IMG/VR virus record: IMGVR_UViG_3300028284_000001
DNA: 64,000 bases
Source: a virus
Strand: one strand, 5' to 3'
Below are positions 1 to 64,000 of the stretch, one piece after another. The translations under genes and the position numbers were made by a program. The stretch's first letter is position 1, and every line of letters begins with the position of its first letter. Under the pieces are notes generated by a model. That model saw only the letters and a program-made list of their open reading frames with translations. It did no database searches and had not been told where the DNA came from.

Positions 1-592
1 TTGCAGCCATTAAATCTTTTGTACCTCTTTGAATATTTTTATTACTAGAGTCACCGCCTGAACTTTCAATTTCTGAGTTATTTGCTCTTTGTTGATATAT
101 TTCTAAATCCCTTGCAATTCTTTTTGTACCCTCTTCTGCTGCCATTAAGTACATGGTTTGAGATTTAATAATATCTAACATTGATTTTTGTAGAGTTGCA
201 AGAACCTCAAACATTCTAGGTGCTAATTCACCCGAGTCAATTGTTTCTAACAAAGTTGTTAGTGCTTTTTCACCTGCATTTAATTGATAAATTAGAGAGG
301 ACATAGTCATCTCATCCATTCTTTTTTTTGCAGCAATATATTCATCCTTTTCAATAATATCAGCATCTAGATAGAATTTCATAAGAGCTGTAATAGTCTT
401 TTCTGCTTTTTTAGTAGCAGAAGACTTTAATTCTTTATAGTTTGTGGCAGGAACTAAATCTGTAGGTCTTGCTTGGATAGGAAGATCCTGTGGATCTGAT
501 TCAACATCCATTATGCCATCCCCAATTAAATCGTCTAGTTCTTTTCTTATTTCATCCGCTTGTTCGGATATAGTCTTTTTCTTCTCGCTCAT
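1..592 (-). CDS. terminase small subunit (T4 gp16-like), 3'-truncated by window edge
   Basis: Not in the ORF track. Own translation MSEKKKTISEQADEIRKEL...SGELAPRMFEVLATLQKSMLD; PRMFEV resembles the gp16 PRxxEV motif; late motif at 610-617. Confidence 0.65.
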   Translation of the reverse strand, partial: MSEKKKTISEQADEIRKELDDLIGDGIMDVESDPQDLPIQARPTDLVPATNYKELKSSATKKAEKTITALMKFYLDADIIEKDEYIAAKKRMDEMTMSSLIYQLNAGEKALTTLLETIDSGELAPRMFEVLATLQKSMLDIIKSQTMYLMAAEEGTKRIARDLEIYQQRANNSEIESSGGDSSNKNIQRGTKDLMAA

Positions 593-660
593 ATTATGAT
601 ATTATATAATATATATCTATGTAAGTTCGTGTAACAAATTTAATCTATTTTTGTTACAAA

Positions 661-2625
661 TTACCTAGATTGGTTATATCTTCTTAATTGAATTGATGGA
701 ATTGCGTTATCTATAATATGTGCTAATTGATTATCTCTAACTACATATTGTTGTAATACGTTTCTATGTTGATCAGCACCGATTGTCTTTTTAAATAATC
801 GTATGTTGGTTAACTTTAATTTACCAGGCATTAATGAATATTGTTTATCAGTTACCCATCCTTGTAATTCTGGTAAATCTTGCTTGTTATTCATAACTTC
901 TGTTAACGTATCTGTTATTGGCATATTAGGAGATTTATTACTACCTGGATGTAATTTGTAAACATAGGTTGCAATTTGCTTAAATGCATTGTTTAAATTA
1001 AATACCATACCGTACCAATTTCCATTAATTGGTTGTACTCCAAATGGGAATTGATAAATCTGCCCGTTAATGGTTGCTTTAACTACAGTTTGATTCATTG
1101 ATAATTTTAATCCCTTATTACCTAATGAACCGTCAAATAAAACTTGGTCTGCAGTTGGACTTGTTAAGCTAGGTTGGAACCATACTGTAAATGCTAAATT
1201 ATCAGCAGTAGATAAAGTTGAATTCTTTTTGTATACCAGGGCTTCAATACCTAAATCTTTAATTGTTGAAAGATCATAATGATTTTTAGAAACGATGGTC
1301 CATTTATTTCTAATTTCCATATCTGAAATAGTCATACTATTATGAATTCTATCTCTAATACCATCTCCTACTGGACTAAATACCGTTTGATATTGTTCAG
1401 GTTTAGAAGTTTGTGCATATTCATCTTTTAACTCTTCACCAAATATTTCTTCAATACCAGTTGTTAAGCTGTCCATTTCTACTTGCATCGCCTGTCCTGC
1501 TGCATCATCACCAACAATCGTAGAAGTTCTCTCTTCGTATTTTCTTAACATTACTCTCCAATAGGTCATTTCCATATTGAATTCATCTGCAAAAGAAACC
1601 GAAGCAACTTCATACATTCTATTCATTAATGGGAAATATAAGTAATCTCTAGCTCTCGGTGGTTTGTTTGCACCAAACGCTTGTTCCATTTGTCCCTTTG
1701 TAATATGGACTTCAAAATCTTCCCATCCCATTCCAAATATATCATATTGAAATTCTTGCGATGGCATCTCATTATCTGGAACCATTATTTTAACTTGACC
1801 TTGAGCCTGTACATTATATAGAGAATACTCCATTAATACGACATCTTTAGATCTTTTATCAGGTTCTACTCTAAAGTATTTTACATCATGACCCCACATA
1901 TTTGCACCTAGTTCTGAAATCTCTTTATAGATTGAAGTAGGTTTACTTAAATTATATGGATCGTAAATAGGATCTGAACATTCAACTACAATATTAGTAC
2001 ATCCATCTACATAAGGGTCTGTACATTCTGAACAAATTTGAGGACATGATACAATTGTACCGTTTCCTGTTTGTATTTGGAATTCAACGCTCACTAGACT
2101 AATACTATGTAAATTAGATAAAGCCATAACTTCAGCTCTAATATCAATCCAAAGTGGCTTGTTAGGGTCAAATGTTAAACCTAATAAATCATTAGGTCCT
2201 AAGTTAATATTAAGTGGTCTAAATTCAGACATTTGGCCACCACTCGTAATAACATCTTCCTGAGACCATCTAAAGTCATAGGCAAAATTATTATTAGAAT
2301 CTGGTACTTTAGAAAATGAAACTGAGGCTGCAGAAAAATTAGGTATTTCTACTGTTGTAAATGTTTGAGCAGCTATGTCTATTGTAGAAACTGTAAATAT
2401 ATTAGATCCTACATAAATCATATCACCCTCTACTAGGTCTAGGTTAGTTCCTATGCCTACAATAGTATTACTATCTTGTGTGATGTTTAATTTACCAATT
2501 GTATATGGCGAATGTACTTGTGCTAGTATATTCCAAGCTAAAATCTTATCAGTATCTGAATAAGGTTCTTGGAGTCTAGCGAAAATTTGATCGCCTATTT
2601 GATTTGCAGTATAATTAGTTACCAT
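661..2625 (-). CDS. neck/head-closure protein (T4 gp14-like core) with extra N- and C-terminal domains
   Basis: Central GHDVKYF...FGM...PRARDYLYFPLMNRMYEV segment resembles gp14; beta-rich LamG-like C-terminus; late promoter upstream. Confidence 0.6.
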   Translation of the reverse strand: MVTNYTANQIGDQIFARLQEPYSDTDKILAWNILAQVHSPYTIGKLNITQDSNTIVGIGTNLDLVEGDMIYVGSNIFTVSTIDIAAQTFTTVEIPNFSAASVSFSKVPDSNNNFAYDFRWSQEDVITSGGQMSEFRPLNINLGPNDLLGLTFDPNKPLWIDIRAEVMALSNLHSISLVSVEFQIQTGNGTIVSCPQICSECTDPYVDGCTNIVVECSDPIYDPYNLSKPTSIYKEISELGANMWGHDVKYFRVEPDKRSKDVVLMEYSLYNVQAQGQVKIMVPDNEMPSQEFQYDIFGMGWEDFEVHITKGQMEQAFGANKPPRARDYLYFPLMNRMYEVASVSFADEFNMEMTYWRVMLRKYEERTSTIVGDDAAGQAMQVEMDSLTTGIEEIFGEELKDEYAQTSKPEQYQTVFSPVGDGIRDRIHNSMTISDMEIRNKWTIVSKNHYDLSTIKDLGIEALVYKKNSTLSTADNLAFTVWFQPSLTSPTADQVLFDGSLGNKGLKLSMNQTVVKATINGQIYQFPFGVQPINGNWYGMVFNLNNAFKQIATYVYKLHPGSNKSPNMPITDTLTEVMNNKQDLPELQGWVTDKQYSLMPGKLKLTNIRLFKKTIGADQHRNVLQQYVVRDNQLAHIIDNAIPSIQLRRYNQSR

Positions 2626-2657
2626 TTAACTTAAAGACTATTCTAGTCTATTTTTTA

Positions 2658-3308
2658 TTATATATCTGAATCTTTATCAGTGATTAAAAGCATCTCAGGA
2701 TTATCAGCCTCATAATTTTCCAATATTGAAATAAATGCATTAGTAACGCTAAATATTTCAGCTTGATTATTTTCAGATAAATACAGATCTAATGCAGATA
2801 AAAACTCTCTAACTTTTATTAATTTAAAATGCTGGTTATTTTTCATTAAACCTGATTTTTCTAAAACCCTATTAACTAATGTAACTTCACTAGGGTGGAA
2901 TAAATCAAAGGTTCTAATAAATCCCCTAAGTACTTTTATATCATACTTAATTGTTTTAACTTGATCTACATTTACAATTCTATTATAGCTAGAATTTTTA
3001 TTTAGATTTACTTTGACATATTTTAAATTTGGCATAGTTTCAAAGATTTGCCAAATAAAATAAACAGATGTAGCTTCTTTATGGACAGTAGTATCACTAA
3101 CAGCTTTAAATCTAGAAATATCATCTGAAAAATTACGAGTGATATATGTTTTTAAAGTATCTGCTGAAATGACTCTCCAATTATCAGAATGTACTTTTGA
3201 TGTATATCCTCTAAGAATTATACCCCAAAGTTTTAAATCAATTGAGTTATACTTATATAAAGTAACATCAACTATTTCCGTAAAAGTATCGTTAATCGTT
3301 GTAGACAT
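2658..3308 (-). CDS. hypothetical protein
   Basis: 216-aa ORF overlapping the upstream gene, same strand as neighbours. Confidence 0.7.
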   Translation of the reverse strand: MSTTINDTFTEIVDVTLYKYNSIDLKLWGIILRGYTSKVHSDNWRVISADTLKTYITRNFSDDISRFKAVSDTTVHKEATSVYFIWQIFETMPNLKYVKVNLNKNSSYNRIVNVDQVKTIKYDIKVLRGFIRTFDLFHPSEVTLVNRVLEKSGLMKNNQHFKLIKVREFLSALDLYLSENNQAEIFSVTNAFISILENYEADNPEMLLITDKDSDI

Positions 3309-3720
3309 CTATTTGCTTTTCAATTTTTTTAAGGTCTGCATATAATTGATCTTTCGCAAATAATTTTAATTCACTCATTTCGCGCTGGCCTATTTCATTT
3401 TTATTCATGTAAAGCTCTACAGCTCTATCACTTGGGATATATTTATCCACTTCATTTTTCTTAGCCTTTTTAGTTTTAGTATAAAACCATCGTGGCACTG
3501 ATTTAAACCTGGAAGCTACCATTGACCAACTATCAACAACGCTTGCACCGTTGATACCATTGATATTAAACATCTGTGCATTTGCAGGATATTTAATAGA
3601 CATAAATCTATTAATCATGAAATGATGTCTCTTCTTATTATGTTGTTTTATTTTATTATATGTTGCTGGCTTTGTAAACATAATTTTCACAAAGTCAAAC
3701 AACTTAGTTTCGTCTAGCAT
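3292..3720 (-). CDS. clamp loader small subunit (gp62-like)
   Basis: FMINRFMS and RWFY segments, 142 aa, near the gp44-like gene, middle-type promoter. Confidence 0.55.
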   Translation of the reverse strand: MLDETKLFDFVKIMFTKPATYNKIKQHNKKRHHFMINRFMSIKYPANAQMFNINGINGASVVDSWSMVASRFKSVPRWFYTKTKKAKKNEVDKYIPSDRAVELYMNKNEIGQREMSELKLFAKDQLYADLKKIEKQIDVYND

Positions 3721-3749
3721 ATTAATTATATGTTAATAAGTTGGAAAGT

Positions 3750-3911
3750 TTACCCAATAAGGGTATTAAATGCATGTTGATAAGAATCTACTTTTGATAG
3801 ATTATGAAGCATTTCTATTTTAGTAGCAAGTTCTATAATTTCTGGTTTTAAATTATATGCATTTGCTTCTGCTAAGATTTCTTCTATATGAATATAGTCG
3901 TTTAAAGTCAT
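3750..3911 (-). CDS. small hypothetical protein (53 aa)
   Basis: MTLNDYIHIEEILAEANAYNLK..., TAATG-coupled to the RNase H stop; fills the gap; not in ORF track. Confidence 0.6.
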   Translation of the reverse strand: MTLNDYIHIEEILAEANAYNLKPEIIELATKIEMLHNLSKVDSYQHAFNTLIG

Positions 3912-5179
3912 TAGAATAAATTTTTAGTAGAATCCTTTTTAGTAGATTTTGCAATAGTCTTTTTACCAACTAACTTCATAGGAGTTTGCTTCTCTTCTGG
4001 AATATCCATGCCTGCAAAAGGATCTGGTGCAAAATTGTTTTTCTTAGCACCTTCTAACCAATCAGTATCTTTTAAGATTTTGTCCATTTCTAACAAAGCA
4101 TCTTTATTATCAATTGCACCTTCCCAATCTTTTTCAATTGCATCGTAAATTGCTTTTTGAATTGGATCTGGAATAGTTTCATTATGCAATAGCATTAAGC
4201 CGATATTTTGTGTAAGAGTAGTTTTAATTAATGTTAATGAACTGTGTCCGACAACTCTGTAGATAATATCTGATAATGTATCTTTAGCTTCTGATGAAAA
4301 TAAGTAATCTATTTTAAAGTCATTGAATTCTTTAACGAATTGACTGAAAATCATATCTGCTGTTTTATCAGTAATAGAATAGTTTCTAAGTTTACCGTTC
4401 TTCATTTCTTTTTGCCAAGTAACTACTGACGAAATGTTATCTGATTTATCTCCTGTAAGTATTTTCTTAAATATAAATTCATCACAGTTGATTTCTGTAG
4501 TAGTAATTTTATTAGCAGTTACCCATGACATGATGTCATATTGATAATTATCACGCAACATATTCTTACCGCCCATGTTGAATAACATATCATCGCCAGT
4601 CATGTCTTTTGAGGATGATTTAGCCATGTCAGCTTCAAAGCCTTGATAACCATAGAGAGATTTTTTAGTATTGTAATACCATATAGTATGCGCGTCGTTG
4701 GTAGTGGAATAGTTAACTAATTGAATAAGATCTCTATCACCAGTCCATACGATACAAGATTTACCTCTGGCATTCAACATTGTTGACCAACCGAAGATAA
4801 CATCATCTGCTTCTGCACCTTGTATTTGATGTACAGTAACACCTTTCTTAGCAAGAATTTCTTGAAATGCTTCATATACTTCATATACTGCAGTCCAATC
4901 TACTGTTTTGTTTTGCTTTCTAGTTCCTTTATATTGTGCTTCTGGATATAGATCCTTTCTCCATGATTTAGAATCTACAGTCAAAACAACATCATCAACA
5001 AACATCTTAAGCTTACGCATTTCAGATGCAAAGTCAATTGCTAGTTTTCTCATAAACTGTGATTTTTGCTTATCATCACCCAGAAGAAGCGCGCCGCCCT
5101 TTGGCTTTGGCATAACGAATAATCTACTAAAAACAAAGTAGTTACCGTCGATTAATAATGTATGTTTTCCCACTTTCAT
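3911..5179 (-). CDS. rnh: T4 RNase H / 5'-3' flap exonuclease
   Basis: LLIDGN, SWRK..YP..YKGTR, EADD, GDRDLIQL, LTGDKSDNI motifs. Confidence 0.9.
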   Translation of the reverse strand: MKVGKHTLLIDGNYFVFSRLFVMPKPKGGALLLGDDKQKSQFMRKLAIDFASEMRKLKMFVDDVVLTVDSKSWRKDLYPEAQYKGTRKQNKTVDWTAVYEVYEAFQEILAKKGVTVHQIQGAEADDVIFGWSTMLNARGKSCIVWTGDRDLIQLVNYSTTNDAHTIWYYNTKKSLYGYQGFEADMAKSSSKDMTGDDMLFNMGGKNMLRDNYQYDIMSWVTANKITTTEINCDEFIFKKILTGDKSDNISSVVTWQKEMKNGKLRNYSITDKTADMIFSQFVKEFNDFKIDYLFSSEAKDTLSDIIYRVVGHSSLTLIKTTLTQNIGLMLLHNETIPDPIQKAIYDAIEKDWEGAIDNKDALLEMDKILKDTDWLEGAKKNNFAPDPFAGMDIPEEKQTPMKLVGKKTIAKSTKKDSTKNLF

Positions 5180-5201
5180 ATTTTGTGTGTTTTAATTCCT
5201 A

Positions 5202-5229
5202 TACTAATATACGAAAAATATTTGACATA
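5202..5229 (-). promoter_or_regulatory. putative early promoter TATGTCA-N7-TTCGTATATTAGTA
   Basis: Same motif and spacing at 37919-37946 (-) and 52220-52247 (+); always just upstream of a start codon. Confidence 0.7.
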
Positions 5230-5254
5230 GAAAAATGTTTTGGCAATTATTTTG

Positions 5255-6211
5255 TTATTTTTTTACAATTCCTTGAATATCATATACACAGCTTAACATT
5301 GTGATTACCGGATCTATTACATGAATTCTTTGAGCTTGGTGTTTAGCAACCGAAATAACTACTTGCGGAATATGCTTTACACTTTGCAAACGTTCTTGTT
5401 TTATATATTCTACAAACTCTGCACCTAATGATTGTAAAACATCATCAACTCTATTAGAATAATTGCTTACTAGAAGCTGATAATTTTTAGCAGGATCTGA
5501 TTCGTTAAATACTAATTCAAATACATCTTTATAGACAGAGTTAAATTTCTTAACATCTTCTATTGTAATATTTGTAGTACCTTGTGTTTTATAGCCCTGT
5601 AATTTATTTAGAGTAGATCTAAGATCTGGAAAGTTACGTCTAACAAATTCTACAAGTGCATCTTTTTGAATTGTCATTTCTTCTTTTCCACATATATCAT
5701 AAACTCTTCTAATATATTTCTTTGTTAATTCGCTTTCTTCTTCTTTATCAAAGTCAAAATTAATAACTTCAAATCTTGATAGAATAGGATCTGGTAGTTT
5801 ATTGATATAGTTACATGTTGCAATAAATCTAGAATTAGATGCAAATTGTTCCATAGTAGCTCTTAACGCTTTAAAGAATTGATCAGATACTCCATCAACC
5901 TCATCTAGTATTACTACCTTAAACATCCCTGGAGCATCCATTATAGATACAGTTGAACAGAAATCTATAATCTTTGTTCTAATAACATCTACCGATGTGT
6001 CTGTGGACGCGTTGATGTACAGGTATGGCAATTGGAACTGATTTACAATGGCTTTTGCACAAGAAGTCTTACCTGTCCCTGGTGAGCCCGCAAACAGCAT
6101 ATTCTGTACTAGTCCATCTTTAAATTTGGACATCACTCTTTCAGGAAGGATTAGTTCCTCTAAATTCTTTGGTCTGTATTTCTCAGTGAATAGCTGATTT
6201 ATCGATTGCAT
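5255..6211 (-). CDS. clamp loader large subunit (gp44 / RFC-like AAA+)
   Basis: EKYRP, Walker A GSPGTGKT, Walker B ILDEVD, ILSRF. Confidence 0.93.
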   Translation of the reverse strand: MQSINQLFTEKYRPKNLEELILPERVMSKFKDGLVQNMLFAGSPGTGKTSCAKAIVNQFQLPYLYINASTDTSVDVIRTKIIDFCSTVSIMDAPGMFKVVILDEVDGVSDQFFKALRATMEQFASNSRFIATCNYINKLPDPILSRFEVINFDFDKEEESELTKKYIRRVYDICGKEEMTIQKDALVEFVRRNFPDLRSTLNKLQGYKTQGTTNITIEDVKKFNSVYKDVFELVFNESDPAKNYQLLVSNYSNRVDDVLQSLGAEFVEYIKQERLQSVKHIPQVVISVAKHQAQRIHVIDPVITMLSCVYDIQGIVKK

Positions 6212-6227
6212 ATAGTTATGTTTGGTT

Positions 6228-6256
6228 ATTATAGTGTCAAAGTACCAAAATGTTTC
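6228..6256 (-). promoter_or_regulatory. putative middle promoter GAAAC-N18-TATAAT
   Basis: One of about 12 copies with 17-18 nt spacing, mostly upstream of replication genes. Confidence 0.7.
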
Positions 6257-6271
6257 ATAGATAAATACAAT

Positions 6272-6760
6272 ATGGCAATAGTTATTAAAAAGACTGGAGG
6301 TCCATGGCCTGCTAACAGGTATGGTATCATTCTAAAGTACTTACCAAGATTTTTAAGAAAGTTTCTAATTAATCACAGAAATCTTGCAAAATGGTCAGAT
6401 GACGATCAATTCATGGAATGTGTCTTAAAAATACAAAGACCTAAATCCACCACTTCTACTAAAATATATTGGGATATGGTTAACGATAGAGCCCTAGACG
6501 AAAAGGGTCTAGAGAGATCATATAATACTATTGATTGGTATTGTGCTATTTCACTTAAACCTATTAAGGCTAAGTTTATGAACTTCGATCTTGAGAATTT
6601 TATACATCAGGAATATTATGATGTGTTAGATGCTCCAATGGTAGACAGTCGTATACTTAAATCATCAGTTGACTTTCGTAATAAATGTAAAAAACTCCTG
6701 CTCGCAGAACGAGAGGAGTTTCTTAAACTTGCTAAAAAGAACGCTAAGCGCTCTCTTTAA
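6272..6760 (+). CDS. hypothetical protein (probable start MAIVIKK)
   Basis: Fills the gap between minus-strand genes; GATAAATA late-like motif at 6260-6267 just before the ATG. Confidence 0.7.
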   Translation: MAIVIKKTGGPWPANRYGIILKYLPRFLRKFLINHRNLAKWSDDDQFMECVLKIQRPKSTTSTKIYWDMVNDRALDEKGLERSYNTIDWYCAISLKPIKAKFMNFDLENFIHQEYYDVLDAPMVDSRILKSSVDFRNKCKKLLLAEREEFLKLAKKNAKRSL

Positions 6761-6762
6761 TA

Positions 6763-8781
6763 TTACATTAACGCTTTAAATTTATCAGCAACAGACATAC
6801 CTTCATAAAGTTTAACCTTTTTAGGTAATTCTACTTTTGCTTCTTCAACAAATTCTTCAGCATTTTCTTTATCATCCTTAGAAACATCTTCTACTGGATA
6901 TTCTTCGTCTCCAACTTTAAAAGTCTTTTCGCCTTTTGCAATTGCTTCTGCTCTTGCAGCACCGAATTCATTTCCTTCTTCAATTTCTTCAATTTCTTCA
7001 GATTCTTTAATACCGAAATGATCTTTAGCCATTGCTAAAAGTTCAGCATAAGTATATTTACCAGAAAGAGCGTCATTTGCAATAGTTCCTTCAGGTTTAC
7101 CAACAGAATACATTGCTTGATCGTCAAATCCAAGACCTTCCGACCATGGTTTCTTTGGATCGAATCCTAATTCAGACGCTAATGATTGTGAAAGAGAAGT
7201 ATTTCCTCTAAATTGATCATTGTAACCTAATTTGTCATCTCCAAATGCAGATGAATCGACTGTCTTTCTTCCTTCTTCAAGATTTGTACCGCCTCCTGTT
7301 TTAGCAGATGCTGTCTCAGAGTAGCTAATTTCTTTTGCAACAGTTACTACATCGTCATCAGAACCATCTTCTTTTTTACCTGTGAAATCTTGTTCGCCTT
7401 CATATTTAGGCTTTTGTTCATCTTCTCCAGTTTGTGGATTAGCAACTGGAACCGTTTTACCTTTTTCTTCTGCTGCAATAACTTTAAAACCTTCATTACC
7501 GGCGATAAATGCATCAGCTAATTGCTTTGATGTTTTTTCAGCTTCAGATTCTACCGCATCAATTTCATCATAAGTTGATTCCATAGTATCTATTCTATCT
7601 GAGTACTCATCTTTAGCAGCAAGAACATCCGCTTCTTTAGAATCTCCTTCATATCCAAATGCTAGAGAATAATCTTTTTTACCGATAGCACCATACGCAG
7701 CTTTTAATTCAGAAAGCTTTGTTTTAGCTTCTTTAGCTAAGTCTTTATTTTGAGGGTCTGCAGCAAGTGCTCCAGTTGCAGCTCCAAATTCTGAAATACC
7801 CTTCATATAAGCCTGAATCTTTTGAAGTGCTGCTGCCTCATCACCTGTTGTATTAGCAATTTCTGCTTCTAAATCAGAAGCAGCCTTTGCAGCTTTTTCT
7901 TGGGCTTTTTTAGAAGCTTCTGCTTGGGCTTTAATATCTTTATTTGTTCTTTCTTCAGCTGCCTTATCTAATCTTTTCTGTCTATCTTCATCCTCGATAA
8001 ATTCATCTTGAACTTTTCTGGTTTTTTTCAGAAATTCATCATCAGTGTCTCTTTCGATCTTTAATTTTTTTAGATCCCATTGAGCAGCAATTGCAGGAGA
8101 ATCACTCACTTTATTATCACTAATTAATTTTGAAATTTTTGTACCAAAATCTGCAACTAATCTATCTTGCTTTGTAGCTTGATCTGCTTTTTCTCTATCT
8201 AGTTTTTTACCAGCTTGTTCTTTCATTGCAGCAAGCTTAGCATCTCTAACCAATCTAGCTTTCTTTTTTGCAGCAGGGTTATCTAATTTGTCAATAGCAT
8301 CATTAAGTTTATCTTTAATCTTATCTTCTGCTTGTGCTAATCTTTCTTCTTTATTTTGGTCAAATTTATACCCAAATATAGTTTTATCTAATTCCGCCGT
8401 CTTTTTCTTTTTATATAACTTAGGGTACATAGAATTAAGTTTTGCAGCTGCAGCACCAGCTTTAAACATCGCCATTAAAGTAGCACCTGCATTTTCGTTT
8501 AATTCTAAATTAACGTCTTCGTTAAAAACTTCTTCGATAATTGCGTCAATGCTTTCTGTAATTTGTTTTGAAAGTTGTTCTAGGTTAGTTAAGATAGTAT
8601 CGACATCTTGTACGATTTCTGCTCTTACCTCTTCTCCTGATTTAGCAGAAGTCTGTTGTGTACCTACAGTAGTAGAATCTGTCTTAACTGCAGGAGCAGT
8701 TGTTTGACCTGGTTTTGAAATCTCACCAGCAGTAAATTCTTCCTGTAATAGTAATGGTTTTTTGAATTTCTTATTTGCCAT
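6763..8781 (-). CDS. putative internal head protein, long Ala/Lys coiled coil
   Basis: Directly downstream of the capsid gene, own late promoter (8823-8830), several [ILV]xE sites (ITE, LNE, LEE, IKE, IEE). Confidence 0.55.
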   Translation of the reverse strand: MANKKFKKPLLLQEEFTAGEISKPGQTTAPAVKTDSTTVGTQQTSAKSGEEVRAEIVQDVDTILTNLEQLSKQITESIDAIIEEVFNEDVNLELNENAGATLMAMFKAGAAAAKLNSMYPKLYKKKKTAELDKTIFGYKFDQNKEERLAQAEDKIKDKLNDAIDKLDNPAAKKKARLVRDAKLAAMKEQAGKKLDREKADQATKQDRLVADFGTKISKLISDNKVSDSPAIAAQWDLKKLKIERDTDDEFLKKTRKVQDEFIEDEDRQKRLDKAAEERTNKDIKAQAEASKKAQEKAAKAASDLEAEIANTTGDEAAALQKIQAYMKGISEFGAATGALAADPQNKDLAKEAKTKLSELKAAYGAIGKKDYSLAFGYEGDSKEADVLAAKDEYSDRIDTMESTYDEIDAVESEAEKTSKQLADAFIAGNEGFKVIAAEEKGKTVPVANPQTGEDEQKPKYEGEQDFTGKKEDGSDDDVVTVAKEISYSETASAKTGGGTNLEEGRKTVDSSAFGDDKLGYNDQFRGNTSLSQSLASELGFDPKKPWSEGLGFDDQAMYSVGKPEGTIANDALSGKYTYAELLAMAKDHFGIKESEEIEEIEEGNEFGAARAEAIAKGEKTFKVGDEEYPVEDVSKDDKENAEEFVEEAKVELPKKVKLYEGMSVADKFKALM

Positions 8782-8845
8782 AATATGGTTATGTTTTGTT
8801 TTAATTAAAATGTTCGTTTAGTTATATATCTACCATATTCTGAAT

Positions 8846-8875
8846 AAAAGAAAAGGCCCTCAAAAGAGGGCCTTT
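8846..8875 (-). terminator. intrinsic terminator after the major capsid gene
   Basis: AAAGGCCCTC-N4-GAGGGCCTTT stem followed by a T-rich tract on the minus strand. Confidence 0.85.
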
Positions 8876-8903
8876 AATATAAAAATTAAGATTGAACTAT
8901 AAA

Positions 8904-10286
8904 TTATAGTGCAAAGTTAGTAACAGTGAATTTCTCATACTGAGTACCAGCATGGAATCCAGCTTCTACTAATGCGTATCTAGATTTTACAGCTACTTTC
9001 GGAGCCATAGTACCTTCAACGATTGCTTGAACTGATTCAGCCATTAAGTAAGGCATGAATACTAATCCAGGACCATTACCATCACCTTTTCTACCAACTA
9101 ATACTTCATTTGACATGAAATCAATAGATGGGTCAGTGTAAACATTAATACCAGCTACAGAACCTAAAGGATAGATTGAACCTGCAACTTGATTAAATGT
9201 GTTAGCCATTGGATAAGCTACGAAACCTGCAACAGATTGTAAAGCAGATGCGATAGCACCACCAACAACTGCGAAGTTACCAGCACCTCTTCTACCTCTT
9301 TGAGCGATTAAGTTAGCCGCTGCTAAGATGTTAGTTAAGATTTTTCTTTGCTTATCAGCTTCAGTCTCACCACCTTGTAGACCACCAGCTGGAGCATAAT
9401 CAAATCCAGCGATACCAGAACCAGCCATATCTCTCATCTTTAATAAGATGTGATTGTTGATAGACTGAGTTAATTCGTTAGTTAAAACTGCTTCTACTTG
9501 AGCAACAGCATCAACACCGAATTGTTTAAGATCTTGTACTTGTTCTCTTGTTACGGCAGCAGCAACTTGGAAAGTTTGAGCTGAAACGCTTTTTGAGAAT
9601 AAAGATAGACCCATTACTTTGTCCATAGTTTGTTCACCAACTTCTCTGTTCATTGGTACACCTAAATTAGCATCAGATGCAGCACCTGAAAATTCAGGAA
9701 TGTGATCTTCTAAAGCTTTTACTAATCTTACATTAGAATTAGCTTCAAAGTATTCTGACATGTTTAAAGTATGTCCATCAGCACCATCAACAGTTGCATC
9801 AATTGCAATTGAATAGATAGTATCTCCTGAAATTCTTGAAGTACCAGCATCAACAACACCAGTAGCAGCACCTAAAGGAGCAGTTTCTGAGATTACATAA
9901 GTTGGAGAAGTAGTTCCTTTGATTTTACCACCTTCGTAAACGAAATCTAGGTAAGATAAAAGACCCATTGGTCCAGCCATTGGTACAACAGGTACTAAAT
10001 CAAGACCGATTGTTTGTGCAGCAACTTGCATTGCTAAAGGTAAAAGAGTTGGGGCTTTATCGCCTGATCCATCTGCATTACCTGCAGTAGGGAAGTTTGT
10101 TCCTCCCATACCAAAGATGTTACCTGCAGTCCCTAAAGACATGAAGTTTGCATCTTCATAAAGCTTGTGATTGTGACAGTATTCTGACATCCAAGCTAGT
10201 TTTGCGCTTTCGTTAATTCCAGTTGCTTCCGAGATAATCGGAGACCAAGTGTTTCTAACTTCAGCTTCATTAATTAAATTTGCCAT
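8904..10286 (-). CDS. major capsid protein (T4 gp23-like)
   Basis: DLVPVVPMAGPMG, EQVQDLK, RRGAGNF, PYLM, KSRYAL motifs; follows portal and protease. Confidence 0.93.
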   Translation of the reverse strand: MANLINEAEVRNTWSPIISEATGINESAKLAWMSEYCHNHKLYEDANFMSLGTAGNIFGMGGTNFPTAGNADGSGDKAPTLLPLAMQVAAQTIGLDLVPVVPMAGPMGLLSYLDFVYEGGKIKGTTSPTYVISETAPLGAATGVVDAGTSRISGDTIYSIAIDATVDGADGHTLNMSEYFEANSNVRLVKALEDHIPEFSGAASDANLGVPMNREVGEQTMDKVMGLSLFSKSVSAQTFQVAAAVTREQVQDLKQFGVDAVAQVEAVLTNELTQSINNHILLKMRDMAGSGIAGFDYAPAGGLQGGETEADKQRKILTNILAAANLIAQRGRRGAGNFAVVGGAIASALQSVAGFVAYPMANTFNQVAGSIYPLGSVAGINVYTDPSIDFMSNEVLVGRKGDGNGPGLVFMPYLMAESVQAIVEGTMAPKVAVKSRYALVEAGFHAGTQYEKFTVTNFAL

Positions 10287-10401
10287 TTTGTTAAATTATA
10301 TTTTTAATGGTTTTATGCTTCTTTCTATTATTAGATTAAAGCTCGACTTGCTTGGGTTTTCTGCTTCGATACCCTGTATCGTCGATTAGTTTATATATTG
10401 T

Positions 10402-12582
10402 TTACTTTTTAAATCTTTTCTTTAAGCTTTCAGCGTAGTCAGAAACATCGTATAGTGGCTTGTTTTCTTCCTCAACAACTGTTGATTCATTAACTGCCGC
10501 TAACTTTTCTAAGTCAACTTTAACCTCTCTTAGATCTCTAGTTTCCCAGAAGTTTCTAACTTGATACTCAGTTTTTAGAGTATGATAGTTTGCTTGTGCT
10601 TTAATTTGTGTTTGTTTTGCTTCAGTTAAAGATTCAAACTTCTCTTTATATTCTGCAGGCATTGCAGTCATAAATAATGGTTCGTTATTTTTAGATTCAA
10701 CAACTAGTGTTGCACCTTCAATAATTGAGTTAATTTGAGATTCATTCATGAATGCTCTTTTTGCAACTCTATTTCTAACTTCAGTTTTAGCATCTTCGTT
10801 TAGTGCATTGTAAGCTTCTTGTATAGAACCTGAAACTACATTTAAGAATGCAGGATTTTCATTTTCTTTTACTTGAGCAGCTTCTACTAATGCATCTAAC
10901 TTAGATGAAATTTCGTTTTTGTAAGCTTCTAGTGGATCGTGTGCTCCATCTTCGCCTTCAGTTTCTTCATCACCTTCACCAGCTTCAGCTTCTTCAGTTT
11001 CACCTTCTGGCTCAACTTCAGATACGTCTTCAGTTTCATCTTCTAATTCTTCAGCAGGTTGACCAGCTCCATCTTCAGCAGCAGGATCTACATCACCTTC
11101 TTTTGAATTATCACCAACTTCTTCTCCGCCTTCAGCTTCTTCTTTTTCAGCACCAGGTGCGTCAACTTCATCTTCTTCTTCAGTTACTTCTTCAGTCTCT
11201 TCAACTTCTTCAGTTTCAGCTACTTCTTCAGCACCTTCACCAGCTTCATCTTCTTCAGCTACTTCTTCAGCACCTTCACCAGCTTCATCTTCTTCAGTTA
11301 CTTCTTCAGTTTCAGCTACTTCTTTAGCTCCATCTTCACCTTCATCTTCAGCAGGTAATTCACCAAGTTCAGCTTCTTCAGTTTCATCTTTAACTTCAGC
11401 GTCAGATTTTACTGTTTCATCTTCTAAATCTTCAGCAGGAACTCCAGCTTCATCTTCTTCAGTAACTTCTTCAGTTTCTTCAACTAAATTTTCGTTAATT
11501 TGAACTGCGATATATTCAGCATACTCAGATACTGATTGTAAGTTTTCTTTTAAATACTCAACGTAAGATAATAGAGCCTTTGCAGAGTCTGTACTTTCGT
11601 TCATACTTTCAGCTAAATAATCAGAAAAGTCTTTAACTTTACTAATACCTTCAGCTAAATGCTCAGAATATTGAATGCCTTGATCTAATTTTTCAGCAAC
11701 AGCCTCAGTATAAGATATACCTTGATCTGCTTTTTCAGCAACGTGTTCTGAATACTGGATTGATTCGTCTAATTTGCCAGCTAAATACTCAACATATTCT
11801 GAGAGAGTATTAACGCTTTCGACGATGTGGTCGTTATGAGATTTTACATCTTCTAACGTGTTGTCTTCGTTTTTTGCACCGATAGACTCTTTAATGCTTT
11901 TCATTTCATTAGCTAAGTACTCAGAATACTTATTGAAATCTTCAGCTTTTACAAATTCTGCCATGTTTTTTTCTTTTATTTCTGTATTTGTGTTTGTTAT
12001 TGTAATTTCTTTTTCTGCAACTCCAGTTTCTTCGTTCATTTCATAGATCCAAAGACCTGAGTCGTTATCAAAACCATACGATTCATTTACTCTTTTTAAT
12101 TCAGCGTTAGCAAATCCAGGATCTGCAACTAAATCATAAGTAAATAATTGTTTGATTTTAACCTTTCCATTTGATTCTACAGCACCAGCAGCTCTTGAAG
12201 AGATTTGTAAAGGTACACCAGCATCAACTAGTGCTTTAGCTTGACGTCCAGCGTCAGTATCTAATAGTCTAATTTTACCTTTTACATGCTTTGATTCTTT
12301 ATCGTAGAAAAGCTCCTCAATAATGTGTGAAACATTTTTTAGAGAAACATCAAATTGCTGAGGATGATCTAACTCGCCCAATAGCTTAGAAGATTTAATC
12401 TTCTCTTGTAACTGTTGGATTTGAGGAACATACTCAGATTCAGTATAAATTCTGTTGTTTTTGTTTTTAGTGTCAATTTCACCAAAAATACCTTCGAGGA
12501 TGTACTCTTTATTGTCAGATTCCGCTACGCGTAATTGACTAGAGGACATTTCGACGATTAGTAAATCGTTAACTTTTGCCAT
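10402..12582 (-). CDS. prohead protease (gp21-like) fused to an acidic scaffold/core domain
   Basis: NKNNRIY, GELDHP, ISSRAAG, TYDLVADPG in the first ~165 aa, then YxExxAE helical repeats and a Glu-rich tract. Confidence 0.88.
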   Translation of the reverse strand: MAKVNDLLIVEMSSSQLRVAESDNKEYILEGIFGEIDTKNKNNRIYTESEYVPQIQQLQEKIKSSKLLGELDHPQQFDVSLKNVSHIIEELFYDKESKHVKGKIRLLDTDAGRQAKALVDAGVPLQISSRAAGAVESNGKVKIKQLFTYDLVADPGFANAELKRVNESYGFDNDSGLWIYEMNEETGVAEKEITITNTNTEIKEKNMAEFVKAEDFNKYSEYLANEMKSIKESIGAKNEDNTLEDVKSHNDHIVESVNTLSEYVEYLAGKLDESIQYSEHVAEKADQGISYTEAVAEKLDQGIQYSEHLAEGISKVKDFSDYLAESMNESTDSAKALLSYVEYLKENLQSVSEYAEYIAVQINENLVEETEEVTEEDEAGVPAEDLEDETVKSDAEVKDETEEAELGELPAEDEGEDGAKEVAETEEVTEEDEAGEGAEEVAEEDEAGEGAEEVAETEEVEETEEVTEEEDEVDAPGAEKEEAEGGEEVGDNSKEGDVDPAAEDGAGQPAEELEDETEDVSEVEPEGETEEAEAGEGDEETEGEDGAHDPLEAYKNEISSKLDALVEAAQVKENENPAFLNVVSGSIQEAYNALNEDAKTEVRNRVAKRAFMNESQINSIIEGATLVVESKNNEPLFMTAMPAEYKEKFESLTEAKQTQIKAQANYHTLKTEYQVRNFWETRDLREVKVDLEKLAAVNESTVVEEENKPLYDVSDYAESLKKRFKK
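11214..11297. repeat. 39-bp in-frame tandem repeat (EEDEAGEGAEEVA x2) in the acidic scaffold region
   Basis: cagctacttcttcagcaccttcaccagcttcatcttctt occurs twice in tandem. Confidence 0.85.
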
Positions 12583-12643
12583 ATCTATGGTTTTTATTAT
12601 TTTTAATATATATCATCTTCTATTTTGTGAATATCTTAATATG

Positions 12644-12985
12644 TTAAATGTCAAGGTCTAGATCATCATCTCCGCCCTCTTCTTCCTTGCCAGCATCCTT
12701 CTCTTCTTCCTTCTCTCCTTCAGCATCTTCAGTCTCTTTATCTAGATAATATTTAACTAGAACATCCATTTCACCTTCAGCAAAAGCATCTTGTCCATAT
12801 TCACTATAGAAATAATCTTTAAATTCTTTTTCAGTTTTAGATGCTGTAATAGCTCCTAGAATTTCAGCTGATTTTATTTCAGATCCTGAATCTAAGGTTA
12901 CTGGTTCCACATATATGCTTGATTCTTCACCGGCCTTTAAGGCGTCTTCGGTGATAAATTCTTCAAATGTTTTGTAAATCTTCAT
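12644..12985 (-). CDS. prohead core/internal protein with capsid-targeting-like N-terminus
   Basis: MKIYKTFEEFITE resembles the T4 CTS MKTYQEFIAE; acidic; lies between portal and protease, the position of T4 gp67/68. Confidence 0.6.
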   Translation of the reverse strand: MKIYKTFEEFITEDALKAGEESSIYVEPVTLDSGSEIKSAEILGAITASKTEKEFKDYFYSEYGQDAFAEGEMDVLVKYYLDKETEDAEGEKEEEKDAGKEEEGGDDDLDLDI

Positions 12986-13027
12986 AGTTTATATATCTCT
13001 TTTTCTTAATGATCTAGGGTTTAGCTA

Positions 13028-14626
13028 TTAAAAGCCCATCCCGTCATCTTCAGGTTCTGGTTCATCAGCAGCAGCCTTTGCAGCTTTTGCTTTAAATGAT
13101 TTATTAGCATTGATTTCATCATCGGTCAATTTTAAGTATTTTGTTACTAAATATTCTTGATCGAAGTAGTATTCTTCTTCCATAGTCTCTTGATTAGTTG
13201 TCATTAAACTATCTCTCATACTTGAGATAAAGTCTAATCTTAACTGCATGATTTCTTGATTTTTTAATTCAGCAAATACATTCTCTTCATTAAATCTTAA
13301 AGATACTTGTGTTTTGAATTGTGGATCATCAGTAAATTCTGGATATTTAAGACACATTTGAATATACAATGGCTTAACTAATATCTCTTGGAATACTGAT
13401 CTTAGTCTATTAATAAACTTAGCAAACTTAATTTCATCTCTTACCATACCGTCACCAGCTAATGCATAGTCACCACCATCATCTTCATATAAGAATCTGT
13501 TGTAAGGTATTTTAGAAACTTGTTTTAGTTTATCTTGGAAATATTTAAGAGCTTCTGTATCATTTAATTCTGGTCCTTCACCACCAAGAGTTTCAATTTC
13601 TGGAGTTTCACCATCTTTAGAAGGTAACCAATACTCTTTACTAAATTGTAACATTGGTTTACCATCTGTTGTTAATGATCCTGATTCAAAATCAAAATCA
13701 ACAACTTCTTTATAGTTATTCATTAACTGAGCTAACGATTGTTTTGCTCTAGTTTTAGATTTACCACCTACAGGTATAATAAACTTCATTCTAAATGAAG
13801 CGTTAGTTACAGCCCAGATTACTCTGGTATGTTCCATAATCCTAAGTAGGTTAAATGATCTAGTTAATCTTTCAACATAAGATACTCTTGATGCTGTTGA
13901 TAAAGAAGAATATGAAAGATAAATGATTTGAGAATCATATAACACTCTTTCTTTTACTGGATCATCTTTATATTGGATCCATACTTTCTTACCGTCGTCT
14001 TTATTAAAACCAGGCATTAGTGTTACTGGATCAATCTCTTTAAAACCTATAATCTCTTTTTGGTCTGGGGAATAAATTATCTCAAATGATAAGTAACCAT
14101 CTACTAAGAACTTTCTAAAGAAGTACCAAGCTGATTGTTCACCATTAAATCCAAAGTAGTGATAGATTTGTCTAAAGTATTTGTTAAGGTCTTTGTTAAC
14201 TTCTTCAGAAACATCAAGACCTAGAATAGAAGGTTGAGCAAAGAAATTCTTTTCATCATATACAACTGCTTCATCACAAAGTATATCTAGAATATCTTCA
14301 ACCTCATCGTTCATTGAGAATCTTCTTAATTCATCTCTTTTACCAGGATAATCAATATCAAAGAACGGTACGTTCTTCTTCATATTAATATCTGCCATGG
14401 ATAGAGCAGCAAATGCTCCGTAAATATCATCGTTGTCTAATCCGAACGGGTTCATCTCTCTATAGCCAAATTGGTCCTCCATAGGGCCAATCGCTTGAGA
14501 TTGTCTAAGTACCAGGTCATCATATCGCATACCAAAAGAACTCAGCGTCTTCAAAGCACTTGAGAGGCTAAATGGTTTTGAGTTTGAACTAAATGGTCCG
14601 TTTCGTTTGTCAGTAAATCCTGCCAT
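13028..14626 (-). CDS. portal protein (gp20-like)
   Basis: FLVDG, EYWLP..DG..PEIETLGG, RDEIKFAKFINRLR. Confidence 0.93.
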   Translation of the reverse strand: MAGFTDKRNGPFSSNSKPFSLSSALKTLSSFGMRYDDLVLRQSQAIGPMEDQFGYREMNPFGLDNDDIYGAFAALSMADINMKKNVPFFDIDYPGKRDELRRFSMNDEVEDILDILCDEAVVYDEKNFFAQPSILGLDVSEEVNKDLNKYFRQIYHYFGFNGEQSAWYFFRKFLVDGYLSFEIIYSPDQKEIIGFKEIDPVTLMPGFNKDDGKKVWIQYKDDPVKERVLYDSQIIYLSYSSLSTASRVSYVERLTRSFNLLRIMEHTRVIWAVTNASFRMKFIIPVGGKSKTRAKQSLAQLMNNYKEVVDFDFESGSLTTDGKPMLQFSKEYWLPSKDGETPEIETLGGEGPELNDTEALKYFQDKLKQVSKIPYNRFLYEDDGGDYALAGDGMVRDEIKFAKFINRLRSVFQEILVKPLYIQMCLKYPEFTDDPQFKTQVSLRFNEENVFAELKNQEIMQLRLDFISSMRDSLMTTNQETMEEEYYFDQEYLVTKYLKLTDDEINANKSFKAKAAKAAADEPEPEDDGMGF

Positions 14627-14655
14627 AATATAGTATTATTTCTGTTTTATATATC

Positions 14656-15237
14656 TCATTTATTTGGATGGTTTCTAAACATAGCTCTAATAGCTCCAAC
14701 TCCTTTACCTTCTAGATCTGTAAAGTCGCAAAGTGCTATTCTCGACCAGTGTTCAAATGATACCACTGCTTGTTGTGATTTTCGACTAGGGATATATTGT
14801 CTAATCGCGAAATCAAAGCCAAACTTAGCTAAAAAACCTTTAGCGCCATCATAGCTTAATCCTAATTGTGCTTGTGATTTTGCAGGCTTACCATCTTGTC
14901 CTTTGATAAAACCTTGGAATCTTTCATACACTACATCTAACAGTTCTTCCTTTACATTAGGAGGTAACATGTTTAAATTAATACCACAGTCATTACCGCC
15001 AGCTGGATCTAATGCTAGCACACATGGGTTCTTATCCCACCATTCTGCGTATTTTGGGTCTTCATATCTAAAAACATACAACTGTCCAGGTCTAAATCTT
15101 CTTGATGTAGTTTGTACTGCTGTTTCTCTAATAGCCTTTCTAGAATCTGTAAACCAGCTCTCTGCATCGCCTTTAGCCCTAGCTTTACCGCCAGACTCTT
15201 TAGATAATTCTCGTATGCCTTTTTTAATAGCTCCCAT
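14656..15237 (-). CDS. DNA end protector protein (gp2-like)
   Basis: PGQLYVFRY, WWDKNPCVL, GINLNMLPP, AIRQY. Confidence 0.75.
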   Translation of the reverse strand: MGAIKKGIRELSKESGGKARAKGDAESWFTDSRKAIRETAVQTTSRRFRPGQLYVFRYEDPKYAEWWDKNPCVLALDPAGGNDCGINLNMLPPNVKEELLDVVYERFQGFIKGQDGKPAKSQAQLGLSYDGAKGFLAKFGFDFAIRQYIPSRKSQQAVVSFEHWSRIALCDFTDLEGKGVGAIRAMFRNHPNK

Positions 15238-15713
15238 TATTTAAGTGTCTTTTCAGTTAATACTACAAATCTCATATTTCTACTATCGCACCATGCTTGT
15301 GCATATTTGTACTTATCAGTATTCTTAACGTATTGTTCTGCTAAAAATTTATATGATTCCAAAGCCTTCTTTGATTTTTTAAGAGGTGGCTTTGGTTTTT
15401 TGATTTGTGCTTCTGGTTTTATTTCAACTATAAACTCTTCTTCAAATCCATCTTCAGTTTTAGTTTTCATATAGAAGTCAGGATAGTATTTATGTTCTCT
15501 ATTATCCTGTCTAGAAATATATTTAATTTCTACTGGTTCGCTTGACCACTTTAATACAGTATCTTTAGTATCGCACATAATACAGAACTTTCTTTCCCAT
15601 GAGGAACGATAAATGATCGGCGTTGGGCCGATATACTTATCTGGATTTTCAGGAGTATAATATCCCTGAACAAATCCTGAGTTACCTCTAGGTTTTAAGT
15701 TCTTTATTGACAT
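15237..15713 (-). CDS. head completion nuclease (gp4-like, TnsA-type fold)
   Basis: QGYY.P.NP.KY, YRSSWE, WSSE, YYPDF, VEIKP. Confidence 0.9.
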   Translation of the reverse strand: MSIKNLKPRGNSGFVQGYYTPENPDKYIGPTPIIYRSSWERKFCIMCDTKDTVLKWSSEPVEIKYISRQDNREHKYYPDFYMKTKTEDGFEEEFIVEIKPEAQIKKPKPPLKKSKKALESYKFLAEQYVKNTDKYKYAQAWCDSRNMRFVVLTEKTLK

Positions 15714-16091
15714 TTATATGTTAAACATTCCGGAATCCCCGTCACTATTAGAAGTATTTATTCTATCCATTGACATGGTATTCTTATATTTGGTTGGATG
15801 TATCTTATTCCATCCTTTAGCATATCCTCTTTTTGCTATCTCCGTAAAGTATGCAAATGCATTGGTATACTTAGGATTAAAGTTACGCCAGTATTTTAAA
15901 AGGTCTAATATAGCAAATTGTAAGCAGTCATTTCTATCATCACTACTAACATACACTAATTTTCTAATTGCCCTCTCAGCTAAAAGAATTAACATCTTTT
16001 CAGCATCTCTCGTTAACTTATCATCCTCTAAAGATTGTACAATTTGATTGTAAAGATCTTTATTATTGAGGTAATTCTTTTTTCTTGGCAC
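15714..16091 (-). CDS. late-transcription sigma factor (gp55-like)
   Basis: NYLNNKDL, KYWRNFNP..NAFAYFTEI; GTG start. Confidence 0.85.
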   Translation of the reverse strand: MPRKKNYLNNKDLYNQIVQSLEDDKLTRDAEKMLILLAERAIRKLVYVSSDDRNDCLQFAILDLLKYWRNFNPKYTNAFAYFTEIAKRGYAKGWNKIHPTKYKNTMSMDRINTSNSDGDSGMFNI

Positions 16092-16122
16092 GATTTGTGT
16101 TGTTTAATTTACTATTATATGC

Positions 16123-16156
16123 AAAAAAGCCCGAATGTTTCGATACGGGCTTTTTT
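16123..16156. terminator. bidirectional terminator overlapping the gp55 promoter
   Basis: AAAAAAGCCCG-N12-CGGGCTTTTTT. Confidence 0.8.
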
Positions 16157-16179
16157 GTGTTATGTGGATTGCAGTATGA

Positions 16180-17367
16180 TTAAACTGCGTCTTGTGGACT
16201 TAGTGCGATCTTAAACTTTTCAATTCTAGCAGGTTCGTCTTTTATGAATACCGTAAGTATGTCATTTTTTCCTGCATTAGTATATTCAAGAGCATCTACT
16301 CTCATTTCTTGATCTTTTTGATAACCATCAGATTCTACTTTCATGGTAGCAACTACATAACCATCTTCAATATCTAAAATAGCTTCATTTTGTGTAGTAG
16401 TTAATATTTCAGAAATTCTTTTAATTTCAGATTTTAATAAGTTATCTGCAGCTTTAATATCTGGTAAGTTTCTATCAGCCTCTGCTAATCTACCAACTTG
16501 GTCATGTAAAAAAGAAATCATCTCATTGTAAAGATTAATCTTCTCATTCTTAGCTGCTCTTCTTTCAACTAAAGATTCTAATAACTCTGAGTATAATTCT
16601 GTTACATCAGCTCCTGTATGTTCTGCAACATATTCTACTGCAGCATCGGCTAATAATTTTTGGAATTTCTCAATCTTAGTATCTTCGTTTCTTCTATAAA
16701 CAAAAGCATTGTTTTCTGCTTTCATAGATACAACTGTAAGCTGGTCTTTAGTAGACGCTTCTACAAAATCTAAAACTTTATATGCTTCAAAGTTTTTAGC
16801 AGCAGTTTCAAGTAGATTAAAAATAGACTTGTCTTCATATTTAATATACGCAGCTGAAAATACAGCTTCAGATAACGGGAGACTTCCTAATGCTAATTCA
16901 ATGTTACCAGCAAAAAATGCGTTTGATTCTTTTACATAAGTAAACTGTATTGCAATTGAAGATGCTTTAGTTTCATTTAATTCAGAAGTAGTTAATTCTA
17001 TTTCTTTAGCTAATGTGATTAAGCCATTACCTTTTTTATTTGCTAATCTAAGGTTTTTAGCTGATTCGTTTAAAAACGATAATTTTTCGTTTAAGCTAGT
17101 AAGCTTATCGAAATTTTCTAAAGCATTTTCTTCAATCTTAGTTACAACATTTTTGCTGTTATAGTCATAGTAAAAAGAAATGCTATTTTCGTTTATTGTA
17201 AATAAATTATTAGCAGCAACTAGTGCATTAAACACGTCGTTAGTTTCATTAACAGTTTCTATATGAGATCCTGTTACTTTAAAATCTGTTCCAGCAACGT
17301 GGAAGATATGGCCTTGGCCATGTTCCATTATTGGTGAAATGATTTTATTGTTTTTTAAATTTGCCAT
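16180..17367 (-). CDS. hypothetical late (probably virion) protein
   Basis: 395-aa ORF with late motif at 17394-17401. Confidence 0.65.
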   Translation of the reverse strand: MANLKNNKIISPIMEHGQGHIFHVAGTDFKVTGSHIETVNETNDVFNALVAANNLFTINENSISFYYDYNSKNVVTKIEENALENFDKLTSLNEKLSFLNESAKNLRLANKKGNGLITLAKEIELTTSELNETKASSIAIQFTYVKESNAFFAGNIELALGSLPLSEAVFSAAYIKYEDKSIFNLLETAAKNFEAYKVLDFVEASTKDQLTVVSMKAENNAFVYRRNEDTKIEKFQKLLADAAVEYVAEHTGADVTELYSELLESLVERRAAKNEKINLYNEMISFLHDQVGRLAEADRNLPDIKAADNLLKSEIKRISEILTTTQNEAILDIEDGYVVATMKVESDGYQKDQEMRVDALEYTNAGKNDILTVFIKDEPARIEKFKIALSPQDAV

Positions 17368-17411
17368 CTTGGTTGTTTTATTTTCTATATTAGTATATAT
17401 CAGTTAAATTT

Positions 17412-18485
17412 TTAATCTATTTTACCTCCGAATGGATAGTCTCTTCCTGTAACATTATATTGATCTCCAAGCATAGAATTATCATCTTCTGATTTAGCGT
17501 CTGTTGACGACGGGCCGTTCTTAATTGTAAACATTCTATTAGACTGTTTTCTTCTTTTAGAAACTCTTTTAATTTGAGATTCTGTTGTTTGTTCTTGACC
17601 TAAAGTACCTATAACATCTGGATGTGAACAATCTTTACCATCTTCTACTTTTATCCATTCAGTTCCATTAGACTCCCATTTTGAAGGATGGTAGCTATCA
17701 TAATATACATTAGGTGTCATGGCAGGATCTAAGAATCCATTAGGATTTCCATAGTCGCCACATGTAGCATTAGCATACGTAGTTCTAGTGAATTTTCTAT
17801 AAGTATCTTCTTCAAAATCAAATGAGGGTACGAATGAATTAATTTCTAAACTAAAAGTAATTTTATGATTTGCTTTATCATCAAATGAATATTCAACAGG
17901 TCTTTCTTGTGAATAATCATCAGGCATCATATACTCAGATGAAATTCTATAAGTTCCTTCTTCTAAATGACCAGCATCTATATTATAGAAATTAGCCTTA
18001 TACATTTTCTTTACAATAGATTCAGTAACTTTAAATAGATCTAATTGGCTTGATACTATTATTTCAATATCAACTCCTATTACACATGGAATCATTTCAA
18101 ATTCGGCTACATAGCCTTCCATTAAGCCATCTTCGTTCATCATCGAATATTGACCCATGTTTCTTTTATTAACTAGCTTACCAGGATCTACAGCAAACGA
18201 TGTTAGGTTTACAATACCTCTTGGTACTTTATCGTAATTACCATCTGCAAACTGACCATCAGGATCACATCCAGGGCCATTTACATTTGAAAATAGAAAA
18301 GCATCTTTTAAAAAGTTTTCATCTCCAGATACTGCATAAAAGAAGGGTACATCAACAACAACTCTCTCGTCATTGCTAATTTGTCTAAAAAAACTCAGTT
18401 TACTATTGAGGTCTGCTAAGAGTCCAACAACAATGTGTCTGATAACTGAATCGTCTTTATTAAATTTTAAATTATATGTTGCCAT
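17412..18485 (-). CDS. tail terminator/sheath stabiliser (gp15-like)
   Basis: VDVPFFY, VPRGIVNLTSFAVDP..LVNK pattern; late promoter. Confidence 0.6.
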   Translation of the reverse strand: MATYNLKFNKDDSVIRHIVVGLLADLNSKLSFFRQISNDERVVVDVPFFYAVSGDENFLKDAFLFSNVNGPGCDPDGQFADGNYDKVPRGIVNLTSFAVDPGKLVNKRNMGQYSMMNEDGLMEGYVAEFEMIPCVIGVDIEIIVSSQLDLFKVTESIVKKMYKANFYNIDAGHLEEGTYRISSEYMMPDDYSQERPVEYSFDDKANHKITFSLEINSFVPSFDFEEDTYRKFTRTTYANATCGDYGNPNGFLDPAMTPNVYYDSYHPSKWESNGTEWIKVEDGKDCSHPDVIGTLGQEQTTESQIKRVSKRRKQSNRMFTIKNGPSSTDAKSEDDNSMLGDQYNVTGRDYPFGGKID

Positions 18486-18503
18486 AGAGTATATATCACT
18501 CTA

Positions 18504-20174
18504 TTAATCTATGTTCTCTATCGTGAATTTAGAGAATCCATTTTCTCGATATATTTCAATCTTCTTGTCAAAAATTTCATGTGGTAATACCGAGTGATTA
18601 ATTACGAATGTATTTATTTCATGTTCCTTAATTACTTGATTTAAAATCTTCAATATATTGTAAACACCATCATGGTCTACTGAAGACAATAACTCATCTA
18701 AGAACAATAAGTTTAATTGTGGGAATCTTAATTTTAAGATTTTAATGATTGCAATAATTACAATAAAGTCTGCTTTCTTACGCTCACCTGTTGAAAGTGT
18801 CATTGGATTAATATCTTCACCTAGGTGATTAATAATACAATTAAACTTCTCATCAAACCTAATATGGAATTGCAAGTGCATCGTTTGTGCCATTGCAGCT
18901 ATATTAGTATTAAGTCCTGGTAGAATAGTTTTTACTGCAAGATTCTTTACTCCATCCTCACCTAAGATATTTTCTACAACTTCCATAAAATTATAGTCTG
19001 CATTTAAGGTATCTTTACTTGTAGATTTAGCAGCCTCTTTTTCTTCAAATTCTGTAATAAGATTTCTTAAGTGGTCAAAGTCTGAACCTTCTGGAGTATC
19101 TTTTAATTTAACGAGTTCTCCTTTAAGTCCTCGCATTGTTACTTTGTTATCTGAGATCTGACCCTCTAGTTCTAGCTTAGTCTCTCTTGCTGTAATTACT
19201 TTTTCTTGTAATTCATCCATCTCAGCCTTAATTGATTTAATCTGATCTGTACTCGATTCTATCTTATCTGCAAATTCTACTTTCTGAGTTTTGTGCCAAT
19301 CTGAAGTTAACTTAGTTTCACATGTTGGGCAATGTCCACTTTCATATAACTCTAACTTCTTATTTAGATAATCAATCTCTCTTTTAATATCTCCAGCCTC
19401 TGTGCGCTTTTCGTTATATTGAGTATTGAAGGTATTCATTGCACCCTCTTCTTTTTTACGATTAGCATCAATATCTAATACCACTTCATGAAGAGCTACT
19501 AGCTCATCTTTTAATTCTTGGATCTTAGATTTATTTACATTTTTAGATTCTTCTAACAGAGTATTTAGTTTACCTCTAACAGATCCAATTGAATTCATTA
19601 TCTCATTTAACTCAGCATCAAAAGCATCAATATCAAATTTAATATCTCTACGTTCGTCTTTGATTTGCTTTTGCATATCATTAAGAATAGAGAAGCCAAA
19701 CATTCTATCAATAATTTGTTTCTTATCTGAATTGTTCATAGTTAAAAATGACTTAAAGTCATTTACCGATAGAATAATTATATTTTTAAATACGTGGTAT
19801 GGAATACCGAATACTTCATCTTCTAAATATTCTTGTACAGATTTTTTACCAGCTTTATCAAATTCAACCCCATTAATTAAGACGCTAAATCTACTTGGAG
19901 CAATGCCCCTTTCTATTTCTATCTTCATAGTACCGCATTGTAAACCAATTTTTACATGAAGTTCTTTATTAATACGATTAGGTAGATCTGCTAATTTTAC
20001 ACCTTCTACTTTTCCATATAGGCCATAAATAATAGCGTTGGCAATAGTAGTTTTACCATGACCATTTTTACCTAGAGTCAAAAATAACTCAGAAGTATCT
20101 TGCTTAAATTCTATCCTCTGTACTTGATTCCCATAAGAAGCAAAGTTCTTAAACTCAATATAGTCTATTCTCAT
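18504..20174 (-). CDS. recombination ATPase gp46 (SbcC/Rad50-like)
   Basis: FKNFASYGN, GKNGHGKTT, CPTC zinc hook, LSTGE, LFLDE. Confidence 0.93.
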   Translation of the reverse strand: MRIDYIEFKNFASYGNQVQRIEFKQDTSELFLTLGKNGHGKTTIANAIIYGLYGKVEGVKLADLPNRINKELHVKIGLQCGTMKIEIERGIAPSRFSVLINGVEFDKAGKKSVQEYLEDEVFGIPYHVFKNIIILSVNDFKSFLTMNNSDKKQIIDRMFGFSILNDMQKQIKDERRDIKFDIDAFDAELNEIMNSIGSVRGKLNTLLEESKNVNKSKIQELKDELVALHEVVLDIDANRKKEEGAMNTFNTQYNEKRTEAGDIKREIDYLNKKLELYESGHCPTCETKLTSDWHKTQKVEFADKIESSTDQIKSIKAEMDELQEKVITARETKLELEGQISDNKVTMRGLKGELVKLKDTPEGSDFDHLRNLITEFEEKEAAKSTSKDTLNADYNFMEVVENILGEDGVKNLAVKTILPGLNTNIAAMAQTMHLQFHIRFDEKFNCIINHLGEDINPMTLSTGERKKADFIVIIAIIKILKLRFPQLNLLFLDELLSSVDHDGVYNILKILNQVIKEHEINTFVINHSVLPHEIFDKKIEIYRENGFSKFTIENID

Positions 20175-21289
20175 TATTTGTCGGTGTCATAATTGTACGC
20201 ACATTGGGTATACAATTGTTTTAACTTGCTCTTTAGTCTTATCGTTAAATCATCATCTTGTTTCATACTGTCAATATACATATTGCAAAGATTAAGAATA
20301 TTGTAGTTCTTATACATCTCTTCAATTTCATCTATATCATAAAAGTCTTTATCAATATATGAATCTTCTTCGTAAATATTTGGTTCTAGCTTTCTAGATA
20401 TATGTTGAATTTCATTAACCAGCTGGCTCAATGCATTAGTTGTGGCGATTTGCGACGGTACGAATAGATCTACAAAGTTATTTCTTATTTGCTCCTTAAA
20501 CTTGCCGAGAGGCATATCATATAGCGCTTTAATATTATATCTTAAGAACTTAGGAGAATCATTATTCTCAAAGAAAGTTTCTTCCATCGTTTCTAGATTA
20601 ACCATATCAAATCCTTTTGGATTATCTCGATCTGATCTAGTTAATTGGTATGGTACACCGACCATTAATAATTTACCGCGTTCTTGTCTAAAGTGAATAT
20701 GTCCACTATAAACCCTCATATACTTATCGTAGATATTAGAATCAGTACCGTGCTCATTTTTAACTTTAGCATTAAGGTAAATACCTCTAACTTCTGAGTG
20801 GCAATATACTATATCTGCTTGTGGATAATTTGCTAATGTTTCTGTTTCATGTTCTGCATCTCTTCTCCATGGCATTAGTAAAACATTTTTACCGGACCAG
20901 TTTAAAAGTTCTGGCTCTTTGTAAACTTGTACATTAGGAATCCATTTTAAACTATCAATTGATGAGATGTCATTAGATTTCTTAGCCCAAATATCATGGT
21001 TACCACATATTACATAACATGGTAGAATCTGACCTAGTCTTTCAAATAGATCTACTGCGTAGCTTAAGACTTTAATATTAATAGATTGTCTATTATCAAA
21101 AGTATCTCCTACTTGTACTAAAACATCACCAGGCTGTACCTGTGCTTTTAAGATAGGGATAAATGTGTTTTCAAAAAAGTCTTTTTGGATATTCAGCCAC
21201 TCGACTGAATTTGCTCTTACACCAAAGTGTAAGTCTCCAAGGACCCATACTCTCTTGGCTCCTTGTTTAATTACTTTGGGTTCAATCAT
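20174..21289 (-). CDS. recombination nuclease gp47 (SbcD/Mre11-like)
   Basis: GDLHFG, GDTFD, GNHD, SGHIH. Confidence 0.93.
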   Translation of the reverse strand: MIEPKVIKQGAKRVWVLGDLHFGVRANSVEWLNIQKDFFENTFIPILKAQVQPGDVLVQVGDTFDNRQSINIKVLSYAVDLFERLGQILPCYVICGNHDIWAKKSNDISSIDSLKWIPNVQVYKEPELLNWSGKNVLLMPWRRDAEHETETLANYPQADIVYCHSEVRGIYLNAKVKNEHGTDSNIYDKYMRVYSGHIHFRQERGKLLMVGVPYQLTRSDRDNPKGFDMVNLETMEETFFENNDSPKFLRYNIKALYDMPLGKFKEQIRNNFVDLFVPSQIATTNALSQLVNEIQHISRKLEPNIYEEDSYIDKDFYDIDEIEEMYKNYNILNLCNMYIDSMKQDDDLTIRLKSKLKQLYTQCAYNYDTDK

Positions 21290-21736
21290 TTAAAATAACT
21301 TTTTAATGTTCTTCTTTTCTAATATACCGGTTCTTAAATCTAATTCTTGGATTAGATCTTCTTTATATACATTTGATAGTGAACTATAAAATTTCACTGG
21401 TTTAATATCGAAGTAAACACACATTTCACTAAATATATCAATACGGCTAAACTTAGCTGCCATTTCATCTACGATATATCCATATACTTCATTAATATCA
21501 TTTTTTCTAAGCTTGTTACATTTACCTTGTTCATCTACTTCGTTAAATACTTTAAATCTGGATAATCCAATTAGTTTATGGATTTTCCTAGCGATCATTT
21601 CAAAGTGTATCTTATCTTCTTCGTCTTGTGTATCTTTTACACTTGGATCTAATTCAAAACTAATGCTACCTAACTCAAACTCTGGAGTATCAAAACTGTT
21701 GTTAAAAATTTTATCATTTTTCTTCTTTTTATACAT
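21290..21736 (-). CDS. putative late-transcription coactivator (gp33-like)
   Basis: C-terminal half IDIFSEMCVYFDIKP...KEDLIQE loosely resembles gp33; ends KKLF. Confidence 0.4.
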   Translation of the reverse strand: MYKKKKNDKIFNNSFDTPEFELGSISFELDPSVKDTQDEEDKIHFEMIARKIHKLIGLSRFKVFNEVDEQGKCNKLRKNDINEVYGYIVDEMAAKFSRIDIFSEMCVYFDIKPVKFYSSLSNVYKEDLIQELDLRTGILEKKNIKKLF

Positions 21737-21750
21737 ATTGTTGTGTTATT

Positions 21751-23067
21751 TTATATTGAATGAATATTTGAGTTGGACATCTCATGTGTTTCCTGTAACC
21801 TCATATAATTCCAATCAATATTTAGTTTACATTTTGTTCCCTTACCTTCACCATCTCTGATCTTTAATACCTTAAGCCAGTATTCTTGATTAGCCCTCAT
21901 TAAATCGTCTTGAATAATACCAAGCATTACATCTGCCGTATGGGAAAGTCCTGCAGATTCTGCTATGTCAGTCATAGTTATGTCCGATGCATTGTAGCCT
22001 GATCTTGTTATTTGGGTTGCGGTTACGATCAACCAGTCATTACGAATTCCCATAGCACGAAGGTCCTCTGCAATTTGCTTGATCTTCATATATGTATTCT
22101 CCGTATTTTGGTTACGATAATTAGCTAAAATGTTAATATAGTCAATTACAACGGCTCCCACTTTAATTTGTCTTTCCTCTTCAATTTGATTTACATAAGC
22201 TTCAATATCTAGTACTGTAGCCTGTGATGTAGGAAACTGTTTTACAAATAGACTTCCAGGAGGATTAAATCCATCACCGACAGTTTCTAGTCTACGTTTA
22301 ATATGTTCTTTATTCTTAGCTTTTTCTGCATATTCGTTAATGTTAACAGAAAGTAGATTAGCACCAATTCTTTTTACGAATTTATGTGCTGCCATCTCTG
22401 CAGTAACGACTACTGTATTAGTACCATTTTTTACGAAGTTTGCAGCATCGTTAGCTAAGTATATTGATTTTCCAATATTCTGTTCACCTGCATAAACAAT
22501 TAAGTTACCACCTTTATCGTAACCTCCATTTAACATATCATCTAAGAAGTTATATCCTGTAGTTACCTTTTCAGTTTCTTTTTGGTCGTGAGCTTCCCAA
22601 TCAAAGAAGTCTAGACCTAGATCTGAATTAAATGTTAGATTATTTCTATCATTAATAATACCTTTAACTTTAGCAACAATTGATTCTACATTTTCTGGAG
22701 TTACTTGTGTAGTTTTAATAAACTCAATAGTATCTGTAAAAGATGTATTAAAGGTTCTCCACTTAATCCATGATTCTGCAGTTGAAGTTAACCATTCTTC
22801 ATCATATTGGTCTAAGTCAGTTTCAAATATCATGTTAAGGATATTTTCGCTAACTCTTTCTTTAGATTTAGGATGATTTTGAACAAGAAGAACTAATTGT
22901 TCTTTACTAGGAGTCTCATTAAATTTACCGTAAAATTTATTAGCTAAAAAGCTTAACGCATCTATTTCTTCTGATGTATAAAAGCCTGATTTAATTGCCT
23001 GTAAATATTTTACCTTCTCTAATGATAGCCTAAAGAATATCTTTTCAAAATCTTGTCCGAATTGCAT
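21751..23067 (-). CDS. replicative helicase (gp41/DnaB-like)
   Basis: GEQNIGKS, TAEM, VIDYINI, TATQITR, IAESAG..HTAD. Confidence 0.93.
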   Translation of the reverse strand: MQFGQDFEKIFFRLSLEKVKYLQAIKSGFYTSEEIDALSFLANKFYGKFNETPSKEQLVLLVQNHPKSKERVSENILNMIFETDLDQYDEEWLTSTAESWIKWRTFNTSFTDTIEFIKTTQVTPENVESIVAKVKGIINDRNNLTFNSDLGLDFFDWEAHDQKETEKVTTGYNFLDDMLNGGYDKGGNLIVYAGEQNIGKSIYLANDAANFVKNGTNTVVVTAEMAAHKFVKRIGANLLSVNINEYAEKAKNKEHIKRRLETVGDGFNPPGSLFVKQFPTSQATVLDIEAYVNQIEEERQIKVGAVVIDYINILANYRNQNTENTYMKIKQIAEDLRAMGIRNDWLIVTATQITRSGYNASDITMTDIAESAGLSHTADVMLGIIQDDLMRANQEYWLKVLKIRDGEGKGTKCKLNIDWNYMRLQETHEMSNSNIHSI

Positions 23068-23080
23068 ATTGTATGTTTAG

Positions 23081-23659
23081 TTATTCTATGGTTAAATCTC
23101 CGTTTGTTTTCGCGTATGGCTCTTGATTCCATAAGTTGATAGCGATTGCACGTCTTGTGCCGCTTAATACTCTATTAACCATGTGCTGGTCTTGTCCGGC
23201 ATTAAATATAATAAGTCTATTAGGTTTTGCTTTTACTACCTCTGGTGTAGACTCAGGGCCATCTGTAAAGATTGCAAGTTCACCACCTTCAAAGTCTTGC
23301 CCTGCTGGATAGTATACGCTACCGATTGATGGTGTAAGTATTTCTCCAGTCTTATCAAACCATGCTTCGTCCTTATCAAAGTGCATGGGTAGTTTATCAT
23401 CCCATTCTGTATCTACACTATCTGAAGTTTGAAAACCTGTCCAGTATTCAAAACCGGCAACATGTAATATACTAGATATTGGGCAACGATCTCCCCATGC
23501 ATATTTTATTATCTCTTTAACTGTATTATCAGCAGGAGAATCCCACCAGCCTCCGTACCATTTATATACGCCTGGATCTTTAAAGATCTCTGCTTTATTT
23601 AGTTCTATTTCTGCTAATAGTTTTTCGTCTTCTATAAAATTGTCAAATACTGCTATCAT
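23081..23659 (-). CDS. 2OG-Fe(II) oxygenase
   Basis: HFDKD, FEGGEL, PNRLIIF, distal H and R. Confidence 0.8.
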   Translation of the reverse strand: MIAVFDNFIEDEKLLAEIELNKAEIFKDPGVYKWYGGWWDSPADNTVKEIIKYAWGDRCPISSILHVAGFEYWTGFQTSDSVDTEWDDKLPMHFDKDEAWFDKTGEILTPSIGSVYYPAGQDFEGGELAIFTDGPESTPEVVKAKPNRLIIFNAGQDQHMVNRVLSGTRRAIAINLWNQEPYAKTNGDLTIE

Positions 23660-23955
23660 TCGAATGGATTTTGTATTATTTTAAAAGCCTCTTTGCCAGG
23701 CTCGTCACTTGTTTGTTCGCATAAACCCAATGTAACTAATTCTTTTGCAGATTCTAATATTTTGTTATGATCTGATTCTGGAAATCTATAAGTTTTTAAT
23801 GCGTGGAATGTAAAGCTACCTTTATATCTGTCTGGGTTTCTATTACATAATTTTACTTCAGCTTGTAAAACATCTAATGCGGTTGGATAATCTGGTAAAT
23901 CTTTTTCTATCCCTAGGATATACTTGATTGGCAGCTTATCTTTATTCAACTTCAC
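23656..23955 (-). CDS. hypothetical protein
   Basis: 99-aa ORF overlapping both neighbours. Confidence 0.7.
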   Translation of the reverse strand: MKLNKDKLPIKYILGIEKDLPDYPTALDVLQAEVKLCNRNPDRYKGSFTFHALKTYRFPESDHNKILESAKELVTLGLCEQTSDEPGKEAFKIIQNPFE

Positions 23956-25057
23956 CTAGTTCTATTAGCTCGTCTATGTCAAGTTCTCTGTGTTCCGTAC
24001 TGTAATTAAATAGAGGCTGAATTTTCTTTTCAATTTTTTGTAGGATTTCTTGAGTAAAGACTTTATCTGTAAAGAATTCTGAGTTTGATACAGTTTCATC
24101 AAGGTGTTTACAAATCCAACCCCTTGCAGTAGCCTTAGGTGTTTTTGTTCCGTCCTTTTCAACTAGACCTTTTGCAATACCAATATCTTCCCAGTCAATA
24201 TATTGTTCTAGGCCGACAAATCTATTCATACCTTCTGTAAAGTGTAAATGGAATTTAATTGGATGTGGTTTTGCAAATCTGTTTTTATTTGGTTTTGCAG
24301 TTACAATAATACCAGTCTTTTCACCGCCCTCTTTAAGTTGTGCCTTACCTAAGAATAGAACAATTGATGCTGCATATTCTGGTCCAGTTCCTCCACCTGC
24401 TACTGCCTGTGAAATAAATGATTGTGTTTGGTATGTGTGATTTGTAAATAGAAATGGAATCTTTAAATCAGCCAGAGGCGTCATAATAATTCTAAAGATA
24501 GACTTTAGGATCTTAGCCCTAGTCATATCTGATTTTTCAGAACCTGTTTTAGCATCATCAATTTCTTTATTAGTTGCTAAGTTACCTGCAGAATCTAAGA
24601 TAATCATTACTTTAGGTGTTTGACCGCCAGCTCTTTTTACCTCTTGCATTTTAGCAGTAATTGTAGTTACAGATTGACGAAAGTCTTGTACTGTATTAAC
24701 TGGTTGGTAATTTACTTTAGTAGTATCAATGCCAAACTTCTTCATTAATTCTCTATCGACTGCTGCTTCTGAATCATAAAAGATAACACTATAACCCATG
24801 TCTATAGCACGAACAATGGAGTTTAATATTAAATATGTTTTTCCTGTTCCTGATGGTCCTGCGATTGAACAAGATCTGTTGTTTGGCCAACCATTAAATA
24901 AGGATCCGCTTACACATGCGTTTAAGTGGTAGTTACCCGTATCAATCCATTCTGTAACCTCACTAAAATTAGAATGTTCCATAACGGAACCTAACGGATT
25001 AAGGTCCGCTAATTCTTTATTAATGTCATCGAAACTAAATTCTTTCTTTTTTGCCAT
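23942..25057 (-). CDS. uvsX: RecA-like recombinase UvsX
   Basis: IDTG..LN, GPSGTGKT, YDSE, LDSAGNL, TNHTY, GGG. Confidence 0.92.
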   Translation of the reverse strand: MAKKKEFSFDDINKELADLNPLGSVMEHSNFSEVTEWIDTGNYHLNACVSGSLFNGWPNNRSCSIAGPSGTGKTYLILNSIVRAIDMGYSVIFYDSEAAVDRELMKKFGIDTTKVNYQPVNTVQDFRQSVTTITAKMQEVKRAGGQTPKVMIILDSAGNLATNKEIDDAKTGSEKSDMTRAKILKSIFRIIMTPLADLKIPFLFTNHTYQTQSFISQAVAGGGTGPEYAASIVLFLGKAQLKEGGEKTGIIVTAKPNKNRFAKPHPIKFHLHFTEGMNRFVGLEQYIDWEDIGIAKGLVEKDGTKTPKATARGWICKHLDETVSNSEFFTDKVFTQEILQKIEKKIQPLFNYSTEHRELDIDELIELGEVE

Positions 25058-25104
25058 TGTATTATTTTTGTTTATTATTATATGGTAAGATGCTATATAG
25101 TTTC

Positions 25105-25314
25105 CTAGACTTTATCTAGTACATTATCATCTCCAAATTCTTCTTTTTCCTTAGCTCTAAGCTCTGTTAGTTCTTTCGTTAAAAGGGTAGCCCTTTCTGA
25201 TAGACTATCAATATTAATTTGAATATCAGCTAATCCATGTAGAATTCTCTGATATTCTCTAATATACTTTTGTTGGCCTTTAGGAAGGTCTTCTATATTA
25301 ATTGAGTTCTCCAT
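25105..25314 (-). CDS. small coiled-coil hypothetical protein
   Basis: 69 aa, TAATG-coupled. Confidence 0.65.
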   Translation of the reverse strand: MENSINIEDLPKGQQKYIREYQRILHGLADIQINIDSLSERATLLTKELTELRAKEKEEFGDDNVLDKV

Positions 25315-25508
25315 TAATCGTAACCTAATACTGCATCATCTCTGATATCTTCATCAAAGATATTTAATTGTCCTGGTAATTGCTCTCCTGCAATTTCTTG
25401 ACTTTGAGCCTTTTTCATTTGCCAAACAAGTGCTCTAACTTTGTTACCAAGCTCCATGTCGTTTGGGTTTTCGTTTGCTAATATGTATAATGTGTCTTTT
25501 AATTCCAT
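25314..25508 (-). CDS. small hypothetical protein containing QLNIF
   Basis: 64 aa, PNDMELG..VR motif, downstream of the polymerase C-half. Confidence 0.65.
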   Translation of the reverse strand: MELKDTLYILANENPNDMELGNKVRALVWQMKKAQSQEIAGEQLPGQLNIFDEDIRDDAVLGYD

Positions 25509-25513
25509 GTTGT

Positions 25514-26722
25514 TTAAAATAATGCCGAAGCGTAAATTAAGTTTGTATCTAATGTTTGAAGGCCAATTGCTTTCAATACTCTATTGAGTGGGTCGATCAT
25601 ACACTTTTCAAATTGTGTATCATAGTCAACTTTAGGTGCTATCTCATAAGGATGATCTCCTGGAAGATATGCGTAGACTTCAGAGATTGGTGTTTTACAG
25701 TTATAGATTTTAAGCTTCTCACCGTTACCAATCAGTTTATATTTGTTTTTAAATTTAGCATTGTTATTCAATATGTAATTGTAATAACCAGCTGCCTTTA
25801 CGTTTGCAGGACATTTAAGACCTACTTGGAATTCAATTTGATCGTCAACGATATATTTTTCAATATTATTAGTTCTACGATTAAATGCAATATCATCTAT
25901 GTTTGCTAATTGAAATTCTTTTTTAGACTCTTTCATAAAACTAACTAGCTGTTGCAATTCTTCTGCATTAGGAGTTTGTTGAGATCTAAATAATATTCTA
26001 AGTGCTTCTACTAGTTTCTCTCTAGCGAACTTAGGAGTAGAAGATTGAATTGTATCAAATCCAATAGTCTTTACTTTCTTAAGAGATGGATGCCTATCAG
26101 TAGTTTCTAATTTATCATCCCATGCAATGTTTTGAATATACTTTTTCTTTGACATCCAAATACCATTATAGGCAAGTGACTCTAGTTCAAAGAATAAGAA
26201 GTTATCCGTGTTTCTATCAGCAGCATATTTTTTCATTGTTGCTGTGATATAGTCTTTAAGTCTAAATGCATAGAATGCTAAAATAAACTCATCAATAGGT
26301 AGAGCTTTTTCTTCGTCATCCCAAATAATAGATTCATAAAGATCTTGGAATTGTACGTAACAAGAATCAGTATCAATATAGATTACTGCAGGCTTTTCAA
26401 TCTTACCCTTTACTTTAATACCGAATTGCTGATGTACTTTAGTATCTTTATGCCAAAATTCATTAACGTATTTGTTAAGAATAGATTCTGAATAAAGAAT
26501 AGCATTCTTGCCTTGTTTAGTAATGGATTCTGCAATATCTATATTAAAAAAGTGAAACCACTTATTACCGAATGCACCGTAAATAGAGTTAAGAGTTAAT
26601 TTTACAGCTTGTTCATAAGCAGTATATTTAGCAGAAAGCTGCTTGTAATGTTTTACAAGCAGCCCCGCCTCTTCTTTACTTAGTTGATCAGTTGGTTTAT
26701 TTTCTAATGCAGTTATATCCAT
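25514..26722 (-). CDS. family B DNA polymerase, C-terminal half (gp43B-like)
   Basis: Motif B KLTLNSIYG, motif C YIDTDS, KKKY; lacks exonuclease and motif A. Confidence 0.92.
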   Translation of the reverse strand: MDITALENKPTDQLSKEEAGLLVKHYKQLSAKYTAYEQAVKLTLNSIYGAFGNKWFHFFNIDIAESITKQGKNAILYSESILNKYVNEFWHKDTKVHQQFGIKVKGKIEKPAVIYIDTDSCYVQFQDLYESIIWDDEEKALPIDEFILAFYAFRLKDYITATMKKYAADRNTDNFLFFELESLAYNGIWMSKKKYIQNIAWDDKLETTDRHPSLKKVKTIGFDTIQSSTPKFAREKLVEALRILFRSQQTPNAEELQQLVSFMKESKKEFQLANIDDIAFNRRTNNIEKYIVDDQIEFQVGLKCPANVKAAGYYNYILNNNAKFKNKYKLIGNGEKLKIYNCKTPISEVYAYLPGDHPYEIAPKVDYDTQFEKCMIDPLNRVLKAIGLQTLDTNLIYASALF

Positions 26723-26725
26723 CTA

Positions 26726-27469
26726 TTACGCTGTTTGACAAGTTGATACAGTAAGCAATGTTGCTGATTCAGTAGATTCAAATACTATTTTAGAATCTGA
26801 AATATGAACTGTTTGTTCTTCTTTGTCTAACAGGTTTAAATACTTTTTGTAAACTGTTACTGCTCCACTTCCATTTGATTCTGGATTAATTGTAGCATTA
26901 AACGATTTACCGCTAACAGCAACTCCTGTGCCATTTGCTTTTACACTAAACGTTTCGTCTTTGTCAAGTCCAAATAAGTTCTTAACTTTATTAATGGTAT
27001 GTGTGTCCATTGTAAAACTAAACTTAGTGTCGTCTGTTGCGAAAATAGCTGCTTGCTGATCTTCAGTTAAGTCTTTAAATCCTAGTGAAGGCTCTGAACA
27101 AGATAGGGTAATTTCTAACTCATCGTTAAAGATTCTTAATGTGGAAGCAACAAATTCAGTTTCAGTCTCTAGAAACTCAAGTTCACCTTTAATAGCATCA
27201 TGGTCAAAGTGCTTAATAGCATCAATAACTTTTGATCCTTCAAAGAAGGCTATTTTCATTTCCTTATCAGTGTCCGGGAAGGTGCTGATTTGGAAGATTT
27301 TATCACATGGAATGTTATGTGATTTTACTGCATCTCTCTGTGGTAGGTATACCGCAGAATTTATTTGTCCATTGTTTATTTTCATATAGACAAACGAGTC
27401 GATAAGCTTTACGCGATTAATAAATGCTGTTAGCTCATGCTGGTCAATTCGATCAATTTGTAATTTCAT
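26726..27469 (-). CDS. sliding clamp (gp45-like)
   Basis: 247 aa, two-domain alpha/beta pattern, adjacent to polymerase, middle promoter; no catalytic motif to confirm. Confidence 0.6.
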   Translation of the reverse strand: MKLQIDRIDQHELTAFINRVKLIDSFVYMKINNGQINSAVYLPQRDAVKSHNIPCDKIFQISTFPDTDKEMKIAFFEGSKVIDAIKHFDHDAIKGELEFLETETEFVASTLRIFNDELEITLSCSEPSLGFKDLTEDQQAAIFATDDTKFSFTMDTHTINKVKNLFGLDKDETFSVKANGTGVAVSGKSFNATINPESNGSGAVTVYKKYLNLLDKEEQTVHISDSKIVFESTESATLLTVSTCQTA

Positions 27470-27522
27470 CTAAATATATTTTTGTTTGATAGTTATACTT
27501 GTTTTTACTAGTTAGTTTCATT

Positions 27523-27555
27523 AAAAAAGCCCAGAATCCTAGAAACCTGGGCTTT
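27523..27555 (-). terminator. intrinsic terminator after the outer-membrane protein gene
   Basis: AAAGCCCAG...CTGGGCTTT stem with T6 on the minus strand. Confidence 0.75.
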
Positions 27556-27574
27556 AAACCAAATTAGATTTAGC

Positions 27575-27991
27575 TTAGAATTTTAAGCCGAACCCAATTT
27601 GAAGGTTAGTAGTTTCAGCCCCTAAATCGTAAACGATTTTTGGATCTAAAAACATTGCTCCTTTATGGAACTCAAACATTCTCCCTACACCTATTGAAGC
27701 TTGATCGAAATCAAAATCATTAAGTGCTACATATCCAAAGAATCCTTTGTGGAAATATCTTCCTTCTAGACCTAAGACCATGTCTTCAGTTGAATCTGCT
27801 TGCGATACATTCATTCCAACCATATAGTTGTCAGCGAATGCGTAGCCGATCATTGGTTGGATTGATAAATCAGTCCAAGCCGTGTTAGTAATATCGCCAG
27901 TACCTACGTACCAGTCTCCTTTTGCGTTTTGCGCGTTAGCTCCTATTGTTGTTAATACAACTAGTGCTATTGATAAAATAATATTTTTCAT
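27575..27991 (-). CDS. small outer-membrane beta-barrel protein, Bacteroidota type
   Basis: Sec signal ending ANA-Q, alternating amphipathic strands, C-terminal GFGLKF. Confidence 0.75.
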   Translation of the reverse strand: MKNIILSIALVVLTTIGANAQNAKGDWYVGTGDITNTAWTDLSIQPMIGYAFADNYMVGMNVSQADSTEDMVLGLEGRYFHKGFFGYVALNDFDFDQASIGVGRMFEFHKGAMFLDPKIVYDLGAETTNLQIGFGLKF

Positions 27992-28024
27992 AATAAATTA
28001 ATTTGGTTTGTAAAAAACTTCTAT

Positions 28025-28129
28025 TCAGTCTGCAGTTTGCAGATATCTAGGATTAGATATAGAAGTAACTGCTGTTTTTATATTTAAGCAGTATGTGGTT
28101 AATATTGTTGTTAACGAGTAATCGTTCAT
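28025..28129 (-). CDS. possible 34-aa upstream peptide
   Basis: A-rich leader then ATG shortly after the promoter at 28148-28175; MNDYSLTTILTTYCLNIK... Confidence 0.35.
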   Translation of the reverse strand: MNDYSLTTILTTYCLNIKTAVTSISNPRYLQTAD

Positions 28130-28196
28130 TTCTTTTGTTTGTGGGTCTTTATACAGAGTATATGTGCTTTGTTCCAAAAATAGTTGGCAAACATGT

Positions 28197-28278
28197 AAAA
28201 AAAGTGAGGCCAGGAAGTAGCGAACCCCTGGCCTCGATCCGAGAACTATCTCGGTCCTAAGAAGTGGATTTAACCACA
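28197..28278 (-). ncRNA. GC-rich three-hairpin element ending in a terminator, 3' of nrdA
   Basis: GTGG/CCAC, CCGAGA/TCTCGG and GAGGCCAGG/CCTGGCCTC stems then T7. Confidence 0.5.
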
Positions 28279-28285
28279 ACTAATA

Positions 28286-30112
28286 TTATCCGTCACATGC
28301 TAAGCAATCTGGATCTGTTGCTGCTTGTGCAATATCTCCTCTTAACACTGATTCTGTTCTCATATAATAAAGGGTTTTTACTCCTTCTTTAAATGCTTCT
28401 AAATGTACTTTATTAATAAACTTAGTATCTGCTTGTGTTGGGAAAGCTAAATTTAAACTTACAGCTTGGTCAACATATTGTTGTCTAATACCTGCTTGTT
28501 TAACTAGATCTAATTGGTTTATTTCTTTAAATGTTTTAAATATATCTTTAACTGGTATATAATGATCTGCATCAATTGCAAGCAAAGATTCAAATTTCTT
28601 TTTACTAATTAAGTTATCTTTATCATTAATATTTGTAGCTACCTTTACATAATAATCATCTAAGAAATCTAAACCCTGTACAGAACCACCATCTTCTAAT
28701 ATTTTATTCCATGTTGGTTTTGAATTTCTATTAATAGTTTCTAAAAAAGCTTGTAATACTGGGTTCTTTCTAATAAATGTGCCCTTTGCTGTTTGTTCTG
28801 TAAAGACGTTAGCTGCCCAAGGCTCAATACCTGCAGATACATTACCTGCTAGTTTTGAGTTGCTTACAGTTGGTGCTATAGCTCTCAGGTGAGTGTTTCT
28901 CATACCAGTACCTCTACACCATAATGGTTCTCCCATTTCTAAAGCCATATCTCTACTAGCCTTTTCAGTTTCAGTTCTTAATTGAGAGAATATCTTTCTA
29001 GTTTCAAACTGTGCAGGTAAACCTTCAAATGGAATTCCTCTTTCTTGTAAATAAGTATGCCATCCGAGTACTCCTAATCCTAATGCTCTACCTTTTTCTG
29101 CAGATCTTACTGAATTTTCAAAGCCTCTCATGAATTTTGCCTTTTGTATAAATTCATCTAAAACTCCATCAAGGAACCAAGTAGCTGTATAAACTAAGTC
29201 TGTATTTTTCCACTCATCATATTTAGCTAAGTTTACGGAAGATAAACAACAAACAAAAGAGTGGCTTTCATCTGTATGTAGCGTAATTTCAGAGCAAATA
29301 TTAGTCATATAAACCTTAAGGCCATTCTGCTTATACGCATCTGGATTTGCTCTGTTGACATTCCCCTTATACATAATATAAGGTTCGCCAGTTGCTTTTC
29401 TTTTTCTTAGTACTCCAATCCATCGTTTACGCGCTTCAGGGTCACCCTCTTGCACTTTCTGCATAAATCCATCTGGTACTACTACACATTGATGTAGGTT
29501 AAGAGATTGTCTATTAACATCTCCTTTAGGCTCTCTAATTTCTAACCATTCCCAGAAATCACCATGTTCAATATCAATATTGACACTTGCTGCTCCTCTA
29601 CGAACAGAGCCCTGATTAGTTGCCAATATGGTACTGTCATATATTTTGCAAAACGGTACCACACCATCGCTTGTTCCATTTCCTGCTATGTTACTTCCAG
29701 CGGGTCTAATTTGGTTTATACCGACACCTACTCCACCGCCATGTTTTGCGAGTAACATCATTTCTAAATTCTTTGCTCCAATATCATGTATTGAATCTGC
29801 AATATCAATACCAAAACATGAAATAGGTAACCCTCTTTCTAGTCCTGTGTTTGATAGAACTGGAGAGGCTAAGTTTAACCAACCCTTCCATATATAATCA
29901 AAGAATTTACTTGCTAATTCTGGTTTATTAAGTCGTCTTGCTACTGTAGTAGAAACTCTCCAGTATGCATCTTTAGGCTTTTCGCCTTCCATTAAATAAC
30001 CTGCTGAAATTGTCTTTACATAGACTTCTGTATTAGCCCATAAAGGAAAATCAACCCCTAATTCCCATCCCAAGCTCTCTGCCTGGTTTACTATTTTATC
30101 GTCTGTTTTCAT
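28286..30112 (-). CDS. nrdA: ribonucleotide reductase class Ia alpha subunit (short, no evident ATP cone)
   Basis: SPVLSN, ISCF, GGGVG, NQGSVRRGA, TNICSE, APTVS, TLYY, C-terminal CLAC. Confidence 0.96.
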   Translation of the reverse strand: MKTDDKIVNQAESLGWELGVDFPLWANTEVYVKTISAGYLMEGEKPKDAYWRVSTTVARRLNKPELASKFFDYIWKGWLNLASPVLSNTGLERGLPISCFGIDIADSIHDIGAKNLEMMLLAKHGGGVGVGINQIRPAGSNIAGNGTSDGVVPFCKIYDSTILATNQGSVRRGAASVNIDIEHGDFWEWLEIREPKGDVNRQSLNLHQCVVVPDGFMQKVQEGDPEARKRWIGVLRKRKATGEPYIMYKGNVNRANPDAYKQNGLKVYMTNICSEITLHTDESHSFVCCLSSVNLAKYDEWKNTDLVYTATWFLDGVLDEFIQKAKFMRGFENSVRSAEKGRALGLGVLGWHTYLQERGIPFEGLPAQFETRKIFSQLRTETEKASRDMALEMGEPLWCRGTGMRNTHLRAIAPTVSNSKLAGNVSAGIEPWAANVFTEQTAKGTFIRKNPVLQAFLETINRNSKPTWNKILEDGGSVQGLDFLDDYYVKVATNINDKDNLISKKKFESLLAIDADHYIPVKDIFKTFKEINQLDLVKQAGIRQQYVDQAVSLNLAFPTQADTKFINKVHLEAFKEGVKTLYYMRTESVLRGDIAQAATDPDCLACDG

Positions 30113-30121
30113 ATTAATATT

Positions 30122-31123
30122 TTAATCAAATAAATCTTCTTCGTCCCAGTTTTCACCTTCGCCAGCCTTAGCGTAGTCAGTTGGTCTAACTGCAAAGAAA
30201 TCTGTATGTGTATGTCCACCTGTTAAATGGTAGAACCAATCTAAGTTTGCTGCTTTTTCTTCATTAAACTCAAACTCAGATTCATAACCTAATTCAACTA
30301 ATTTTTCATTAGTTCTTTTGTTAATAAATTCTTTTAAATCATCAGCGGTTAAGTTATCTAAATCGCCTTGTTCAAAAATCTTGTCAATAAACTTATGCTC
30401 CATTTTGCGCATTAAGTCTGCTGCTTGTAATACGTCAGCATAAACCTCTTGTTTCAATTCAGGGTACTCGCTACACATCTGTCTAAATAACTGACATCCC
30501 ATTTTACTATGTAATGATTCATCTCTTACTGACCACTTCATTTGTTGACCAATACCTTTCAATAAGTTTCTCATTTGGAATGAGTATAAAACTGCAAAAG
30601 AACTGTAAAGGCTTACCCCTTCTGCAAACGCAGAAAAAATTGCTAAAGATCTTGCAACTTCTTTTCTTGCAGTAGCATTAGCTGCTAAATCTTCGTGTGT
30701 ATAATCTGCAGATGTTGACGTTAATAGGTCAAATTTATCAGCCATAGTAGGTTCGTGTAAGAAGGCTTCAAAGTCTTCTAAACCTAAAGTTTCATTTAAG
30801 TAAGAATATGCTGTTGCGTGAATTGTTTCTTGTGAACCGAACATCATAGCCATTTGTTTGATTTCCCATTTTGGAAACCATTTTGTAACCATGCCAGTCC
30901 AATAGTCAGATACTGCACATTCAGTTTGTGCAAAACCTAAAAGAATATTTCCGACTAAGTGTTTTTCATGTGGTAGAAGATTTTCATTCCAATCTTTTAC
31001 GTCTCCTTGCATGGAGATTTCAGTGTGCAGCCAGAATGCTTGCGCTTGTTTTAACCAACCCTCTGTGTAATATTCAGGGTATTCAAATGGTTTAAACGGA
31101 ATTCTTTCAGTAAATAATGACAT
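30122..31123 (-). CDS. nrdB: ribonucleotide reductase class Ia beta subunit
   Basis: ETIH..AYS, AEGVSLYSSF, RDESLH, HTDFF. Confidence 0.96.
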   Translation of the reverse strand: MSLFTERIPFKPFEYPEYYTEGWLKQAQAFWLHTEISMQGDVKDWNENLLPHEKHLVGNILLGFAQTECAVSDYWTGMVTKWFPKWEIKQMAMMFGSQETIHATAYSYLNETLGLEDFEAFLHEPTMADKFDLLTSTSADYTHEDLAANATARKEVARSLAIFSAFAEGVSLYSSFAVLYSFQMRNLLKGIGQQMKWSVRDESLHSKMGCQLFRQMCSEYPELKQEVYADVLQAADLMRKMEHKFIDKIFEQGDLDNLTADDLKEFINKRTNEKLVELGYESEFEFNEEKAANLDWFYHLTGGHTHTDFFAVRPTDYAKAGEGENWDEEDLFD

Positions 31124-31188
31124 TTGCGATATTTTGTTTTTAAGTTGTATGTTAGTTTTGTTACTAGTTAATTAAATATTAAGAACTG

Positions 31189-31284
31189 TTAGACCAAAAA
31201 AGGTCTATACGTAGACCTAATTCAATCTCTTATTACCTAATAAGCTTGCAGTAATACTTGATGTTTTATATATCGTATTACTGC
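31189..31284 (-). promoter_or_regulatory. structured nrdB leader: inverted repeat around a late motif plus terminator-like hairpin
   Basis: GCAGTAATAC/GTATTACTGC (31248-31284); AGGTCTA/TAGACCT (31201-31218) followed by a T run on the minus strand. Confidence 0.55.
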
Positions 31285-31300
31285 TGGCCATAGTTAAGTT

Positions 31301-32713
31301 TTAGAGCTTAAATTTTTTTGTTAATTCGTCAGCTTTTGTATAATACTCGTAAGATGTTTTCTTGTAATCTTTTCTTTGAGCATACAAATCTCCTAGAATC
31401 TTTTTAAGAACGCTTTCCTCTTTTGAATAAACAACTCCGTTTTGACAGACAATAACATCTTCGTCTTTTCTACGTTCTTTAACTTCATCTTCAGAAACTT
31501 TTTCTAAAAATGAATCCGGGGATATGTTAAATTGCATCATGATGGATGGATATAGTGACGCGAAATCAAATGCGCTAACACCACCATAATATCCAACGAT
31601 TGGCTGTTTAACAAAAGCACCTTCATACTTTGTATCTTTTTTACCGTCTTCTTTGTCCCATTCAGTACCGATACGTTTCTGTTGTTCGGCTAATTTACGA
31701 GCGATTAAAGATTCAGTAATAGCCACAGGTGACGCAGCTTTGTATAGTGGCAATTTAGTAATGGTTGCCAATGTTAATAGTACTTCCATTGATCTTAATT
31801 TCTGATCAATATAATAAACCAACACGGAGTCAATTACGTTATAGAAAACATATTTCTTAAAGTCGTTTTCATATAAATCTTGTAATGATCCACTATAATT
31901 AATTTTACTAATACCATCTAGGACTGCTCCAGAAACAAATGCAAGCGCATTTGACTCTTTTACGTGACCTGATCTATCGTATTTATCATACAATTGCATA
32001 TAGTCTAAAATACCCATGTGTAAAGGTCTAGAATCTTTTTTATCTAATGCTCCTGTGATAGCAACATCAGTTAAATCAATTTGCAGACGTTTACAACGGT
32101 TGACGATATACTGCCAGTCATAGTTGATAAAATTCCAACCTGTCATCATTGGGAACTTAGGTAAAAACTTATGCAAAAACGTGTACAGCATATTGTACTC
32201 ATCTTTAAATTTGTAATAACTAAATTCCCAGTCCTGATCATAGTCACCATTAGAGAAATGCTTATTAGTGTCTTCTTCGATCTTCTTTATTTGTTCAGAA
32301 GAAAGATCTTCAAGACCAAGTACAATAGCTTTTCGCTCTGGTGTAATAATTGAAAAAGTCAATATGCGAGATTTAGCTTCTTCAGGTTTTGGAAAACCAT
32401 CTACAATCTCTGTCTCAATATCGACGAAGTAAGTTCTAGGCATATTAAATTCATAAATCTCATCACGATCTTCTTGTGAAAGAGAATCCATAAAATAAAG
32501 TAATGAAAACTTATTAAAGTTTCTAGATCTAGATTTTTTTAAAGTCCTGCCATCCCAGTTCTTAATGTTAGGATCCCTCCATTTATCATCATCTTTTGTG
32601 ACCACCCAGTTTTGGAACTGACTAACCGGGTATCTTTTAAAAGAAACAGTACCTTCTTTGTTAAAATAAGATACTATTAATTCTTTGTCTGTTTGTTCGA
32701 TGTCTAATAACAT
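31301..32713 (-). CDS. family B DNA polymerase, N-terminal half (3'-5' exonuclease plus motif A; gp43A-like)
   Basis: DIET, TGWN...YD, YNVID, DFASLYPSIM..NISP; ends in the first fingers helix. Confidence 0.92.
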   Translation of the reverse strand: MLLDIEQTDKELIVSYFNKEGTVSFKRYPVSQFQNWVVTKDDDKWRDPNIKNWDGRTLKKSRSRNFNKFSLLYFMDSLSQEDRDEIYEFNMPRTYFVDIETEIVDGFPKPEEAKSRILTFSIITPERKAIVLGLEDLSSEQIKKIEEDTNKHFSNGDYDQDWEFSYYKFKDEYNMLYTFLHKFLPKFPMMTGWNFINYDWQYIVNRCKRLQIDLTDVAITGALDKKDSRPLHMGILDYMQLYDKYDRSGHVKESNALAFVSGAVLDGISKINYSGSLQDLYENDFKKYVFYNVIDSVLVYYIDQKLRSMEVLLTLATITKLPLYKAASPVAITESLIARKLAEQQKRIGTEWDKEDGKKDTKYEGAFVKQPIVGYYGGVSAFDFASLYPSIMMQFNISPDSFLEKVSEDEVKERRKDEDVIVCQNGVVYSKEESVLKKILGDLYAQRKDYKKTSYEYYTKADELTKKFKL

Positions 32714-33180
32714 TAATATCCACGTTTTTGGCGTTGGACATTTTCTTCTGCTTTAGCGAAGTAGTAGTTATAGGCGGTCTTAGCATCTAATCCGATAGAA
32801 GCTGCATAATTAATAAAGAAGTGTAGAATATCTACCCATTCCATATATAGTTCTTTTTTATCATCTTCAGATAAATCGGAAACTTTCTTGTTATCAAATG
32901 TTGAGAAGTCTTTCTTCCAGTATTTCCATACTGCATTTCCACTACCGTCTTTGATTCCACCAAGAGCATCAGTCATTTCATGAATTTCATCAATTACAGC
33001 ATGTGTATTACAATGCCAGAAATTCATTACATCTCGCAATGACATTTCTTCGAAGTTAAAACCATAGGTTTTTTCTTGCATGTTTTTTTGATGAGACATA
33101 ATGTCTTCTAAGTGTGTTGTTGATTCTGCGTAGAAGTCTTTTACTTCTAAGTCTTTACATTCGTTATCTATGTTTGCCAT
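32713..33180 (-). CDS. dimeric all-alpha dUTPase/dCTPase (T4 gp56-like)
   Basis: DEIHE, WKYWK, EWVDILHF, K..EN..RQ..GY. Confidence 0.85.
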   Translation of the reverse strand: MANIDNECKDLEVKDFYAESTTHLEDIMSHQKNMQEKTYGFNFEEMSLRDVMNFWHCNTHAVIDEIHEMTDALGGIKDGSGNAVWKYWKKDFSTFDNKKVSDLSEDDKKELYMEWVDILHFFINYAASIGLDAKTAYNYYFAKAEENVQRQKRGY

Positions 33181-33213
33181 CGCTACTTTGTTATTTGTTT
33201 ATTATAGTTGAAT

Positions 33214-34110
33214 TTACTTATCTGTTTCAAGTATTTCACCCCAAGCTCTTTCAGATTTTGTCAATATTTTTGTATTGATATCTGTTGGTTTAGGGTCTCC
33301 ACCTACATTCCAGAACCAGGCACCAGGAGTACCATTCTTTTTCATGAACTCCCAAGCCTTTGCATCGTAATTCATTGCCGATGGAAATGGTGGATTATAT
33401 TGTGGATCTACATTTTGTGTAAATGCTTTTGGGTGAGACCATACTTCTGCGATACCTCTTTCACCCTTCTTAATATTTCTTGCTACTGCAACTCCATGGA
33501 ATTTAGCATCAGGCCAGGCTATTTGCAGAGACCGTTGTAGAACACCAGTGGATATTGCTGACCATACTTCATCAGGGTACCCATGTGTTTCTGCAATAGT
33601 ATGCGCGACCTTCACAGCAGCCGCTGTAACTAGCTCATGTTTAAGTCCTAAGGGAATAAAGAATGCATTGTTTGCTTCTGCCCATTTCTTTGCGTGAGCA
33701 TTTAAGACTGGCATTGCTGCAATTCTTTTAAATTTCATTTCAGCTCCCATTTCTACACAGATCGCTTGATGATCTGAAATCTCTTTTTGTGATGGACTGA
33801 ATAGAACAAGTTTCTTATTATACTTCTTTGCTAAATATGCTAAGGAAATACCTGCAAATCCATATCTAGGTTGAACATATACTAATGTATCTTTTGGACA
33901 TGTTTGAACTAGAATATCTCCGAATCTACATTTAGATCCAAAGCCCATCATGTCTTCTCTTACTACTTTAAATCCTTCATGGTCTACTAACTGTGGAGCC
34001 TCGAAAGGATCTACCCAGTCACCTGCTAAATCTAACCATGCCTGTTTATTTGGCATCATCAGATTCAGATCTTGATTGTAAAGTGATGTTGTATGTTTAT
34101 TGTGTGCCAT
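33214..34110 (-). CDS. PLP-dependent enzyme (fold type II), probable DNA-modification tailoring enzyme
   Basis: VVRED..GFGSKCR (PLP lysine), SAISTG loop, YDAKAW, WFWNVG. Confidence 0.75.
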   Translation of the reverse strand: MAHNKHTTSLYNQDLNLMMPNKQAWLDLAGDWVDPFEAPQLVDHEGFKVVREDMMGFGSKCRFGDILVQTCPKDTLVYVQPRYGFAGISLAYLAKKYNKKLVLFSPSQKEISDHQAICVEMGAEMKFKRIAAMPVLNAHAKKWAEANNAFFIPLGLKHELVTAAAVKVAHTIAETHGYPDEVWSAISTGVLQRSLQIAWPDAKFHGVAVARNIKKGERGIAEVWSHPKAFTQNVDPQYNPPFPSAMNYDAKAWEFMKKNGTPGAWFWNVGGDPKPTDINTKILTKSERAWGEILETDK

Positions 34111-35329
34111 ATAATTTTGCTACTTTTTGTTTGTATTCTTCTACGTTTGTACTAGCTGCTTTTAGAACTTTATCATCTGATGGAAATGAAGTCATACCAT
34201 TAAATGTTTCTAATAATCCTAAGTCTAACATAGCCTTTTGTCTTCCAAATGGATGATCTTTAATAGTTGAGGAATTCCATAGAGTGTCCATATTAATATG
34301 CGAATAATCTGCACCCGGTCTTAGATAGTTTTCAATCCATCTAATAAAATCACAAGCTACATCCTCAGCGTTATATGGAAGACTACCAGTATCTTCATAA
34401 ATCTTAGTCATAACTGCATCCAAGAACTCTTCAGACTTCTTCCCTTTCTTTTCTACAGGATCTGCAAGATAACCAATACATTCTACTGCATTAGTACCAT
34501 AATAGAACATTGATTCTCTATTCATAAATTCTGGGTACCAATCACATACATCTGCAATAACTGCAGCATACTGGAATCTATAAGCTCTTAATCCGTTATC
34601 GGCATTCCACTTAAACATCCATTCTCCTAACTCTCTTAAATCCTTCTTACCACCTTCTCTTAAGTAGTCTGCCATGTCTCTTGCAAGTCTTGGTGCAAAT
34701 TCACATAGGAAATAATCACCACCTTTTTTGTAAACATATTCTGGTTCTTTAAAACTAGCCATGCCAACAAATGAGTCTTCACCTAAATCCGGTTTGGGTG
34801 GCTTAGGGAATGCTGGGAACTGATAACCAACTGAAGTGTAAAATGAAGTTGGATGGTGTTTTACCTTTTCACACATATCTTCAATAGACTCACAATCATG
34901 TAGGTCAAAGATAATAGTGTTATGATAACCAGATGGTTTAGTTGCGTAATTAATTGCAGAACCACAAACTCTATGTAGAATAAAGATGTATAGGTATTCT
35001 TCTAGTCCAAAAGTATCTCTCTTACCAGTCCAGTTTTTTGCAACCTCTTCTCTTTGGGGGTAAATTTTACCAGCCTCCATGTGTTTCCAATAGGGATGCT
35101 CTGGAGTCCAACCATAAAATACATCGTTTATGATCTGGCTAAAACCTGCATACTTACGTTCAACAACATCATATAGCTGAATCTGTTCCATTAGCGGATC
35201 GTTCATTCCACTATCGGCATGATCTACCATACCTAGATTTGAAAGCTCTTGTTGCTTTAATGCCAGGTCATAATACCTGATAAACTCATCATAATATTTA
35301 GTTGTCTTAATTTGAACTTTGTTACTCAT
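34097..35329 (-). CDS. amino acid:DNA transferase-like protein (aGPT-Pplase / HhH-glycosylase fold)
   Basis: DPLM..YDVVER, FQYAAVIAD, YGTNAVECI, AEDVACDFIRW parallel aGPT-Pplase motifs; overlaps the PLP enzyme gene. Confidence 0.6.
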   Translation of the reverse strand: MSNKVQIKTTKYYDEFIRYYDLALKQQELSNLGMVDHADSGMNDPLMEQIQLYDVVERKYAGFSQIINDVFYGWTPEHPYWKHMEAGKIYPQREEVAKNWTGKRDTFGLEEYLYIFILHRVCGSAINYATKPSGYHNTIIFDLHDCESIEDMCEKVKHHPTSFYTSVGYQFPAFPKPPKPDLGEDSFVGMASFKEPEYVYKKGGDYFLCEFAPRLARDMADYLREGGKKDLRELGEWMFKWNADNGLRAYRFQYAAVIADVCDWYPEFMNRESMFYYGTNAVECIGYLADPVEKKGKKSEEFLDAVMTKIYEDTGSLPYNAEDVACDFIRWIENYLRPGADYSHINMDTLWNSSTIKDHPFGRQKAMLDLGLLETFNGMTSFPSDDKVLKAASTNVEEYKQKVAKLYGTQ

Positions 35330-35474
35330 TCACTTCTTTGATTTTCCAATCGAAAGCATCTCGGTTTCTTTGGTATTGTTCCATCGACCACTCTATTTTA
35401 TCAGATTCAATTACTAATATGTAGCTAGCGTCGTTGGCATTTAATGGTGTTATTATTATTTGGTATTCTTTCAT
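35322..35474 (-). CDS. small hypothetical protein (50 aa)
   Basis: MKEYQIIITP...EWSMEQYQRNR; fills the gap; not in ORF track. Confidence 0.6.
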   Translation of the reverse strand: MKEYQIIITPLNANDASYILVIESDKIEWSMEQYQRNRDAFDWKIKEVNE

Positions 35475-35477
35475 ATA

Positions 35478-36569
35478 TTAAAATAATGCAAGCGTTGCTT
35501 TGGTTAGTTTTGAGTTAGGTTCGTTCTTAACTAGATCCCAACGATAATACTCTCGTGCAATATGAACTGACTTAGGCTTTTCCATTACATCGAATGTTAA
35601 CTCTCCAAAAGAGTTTAGGTAAACATCCGGGTGTTTCCAAGTCTTCCAGTCATTTCTTTCACACATATCGGTTACCATTTGATTAAACTGTTTTACCAGT
35701 TCAGTTCTTTCAGCCCAACTACCTGCAAATGGAGTATCTTTATAGTACCCTGTTTTTGGTAGAGGTCTGGATTCATTTTCAATTGGTAGAGCTTGAACAA
35801 CTTCAATGTTATCAATTTCTAAATCGATTAATTGTTGTTCATAAATAGCCATCATATCTTTTAGAGCTTTGCTAGGATTAGCTTGTCTCATAAGATGATG
35901 TCTAATATCTATATTCCCTAGATAGATCCTAAGCTCTTGGATTTCTTCTGGTACATAAGAACGAAGACCTCGTCTTAACGTACCGAATAGAGTTAATCCA
36001 TCATTTCGATCGGTCATATACCCTGGGGTATATTGGCTAAAAGAATGTGAGTCTCCAAAGCAAAGTTTATTTGTCTTTTGGATTCGGTCTACTCTGGGAA
36101 TAATAGCGCAGAGTTCCTTTGCCTCTTCTATTCGAACCTCTAGGGTTTTAAAAAGATCGGAACCTGTCTTTAAACGTTTCTCAATTAGAGTACCTACACA
36201 AGGCATATCATGGTGTAATGAATACATCCTAATGCCTTTTGAAAATAATCTAATTACTTGATTGTATAAGTCATCATTAGCACCTCCAAATATATTGAAG
36301 TTGCCTTTAAATTCCATACCGTGTTCTAATAACATTACATGGAAATTCTCTTCCCAATGAGTTACAACATCTGTAACTACTGTAACATCTGTATATCCTG
36401 CGGCGGTTAGTTGATTTGCAAGTTTGAAAGCCCAACCTGATTTATGTGATTGTGGCTTCGGACTTAATTTACCTACTAGAGCTGCAATACCTATCTTGGC
36501 ATTTTTGTCTTTCTCTAAATCAGTAAAATATATTTGACTATTGGTTGTCATCGATTCCAGCATCTGCAT
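35478..36569 (-). CDS. SGNH/GDSL-like domain protein in the modification operon
   Basis: CFGDSHS, YLGNID, SVH blocks in the C-terminal half; unknown N-terminal domain. Confidence 0.5.
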   Translation of the reverse strand: MQMLESMTTNSQIYFTDLEKDKNAKIGIAALVGKLSPKPQSHKSGWAFKLANQLTAAGYTDVTVVTDVVTHWEENFHVMLLEHGMEFKGNFNIFGGANDDLYNQVIRLFSKGIRMYSLHHDMPCVGTLIEKRLKTGSDLFKTLEVRIEEAKELCAIIPRVDRIQKTNKLCFGDSHSFSQYTPGYMTDRNDGLTLFGTLRRGLRSYVPEEIQELRIYLGNIDIRHHLMRQANPSKALKDMMAIYEQQLIDLEIDNIEVVQALPIENESRPLPKTGYYKDTPFAGSWAERTELVKQFNQMVTDMCERNDWKTWKHPDVYLNSFGELTFDVMEKPKSVHIAREYYRWDLVKNEPNSKLTKATLALF

Positions 36570-36867
36570 CAGTTAAATTAATAGGCTTTTCAGTATCGCC
36601 ATAGCCATACTTCTTAATATAATTATCTAGTCCGCCAATATATGCGACTGCATCTAAAAGATTATCTTCTTTATAGTTGTAAGAGTGTCTGCTTAATTTA
36701 AGTGCAACAAGTGCTGCATACATGTCGGCTCCAGTAAATTCTTTACCTGTCATGCCTGAACAAACCATGGCAGCTCTTCGCATGCCTTCTTCGAAAGGAC
36801 CATATTGGCGTTCTTTCTCTTCTGATCTGTGGTTGATGATTTTGTCTGCTTCGTTTAATATGTTCAT
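36538..36867 (-). CDS. small all-alpha nucleotide-metabolism-associated protein (DUF6378-like)
   Basis: IL.EA..II...R.YG, LKLSR, DNLLDAVAY. Confidence 0.6.
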   Translation of the reverse strand: MNILNEADKIINHRSEEKERQYGPFEEGMRRAAMVCSGMTGKEFTGADMYAALVALKLSRHSYNYKEDNLLDAVAYIGGLDNYIKKYGYGDTEKPINLTDADAGIDDNQ

Positions 36868-36916
36868 AGAACTAGATTTAATTAATATTTATAGAGGAAT
36901 AGCCTCGTTTGTTTCA

Positions 36917-37594
36917 CTAAAGTTCGTAGATAACTGGTACTCCATTTTCAATACAAAGATACTCATACGGGAGTGCGTCAACAAAATAGTGGTTATCATC
37001 ATAATCGATTACTCTCATATTAGTATGCCCAACAACTTGTATAATAGTATCGTTAAGGGGATTACGTCTTAGGGCTTGAGGTCTAATCCACATTGGACCT
37101 TCACCATCATAATTACCATACATTTCCATACCACTATGATTAAACGATCTCTTATCATAAGACCAAAGATCATTAATTTGTTCTGGGATATTACCGCCTT
37201 CTGGGAAATTAGTGTCATACCATTCTTTCGAAACACCAGCGTGTGTAAATAAAAACTTATCTACCTGATATGCTACTTGTAAATGTTCTTTAGTTTCTCG
37301 TAAGAGTTCACCGATTTCTGGTGCGTGCCATGTATTATATCCGCCATATCGACCGCCACATTCTGACATATAATGAAAGTCATGGTTACCGATCAACATA
37401 GTTACTTTAACATCAGCAGATTCTTTCCATGCAATAATCTCTTTATAGTTGTAAATTTGTTCCGCATGTGAAATAGAGAATGAGTCAAAGTAATCTCCGA
37501 TGAATACAAACTCAGTAGCATCAGGGTTTAACTCGATAAGTTTCTTCCAACTATCATGCCCATGTACATCTCCTATTACTACTATTTTACTCAT
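36917..37594 (-). CDS. calcineurin-like metallophosphoesterase
   Basis: GDVHG, GDYFD, GNHD, THAG, VGHT. Confidence 0.9.
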   Translation of the reverse strand: MSKIVVIGDVHGHDSWKKLIELNPDATEFVFIGDYFDSFSISHAEQIYNYKEIIAWKESADVKVTMLIGNHDFHYMSECGGRYGGYNTWHAPEIGELLRETKEHLQVAYQVDKFLFTHAGVSKEWYDTNFPEGGNIPEQINDLWSYDKRSFNHSGMEMYGNYDGEGPMWIRPQALRRNPLNDTIIQVVGHTNMRVIDYDDNHYFVDALPYEYLCIENGVPVIYEL

Positions 37595-37773
37595 TTTAAT
37601 TTCTTTTTAAAAATAATTAATTTTAATTGGATATAGAACTTAATATCGTAATACCACTTAAACTGCTTTCTTCTCTTTGCTTTCTTAATCCAACCAGAAT
37701 CTTTAAATGAGATTCGTTTTACCCAATCGGAAATTGATTCGCCTTCGTATCTAGCATCGCGGTGTTTATTCAT
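37591..37773 (-). CDS. small basic hypothetical protein (probable start MNKHRD)
   Basis: ATG overlaps the stop of the 37766-37903 ORF; its own stop overlaps the next start (ATGA). Confidence 0.55.
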   Translation of the reverse strand: MNKHRDARYEGESISDWVKRISFKDSGWIKKAKRRKQFKWYYDIKFYIQLKLIIFKKKLK

Positions 37774-37903
37774 CTTTCTTTTTATGTTTCTTTGTTCGTG
37801 TATATTGTTTTTTACTCTTATGAACATTACCACGCATAGCCTGCCATATCTCTTGTATGGTAAACTGTGTCTTTTGTAGTTTTTTATTTTCTTTCTTGTC
37901 CAT
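37766..37903 (-). CDS. 45-aa basic protein with ArfA-like C-terminus
   Basis: MDKKENKK...AMRGNVHKSKKQYTRTKKHKKKDE; first gene after an early promoter; not in ORF track. Confidence 0.55.
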   Translation of the reverse strand: MDKKENKKLQKTQFTIQEIWQAMRGNVHKSKKQYTRTKKHKKKDE

Positions 37904-37918
37904 TGTGTATAATTACAG

Positions 37919-37946
37919 TACTAATATACGAATAATTTCTGACATA
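37919..37946 (-). promoter_or_regulatory. putative early promoter
   Basis: TATGTCA-N7-TTCGTATATTAGTA. Confidence 0.7.
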
Positions 37947-37963
37947 AAAAAATCTAGAGGCAC

Positions 37964-39118
37964 TTATTTGTAAAGTTTTGCAAACTTTTCTGCTTCGATC
38001 TCTTTTATCTTATCTGCGATTGCAGGTCCTTTTACATCAAACTGCTTCATAACATCGCCGCCATTAGTAGATGGCTTGTATTTAATGAATGCCTTTATCA
38101 TTTTAATGTCTAACCTATTTAGCTTTGCAAACTCTAAAATAATCTTTTTATCTAGCTTTACAATATCTCTCTTTTTACTTACATCAAATACAGTCTCTGG
38201 TTTTAGAGTCATTAATGATTTAAGAAATAAAATAGAATCTATTTCTTTACTTGAAAATGTTAGCCTATTTAATTGAGATTTTATTTGATCGTTTTCATTA
38301 ACACCAAATAGAGTTGCAATTTGAATTATCCAATCCCTAGTATCGATAAATCTTTTATCTACATAAACAGTAGGAAACATTACTGGCCACATCTTAAAGT
38401 ACTCTACCATCTCCAAGTATTTCTTTGGGGACTTAGCAGTAGTTACAGATTTCTTAAATTCATCTCTAATTCTTTCTGGACTAATATCTTCTAATGAGTT
38501 ATCACTAATAATAGCTTCTGCTGTATTCTTTTCTAGTTTACTACCAGTTCTACCAGCAAATCTTAGGGCTCTTAATTTTCTTAGAGGATCTTCTTCAAAT
38601 CTCTCCTGAGCTCTACCGACAGTTCTAATAGTATTACTTTGAATATCTGCAATACCACCAACTAGATCGACAACTTCTTGAGTTTCAATATTGTAAAATA
38701 GTGCATTAATTGTTAAGTCTCTCCTTAGAACATCTTGATCTATTGTAGAAAACTTCACGGCATCAGGTCTACGACCCTTTCCAATGTCTTCTCTAAATGT
38801 TGCAATTTCCATGCCCTCAGCAAAGCTAGGAGTTTTAGCAATTACAACTCCAAACTGTTGTCCTACTTCTCCGATGGTTGGAACACCACCTGATTTTAAG
38901 ATCTTAATTACTTCTTCTGGTTTTGCATCAGTAGCTAAATCAAAGTCTTTTGGTTTTTGCCCAAGCATTGCATCTCGCACTGCACCACCAACTACATAAA
39001 GTTCTCTTTTATTTTTCTTAAAGAGTTTATGTAAATCGATGACGTCTTTAGGTACATTCATCTTAAGCCTCTGTTGAGCCTCTAGTAATAACGTGTATTG
39101 TGAGTATGATTCTAACAT
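37964..39118 (-). CDS. class II tRNA nucleotidyltransferase (CCA-adding/poly(A) polymerase family)
   Basis: VGGAVRD, KDFDLAT, EIATFR, RRDLTINAL, EDPLR..RALRF; no HD domain. Confidence 0.92.
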   Translation of the reverse strand: MLESYSQYTLLLEAQQRLKMNVPKDVIDLHKLFKKNKRELYVVGGAVRDAMLGQKPKDFDLATDAKPEEVIKILKSGGVPTIGEVGQQFGVVIAKTPSFAEGMEIATFREDIGKGRRPDAVKFSTIDQDVLRRDLTINALFYNIETQEVVDLVGGIADIQSNTIRTVGRAQERFEEDPLRKLRALRFAGRTGSKLEKNTAEAIISDNSLEDISPERIRDEFKKSVTTAKSPKKYLEMVEYFKMWPVMFPTVYVDKRFIDTRDWIIQIATLFGVNENDQIKSQLNRLTFSSKEIDSILFLKSLMTLKPETVFDVSKKRDIVKLDKKIILEFAKLNRLDIKMIKAFIKYKPSTNGGDVMKQFDVKGPAIADKIKEIEAEKFAKLYK

Positions 39119-39208
39119 GGTTTATATATTTAACTTATCTAATATACGAAAAAAGACCCAAACAAAAAAATGTTTAGGCCTTTATTTTGTTAAAGTTATT
39201 AACAATAT

Positions 39209-39943
39209 TTATTCTGCAAATGCTTCAATATCCCATTGGATTCTCTGCATAGGATCGTCATCTCTAAATTCTTTCTTAACCCAATCAATAAGTCCCGGTT
39301 CGAATTGAGCGTTTTGCGCCATATCACTGGCGTTCTTCCAACCGTCATTTGATGCAACATCTTCTAACCATTGGTCATATTTCTTTTGAGTCCATCTTAC
39401 TTTCTTAACAGCTTTCTTATGTGGACCTGCTCCTAAAGTTGACTTTACAGTATTATAGTGTTCTGGACCGGCAAATATACCTTCTGCCCATTCTTGATCT
39501 CTTTTATTACCGTCCCAATATTTAATCTCTTTTCTAAATCTTCTTAGTGAATAATTACCGCCTTCTATTTGCCTACTCTTTGTAACTTCTCCTTGTCTTT
39601 TACCTAATTCGATTTTCTTTTCTTCAGCAGTCTTAGGATCCATTTCGAAATGTAAAGATTTTACTAAATCTCCAATACCATCAAATTTACTTTCATTAAT
39701 AAAAGTTGAAAATTGAGTATATAAATTAAATGATTCCATTTCTAATTTCTTTTTAGTTTTATCCTTCTTAACTTCTTCTTCGTCGTCGTCAATATCTGCA
39801 ACATCTGGTACATCACCTGAGCCTATGTTTCCATTTGCTGAATTAGGTAAAGATACTTCTCCCATACCTCCTATGTTTCCAGGGCTTATTCTAGCGTTAG
39901 CTGTTTCAAAGTTTTCTTCTAATGGTCCAATAAATTCTGACAT
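39209..39943 (-). CDS. putative internal head protein
   Basis: PGNIGGMG..GSGD N-terminal part; internal YTQFSTFINE motif. Confidence 0.55.
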   Translation of the reverse strand: MSEFIGPLEENFETANARISPGNIGGMGEVSLPNSANGNIGSGDVPDVADIDDDEEEVKKDKTKKKLEMESFNLYTQFSTFINESKFDGIGDLVKSLHFEMDPKTAEEKKIELGKRQGEVTKSRQIEGGNYSLRRFRKEIKYWDGNKRDQEWAEGIFAGPEHYNTVKSTLGAGPHKKAVKKVRWTQKKYDQWLEDVASNDGWKNASDMAQNAQFEPGLIDWVKKEFRDDDPMQRIQWDIEAFAE

Positions 39944-39944
39944 A

Positions 39945-40514
39945 TTATTTTGCGTCTATTTGAATGTATTCAGCGTCTCTAAGTTCAAGATTGTTATTAC
40001 CAACCTGTCTATCGTATTCACCATAGATAACATCTTTTTTACTTGCTACTGGAGAGTTCATCATTCCAGTCTTATCTATTTTTCTACCTAATTTATTACC
40101 GTTAGCATCATCCATAAAACCAACATTAATTACCATTTCATTCCATGTTGCGTATGATATGTATAAATCCCCAGAACCGTCTGATGAGTTTAAGCCATTA
40201 ACTTCGTCAGCTTTCCATTCTTCACTTAAATTAGCAGTTACAAATAATACCGTCTCCATATCTTTTGTTCCTTTTTCAACTTGATCCAAGATGATTTTTT
40301 CAGCATCTTTCTTAAAACTCTTCCATTCTTTATTAACTTCTTTTAGAGTTCCATCTACATCACCTTCATATTGAATCTTTTCGATTTCTTTTTTAAAGGC
40401 TTGCATTACTTTTCCTATTAACCCCTTAGAAGTATAAAGTCCAGTCATTCTATATGCTTTTTCGTTTAATTTTTGTGAAGCTACAAATGCTTCAAATAAT
40501 TTTACGTGTTTCAT
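39945..40514 (-). CDS. putative internal head protein
   Basis: N-terminus MKHVKLFEAFV...KLNE. Confidence 0.6.
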   Translation of the reverse strand: MKHVKLFEAFVASQKLNEKAYRMTGLYTSKGLIGKVMQAFKKEIEKIQYEGDVDGTLKEVNKEWKSFKKDAEKIILDQVEKGTKDMETVLFVTANLSEEWKADEVNGLNSSDGSGDLYISYATWNEMVINVGFMDDANGNKLGRKIDKTGMMNSPVASKKDVIYGEYDRQVGNNNLELRDAEYIQIDAK

Positions 40515-40535
40515 AGTTGTTTTTATTTAATTGTA

Positions 40536-42692
40536 TTACCAAGCGTAATCGAATCCTTCGATTTTAGCTATTTTTTCTTTAAGTGATAAAGCGTAATTCT
40601 TAATCTCTTTTTTATACCAAGATTCAGATGAACCAAATCTTTTTTCAGATTCTTCTTCTTGTCTAACATAATCACAATATCTAGAATAATCATCTAATAT
40701 ATTTGACATGTGATTAGAAGCATCTCTTAATTTAACCTCTTTTCCTTTTGCACTTTGACCAATTTTGATTTCTTCATATCTAGTCTTTTCACCACTAGCT
40801 AAACCTGCTTTAATTTGATCGGTTAACATATCGATTGCATCTGCTACCATTTTATCTAATGGCATTGTTGCAGCCTTAGTAGCTAAAATTTGGTGGTATC
40901 TGTCGTTGTTAGCTTTCTTAAAATCTTTATCATTAGTAAATGCAATTGCACCTGATTTAGCTTCAGCTCTAGCTGCTCTTAATTGGTCAGTAGAATACTT
41001 TTGTCTAATTAGGTCTAGGTTAATAACAAGAACTCTATCAGAAACTTCTGCGATTCTTTTACCATTATTAAGTCCAGTTCCTGACCAGCCTCTGTATTTA
41101 TGTGATACACCAACTTGGTCATCAGAACCTTTTTTACCGTCTTTTTTAAATGATTTAGTTCTTGAATATCTAGACCAGTCATTAGTATAGAATTCTCTAT
41201 CACCAGACATTGCTGCTATTAGAAGACCTCCACCTGGTACAGTTTTTAAAGAACCATAACCAGCGTCATAAGGACAGTATGGGTTATCTTTTTCGTTATC
41301 AGATATAAAGAATAATATATGCTTTGATCCACCATGTTCTTTAAACACCTTAGTTGGATCATTACTTATTACCATATCCTCATCACCTACTTTATCTAAT
41401 GCAACTTTAGCTAATCCGTAAAAACCACCAGCTAGTGACTTTAAATTTTCTTTACCGTATTTACCTTCTTTGTTACTCATCAAAATGCTAGCTAGCAATT
41501 GGCTACCTATTTTTTCATTTAAGAATCCAGATGCTCCAACAAAGTCAGAGAATGATTCATGTAAAAATATATTTTCCATATTTGTTGTTTGTGTTTTAAT
41601 ATTTTCTAGAAGACCTATTGCAATATCATTGACTTCTCTATCTCCTTTGTCAACATATCTTTTATTAACAATCATAAAAGTAAATCCATCTGCTGTTACT
41701 TGGTAATGTGGCATCATGCCTGTACCAAAGTCGTATTTATATTTAGCTGCTTTTAATTCTTTACCAACGTCCATAAATGATTTAGCTTTACCTACTAATT
41801 CAGCAAGCTTATCTAAGTGTGTTCCAGCGTCATCCTTTTCGTTAACTGCTGATTCGGCTAATCCTTGCTTTTTCATTAGAGCTAGTTCATCTTTACATGC
41901 CTTGTTAAATTTCTTAAAGTGCGGTATTGCAGATTTAGAATATCCATCTTGAAATAATTCAATTGCCATATTCAGATGGCTTGCTATTTCGTCAGCTTGT
42001 TCATCACCTATTTCTTCAAAATCATCAGAAAGTCTTAGTAACTTTTTCTCACCCGTTCCCTTTGAAGCGAATAAACCAAGTTTTAGTAATGCAACAATTG
42101 GCTCTTCTTTAGCTTCAGTAACTGATTCGTCCACTCTTGTTAAAGTATCGTAATAAATATCATCTATATTACCTGAGTTATCAAAGTTATATCCTACTGA
42201 TGCGTCGATAGTCCATTCTTTTCCATCTTGGTCTGTACCCATAAAGTATACATCCTTTCCTTCGTTTCCGTGGTCATCGATAACATCATAATCATCAAAT
42301 TCTACTTCATACTTTTTACTACCGTCTTTAAATTTAATAATAGGCCAATCATCTTTAGTGATTTTAATAGCTTCAGATATAGGGAATGCTTTTAATGTAG
42401 GCGTGTCTAATTCGCTTAAAATTCTAAGACCCCATTTTGAAAGCTTAACACCATCCTCAGAAACAAAGAAATATTTTGAATTTGAAGATCTCCACCTGTT
42501 AGGACTTTTAGATACCTTTGAAAGTATTTTAGTAAATTCCTCTTCTGTTAATATTCCGTCTTTTACTGCTTTTAAAATTTCGTTTCTAACATTAGCTGTT
42601 TTGCCAACAGTAGATGCAGGGTGGTTTTCAGTATACTTTCTTTTAATCTGTATCTTTTTACCTTCTTCTAAAAAATCTTTGAATTTATTCAT
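40536..42692 (-). CDS. putative multi-module internal head protein
   Basis: N-terminus MNKFKDFLEE; modules separated by ISE, VTE, VNE, LLE, LNE. Confidence 0.6.
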   Translation of the reverse strand: MNKFKDFLEEGKKIQIKRKYTENHPASTVGKTANVRNEILKAVKDGILTEEEFTKILSKVSKSPNRWRSSNSKYFFVSEDGVKLSKWGLRILSELDTPTLKAFPISEAIKITKDDWPIIKFKDGSKKYEVEFDDYDVIDDHGNEGKDVYFMGTDQDGKEWTIDASVGYNFDNSGNIDDIYYDTLTRVDESVTEAKEEPIVALLKLGLFASKGTGEKKLLRLSDDFEEIGDEQADEIASHLNMAIELFQDGYSKSAIPHFKKFNKACKDELALMKKQGLAESAVNEKDDAGTHLDKLAELVGKAKSFMDVGKELKAAKYKYDFGTGMMPHYQVTADGFTFMIVNKRYVDKGDREVNDIAIGLLENIKTQTTNMENIFLHESFSDFVGASGFLNEKIGSQLLASILMSNKEGKYGKENLKSLAGGFYGLAKVALDKVGDEDMVISNDPTKVFKEHGGSKHILFFISDNEKDNPYCPYDAGYGSLKTVPGGGLLIAAMSGDREFYTNDWSRYSRTKSFKKDGKKGSDDQVGVSHKYRGWSGTGLNNGKRIAEVSDRVLVINLDLIRQKYSTDQLRAARAEAKSGAIAFTNDKDFKKANNDRYHQILATKAATMPLDKMVADAIDMLTDQIKAGLASGEKTRYEEIKIGQSAKGKEVKLRDASNHMSNILDDYSRYCDYVRQEEESEKRFGSSESWYKKEIKNYALSLKEKIAKIEGFDYAW

Positions 42693-42694
42693 AG

Positions 42695-43090
42695 TTATTT
42701 AAGCTTTTTTGTTATACCATCAATTTCTGTATAGGCACAGTTTTGTCCCTTAACAATAAATGATCCATAAGAGATTGAAAGGTTTGCACCTTCACCTCCT
42801 GTTTTAACATGGGTTTTATATGCTTCTTCTATAGAGGCCTGATCTGCAGCAACAGCTACAACTTTAGGTCTAAAGCCGGCACCGACATTATGATCATTTT
42901 TAGATCTCAGATACATTGATTCTCCATTTATTTCTACTGTATTATGTAGTACTAAAGCGAAACTAGTTTCTCCTTTAGCTGGTAAATCAAAACCATCAAA
43001 TGAATATTTACTAAAGTAGTAAGATCCAAGCGCTATTTTCTCATTAACTACGTTATGAGTAAATGCTTCAAATGTGTTTATTGATTTCAT
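42695..43090 (-). CDS. putative internal head protein
   Basis: N-terminus MKSINTFEAF...VVNE; late motif variant at 43112-43119. Confidence 0.6.
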   Translation of the reverse strand: MKSINTFEAFTHNVVNEKIALGSYYFSKYSFDGFDLPAKGETSFALVLHNTVEINGESMYLRSKNDHNVGAGFRPKVVAVAADQASIEEAYKTHVKTGGEGANLSISYGSFIVKGQNCAYTEIDGITKKLK

Positions 43091-43110
43091 GTTTTAGTTA
43101 GTTTATTTGT

Positions 43111-44970
43111 TTATATATTCTTTAGAAAAGTATTAAAGGTTTGAAAATCTACTTCTGTAGATTCAGCTACTACTCCAACAGAGTTCTCTAATTTAGTTTT
43201 TAATTCTGCATACATACTATGTAATGCTTTAGGAGTTAGCTTCTTAAATAACTTCTCATCGCCGTCTAGCATTGCATTTCTTACTTGTGTTGCTGAAATA
43301 TTCTTACCTGTTCTAGGAATTTCAAATAATCCGAAATCATCTCTAACACCTAAGTCATCTCTATATTCTTGTTTATCTACTTGATATCCATAAGTCTTCA
43401 TTCTATCACTTCCTGTTCCCCATAATACTGGTTCGTATCTAGGTCTCATTGCATTAAACATGGTGTCAATACCTCCTGTTGGAATTACAAAAACTTGTTC
43501 GATTGGATATTTAGATTTTAAAGAGTTAATCATTGCCACTTGAGTGTCCTCATCATAAGGTCTTTTAAATGCATCTTCCTTTTTCTTATTCTTAGCCTTA
43601 ACTAATAATATTACTACTGGATATCCATTTTGTTTATGAATAGTTTCAACTACTTTAGCATGGCCTAGTGTGAATGGTTGGAATCTACCAACAAACATAT
43701 TAACTAGTTTTTTACCTTGTCCTGGATAATCTACCTTTAACGCTTCGGTAATTGGACTTATTTGAGTACTAATTTTCTTATTTGATAAATATTGGTTAAA
43801 GTTCATAACATCACCTTCGTTAGCTTTTGCCATTATTTTATCATCAATTTTTTCAACAATGCCATTTAACGCATCTAGCATATCACCTTGTAGAAGATCT
43901 GTACCCTTGCTTCTTTTCTTTCTAAAACTACCTAATGTAATTTTAAATAATTCTGCTAGAGTTTTATCTTGTATTAATGTTAGAGTTTTTTCATTAGTTA
44001 TGAACTTATGATTTAATTCAAACATTGGAGACTCTGCAAAATCAGCAGAATCAAATTTAGCACCAATATATTTAGTAGCATTCTTTTCAACATATTTGTT
44101 AAATACACTTGACATTAATTCTAAATATCTATAATCAGCAGATTCAGATGTTAATTCTACTAAACTAATATCCTCTTGTATAAAAAATTCTACAATATCT
44201 AAAATAGAAATCTGATACATGTCAGAAGGTTTTCTATTCTCTTTAGTTTCTTTATTAAATCTTTCTAATACAAATGTTTGTAATGTTTTTCCATCATGTA
44301 TATTAATAATAAATCCTGCAACTTCTTTAGAAAGATCGTTCATTAAAGTAGATTGCTTTAAGTTCTCATTAAAGATTCCATAAACACTTCTTGTAAAATT
44401 AGGTCTATCTTTATTTTCATACTTATCCGTATATTCATTAATACTAGTAGATAACATTTCTTTAAGACCGTCCTTTTGACCTGAATGTAAAAAGCCTTCA
44501 AAAATAACTGGAGGTCTTTGTACTTCTAAAAGATCTGCCCATTTATTTAATATTTTAGTATCTCTAATTACTTTTCTAACTTTATTAGGATTAGATGGTT
44601 GTAATACTTGGATATGTGTTAACACTAAATTAGATTTAGGTAGTACATCATATTCAATATCAATAGTTTTGTTATCTCCTAAATATTCAAAACCAAACTT
44701 CCAATCAAATGGCATTTCTTCTACAGAATCAGAAGCAACTGTTTTAAAGTGTCTAATTGCATTTTCGTAGTATCTTACAATAGTACGATCTACTACATTC
44801 ATCTTATCTTTAGAACCTGATTTATAGAATGCAAATTCAGAACCTTCTCTTTTAGCGTGAAAAGATGAACCATCAATTTTTTCTGTTACAACACATTTGT
44901 TTGATAACAGTTTATCAATGTCATTAATATTAGATCCTTCAAAATATGTTTTTAAATTCTGTAGTGCCAT
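43111..44970 (-). CDS. ligase-fold domain fused to a HIGH-superfamily (cytidylyltransferase/NMNAT-like) nucleotidyltransferase
   Basis: N-terminal VTEKIDG and FGFEY; C-terminal GRFQPFTLGH, GSDR, ISATQVR. Confidence 0.75.
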   Translation of the reverse strand: MALQNLKTYFEGSNINDIDKLLSNKCVVTEKIDGSSFHAKREGSEFAFYKSGSKDKMNVVDRTIVRYYENAIRHFKTVASDSVEEMPFDWKFGFEYLGDNKTIDIEYDVLPKSNLVLTHIQVLQPSNPNKVRKVIRDTKILNKWADLLEVQRPPVIFEGFLHSGQKDGLKEMLSTSINEYTDKYENKDRPNFTRSVYGIFNENLKQSTLMNDLSKEVAGFIINIHDGKTLQTFVLERFNKETKENRKPSDMYQISILDIVEFFIQEDISLVELTSESADYRYLELMSSVFNKYVEKNATKYIGAKFDSADFAESPMFELNHKFITNEKTLTLIQDKTLAELFKITLGSFRKKRSKGTDLLQGDMLDALNGIVEKIDDKIMAKANEGDVMNFNQYLSNKKISTQISPITEALKVDYPGQGKKLVNMFVGRFQPFTLGHAKVVETIHKQNGYPVVILLVKAKNKKKEDAFKRPYDEDTQVAMINSLKSKYPIEQVFVIPTGGIDTMFNAMRPRYEPVLWGTGSDRMKTYGYQVDKQEYRDDLGVRDDFGLFEIPRTGKNISATQVRNAMLDGDEKLFKKLTPKALHSMYAELKTKLENSVGVVAESTEVDFQTFNTFLKNI

Positions 44971-46241
44971 TATCTTCCGTATTTTATGATACCCATTAGC
45001 TGGTTAATCGCAGCAAAAGTACCGGTTAGTTTAAAGGTTTTTCCTTTAAATTTAAAGACCACTCCTTCTGTTGGGATGATCGACTCAATACCACCAATTC
45101 CCTCTAGTCTTTTTAGTTCTTTTTCAACCTTTGCAATTTGAGTAAGGTCGCCATTCTTTTTAATCTTGCCAGCTTCAGTTCTAATCTGATTATGTAATCT
45201 TGCTTTTTCAGCATCTGGATTAGCAGCTACAAAATTAGAAGCGTTCTTTAAAACATCTGCACCTAACTCTAAAAATAGATTCTCAAAAGGTAAAATGTTT
45301 TCTTTATACTTCTTATTTCTTTGACCATCAAAATCTTTAACAGCCTTATTTTGTTCCGGTGTTAATTCCTTCTTTAATGCAGTTAACTTAAGCGTCTGCT
45401 TATCTAAGTAAGCCCATCTTAAAAGTAAACCCTCTTTGTGTGCAGGTTCTAAGTCTGCAAAGTTCTCTTCGATTTGGCCTCTCCACCACATCTCGTGATA
45501 CATTTTAACCTCATCAGTATCTGATAGACTATAAGTATCTCTTAGTTTATTTATCGCCTTTTCGTAATAGCCTACTCTATCATCAAAGTTAATGTCTTTT
45601 CCTAACTTTAAAATTTGAGGGGGAATTATTGTAAACGTCTTTTGAACATCTGACTTTAATTCTTTAAGAGCTTTAACTAGTTCTGTAGCAATATTTTGTT
45701 TTCCAGTTTGATTACCTTCACCATCAGTCTCTACAATACCATGAAATTGTATAACATCTCTGTCATAATAGATAACATTAGGGTTTTTAGAGTAAATTAG
45801 TTCCATGTTAACGAAATTTAATCCGTTCGCGAACATTGATTGGTCCTTAAGCGCTGGGAGCGCCGCTGCTAGATCTTTAGCAGCAAAGATATATGTTTCT
45901 TCAACCAGCTGTGAGGCATGACCAGTGAACATCGTAATGATGCCTGCTAGATCAAGTGGGTTTATCATTTGCCCCTTATTTCTGGCAAACATTGCTTGAC
46001 CATCTTTTACAGTTGCAAATAGGTTTTGACCATCAGTCTTTTCAGTTGCAGCCTCTTCGAAATCTAGTCCACCCTGTAATGAAGATTTAACAATAGTCTT
46101 GAAATCTGCAAAAGTTAATGAGTGGTCATCGAAGGGGTGCATCATGTGTCCTGCTGCTCCACCTTCAAATACGAAAGAGTCCAAGTTGTTCACTTGGATT
46201 TTCTCGTTTAAAAATTCTGTAAAATTAGTGTATATCTTCAT
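44970..46241 (-). CDS. ATP-dependent ligase/capping-superfamily nucleotidyltransferase (DUF6267-like)
   Basis: GHMMHPFD, TEKTDG (motif I), NMELI (III), EGVVF (IV), FKLTG (V). Confidence 0.7.
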   Translation of the reverse strand: MKIYTNFTEFLNEKIQVNNLDSFVFEGGAAGHMMHPFDDHSLTFADFKTIVKSSLQGGLDFEEAATEKTDGQNLFATVKDGQAMFARNKGQMINPLDLAGIITMFTGHASQLVEETYIFAAKDLAAALPALKDQSMFANGLNFVNMELIYSKNPNVIYYDRDVIQFHGIVETDGEGNQTGKQNIATELVKALKELKSDVQKTFTIIPPQILKLGKDINFDDRVGYYEKAINKLRDTYSLSDTDEVKMYHEMWWRGQIEENFADLEPAHKEGLLLRWAYLDKQTLKLTALKKELTPEQNKAVKDFDGQRNKKYKENILPFENLFLELGADVLKNASNFVAANPDAEKARLHNQIRTEAGKIKKNGDLTQIAKVEKELKRLEGIGGIESIIPTEGVVFKFKGKTFKLTGTFAAINQLMGIIKYGR

Positions 46242-46261
46242 AAGAAGTTTTTAGATTTATT

Positions 46262-47695
46262 TTATCCTAATGATGCTGTTAATGCACCGACAGCAGCTCC
46301 GTAATCGTCACCGTGCTTAGACAATAATCCGTCTACAACTTCTTGTGCTTTTTCTTCGTCAAATTTATCACCGAAAGCTTTTCCTAAAACTGAGAAGGCA
46401 TACTCTTTAAAATCTTCATCAGACTTTACTTCTGCTTCGTTAGTAGCTTCAGTTTCAGTTTCTTCAGTTGTAGCTTCAGTTTCAGTTTCTTCAGTTGTAG
46501 CTTCAGTTTCAGTTTCTTCAGCACCTTCTTCTACAACTTCTTCTTCTTTAATAACTGGAAAGTTCTTACCATTAAATTCAAATTCTGCAGCATCTTCTTC
46601 AATTGCTTTAGCTCTTGCTGCTAAAAATGCATTGCCTTCGTTCATTACTGACTCGTTAGCCCATATTAATTCAAATGCATCTACTATTTTTTGTGCTTGT
46701 TGAGAATAACCAAATCCATCTAAGAATAAAGCCATACCTTCAACAATACCGATACCAGACCATCCTGCAGCGTTAGCTAATCCAGAATAATGATTATCTA
46801 ATAAACTCATGATTGATTTTTTACCAACTGGAACTTCTAAACCACCTAGGTTATCGATCTTTACTGAAACAGTAGTAATCTTACCACCAAGTGCTTTACT
46901 TACTGGATCTTTATATGAATGGAAGTTAGCGTCTGTTAAAGATTCTGATAATAAATATCTACAAACTCCTAATAAGAGCTGACCGTCCATTAATGCAGTG
47001 TGATTCGTAAAGAATGATTCTAACCATTTAGATACTTTCTTAGCATCTCTTAAATTACCCTTAGAAGGTTTAAATGATTCATTGATTATCATAGATTCAA
47101 ATGCTGGGACTAAATCGTAACTATCATAAACATCAACCATATACCATTTCTTATCTGTTTCAGAATATAGGTAGATAAATTCAGCTCCACCGTTATTAGC
47201 GGCATCTTTTACGAACTTCTCAGTATCTTTCATATCTCCGTCAGTAGTGGTCTTGTCGCCGTAGAATTTAATATCGTCTACATTTGCTTCTAGACCTGAA
47301 CCACCCCCTTTCTTCAGTAGAGTGTCTACTGCCTTTCCATCTTTGTAACCCTTTTTAATTGTAGGTAACATGTGGTCTGGGTAACCATCATAGTGCATAT
47401 ACACTGTTGAGATTTTTCCGTTCTTTTTGATTTTACCGATTTGTGATCTTGTACCCTCTTCAATGATCGCTATTGATTCTGATATTTCAGAACTACCTAA
47501 CTTTTGATAGAATGTATGTCTGTCTTCTTCTTTAAGTTCTTTAATAGAAGTTACTCCGAACTCTCCAAGTAGATTTTTAAACTGATCTGCAGCTACATTT
47601 CTTGCAGCTGATTGTTCTTCTTCTAATTTAGCGTTAGCTAGCTTTTTAGCACCATGTGCAAAATCTTCAAAAGATTGTAATTTTAATGATCCCAT
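46262..47695 (-). CDS. putative multi-module internal head polyprotein
   Basis: LQSFEDF N-terminus; embedded GTRS...YMHYDGYP domain; late promoter at 47731-47738. Confidence 0.6.
   Translation of the reverse strand: MGSLKLQSFEDFAHGAKKLANAKLEEEQSAARNVAADQFKNLLGEFGVTSIKELKEEDRHTFYQKLGSSEISESIAIIEEGTRSQIGKIKKNGKISTVYMHYDGYPDHMLPTIKKGYKDGKAVDTLLKKGGGSGLEANVDDIKFYGDKTTTDGDMKDTEKFVKDAANNGGAEFIYLYSETDKKWYMVDVYDSYDLVPAFESMIINESFKPSKGNLRDAKKVSKWLESFFTNHTALMDGQLLLGVCRYLLSESLTDANFHSYKDPVSKALGGKITTVSVKIDNLGGLEVPVGKKSIMSLLDNHYSGLANAAGWSGIGIVEGMALFLDGFGYSQQAQKIVDAFELIWANESVMNEGNAFLAARAKAIEEDAAEFEFNGKNFPVIKEEEVVEEGAEETETEATTEETETEATTEETETEATNEAEVKSDEDFKEYAFSVLGKAFGDKFDEEKAQEVVDGLLSKHGDDYGAAVGALTASLG
46443..46520. 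repeat. 27-bp in-frame tandem repeat x3 (EETETEATT)
   Basis: gtagcttcagtttcagtttcttcagtt repeated about three times. Confidence 0.9.
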
Positions 47696-47729
47696 GTGAA
47701 TAATTTTATTTTATTATTTTAGTATTGTA

Positions 47730-49238
47730 TTATATATCCCCTTCAAATGTCACATTTTTTACTTCAAAAGGAAACTTCTGTTCTCTGTAGATCTTCTGCC
47801 TAGCTTTTGAATGTCTAATTAGATAATTATCCCAATCTGGAGATGACAAATCATCGACAAAATCTATAATGTTTACGTCTGTTTTTGATTTATGTTTTCT
47901 TAATCCTCTACCTATAGATTGTCTAATAATCACTTCTGATTTAAACGATTCAGTAAAGAATATGTTATGTATTTTATTAATTGATATACCAGTAGAAAAT
48001 GTACCATAGGATGCTACGATTACAACTTCAGCCCCTGTTTCCATTTTCTTTTTATACTCTTCTCGAATATCTTTATCTGTATTACCATCTACATAGTAAA
48101 CGTTTTTATCAGAATCTTGGCGAAGCTTTTCATATATTCTTTTACCGTGTTCAATACGATGGAATAATACAAGACTATTACCGCGTACTCTGGAAATAAT
48201 GTTTGTAATGAAAGCGAGCCTACCTGTTGACTGTATAACATAATTGCTTTCAAATTTATAGACGTCTTTGCTTTCATACCTGTTTTGTGACATCTCCCTA
48301 AATGCGTTTTTTGTTGAGTCGGGAGCGTAATCCATTTTTATTACTTTTACTTTACAGCCGGCAATATGCCCCTCACCCTGTAAAAAGCTTGCACTAACTT
48401 CTGTAATTACAGGACCTGTATATGCCATTAAAGTCAATCTATCTAAAGTACCTTCTTTTGGAATTGTACCTGACATACCGAATCTATAATTAGCAGCTGT
48501 ACATTTTTGTAAAATAGTTTTGATCGATTGTGATTTAGCTTTATGTGTCTCGTCAATAAGTACTGCATCAAATTGATTAAAGTATTCTTTATCTTTTTTA
48601 ACCAGCGATTGGTATGTACCAATTACCACGTTTCTTCCTGGTCTAATTTTTTGACCAGAATAAATTTGCTGTACTTTAATACTAGCTTGGTTTCTCCAGT
48701 TATAGTCTTGGAAATCTTCAGATCCTTGTACGACAAGTGAGACATTAGGTACAATCATTAGAACTCTACCTGCTTTTTGCTTTTCTAGTAGATATGAAAT
48801 TACCATAAACGAAATAAGTGTTTTACCGGCAGAGGTAGCTAACTCACTTAAGCAATTTCTAAATTTAAGTATATTGTAAGCTGCTTCGATTTGATAATCC
48901 CTAGGTTGCATCTCTGATCCATCAAAGAAGTCCATTGCCCATTCCTCAAAGTCTGCTGCTTTTATATTAGTATCAAAAAGTCTTGTGATGCCATTTAGTT
49001 TAAGCTCGTATTTATACTGCTTACACATGTTCATCACCTCTCTCCATAGTCCAGATGGAATCCATTTATCATCTTTGATATATGAAATATAACCATCCCA
49101 TAAACCTTTTTTTACTAAAGGGTGAAATCGCCAAGAATCAATACGCCTGTTTAATGTAATATTGAGTTGTTCAATTTCCATTTCAGTCGCAGAGTCTACT
49201 CGCAGGAACTGCTTATTATCTGTTAACGTTAAGTCCAT
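47730..49238 (-). CDS. uvsW: SF2 helicase UvsW
   Basis: PRDYQ, ATSAGKT, DETH, STGISI, QSIGRGLR. Confidence 0.93.
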   Translation of the reverse strand: MDLTLTDNKQFLRVDSATEMEIEQLNITLNRRIDSWRFHPLVKKGLWDGYISYIKDDKWIPSGLWREVMNMCKQYKYELKLNGITRLFDTNIKAADFEEWAMDFFDGSEMQPRDYQIEAAYNILKFRNCLSELATSAGKTLISFMVISYLLEKQKAGRVLMIVPNVSLVVQGSEDFQDYNWRNQASIKVQQIYSGQKIRPGRNVVIGTYQSLVKKDKEYFNQFDAVLIDETHKAKSQSIKTILQKCTAANYRFGMSGTIPKEGTLDRLTLMAYTGPVITEVSASFLQGEGHIAGCKVKVIKMDYAPDSTKNAFREMSQNRYESKDVYKFESNYVIQSTGRLAFITNIISRVRGNSLVLFHRIEHGKRIYEKLRQDSDKNVYYVDGNTDKDIREEYKKKMETGAEVVIVASYGTFSTGISINKIHNIFFTESFKSEVIIRQSIGRGLRKHKSKTDVNIIDFVDDLSSPDWDNYLIRHSKARQKIYREQKFPFEVKNVTFEGDI

Positions 49239-49244
49239 TAATTA

Positions 49245-49667
49245 TTATAGATCTTTTAGAGCCAATCTATTTCTAATAGCAAAGCCCATATTATCTAGTG
49301 TTTTTACAGAATCTCTTAGCCAATCCATTTGATTTTCTAAATGTGATAAAATCATATTATCATCTGCCAAGTCATTCTCTAAGAATTTCTCTTTCTGCTT
49401 TTCACCTAGTTTATAGTCATAATTATAGTATCTAATATATGCCTCTCTATATCTTGCAGCAATAGTTTTCTTTTGTTGTTTAATTTTGACATTTATATAT
49501 GCCATTTGATCTACGAGGGTTTGTCTAGAAGATAACACATCAGCAATAGTAATCTCCATTGTATTAATGTTACGAAGACTTTGTGCAAGGTTTCTAATCG
49601 TGACTGACCATTCGTTTCTCTGTGCACTTAATTTTTGATCTAGTGCTAATATCTTTTCGTTACTCAT
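49245..49667 (-). CDS. recombination mediator UvsY-like (probable start MSNEK)
   Basis: 140-aa helical protein next to uvsW; C-terminal KTLDNMGFAIRN; promoter GGAAC-N18-TATAAC at 49672-49700. Confidence 0.6.
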   Translation of the reverse strand: MSNEKILALDQKLSAQRNEWSVTIRNLAQSLRNINTMEITIADVLSSRQTLVDQMAYINVKIKQQKKTIAARYREAYIRYYNYDYKLGEKQKEKFLENDLADDNMILSHLENQMDWLRDSVKTLDNMGFAIRNRLALKDL

Positions 49668-49677
49668 ATATGTTATA

Positions 49678-49887
49678 TTAAAATAGTGACGGTTTGTTCC
49701 TATCTGGTTTAATAAACTTTGCAGCCTTTTGGCGCTTCTTAAGTTTAGGTTTGCTAAATTCCATGTTTGGATTTTCAGCTTTAAACTCAGGCATCTCAAA
49801 GTCAATAAGCATCCTCATTTTCTTAAACCGATCGCTATCGTTAAAAAAGTCCTCTATCGTTTCTTCCATTTCTTCTATACGTACCAT
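49678..49887 (-). CDS. small hypothetical protein ending PSLF
   Basis: Fills the gap between primase and uvsY. Confidence 0.6.
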   Translation of the reverse strand: MVRIEEMEETIEDFFNDSDRFKKMRMLIDFEMPEFKAENPNMEFSKPKLKKRQKAAKFIKPDRNKPSLF

Positions 49888-50954
49888 AAGTCTAAATCGC
49901 TTGATGTGAAATATTCATCTATTTGTTTCCATGCATTAGATTTATTATCAAAACACACTTTAACCAAATCGTTTAGATCTTTGATATTATATGTATCTAG
50001 CTTAAAATCTGTTAGAAATTTAGACCACATAAATACTGGTCTTCCTTTCTTTAATTTCTCTGCCATCTTCTTTTTACCTGTTGCATCATTATCAAACATA
50101 TATCTGACTGTTGCCATTTCGTCAAATTCTTCTGTAGATCTACCTGCAGTTGCAAGGGCAATAGAGTTATGCATAAACTTCGCATCAATTGGTCCTTCAA
50201 ACAGAGTTACTGGCTGTTGGAAATTAACCTGCATAATTCCAAAAAGTGTTGAAGCCTTTGCAATCTTAGTTAATGCAATTGGTTCTATTTCTAAAGGTTT
50301 CTTCCACTCTTCATATATTTTTGGTAGGTCATAAGTAAGATACCTAGACCCATAGCCTTTCATTCTTCTGGATTGCGCGCCGATAATTTTACCTTCTAGT
50401 CCCTTGTTTAAAATCCAAAGGCGATTACCTTTTGGGGAAAAAAGAAACTCATTAGCTTTGTTATGTAATAGCCTCTCTTTTAATTGAAACCAAATCCAGT
50501 CTCCAGGCTCTATTTCTTTAGCGCCAAATACTTGTTTAAACTCATCTACTGTCAATGCCAATTCTTGGACGCTTGCAAGTGACGCATTTTGTAATACCTG
50601 TTCTTGACTTACCTGCTGCTTATTCTCTTTAATATAGTCTATAATAGTAAAGGAGTCTCCAGTGTTAGGCATTCTTACCTCATGGTCTTTTAATATACCA
50701 TAAAGATTAGTGTGGTGTGAGCAGTTATAGCAATGATACTGTAAAGTGTCCCAATACATATTGCCACGCTTCTTAGTGTCGTCATCGCTTGAATCACCAC
50801 AATAAGGACATGCCAGGGTTATTCGCCCTGGCATGTCTTTAAGCAATTGCTTGTTAGGAGTAGAATGATGTTCTACACAAACTTGTTTGAGTGCTTTTTT
50901 TATTCTACCTTTAAGCTCTTCAGTAAGTTTTATATTAGATGTTGAGTTCATCAA
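49875..50954 (-). CDS. DNA primase (gp61-like)
   Basis: CPYCGDS...HCYNC zinc finger, EGPIDA, FDND TOPRIM, KDLND. Confidence 0.92.
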   Translation of the reverse strand: MMNSTSNIKLTEELKGRIKKALKQVCVEHHSTPNKQLLKDMPGRITLACPYCGDSSDDDTKKRGNMYWDTLQYHCYNCSHHTNLYGILKDHEVRMPNTGDSFTIIDYIKENKQQVSQEQVLQNASLASVQELALTVDEFKQVFGAKEIEPGDWIWFQLKERLLHNKANEFLFSPKGNRLWILNKGLEGKIIGAQSRRMKGYGSRYLTYDLPKIYEEWKKPLEIEPIALTKIAKASTLFGIMQVNFQQPVTLFEGPIDAKFMHNSIALATAGRSTEEFDEMATVRYMFDNDATGKKKMAEKLKKGRPVFMWSKFLTDFKLDTYNIKDLNDLVKVCFDNKSNAWKQIDEYFTSSDLDLWYV

Positions 50955-51855
50955 GGAAAGAATCTAAATCATCATCTGTAGTTACCTTATTCTCTGTTGT
51001 TGAAGCTTCAGCTTTCGTTGGAGCTGCACTACCTGCTGTTGCAGTTACTGCTGCCTTTGGTGCTGGAGCTGCTTTTGGTGTGCCAGTTACTGCTGCAATG
51101 TCGTCACCTGGATTAAGATACATTCTTAACACATTGTTTACGAAAGCTCTTGTGTCTTCGTCCCACGCTTTGTAGTCATATTGTGCTAATGATGGTGCAT
51201 TTTCTAATTCCTCTTTGATAGAAGCCATAGTCTCTTTGTTTCTTTCTGCTGGAGCTTCGCCCATTAAGATAGCAGATTTATTAGAAGAGAATTTAGATTT
51301 ATCGTAGTTGTTATATTCACCTTGTCTTGTAATTACAAGCTCGAAGTTCTTACCTTCGAATAGGTCGAATACTTGTGTTGGCTCGCCAAAGTCTGGCTTC
51401 AACTCAGAATCAATCTTTTCTTTAATCTTATATCCAAACTTAAATACTTTGTAAGTACCTTCCATTTCTGGATTTTGTGGATCTTTAATAATCTTGATTA
51501 AAGAATAATACTGTTGACGTCTCTTCAATTTCTCAGAAGATTTTCTGTCTACAGCAGAATCTGATTTTCTCAACTTCCAGAATACATCTGCAATAGGGCA
51601 GTGTTCTCCAATAGTTTGAGGTGAGTCTACTAGTTTACCATCTCCAGAAGAGTTAGTTAACCAGTGTACGTATTTTTGAACCAAAGATTTTCTTGGGTTC
51701 TCTGGATTAGGTACAAAACGAATTAATGCTTTGTAAGTTCCGTCCTTGCCGTCGTCGGCAGTTGGTTTGTAAACTTCGTTTGTTGAAGTTCTTTCAGGCT
51801 GGTGTGTTTCCACATCTTCCACGCCTAAATTAAAAATGTCGAATGAGTCGCTCAT
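50935..51855 (-). CDS. single-stranded DNA-binding protein (gp32-like)
   Basis: ALIRFVP, CPI, FKFG.KI, FDLFEGKNF, NYDKSKF, acidic tail DDDLDSFLDEL. Confidence 0.92.
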   Translation of the reverse strand: MSDSFDIFNLGVEDVETHQPERTSTNEVYKPTADDGKDGTYKALIRFVPNPENPRKSLVQKYVHWLTNSSGDGKLVDSPQTIGEHCPIADVFWKLRKSDSAVDRKSSEKLKRRQQYYSLIKIIKDPQNPEMEGTYKVFKFGYKIKEKIDSELKPDFGEPTQVFDLFEGKNFELVITRQGEYNNYDKSKFSSNKSAILMGEAPAERNKETMASIKEELENAPSLAQYDYKAWDEDTRAFVNNVLRMYLNPGDDIAAVTGTPKAAPAPKAAVTATAGSAAPTKAEASTTENKVTTDDDLDSFLDELNI

Positions 51856-51941
51856 AATTTTCTTTTAGTTGTTTAATTGTTTAATAATGAAATACTTTAA
51901 TTGTCTTTCAGTTCCTTATAGTTGTACAATATACAATAGTT

Positions 51942-52112
51942 TCAATTAAATGTTAAGATTGCTCCAGATGGCTCCTTCCATTCCCCGTCCTTTAGCTTAA
52001 TCAGCCCTGATTTGTGTAGTAACTCTGATGCTTCCTTTTCAGTAAGCTGGTTCGCTGCCACCATTTTTTGTAGGATCGTATTGAGGCGAAGGTAATCTAT
52101 AGTAATCAACAT
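51942..52112 (-). CDS. small hypothetical protein (probable start MLITID)
   Basis: Downstream of overlapping middle and late motifs at 52141-52168. Confidence 0.55.
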   Translation of the reverse strand: MLITIDYLRLNTILQKMVAANQLTEKEASELLHKSGLIKLKDGEWKEPSGAILTFN

Positions 52113-52219
52113 ATCAATTAATACTTTGTTTATTATACTTATTATATATCTGAATTTCATTTTGTTTCTAGATTATATGTTAATAACTTTGTTTCAAAAT
52201 AGTTGCCGAAATATTTTTT

Positions 52220-52247
52220 TATGTCAATTATTATTCGTATATTAGTA
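52220..52247 (+). promoter_or_regulatory. putative early promoter
   Basis: TATGTCA-N7-TTCGTATATTAGTA, 22 nt before the ATG at 52270. Confidence 0.7.
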
Positions 52248-52269
52248 CTGTAATTAAAAACTAATAAAC

Positions 52270-52602
52270 ATGAGTAATCCACACTACGAACACCAATTAA
52301 AATTAGACGCTATGAAGAAACATACTAAATTATCGTCGAGAAACAAAACCCTTCTTTTGATGGGGGCTAAGGCTACTGGAAGCTTTCTAGAAGGTTATTA
52401 TTATATAGAGGAAAGTTTATACATCGATGAGGCTAACTCGCTCCATTCGTTCTGTACATGGATTGATGACATCATCGGTGGCGCAGGTCCAGTTAATATT
52501 GATATGTTATGGCTAGGGTTTAAATACCCTGAAGTAGACAGATACTCTAGAGCATGTGTAGATATTAAGAAACAAATGGATGAAATTAAAGCTTACTGTT
52601 AA
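52270..52602 (+). CDS. hypothetical early protein
   Basis: 110-aa ORF with its own early promoter and A-rich leader. Confidence 0.75.
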   Translation: MSNPHYEHQLKLDAMKKHTKLSSRNKTLLLMGAKATGSFLEGYYYIEESLYIDEANSLHSFCTWIDDIIGGAGPVNIDMLWLGFKYPEVDRYSRACVDIKKQMDEIKAYC

Positions 52603-52661
52603 CCAGAATATGGCTTTTCTTAGTTAATTAAAAAAAGATTGTAGATTTGTTGAACCTTTTT

Positions 52662-52690
52662 GAAACCTTTTCTGGGAACTAGCATATAAG
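52662..52690 (+). promoter_or_regulatory. middle-type promoter with no downstream ORF
   Basis: GAAAC-N18-TATAAG pointing into a non-coding tract. Confidence 0.55.
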
Positions 52691-52788
52691 TAATGTCTTT
52701 AAGCCAAAGCCAGATAAGGTTCTGGAAGTAAGCTTTAAGTCTGTAAGCAGAGACAAGTATCAGTTAAGGGCTTGAAGCAGAGACTTGG

Positions 52789-53463
52789 TTAGTTTGGCAA
52801 ATTTTCCCCAAGTTGTGTGTACAGATAATGATTAAGAAACCAAGCGTCGACTAGATCATCAAAAGGCTTCGGCACTTTTTTAACCTCATCACCTATATCA
52901 TTTACACAATACTTAAATAAAGAAGTCTTAGCTAACTCTGGACTCTCTACTATATTATTTAAGAAAGCAACCCAAAGAGCTAACTTATTCATATTCCCTT
53001 TACCAGCATGTTTCTTAATTGTAGTAGGTGCAACGGTCAGTAAATTTTTGACCTCGAGTCTATTAATCATTTGTTCTTTAAGGATTGCAGCTCCTGCTGC
53101 CATGTCAATCATATTATTAGTTCCCATCTTAGAACCGTATGACGTACCTTCGAATGCTATATGATAATCTTCTTCTGTGTTTGTTATGCCTAATATTAGA
53201 TTAATTATATCGTCCGCAGTTTGGATATATCTTTTAATCTTTGCAAATTCGTTTTTAGAGTAATCACCTACTGAAGATTTCCAGTCAGGTTGGTGTACAA
53301 GAGTTACATCCGAGAACGTACTTATTTCTTCTTGTCTTTTTTGTTCAGCTTTTGTTCCTGAACCAGCTTTAATATAGGAGATAAAGTGATATTCATTCGT
53401 ATCAGACTGCCAGACACAGATACCAGGGGAATTAAGCGAGAAGTCAACTGTAACTAAATTCAA
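52789..53463 (-). CDS. RuvC-like Holliday junction resolvase (probable TTG start)
   Basis: VDFSLNSPG, IAFEG, PTTIKK..GKGN, DDLVDA. Confidence 0.8.
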   Translation of the reverse strand: MNLVTVDFSLNSPGICVWQSDTNEYHFISYIKAGSGTKAEQKRQEEISTFSDVTLVHQPDWKSSVGDYSKNEFAKIKRYIQTADDIINLILGITNTEEDYHIAFEGTSYGSKMGTNNMIDMAAGAAILKEQMINRLEVKNLLTVAPTTIKKHAGKGNMNKLALWVAFLNNIVESPELAKTSLFKYCVNDIGDEVKKVPKPFDDLVDAWFLNHYLYTQLGENLPN

Positions 53464-53464
53464 A

Positions 53465-53842
53465 TTAGATTCTTTTACCCATCGCAGCACCTAAAGCAGC
53501 ACCGACTAATCTGGAGGTTAATAAATCGTAAAAGATACCTTTTTGAATACCTAGTACTTTACAAATAACTTTACCAACTGATTTACCTAAAGCAAATCCA
53601 GCTAAACCACCAAAGATAGAACCTAAAAGACCTTCATTCATAAAAGCTTCTTCTAATTTGTCTAATTCAAATGTACCATCTTCTTTTTGGTATTGTTGTA
53701 CAAATTGCTCTAATGCAAAATCTACTTTATCTTCTAAGTCTTGCGACCATTCTTGTTGAAGCCCTTCTTGTAAAAGTTTCATATCAGTGTCAGTTAGCTT
53801 TTGCTCAACTAAGTACTGGTTAAATGTTTTAGTATCTTTCAT
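53465..53842 (-). CDS. putative virion pro-protein with C-terminal glycine-zipper peptide
   Basis: KTFNQYLVE N-terminus, acidic first half, GxxxG-rich cationic second half; late promoter at 53847-53854. Confidence 0.55.
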   Translation of the reverse strand: MKDTKTFNQYLVEQKLTDTDMKLLQEGLQQEWSQDLEDKVDFALEQFVQQYQKEDGTFELDKLEEAFMNEGLLGSIFGGLAGFALGKSVGKVICKVLGIQKGIFYDLLTSRLVGAALGAAMGKRI

Positions 53843-53857
53843 AGTTTATATATCTTG

Positions 53858-54409
53858 TTAATCTATTTCTAATCTCAGGTCTAATTTATTATAGACAAAT
53901 GTACATTCAAATGTAGCAAAGTCTGCTACGTTCTCAGCCATATTAAGATTTAATTCATTTATTGAATTCATAATGATTCCAGTAAATTCCATATATGCTA
54001 CTGAAGCTCCTTCGGCATCTAATATTCTTAGAGTCATAGGATCTATATAAGCCTTTTTAGTAGACTTAGCATAATAATATAAAAGAGTGTCCATCATTAT
54101 CCAATAGTTAATAAAACCATCTAATAATTGAAAGGTCACTGTAAATTCTCTTGTAATAGTATTTTGAATTGGCACTGAACCTCTATGATTTCTTATTGTA
54201 CCATCATTATCTGATTGGGTAATTGGATCAAATGCTACACCCGGAATATTAAGACCTTGTATAGAATAATTTACAAAATCAATAGGTTCTGCTAAAAGTC
54301 CACCTGGAACTCTGTTTAAATACTTCTTGTATTTTTCAGAAACTTCCTTTGGTATAAACAATCTAGGGAACCTAAAGTCGTATGCGTTATTTCTGCTATT
54401 TAATATCAT
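53858..54409 (-). CDS. tail tube-fold protein (gp3/gp19/gp54-like)
   Basis: IQGLNIPG, FTVTF.L...INYW, F.CTFVY pattern. Confidence 0.55.
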   Translation of the reverse strand: MILNSRNNAYDFRFPRLFIPKEVSEKYKKYLNRVPGGLLAEPIDFVNYSIQGLNIPGVAFDPITQSDNDGTIRNHRGSVPIQNTITREFTVTFQLLDGFINYWIMMDTLLYYYAKSTKKAYIDPMTLRILDAEGASVAYMEFTGIIMNSINELNLNMAENVADFATFECTFVYNKLDLRLEID

Positions 54410-56481
54410 TATCCAATAGTAAATTTACCTTTAGTAATCATAGTTTCATCTGTGCCATTATCTATACTAATATAGAACGAGGTTGTTTTCATACCCCTAA
54501 TGCTCCCGGCATTAGCTTTATTAATTTGGAATAAAACTTCACCTTTACCCATATCAATATCTTTATTATAGATGTGGTTAAATTTTAAGTCAGTAGTACC
54601 ATCCTCAAATGTAAGAACAACTCTTTCGGCATTTTCAAATGAAATCATTTCAAAATCATCCCCTCTTTTCTTAGCTATTACAAATTTATAGTAAGATGCA
54701 AAAGGAGGTATACTAATAGATAAATCACCTTCATTTACAAAATCAGATGTATCAAACTCTTCAACATCTTTTCTAATTGGATTATCACCAGCTCCAACTA
54801 GATTTACTGTAGCTGAACTAGCAATTACATTATGTCTTTCGATAAATGCTGGAACTGTTTTAACAGACCTAGGTAAATTATCTGTAATAAATCCTGCAAT
54901 AATTTTGTTAGTCGCTAGGTTAGGTAATACATTGTATACTTCTGTTAATACATTTGGGCTATCAATTTTAATTGATGATAATCTTTTACCGTATTTAGCA
55001 GCTTGATCTATTGTCAAACTAGCTCTTTTTACAATTTGAGTATTATCTGTTTGGTTGTATATTCTCATAGTTACTTCTATAGAAAAATTAACAGCAATAT
55101 TAGCCTGATTAATTACAGGTCTAAACTTAATTGGAGTGTTAAAATCTTCATATTGAGTAAACTGAGAAGTGTATGATTTAATGTTAGCTGTACCTATTTG
55201 TTCAAATACATCAACATCGTATAGAACTACAATATCGTCAGACGAAGTTCGAATTCTATTTAAGATATGTCCTTCAAAATTATTAATTGAATTATCTTTC
55301 TCTCCGTAAATATTAAAGTAATCACCATCGGCTGCATCTTCTACAACTACGGTAAAGTCAGCAAATTCGTCTTCTCGAGAAACTGTAAATAAGTTTTCTT
55401 CTCCTGTATAAACATAATCAAATCCTTCGATCGTTCTAATAGAATCTAATAAAGCAAATCTAATTCCATAGTTTGCAGTTGGGTTTAAATCACTTGAACC
55501 TGGTGTTCCATCTCCATAAAACCTATCATCAAACTCAGAATTCTGATTTACTAATGTAGGTATTTTAAGATTAATATATTTTGACCACAAAGTCTCACCT
55601 AAAATAAAAGGCTTAGGGTTTGAAAATTCATAATTACTTGTATTAAGATATACAAGCTGTGTTAAATAGTTCTTAAGACCTGATGTTCTTTCTGCTGTAA
55701 TTTCAAATAAGAAACCAGCCTTATTTCTTGCGGCAAAGCTAAATCCAGATTTTAAATGTAATCTAACTGAATCATAAACAATAAAATTAATATTAGCAGT
55801 AGCTTCTGTTTGATAATTTAAAAGATCGGCCTCATTACCACCTGCCCAACCTGGTGCATTATTAATATAATTATGCATTTCATAAGCTCCTGTAGAATCA
55901 TAACCTAATAAAGCATATTTAGTAGAGTCGCTAGCATCTTGTACATCAACTGCATGATATCTACCTATTGTTTGATTAATATCATTTCCTGTTGCTTCAT
56001 CCGGAGATGCAAAAAGAGGATTAGCTCTTGTGTCAACTATAATTTTACCACCTATTAAACCAGGATAACTATAAGATATTTTACCATTTATAGTAGGAGT
56101 AAATTCTCCAAGATTGGTAACTGATGAAAACGTGTAAATACCTAAAGCACCTGAGATTGCAAAATCAGCAGGATTAGCTAAGGCACTTAAATCAAATTTA
56201 TATGTTTTACCACTTTGTAAAAGCAATGTTCTAGCTGCAAAGTTCTCAACCGCAATATAGCCTGAAATTTCAGTTACATCAAAGTTAACTACCGCACTAC
56301 CTAATTCATTTATTAAATGTCTAGATTTATATGGATCTTGATCCACCGTATCTAAAAACATTACCTCACTACCGTTATCATCAACTTCGATTTTAAACTT
56401 CTCTAAATCGCCTTGATCGTGATAAATAAACTCTAAAAGTATATCTTCGTCTATTCTGAAATATCTACTTGACTGTGCCAT
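54409..56481 (-). CDS. putative structural (baseplate/tail) protein
   Basis: 690 aa, beta-rich, within the tail operon. Confidence 0.45.
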   Translation of the reverse strand: MAQSSRYFRIDEDILLEFIYHDQGDLEKFKIEVDDNGSEVMFLDTVDQDPYKSRHLINELGSAVVNFDVTEISGYIAVENFAARTLLLQSGKTYKFDLSALANPADFAISGALGIYTFSSVTNLGEFTPTINGKISYSYPGLIGGKIIVDTRANPLFASPDEATGNDINQTIGRYHAVDVQDASDSTKYALLGYDSTGAYEMHNYINNAPGWAGGNEADLLNYQTEATANINFIVYDSVRLHLKSGFSFAARNKAGFLFEITAERTSGLKNYLTQLVYLNTSNYEFSNPKPFILGETLWSKYINLKIPTLVNQNSEFDDRFYGDGTPGSSDLNPTANYGIRFALLDSIRTIEGFDYVYTGEENLFTVSREDEFADFTVVVEDAADGDYFNIYGEKDNSINNFEGHILNRIRTSSDDIVVLYDVDVFEQIGTANIKSYTSQFTQYEDFNTPIKFRPVINQANIAVNFSIEVTMRIYNQTDNTQIVKRASLTIDQAAKYGKRLSSIKIDSPNVLTEVYNVLPNLATNKIIAGFITDNLPRSVKTVPAFIERHNVIASSATVNLVGAGDNPIRKDVEEFDTSDFVNEGDLSISIPPFASYYKFVIAKKRGDDFEMISFENAERVVLTFEDGTTDLKFNHIYNKDIDMGKGEVLFQINKANAGSIRGMKTTSFYISIDNGTDETMITKGKFTIG

Positions 56482-56484
56482 GTT

Positions 56485-57291
56485 TTAAAATTGTAAAAAT
56501 TTAGGTGACCAATAAAGACCTACTCCAATTGAAGGGCCTGTACTAATTACTTGGTTATTATTTAGATTAACACCATATCCAACTCCAAATCCAACTAGCC
56601 ATCTAGATTTCTTTTGGTCTTTTCTGTTTAATCTGCTATTAACTAAATTGATATTTTCAATATCTTTAATCTCTAATCCAGGATATCCAGTTGATAGCTT
56701 TAATCTATCAGCACCATCTACATTTTCAATTGCTGCCATCAGGCTTAGAGTTTGTTTTAATTCAAACTTAGTTTCTAATACTTTAAATTGTTCAAATTCA
56801 TATTTAAAAGTAGAGAATCCAGTTAGTTCTCTAGAGTTACCATCACCAAAATCTTCTGACGATGCAAATGTAACTTTAGTAGTTGTCGTGTCAATAGCCT
56901 CGGTTGTAGTAGTTACATCTAAACTATCTGTAATTTCTAAGTTAGCAGATATTAATGAATTAACTTCTTTTAAGTCATCATTAAGTGCTAACGCTTTCTT
57001 ATACTTGTTGGTCAACTTAGCTTGGCTAGATTCTAGGTTTGATAAATCAAACTCATAAGATCTAATCTGAGCAAGTTGATCTCCGTTATCATTTCTTAGT
57101 ATTGTAACAGAGTCTTGAGCAGCCTTAAAGTTATTAAGTTGTCTACCAGCATCTTCTTGTGCTAATTTTACATCTTGTTTTAAGTTCTCAATACTATTAC
57201 ATTGTTTAAGAAAAAATAAACACAAAAGAGCTCCAGCAACGAATGTTACTAGAGTTCTATTTGAAAGTATGTCTTTAATTTTTGTTATCAT
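56485..57291 (-). CDS. membrane-anchored coiled-coil protein, possible spanin-like lysis protein
   Basis: N-terminal hydrophobic helix, coiled coil, C-terminal Gly/aromatic beta-hairpin ending in F. Confidence 0.4.
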   Translation of the reverse strand: MITKIKDILSNRTLVTFVAGALLCLFFLKQCNSIENLKQDVKLAQEDAGRQLNNFKAAQDSVTILRNDNGDQLAQIRSYEFDLSNLESSQAKLTNKYKKALALNDDLKEVNSLISANLEITDSLDVTTTTEAIDTTTTKVTFASSEDFGDGNSRELTGFSTFKYEFEQFKVLETKFELKQTLSLMAAIENVDGADRLKLSTGYPGLEIKDIENINLVNSRLNRKDQKKSRWLVGFGVGYGVNLNNNQVISTGPSIGVGLYWSPKFLQF

Positions 57292-57297
57292 AATTTA

Positions 57298-60111
57298 TTA
57301 TTTTGGTGCGCCAGGAATATTGTGCCATACAATACCATCTGCTATATAAATATCTTGATCTTCAACTCCTACCGAATATGTAGCAAAATCTACTTCCGGA
57401 GTTACAATTTCAATATTAGTAACCTCAGTCCAAGCACCGTTAATATAGAACGAATCACCGTTAACTACACTTCCAGCTTTCTTGAAAGAAATACTACCAT
57501 CAGCCGTTTTTGTTAAAACTGGATGTTCGTGTGTAACCTTAGATAAATCATTATTAAAGTTAATATATTTATTATATGTACCCTCGTTTACAAAAGTTAC
57601 AGTTGTTGTGCTTTCAACAGCAGTCCATCCTTCTGCATTTGCAGTATAAGAGCTTGGCGGTTGTTCGTTTTCATTAGTTCCAAGACCTGTAATGCTATAT
57701 GATTTCAATACATCACCAACTTCTAGATCTTCAATTAATTTAGTTGTACCATCAGCTAAATGCATTACGGTACCTGCAAGGTGACACCACGCTGCTAGTA
57801 CTACCCACATACCTGTAACCGAACCTGATGCTAAAGTACCACCCCATGCGGATCCGTCAAATATAACCTCTGTTCCGTTATTATTACCGCCTTGTTGTCC
57901 TGCGCTTTCCGTCCCATCATTTTCGAACCAGAATTTTGCAAAACCTGAACCACCTGTATGTGGATCTGAGCCGTTAGTTCCGGAACTCGCACTTTGTGCC
58001 CCTATAAGAGAATCAGAGACATATACGTATGAATTAGCTGAATCTAATTGGGTCCAATTGTACCAGTTAAAGTCACTGGTAGACGCAGATCCACCTGTAA
58101 GTGGAGGACCTTGTACGCCGGAATTAACATCTTGCCAAGTAAATTCTTGGATGTTATATCCAGAGGTAAAATCATCCTGGTCTTCCCATCCAAAATAATT
58201 TTGTGAGCTTCCTGTTCCAGGCGTTAGCCATGAAAATGTAAACTCTTCAACAGGTAGTGAACCTGCAACAGTCACTGGTATAGTTTCGTTCTGGCCTTGG
58301 TTAACATATTGTAGTGCAAACCTGACCCAATCACCATTAGGCCCCATTGTTGGGTTAGGAGCTACTGTACCTCCAAAAACAGTAACGGTTACCTCATTAG
58401 TATTTGTAAATGCTACATGCCCTTGCTCTTTTACTACATATAAGTATGCAGATTGAGTAGTACCAGATATACCCGGTATTGAGACTAGGGAACTAACCGG
58501 AGACGCTCCGTTCATATTGTCATCTAATACTGCACCTGTAAAGTTATCAGTTAAATTCCAAGTTGTTGTATATTCAGGCGCGCTTGATCCAACTGCAGGG
58601 TCTACACATGTAAATGCATTCCCTGAATTACTAAATCCACTAGGAACATTAAAGGCAAGAGTATAATTACTAGCTCCAGCAGCATAATACCCTGGAGTTA
58701 CAGAAGCTGGTTGTATAGGAACGCCGTTCCATGTTAGAGTAAAGGTTACTGCTTCACCAATAATACCATTATCAACTTCAGCTACTAAACCTGCAGTGTT
58801 ACAATCAAATGTTGCTGTTCCATTTACGTTTTCAACCTGACATGTAACAGTACTACCTTCGTTATCCCAAACACCACCGGTTGGAACTTGAACTACTACA
58901 TCATAAGTGTTTACGCCTGCTACATAATTTGCAGGTGAAACTGAAATTACAGTTCCCGCATCAGCAGTTGCTGTTATCGGATCGTTAACTACACCATCAG
59001 CTATTTCTACTTCTGCATCATCACATTCAAAATCTGGTAAAGCAGTATATGAAGAAGATTGTGTTACACTTATAGTTTCAGTAATTGTATTACCTGCATT
59101 TGTATATCCTGTAGGAACTAAAATTGAAAGAACTAAACTAAGTGTATTAGAACCCGCTGTAGTATTTGGCGGGAACGAAGCCGGAGCTGAAGTCACATTA
59201 CTAGAGTTTCCTTGATCAATATTTACTGTTCCAGCTGGATTAACACTTGCAGAGCCTGTCCAATTTGAATAAGCAAAGTTAGAGATAACACTTCCATCAG
59301 GTCCTAAGACTAAATCAGAATCATCATCCATTGATATTGTATTACTAGAACCGCCACTACCACATGATCCGTTTAATGGTGCCATACAAAATTCTAACCA
59401 TGATCCATCAATGAATCCTTCGAATTTATTACCACCTGGGTTATATCTTACCATACCGTCAGTACCAACTACACTTGTATCGAAATTATCTAACGTTAAT
59501 GTTGTTGCTACTACTGTAGGAACATTAATTTGAAATCTAACATCTGGTGCATTACCGGATATCGGTGCAACAGAAGTAAGATTATATCTAACGTAATTAG
59601 GATCTGATACTACATCTTCAGAACTAATTAATATTTTATTATTTGCATCATGCCATAAAGTAATATAGCCATCAACAATTGTATCAGTAAAAAAGTCATA
59701 GTGTCTACCAACATTCAAAGTAGATCTTAAACTTAAATCACCGTCATTTGCATTTGAACCAATATCTTCAAAAGAACTATCACCTAACCAAATTACTGGA
59801 GTTTCCTTATCATCGCCTCTCTTAGGCTTTAATACAGTAACGTTGTTTACCCCGTCATTTGAGTTTAAATCGATCTGTATCTTTTTCCACGGGCTAGTAG
59901 TCTCACCAGAGTCTCCTTTAGCACCTTTATTACCCTGGTCACCCTGTGGTCCAGTTTGACCAACAACGCCTTGTGTACCTTTACCACCTTTAGGGCCTTC
60001 TGGTCCACCGCCATTAGCAACAATCTGATCAAAATTATAGTTAATCTTATCAAACTTGATAATATCAGAGTCGCTTGGGTGTAATATTTCTTGAATGTTA
60101 ATTACCGGCAT
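57298..60111 (-). CDS. tail fibre-like protein with collagen repeat and C-terminal Hint domain
   Basis: About 11 G-X-Y triplets; GMVRYN...FEG; three VPxG..NxG repeats; CHLAGT...THEHP...WHN. Confidence 0.75.
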   Translation of the reverse strand: MPVINIQEILHPSDSDIIKFDKINYNFDQIVANGGGPEGPKGGKGTQGVVGQTGPQGDQGNKGAKGDSGETTSPWKKIQIDLNSNDGVNNVTVLKPKRGDDKETPVIWLGDSSFEDIGSNANDGDLSLRSTLNVGRHYDFFTDTIVDGYITLWHDANNKILISSEDVVSDPNYVRYNLTSVAPISGNAPDVRFQINVPTVVATTLTLDNFDTSVVGTDGMVRYNPGGNKFEGFIDGSWLEFCMAPLNGSCGSGGSSNTISMDDDSDLVLGPDGSVISNFAYSNWTGSASVNPAGTVNIDQGNSSNVTSAPASFPPNTTAGSNTLSLVLSILVPTGYTNAGNTITETISVTQSSSYTALPDFECDDAEVEIADGVVNDPITATADAGTVISVSPANYVAGVNTYDVVVQVPTGGVWDNEGSTVTCQVENVNGTATFDCNTAGLVAEVDNGIIGEAVTFTLTWNGVPIQPASVTPGYYAAGASNYTLAFNVPSGFSNSGNAFTCVDPAVGSSAPEYTTTWNLTDNFTGAVLDDNMNGASPVSSLVSIPGISGTTQSAYLYVVKEQGHVAFTNTNEVTVTVFGGTVAPNPTMGPNGDWVRFALQYVNQGQNETIPVTVAGSLPVEEFTFSWLTPGTGSSQNYFGWEDQDDFTSGYNIQEFTWQDVNSGVQGPPLTGGSASTSDFNWYNWTQLDSANSYVYVSDSLIGAQSASSGTNGSDPHTGGSGFAKFWFENDGTESAGQQGGNNNGTEVIFDGSAWGGTLASGSVTGMWVVLAAWCHLAGTVMHLADGTTKLIEDLEVGDVLKSYSITGLGTNENEQPPSSYTANAEGWTAVESTTTVTFVNEGTYNKYINFNNDLSKVTHEHPVLTKTADGSISFKKAGSVVNGDSFYINGAWTEVTNIEIVTPEVDFATYSVGVEDQDIYIADGIVWHNIPGAPK

Positions 60112-60117
60112 TTCTTA

Positions 60118-63100
60118 TTATGACTTTATTTTTACCATAGGTCTAACTTCGTAAGAGTAGCCTAATCTTTTATTATATATCAACCTAAAATTAAGAGGCT
60201 GTTGTTCGTGTGATTTAAACGTAAAGTTTATATCATTAGAGAATGCTCCATCGTCTAAATTATCAATGCTGTCTGTTGATAAAATTTCAGAGAATTGACC
60301 CTTTCTTCTACTTGTGTATAATTTTATTTGATCTAAATTAAATGTATTAAGTAGGTTGTTTTCAACGTATAATAACGCATCATCTTTAGTTGTTGTTTTG
60401 TCACCTGCAGAATTAACAGCAGTTACAAATTTATTTATTGAATTTAGTACACCATCTGAAGATAATAACTTCTTAAGCGTCGATGTAATATAAAAATCCA
60501 TATAAATGTAATCCTTATTTTCAAATGATACTACATCATACTTTTCATCACCGTTAGCTAAAATTCGATCTTGCTGTTCTTGTGTTTTAGTAGCATACGA
60601 AGTAAAGTTAGTAATATTATATGAATCTTTTATCTTCATAATAGTAGAGCCTAAATAAGATCTTTCTTCTTTAGTTTCAAAAGTACCAGGTACTTGTTCA
60701 AATAAACCACCGGACAAACTTCTAGTATAATAGTTTTTATCCCAAGAAGACTTAAATACATTTATATCTTTTTTGTCTATTGTAACCTCACCGATTAAAG
60801 GATAAAGAGGTAATTTATCAGTAGACTCAGATAGTTTAGTTACTGCCGCAGCATTAGTTTCATTTACTTTTCTGTAAAAATGATTTTTAATAATACCCCA
60901 TCCATTATCATGTATGTTACGATCTTGTATGTAACCTAAGTTAAATGAAGTTCCACATCTATTATATTTCTTATAGTAATCTCTAGCCAATTCAACTTCT
61001 TTAGCATTTGTTAATGAATGCTTATACATTGATTCTTCAAATAAGATTTCAGTTGGGTTAGCAGTAGACTGTAAAGTGTTTGTTTTAAAATGAGTATATG
61101 TGTCAGTAAAAGTTACAATCGGATTTGTTGATATTGTATAATCACCATTATGTCTAACTAAGAATGGATAATATGTATCACTTACAGATAATTCGTAACC
61201 TATTGTACCTTGTTTTAATTTAAACGTTTTAGGCTTTTCTTCGTCTGACACTGTAACTAACATAGATTGTTTAATTACTTCTACTCCACTTTCGAATTGA
61301 ATTTCAAATCTATTAGAATTAATAGCACCATCAATCTCAACTGTTGTATATTTAATTGAACCATCATTATTCTTTAATAAATCAGACACCGCTGATACTG
61401 ACAGACTGCCTAAGATCGAAGTGAAGGCATTTTTACCCCCGCCTTTATATACATAAGTAGCAGACGTTTGAAGATAACCAGCAATATTAGAAACATTAAC
61501 CGGGTTGCCGTTTAAATCAACAGGGGCTGATGTTAAAGTAAGTTGAGCTTGGTCATCAATAGATGCAATCTTTAATTTAAAAGTAACAGGACCACTCGAG
61601 TCTTGCACCGTTACATATATGTTTCCAAATACTTCATTTTCATCTGGATTAATTTGATCTAAGAATTGAGGTAATCCCCCATCAACATGATCTATTCCAC
61701 TCGCTATTAAATAATCAGCAGCAGTTGGATCTGTAAAATTAATGTCATTCAGATTTAAAGCTCCGCTTATAGCAACGTCAGAATAACTAAAGTTTTCTGT
61801 CTCATGGTTCCATACAAAGCTGTGATTCATTTCATATAATAGTTTCCTATTTAAAGCACCATCAATCCATAAATCATCCATAGATATTGTAATTAAAAAT
61901 ACAACAAATTCAAACTCCTTATTTTGAATAACTTCATATTCAATGTCGTTCGTAGCTTGTCCACCTCTAACCATAACTAAAGTACTAAACTTATAGCCAT
62001 TAAATTCAGAAGATTTCACAAAATCATTAGTTGTAATATTTTCAAATTCTTTTCTATTCTTAAAAGAAACTTTAATACCTTTAAATAAAGTACTACCAAA
62101 CGATGCGTCGTTACCGCCTGAAACATTTGTATATTTCTTTTGTAAATTTGTTTTAATAAAAGATTTAATACCGTTACTATCAGTTTTCTCAAAACCTTCA
62201 GTTACCATAAATCTATCAAAGTAATTATATGAAGTGCTCTTAAAGTGAGATGCATTTAATTCAAAACCTTCTAAGAAGTTTACATAACTAAACGTATCAT
62301 TAAGCTGATCGTATTTTAAATATTTTGGTACATTATCTAAATAAAACCACTCATGTGTCATACCTAGTCTATCTCTACCTTCAGCATCAAAATCTGGTGA
62401 GAAGTTAGTTCTTCCAAATGCTTCGTTTGAGTTTAAATGATAACCCTCTTCTCTTACAGTCGTACCATCTTTTAATACCCACTTGTTAATATTAGGAGTT
62501 ACTCTAGATCTTACTGCAAATTGCTTAAGATTATTTTCTTGTAATCTATCATATTCACTCCATAGTTTAGATTCGTTATATGAATCCAATCCTTCTTCTG
62601 GTAAAATACCTCCAATACCAGTAAAGTAATTAACAGGCTCATCTTCAAATTCACTATCGAAAACGGTTAATGTGTTAGTAGTACTTTGTTGAGGTTCATA
62701 ATTAATATTAGCCGGAGTTTCAAATTCTAATTCTTTTAGATCTGAATTTGATATATCATAAAAATCAAAATCCATATCATGAATATCGTACGCTGAAAAT
62801 AAACCAATCCTAGCAACATTATCTGCATATACATTTTGCTCTCCAGAAGCTAAAGTGTTTATGTCTTCTAAAATAATTTTATTGTATATAGTATCAGCTC
62901 TTTCTATATCTTCCACTATATCAATAACTTTGTTGTACACATTGTCTGAATTTGTAGCAATTAAATCACCAACATTAATGTCAGCAACAGAATCTTTAGT
63001 TACTAATATAGATTTCCCAGCAGAATTACCGCCGTTCATATAGTACACTTGATTTACATTAAATATAACATCGCTTAAATTAAGCAATCCATTTGTATTA

Positions 63101-64000
63101 GCATTTGTTATAGAATCTCTATTGTTTACATCTAAGAAAACAGCAGAGTTTGCATTAGGAATTAAAATACCTGATTGTAATCTTCTATAACCTTTAATAT
63201 TTGATTTGACATAAAAGTAATCAGCACCATCTTCAATAATAGCCGTAAAATCAATAGGACTATTATTAACACATTCCGTAATTGCTTTAGCAATATCAGC
63301 AAAGTTACCTTGAGATGAGAACGAAGTGCTCTCGTATGTACCTGATGGTAAAACTGGCGAAGCAAAGAATGTTGAATTATCTAATTTAACGCTTGTTTGA
63401 ATTTCAGACACTTTAGCGATTGTACTTGAAGTTAAAGGAACCGTAGCTTCAAAAGATATTTCTAAATCTGAAAGAGTTGCATACTTATCTGTAATATAAA
63501 TAGTTTTATCTATATCAGATCTTTCTATTTTAATACCAGCACTATTACCGTCTGGGTATAAGTTTTGAATAGTATCAAATGTATCTGAAAGAGTTGTTCC
63601 CGTAGCTATTACGTGTTCAATTGGAGTACCTCCTTGTATATTTAGCTTTAACTTCCAGCCTTCACCTGCAATATGTCTTAAGAATTTAATAGAATATGCA
63701 GATTCTTTAGAATCAAAAATTACAAATCTATCATTAGATTGTGGAATTCCAGTTACCTGTACTTTATTAAAATCAAAACCTGCTGAATCTTCTTTAATAA
63801 CATCTATAGAGTTACCATTAGCAGCTAGTTTTATTTCAGAAGAAATACTATTATCACTATCTTCTACAATTACATTTAAACTGCTAGTCTCATAAGCAGC
63901 CCTAGATGATATTTTATAGAATGTATCACTTACCGCAACATAACCTAAAGTTGGAGTTCCGGAAATATGTTTGAATGAAGGTATTGCAGATTCTGGAGAG
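60118..64000 (-). CDS. very large structural (baseplate/tail) protein, 5'-truncated by window edge
   Basis: The frame of the 60118-63411 ORF stays open to position 64000 (checked by hand). Confidence 0.65.
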   Translation of the reverse strand, partial: SPESAIPSFKHISGTPTLGYVAVSDTFYKISSRAAYETSSLNVIVEDSDNSISSEIKLAANGNSIDVIKEDSAGFDFNKVQVTGIPQSNDRFVIFDSKESAYSIKFLRHIAGEGWKLKLNIQGGTPIEHVIATGTTLSDTFDTIQNLYPDGNSAGIKIERSDIDKTIYITDKYATLSDLEISFEATVPLTSSTIAKVSEIQTSVKLDNSTFFASPVLPSGTYESTSFSSQGNFADIAKAITECVNNSPIDFTAIIEDGADYFYVKSNIKGYRRLQSGILIPNANSAVFLDVNNRDSITNANTNGLLNLSDVIFNVNQVYYMNGGNSAGKSILVTKDSVADINVGDLIATNSDNVYNKVIDIVEDIERADTIYNKIILEDINTLASGEQNVYADNVARIGLFSAYDIHDMDFDFYDISNSDLKELEFETPANINYEPQQSTTNTLTVFDSEFEDEPVNYFTGIGGILPEEGLDSYNESKLWSEYDRLQENNLKQFAVRSRVTPNINKWVLKDGTTVREEGYHLNSNEAFGRTNFSPDFDAEGRDRLGMTHEWFYLDNVPKYLKYDQLNDTFSYVNFLEGFELNASHFKSTSYNYFDRFMVTEGFEKTDSNGIKSFIKTNLQKKYTNVSGGNDASFGSTLFKGIKVSFKNRKEFENITTNDFVKSSEFNGYKFSTLVMVRGGQATNDIEYEVIQNKEFEFVVFLITISMDDLWIDGALNRKLLYEMNHSFVWNHETENFSYSDVAISGALNLNDINFTDPTAADYLIASGIDHVDGGLPQFLDQINPDENEVFGNIYVTVQDSSGPVTFKLKIASIDDQAQLTLTSAPVDLNGNPVNVSNIAGYLQTSATYVYKGGGKNAFTSILGSLSVSAVSDLLKNNDGSIKYTTVEIDGAINSNRFEIQFESGVEVIKQSMLVTVSDEEKPKTFKLKQGTIGYELSVSDTYYPFLVRHNGDYTISTNPIVTFTDTYTHFKTNTLQSTANPTEILFEESMYKHSLTNAKEVELARDYYKKYNRCGTSFNLGYIQDRNIHDNGWGIIKNHFYRKVNETNAAAVTKLSESTDKLPLYPLIGEVTIDKKDINVFKSSWDKNYYTRSLSGGLFEQVPGTFETKEERSYLGSTIMKIKDSYNITNFTSYATKTQEQQDRILANGDEKYDVVSFENKDYIYMDFYITSTLKKLLSSDGVLNSINKFVTAVNSAGDKTTTKDDALLYVENNLLNTFNLDQIKLYTSRRKGQFSEILSTDSIDNLDDGAFSNDINFTFKSHEQQPLNFRLIYNKRLGYSYEVRPMVKIKS

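Follow-up and report, generated by a model that had tools for sequence, protein, structure and literature searches.

A putative cargo polyprotein, probably targeted to the capsid, in an uncultured T4-like jumbo phage, in which a predicted cut after Glu would free the N-terminus of a phrog_1987 module

The 477-aa open reading frame P0001 (46262..47695, minus strand), from an uncultured T4-like jumbo phage, probably encodes a cargo polyprotein that is targeted to the capsid; we assign this reading a probability of about 65%. The gene lies in IMG/VR record IMGVR_UViG_3300028284_000001, from which a stretch of 64,000 nucleotides was analysed (hereafter the window). The novelty here is an N-terminus rule: one module of the chain belongs to a phage protein family whose stand-alone members begin, directly after the initiator Met, at the residue that a cut in the chain would expose. 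The initial annotation had described a polyprotein-like layout at this locus, and this description was borne out. The motifs it named are present in the 477-aa frame, with IIEE|GTRSQIG at residues 77–87 (the G81 codon starts at 47455), VYMHYDGYP at 98–106, EFIYLY at 172–177 and KWY at 183–185. The protein has 821 metagenome homologues at E ≤ 0.001, and the best 120 of the 821 are 59–100% identical to it. In Pfam and NCBIfam, no family matched any part of the protein, peptidase and conflict-effector domains included, or any of 61 aligned members. Searches of PDB sequences with the protein and with its profile also gave no match.

Module B (residues 81–197, 47105..47455, minus strand) was identified as a phrog_1987 domain. 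Residues 81–193 aligned with positions 2–121 of the 128-position profile (E 7.2e-16), and because the alignment begins at position 2, the domain starts one residue past the profile's initiator Met. The conserved residues of phrog_1987 (T82, Y99, H101, D103, G104, Y105, P106, Y175 and W184) are all present, and all of these except P106 are nearly invariant in the family. The module starts G81-T82-R83 and carries the H101-x-D103-G-Y-P motif. This match (E 7e-16) put a name to the small phage family that the initial annotation had described by an M[GSA]TR start and a Y[CM]H[WY]DGYP motif. With tblastn, 22 Streptococcus prophage genes were found, every alignment starting from query residue 81. In two Streptococcus prophage records inspected, an annotated CDS of 114 aa has its residue 2 opposite query residue 81. 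In P0001 as first translated, the domain starts at residue 81 and not at an N-terminus of its own.

Junctions were compared across relatives from a profile-free phmmer search of 1.84 billion representatives. This search returned 810 relatives at E ≤ 1e-3, the best 150 of the 810 were parsed, and stand-alone homologues were counted as representatives of 50%-identity clusters. Among the matches listed, 46 of 46 stand-alone representatives start at the first residue of module B, as M-[S/A/G]-T (25 Ser, 13 Ala and 8 Gly), and their starts coincide with the EE|G site as had been anticipated. Ser, Ala and Gly at the second position all permit Met removal. Embedded copies (n = 98 among the matches listed) start at positions 4–636 of their proteins. 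At these junctions, P1 was Glu in 97 and Met in 1, P3 was Ile in 61, Leu in 28, Val in 8 and Met in 1, P1' was Gly in 82, Ala in 10 and Ser in 6, and P2' was Thr in all 98. No constraint was seen at P2 (N, T, E, L, K, M, D, S and others), and no spacer separated the P1 residue from [GAS]-T-R in the matches listed.

N-terminal extensions, 3–635 residues long, were seen in the T4-like clade only among the matches listed. Variable extensions had been named beforehand as an outcome that would count against the polyprotein; their lengths do vary, yet 97 of 98 end in hydrophobic-x-Glu and the other ends in Met, an outcome that favours the polyprotein. Longer fusions of the stand-alone type keep the domain at the extreme N-terminus in 11 of 12 cases, with additions on the C-terminal side, e.g. 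a dUTPase. In the twelfth, part of a restriction-enzyme domain comes first, and a Met sits immediately before STRS. No embedded copy of the domain was found in any cultured relative. The embedded copies all belong to one subfamily, so the Glu-Gly junction could have been inherited from a single fusion and carried with the cassette. Based on the junction statistics, a cut at E80|G81 is predicted, and it would give the phrog_1987 domain its own N-terminus. A module that appears, from about 170 relatives, to need a free N-terminus offers strong indirect evidence of a protease that cuts exactly at the connectors.

The remaining blocks, all on the minus strand, are arranged around this module. Block A (residues 1–80, 47456..47695) would be a constant N-terminal leader or propeptide; it always comes first in relatives, whatever order the other modules take. 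It contains F9-x-x-F12 (47660–47671), which is conserved in orthologues, and [FYW]xx[FYW] occurs inside the first 25 residues in 61 of 91 representatives. Some relatives, P0128 and P0147 among them, are short proteins made up of a leader and the domain. In T4, the targeting determinants of the capsid-targeting sequence (CTS) are residues 4 and 7 (PMC9026906). Block A ends with connector 1, SESIAIIEE (47456–47482), and I-x-E-type sites at 71–73 and 78–80 are invariant in 120 orthologues (the best 120 of 821). Module B is followed by connector 2, AFESMIINE (residues 198–206, 47078..47104); cutting is predicted after E206, and E200 is a possible second site. Residues E200, N205 and E206 are invariant in the same best 120 of 821, and the form of this connector, E-S-hydrophobic-hydrophobic-x-E, is that of the connectors between swapped cassettes. 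Module C (residues 207–345, 46661..47077) belongs to no known family, no relatives having been found in Pfam, PHROG or the ESM Atlas, and it stands before or after module B depending on the relative. Connector 3, ANESVMNE (residues 346–353, 46637..46660), has E348, S349 and E353 conserved and a predicted cut after E353.

Module D (residues 354 to about 385, GNAF..AARA..AI type) and its acidic tail (together 46436..46636) end in ATNE, with a predicted cut after E420. Tandem copies of module D occur in orthologues, and the acidic tail is the insertion site of one to four foreign cassettes in other phages. N419 and E420 are conserved although the tail varies. The 27-bp repeat linker reported by the initial annotation lies in this tail (46435–46521, 3.2 copies, 96% matches). 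Module E (residues 421–477, AEVKSD...ASLG, 46265..46435) is predicted to be a small helical bundle by single-sequence AF2. The AF2 model of the whole chain from a single sequence has a pLDDT of 44 and is informative for this C-terminal module only, the sole part folded confidently, with pLDDT rising from 35 to 80 at residue 421. P0034 carries module E three times, two of the copies directly before an ESVTNE connector. The module borders proposed at first were partly revised. AFESMIINE|S (206|207), ANESVMNE|G (353|354) and ATNE|A (420|421) exist, while AFES and IINE, given as separate motifs, form one connector.

T4 gp21 cleaves after L/I-x-E, and Asp in place of the Glu blocks T4 processing (PMC9026906). 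Within the 477-aa ORF, I-E-E|G, I-N-E|S and M-N-E|G fit the gp21-type rule, and the last junction, T-N-E|A, deviates in this phage, its P3 being Thr and not hydrophobic. ES-hydrophobic-hydrophobic-x-E| connectors are the only places at which orthologues gain, duplicate or exchange modules, and the number and order of the five blocks differ among representatives. In a more distant locus, L039 (48% identity), the connectors differ in sequence but the positions of the cuts are the same. The pattern [ILVMFAT]NE[SAG] occurs 18 times in the 20,053 aa of the minus-strand ORFs of the window. Four of these 18 are in the 477-aa ORF, exceeding chance (Poisson P 7e-5 against background). Six more fall in the N-terminus of the major capsid protein and in the protease/scaffold protein (P 1e-4). 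The major capsid protein, of the Gp23 family (8904..10286, minus strand; PF07068 E 1.9e-44), was used as an internal reference substrate for the connector motif, and it bears LINE|A and GINE|S near its N-terminus. The candidate protease is a gp21-type prohead protease, Peptidase_S77, fused to a long acidic scaffold-like tail (10402..12582, minus strand; PF03420 E 1.6e-12, phrog_207). The window encodes a T4-type head set of S77 protease (PF03420), Gp23 (PF07068) and Gp20 (PF07230). The same S77 open frame, of 731–747 aa, is present on four of five long related contigs with an embedded domain copy.

The 477-aa ORF is flanked by a UvsW-type helicase on one side and ligase-like genes on the other, and the order helicase, ORF, ligase is kept in L039. 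It lies ~34 kb from the head genes, and this location counts against the cargo-polyprotein reading. T4 internal-protein genes likewise lie outside the head cluster. A candidate late promoter, the ATATATAA motif (47730..47737, minus strand), lies 35 nt upstream of the ATG. As (G)ATATATAA, the motif also stands shortly before the genes for the portal, core-protein, 672-aa, 654-aa and tail-fibre-like products. In the window, 14 of 15 copies of ATATATAA are on the coding strand; their total is not above that in shuffles, the bias being in strand and position only. Of the T4 late promoter TATAAATA, the window has 5 copies against 13.7 expected, none of them upstream of the 477-aa ORF. Sharing of ATATATAA with these genes suggests that the 477-aa gene may be expressed late.

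The cargo-polyprotein reading would proceed in five steps. After late transcription of the gene, block A with its CTS-like F-x-x-F would bring the 477-aa precursor into the prohead core. The gp21-type S77 protease would then cleave after Glu in (I/L/V)-x-E at 80|81, 206|207, 353|354 and 420|421, and second sites a few residues upstream may be cut too. Four small proteins (~6–16 kDa) would be freed, would stay with the DNA and would be injected into the next host, like IPI-III and Alt of T4. Finally, module B would be active only with a free Gly/Ser/Ala-Thr-Arg, and the cut after Glu80 would replace Met removal. The earlier suggestion that the free N-terminus matters and that the head protease matures a true polyprotein gains support from the junction statistics, from the presence of the S77 gene and from shuffling at the connectors.

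Other explanations for the connectors were weighed. They could be the linkers of an ordinary multidomain protein that stays uncleaved and unpackaged and takes part in cytoplasmic DNA or RNA transactions with its neighbours, which we consider unlikely. In favor of this reading, the adjacent genes are of replication or repair type, multidomain proteins often have acidic linkers of low complexity, and the evidence for cleavage of the chain is indirect. However, plain linkers would vary, yet P1 is Glu in 97 of 98 junctions, P3 is hydrophobic in 98 of 98 and the spacer is zero throughout. N-terminal additions to the domain are never tolerated elsewhere among the matches listed, and the connector motif also marks the N-terminus of the capsid protein and the scaffold. 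The free permutation of the modules speaks against an architecture that is fixed and cooperative. Cutting could also be the work of another Glu-specific protease, or take place only after injection, and not involve S77 inside the head. This is less probable still: the gp21 family is documented to cut after Glu when P3 is I/L, the S77 gene accompanies embedded copies on four of five long contigs, the known S77 substrates in the window (the capsid protein N-terminus and the scaffold) bear the same motif, and the 477-aa ORF is without a peptidase domain. In its favor, the identity of the enzyme hangs on the match to T4 gp21 specificity, and polyvalent proteins are thought to be freed by embedded metallopeptidases (PMC5512222).

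Cassettes are clearly exchanged at the connectors, and one subfamily holds all embedded copies. The connectors might on these grounds be mainly recombination sites, the strict junction being a by-product of moving a connector together with its module, with no need for a free N-terminus. We regard this as the least probable explanation. Conservation is at the amino-acid level, with Glu at P1, a hydrophobic residue at P3 and P2 free, and L039 keeps the cut positions despite its differing connector sequences. The stand-alone branch shows the N-terminus rule independently (46/46 among the matches listed, and 11/12 fusions), so recombination cannot account for the rule.

The AF2 model of module B (pLDDT 96.6, pTM 0.90) has ~120 residues in five strands and three helices. 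Foldseek against the PDB gave nothing convincing (best E 0.11). The wide fold search VIA reached at best Z 4.0, with anticodon-binding domains of aaRS or Brix-like domains, below the usual noise level. A viral structure library gave four matches at E ≤ 0.001, all uncharacterised phage proteins, and the ESM Atlas gave unnamed viral clusters only. In the model, residues 1–3 run into strand 4–9, and strand 14–20 ends at the H-x-D-G-Y-P loop. Strand 4–9 is assumed to be the hairpin partner of 14–20, so the N-terminus is expected beside the most conserved residues; from this topology, it should lie next to the H-x-D-G-Y-P loop. Our guess is that module B is a small enzyme or ligand binder acting early in infection, and that the amino terminus, T82/R83 and the H101-x-D103-G-Y-P loop make up its putative site. 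A reading as an Ntn hydrolase (a G|T cut exposing Thr1) was dropped; the bond in question is E|G, G/A/S occupies residue 1, and the model lent no support, with no Ntn hydrolases (four-layer alpha-beta-beta-alpha folds) among its Foldseek or VIA matches.

We further propose, tentatively and with considerable doubt, that the phrog_1987 module is a latent, zymogen-like effector in which the free alpha-amino end (Gly/Ser/Ala1-Thr2-Arg3, next to the H-x-D-G-Y-P loop) completes a putative active or binding site. If so, the polyprotein would hold module B, and perhaps further modules, inactive in the cell that makes the phage, until prohead maturation arms them for the next host. In that case, the Glu| connectors found across this clade would be a general system, readable from sequence, by which interchangeable injected proteins are loaded and activated. 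Cutting by the prohead protease would have in the strict N-terminus rule its first natural readout that needs no proteomics.

The capsid-targeting tag and gp21 processing of T4 are textbook knowledge, but for single cargo proteins. Herein, the same logic seems to have been turned into modular loading, with one leader, many exchangeable small proteins and protease sites between them, and the phages that do so form an abundant uncultured clade with sizes of roughly 300 kb. Such Pfam-less sequences would otherwise be annotated as a single hypothetical protein. The N-terminus rule is unusually clean evidence, drawn from sequence only, of cutting at one exact bond. For phrog_1987, a widespread family with a confident but unmatched predicted fold, the free amino end is probably part of the function and gives biochemistry a concrete handle. 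The connector motif could be used to split similar hypothetical proteins of giant phages into real functional units, and the system suggests natural tags and sites for loading foreign proteins into phage heads.

Precise removal of a precursor segment has precedents. In Ntn hydrolases, proteasome beta subunits and trypsin-type zymogens, removal of the precursor at an exact bond creates a functional amino terminus. The likeness to Ntn hydrolases and zymogens, a segment removed at one exact peptide bond, is an analogy only. Ntn hydrolases have a nucleophilic Thr, Ser or Cys at residue 1 of the mature chain. Here the invariant Thr is residue 2, and among the matches listed residue 1 is Gly in 82, Ala in 10 and Ser in 6 embedded copies and Ser in 25, Ala in 13 and Gly in 8 stand-alone copies; with Gly, Ala or Ser at residue 1, most members have no N-terminal nucleophile. 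The fold searches also gave no match to these families, and removal is proposed to occur in trans by the head protease and not by autoprocessing. Compared with stand-alone phrog_1987 proteins (M-[SAG]-T-R, Y-C-H-x-D-G-Y-P), the domain here is embedded at residue 81 and belongs to a subfamily with GTRSQ and M-H-Y-D-G-Y-P.

Polyvalent proteins (Iyer et al. 2017, PMC5512222) likewise combine many unrelated domains per chain in variable architectures, and they are believed to enter together with the DNA and to be set free by proteolysis. However, these usually have their own zincin-like peptidase and recognisable effector domains, whereas the 477-aa ORF has no peptidase or Pfam domain and has short uniform connectors and a proposed trans-acting head protease. 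In phiKZ, 201phi2-1 and SPN3US, ejection or inner-body proteins are cut by gp175/gp245 at S/A-x-E (PMC9026906; PMC10052503). These systems share with the one proposed here jumbo-phage head proteins, many post-Glu sites, a gp21 relative and redundant neighbouring sites. There, propeptides are removed or proteins trimmed, and P3 here is I/L/V as in T4, not S/A. A chain of exchangeable small proteins with uniform connectors is undescribed for those giant phages in PMC9026906 and PMC10052503.

Among the closest known systems are T4 IPI, IPII, IPIII and Alt, which depend on the CTS and gp21 processing (PMC9026906; PMC3012670). Homologues of gp20, gp21 and gp23 are present here, the leader has aromatics at i and i+3, and the predicted cuts fall after Glu in I/L/V-x-E. 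The small products would presumably accompany the DNA, and the cargo varies widely and changes fast, as in T4. Unlike the T4 CTS, the leader has F-x-x-F at 9–12 and not at 4–7, and the next I/L-x-E comes only at residue 26. T4 carries one cargo protein per tag, and its CTS of 10 residues is removed directly. In contrast, the system described here, known from sequence alone, has an 80-residue leader, four or more unrelated modules and internal connectors, and relatives of the 477-aa ORF permute, duplicate and swap these modules.

The 477-aa ORF at 46262-47695 on the minus strand is a single open frame that contains every sequence element listed by the initial annotation, and its 27-bp repeat is real (46435-46521, 3.2 copies). 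It lies within a run of co-oriented genes, with a UvsW-type helicase (47730-49238) upstream and two ligase-like genes downstream, one of which has a fused cytidylyltransferase-like domain. Other products of the window are a major capsid protein of the Gp23 type (8904-10286), the portal Gp20 (13028-14626), a clamp loader of gp44 type, and a prohead protease (Peptidase_S77, gp21-type; 10402-12582, minus strand) that continues into a long, acidic, scaffold-like tail. By its sequence, the window is part of a T4-like phage. Among deposited capsid proteins, the closest come from an uncultured 462-kb phage (49% identity) and Lak megaphages. Completeness ratings of 45-59% for related IMG/VR contigs of 141-176 kb imply genomes of roughly 300 kb.

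Behind a leader (block A, residues 1-80), residues 81-193 matched positions 2-121 of the 128-position profile of phrog_1987 (E 7e-16), a family without assigned function. Among deposited phages, tblastn matched 22 Streptococcus prophage genes, and all 22 align from query residue 81. In the two prophage records inspected, this residue corresponds to residue 2 of a 114-aa CDS with a Phd/Doc pair on one side and the portal gene on the other. Using the 120-aa domain as a phmmer query against 1.84 billion cluster representatives of any length gave 810 matches at E<=1e-3, and the best 150 of these, parsed with the domain HMM, split cleanly into a stand-alone and an embedded class. The stand-alone class comprises 46 proteins of 105-216 aa, all of which begin M-[S/A/G]-T, and Ser, Ala, or Gly as second residue permits removal of the initiator Met. 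Their start coincides with the EE↓G site (the arrow marks the predicted cut), which supports the initial proposal that cutting after Glu exposes the same end as Met removal. The 98 embedded copies among the best 150 start anywhere from position 4 to 636 in host proteins of up to 1036 aa. Directly before the domain, P1 is Glu in 97 of the 98 and Met in the remaining one, which is probably a mis-called start. P3 is Ile (61), Leu (28), Val (8), or Met (1), P2 is free with no fixed residue, P1' is Gly, Ala, or Ser, and P2' is Thr in every copy. This junction motif matches L/I-x-E, the rule by which T4 gp21 cleaves (PMC9026906).

For the converse question, 41 stand-alone members were combined into a profile, and 12 proteins in the 269-2000 aa range matched it. 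The domain sits at the extreme N-terminus in 11 of them, with the extra parts C-terminal. The twelfth has Met directly before STRS and a restriction-enzyme domain fragment upstream, which suggests a run-on ORF. In all of about 157 cluster representatives, only an initiator Met or a gp21-type site comes before the domain, as would be expected of a real cut at the Glu site and a need for a free [GSA]-T-R end. If the connectors were passive linkers, this N-terminus rule would be hard to explain. A dUTPase (PF00692) is attached C-terminally to the stand-alone-type domain in one protein (P0302), and other fusion partners are DUF7222 or a weak WYL_2-like region; these partners yield no clear functional lead. 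Another group of domain-bearing proteins in the representative search (P0197-P0219), some short and some multi-module, has the leader MIKL(G/T/K)(G/D/E)L and lacks F-x-x-F. Their domain frequently comes last in the chain, and I/L-x-E↓G still precedes every copy. The MIKL-type leader may be a different address tag in another phage group.

In an AlphaFold2 model built from a 61-sequence alignment (pLDDT 96.6, pTM 0.90), the domain opens with a beta hairpin (4-9, 14-20), continues through two helices, one strand, and a long helix, and closes with another hairpin. Neither Foldseek nor an all-against-representatives search of structures turned up a convincing solved relative (best E 0.11, best Z 4.0); a likeness to anticodon-binding or Brix-like folds was rejected at Z 4.0, below typical noise. 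BFVD matches were only uncharacterised proteins of phages Campylobacter PC5, Cronobacter GAP32, and Yersinia fHe-Yen9-04, and no Pfam or NCBIfam model matched any family member. Nearly invariant residues are T2, Y19, H21, D23, G24, Y25, Y95, and W104 (domain numbering). Residues 1-3 run into strand 1, and the H-x-D-G-Y-P loop comes after strand 2. The spacing of these strands suggests that they pair as a hairpin, in which case the amino terminus should lie beside the conserved loop. This predicted proximity would be consistent with the free amino end being part of a site.

At E<=0.001, the full ORF has 821 homologues; identity is 59-100% and length 389-751 aa among the best 120. Aligning these 120 showed little or no variation at the junction residues: I/V-I/V-E-E↓G, E200, N205-E206, M/V-N/T-E353↓G, and N419-E420↓A. 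Almost all length variation among them arises between module D (46436-46636, minus strand; pattern GNAF.AARA.AI...F.V.G..Y.V) and module E (residues 421-477), where one to four extra modules differ from phage to phage. These include a zinc-ribbon mini-domain, several alpha/beta units, and additional copies of module D, and every one is bordered by ES-hydrophobic-hydrophobic-(N/T)-E↓[A/G/S/K]. Module E occurs in three copies in P0034. Tandem duplicates or triplicates of modules D and E were observed in P0057, P0075, and P0034, so copy number per chain varies, a possible means of adjusting how much of each cargo protein is supplied. Among more distant representatives, modules B, C, and D are reshuffled (A-B-C-D-E, A-C-B, A-D-B-E, A-C-D-B-E, and, in P0176, A-B-E with module B abutting E directly); block A comes first in every order observed. 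A lineage at 48% identity (L039) retains the helicase-ORF-ligase synteny and the cut positions with different connector sequences (TESALLLE↓G, VESVNE↓A, ESTNE↓AKESVNE↓A, ESVEVNE↓T). In L039 (2656-4341, plus strand), the mechanical ORF call adds 40 codons ahead of the conserved MERLVTFEQF start, overlapping the helicase gene's end. Genes of this type may therefore be given wrong starts by gene callers, which would hide the leader.

The connector motif [ILVMFAT]NE[SAG] occurs 18 times in the 20,053 aa of window ORFs. Four occurrences fall in the 477-aa ORF (P 7e-5), two in the capsid protein within residues 1-27, and four in the protease/scaffold protein (P 1e-4). In the latter, the S77 domain spans approximately residues 27-160, and the fused tail, about 560 residues long, is strongly acidic with many repeats and contains RVNE↓S, SMNE↓S, FMNE↓S, and AVNE↓S. 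The product looks like a protease-scaffold fusion, and four related contigs (L049-L052) carry the same open frame at 731-747 aa. An S77 protease gene is present on four of five long related contigs with an embedded domain copy; the fifth is only 30% complete.

Block A contains F9-x-x-F12, conserved among orthologues, and 61 of 91 relatives have aromatic-x-x-aromatic within the first 25 residues. Residues 4 and 7 of the T4 capsid-targeting sequence are Tyr and Phe. These two are the targeting determinants of that 10-residue sequence (PMC9026906). Where T4 has gp67/gp68, with the portal and protease genes on either side, a 113-aa ORF (12644-12985, minus strand) starts MKIYKTFEEFITE↓D, a close likeness to the T4 sequence followed by an I-x-E site. 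Several neighbours of the 477-aa ORF also open with very T4-like leaders. Such genes, several of them consecutive, occupy 39945-46241 and 53465-53842 (minus strand) and include MKIYTNFTEFLNE (423 aa, KxDG ligase-like), MKSINTFEAF..VVNE (131 aa), MNKFKDFLEE (718 aa), MKHVKLFEAF..KLNE (189 aa), and MKDTKTFNQYLVE (125 aa). This group may represent capsid-targeted proteins encoded in a cluster.

The ATG of the 477-aa ORF has a ATATATAA motif 35 nt upstream, which suggests late expression; the motif also precedes portal, core, and tail-fibre-like genes. The total count of this motif in the window is not above chance; of the 15 copies (2658, 8822, 12989, 14647, 39122, 43111, 47730, 53846, and 60173 among them), 14 are on the coding strand, and the copies mostly lie <=100 nt upstream of start codons, structural genes included. 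The T4 late promoter TATAAATA is under-represented (5 found versus 13.7 expected), and ATATATAA may be the late promoter that replaces it in this clade.

Most likely, the polyprotein would be synthesized late, its leader would carry the precursor into the prohead core, and the S77 protease would cut at the four connectors, releasing four small proteins to be injected with the DNA. For timing, targeting, cleavage, enzyme identity, and injection, this mechanism draws on analogy with T4 and on comparative statistics. Its main weaknesses include a possible single origin of all embedded copies, a leader atypical relative to the T4 capsid-targeting sequence, and Thr at P3 of the fourth junction. Several connectors carry a second Glu-Ser site 5-7 residues upstream, a doubling that resembles the redundant sites in phiKZ propeptides (PMC9026906).

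The literature search found no description of exchangeable small-protein chains joined by gp21-type sites. Known here from sequences, the proposed polyprotein would operate as IPI-III and Alt do in T4 and as do the ejection proteins processed in giant phages. It shares the multi-domain, delivered-with-DNA idea with the polyvalent proteins of Iyer et al., which carry their own peptidases and recognisable effector domains (PMC5512222); unlike them, it has neither. The new element relative to these systems is the N-terminus rule for the widespread phrog_1987 family, which would serve as an internal natural control for exact cleavage.
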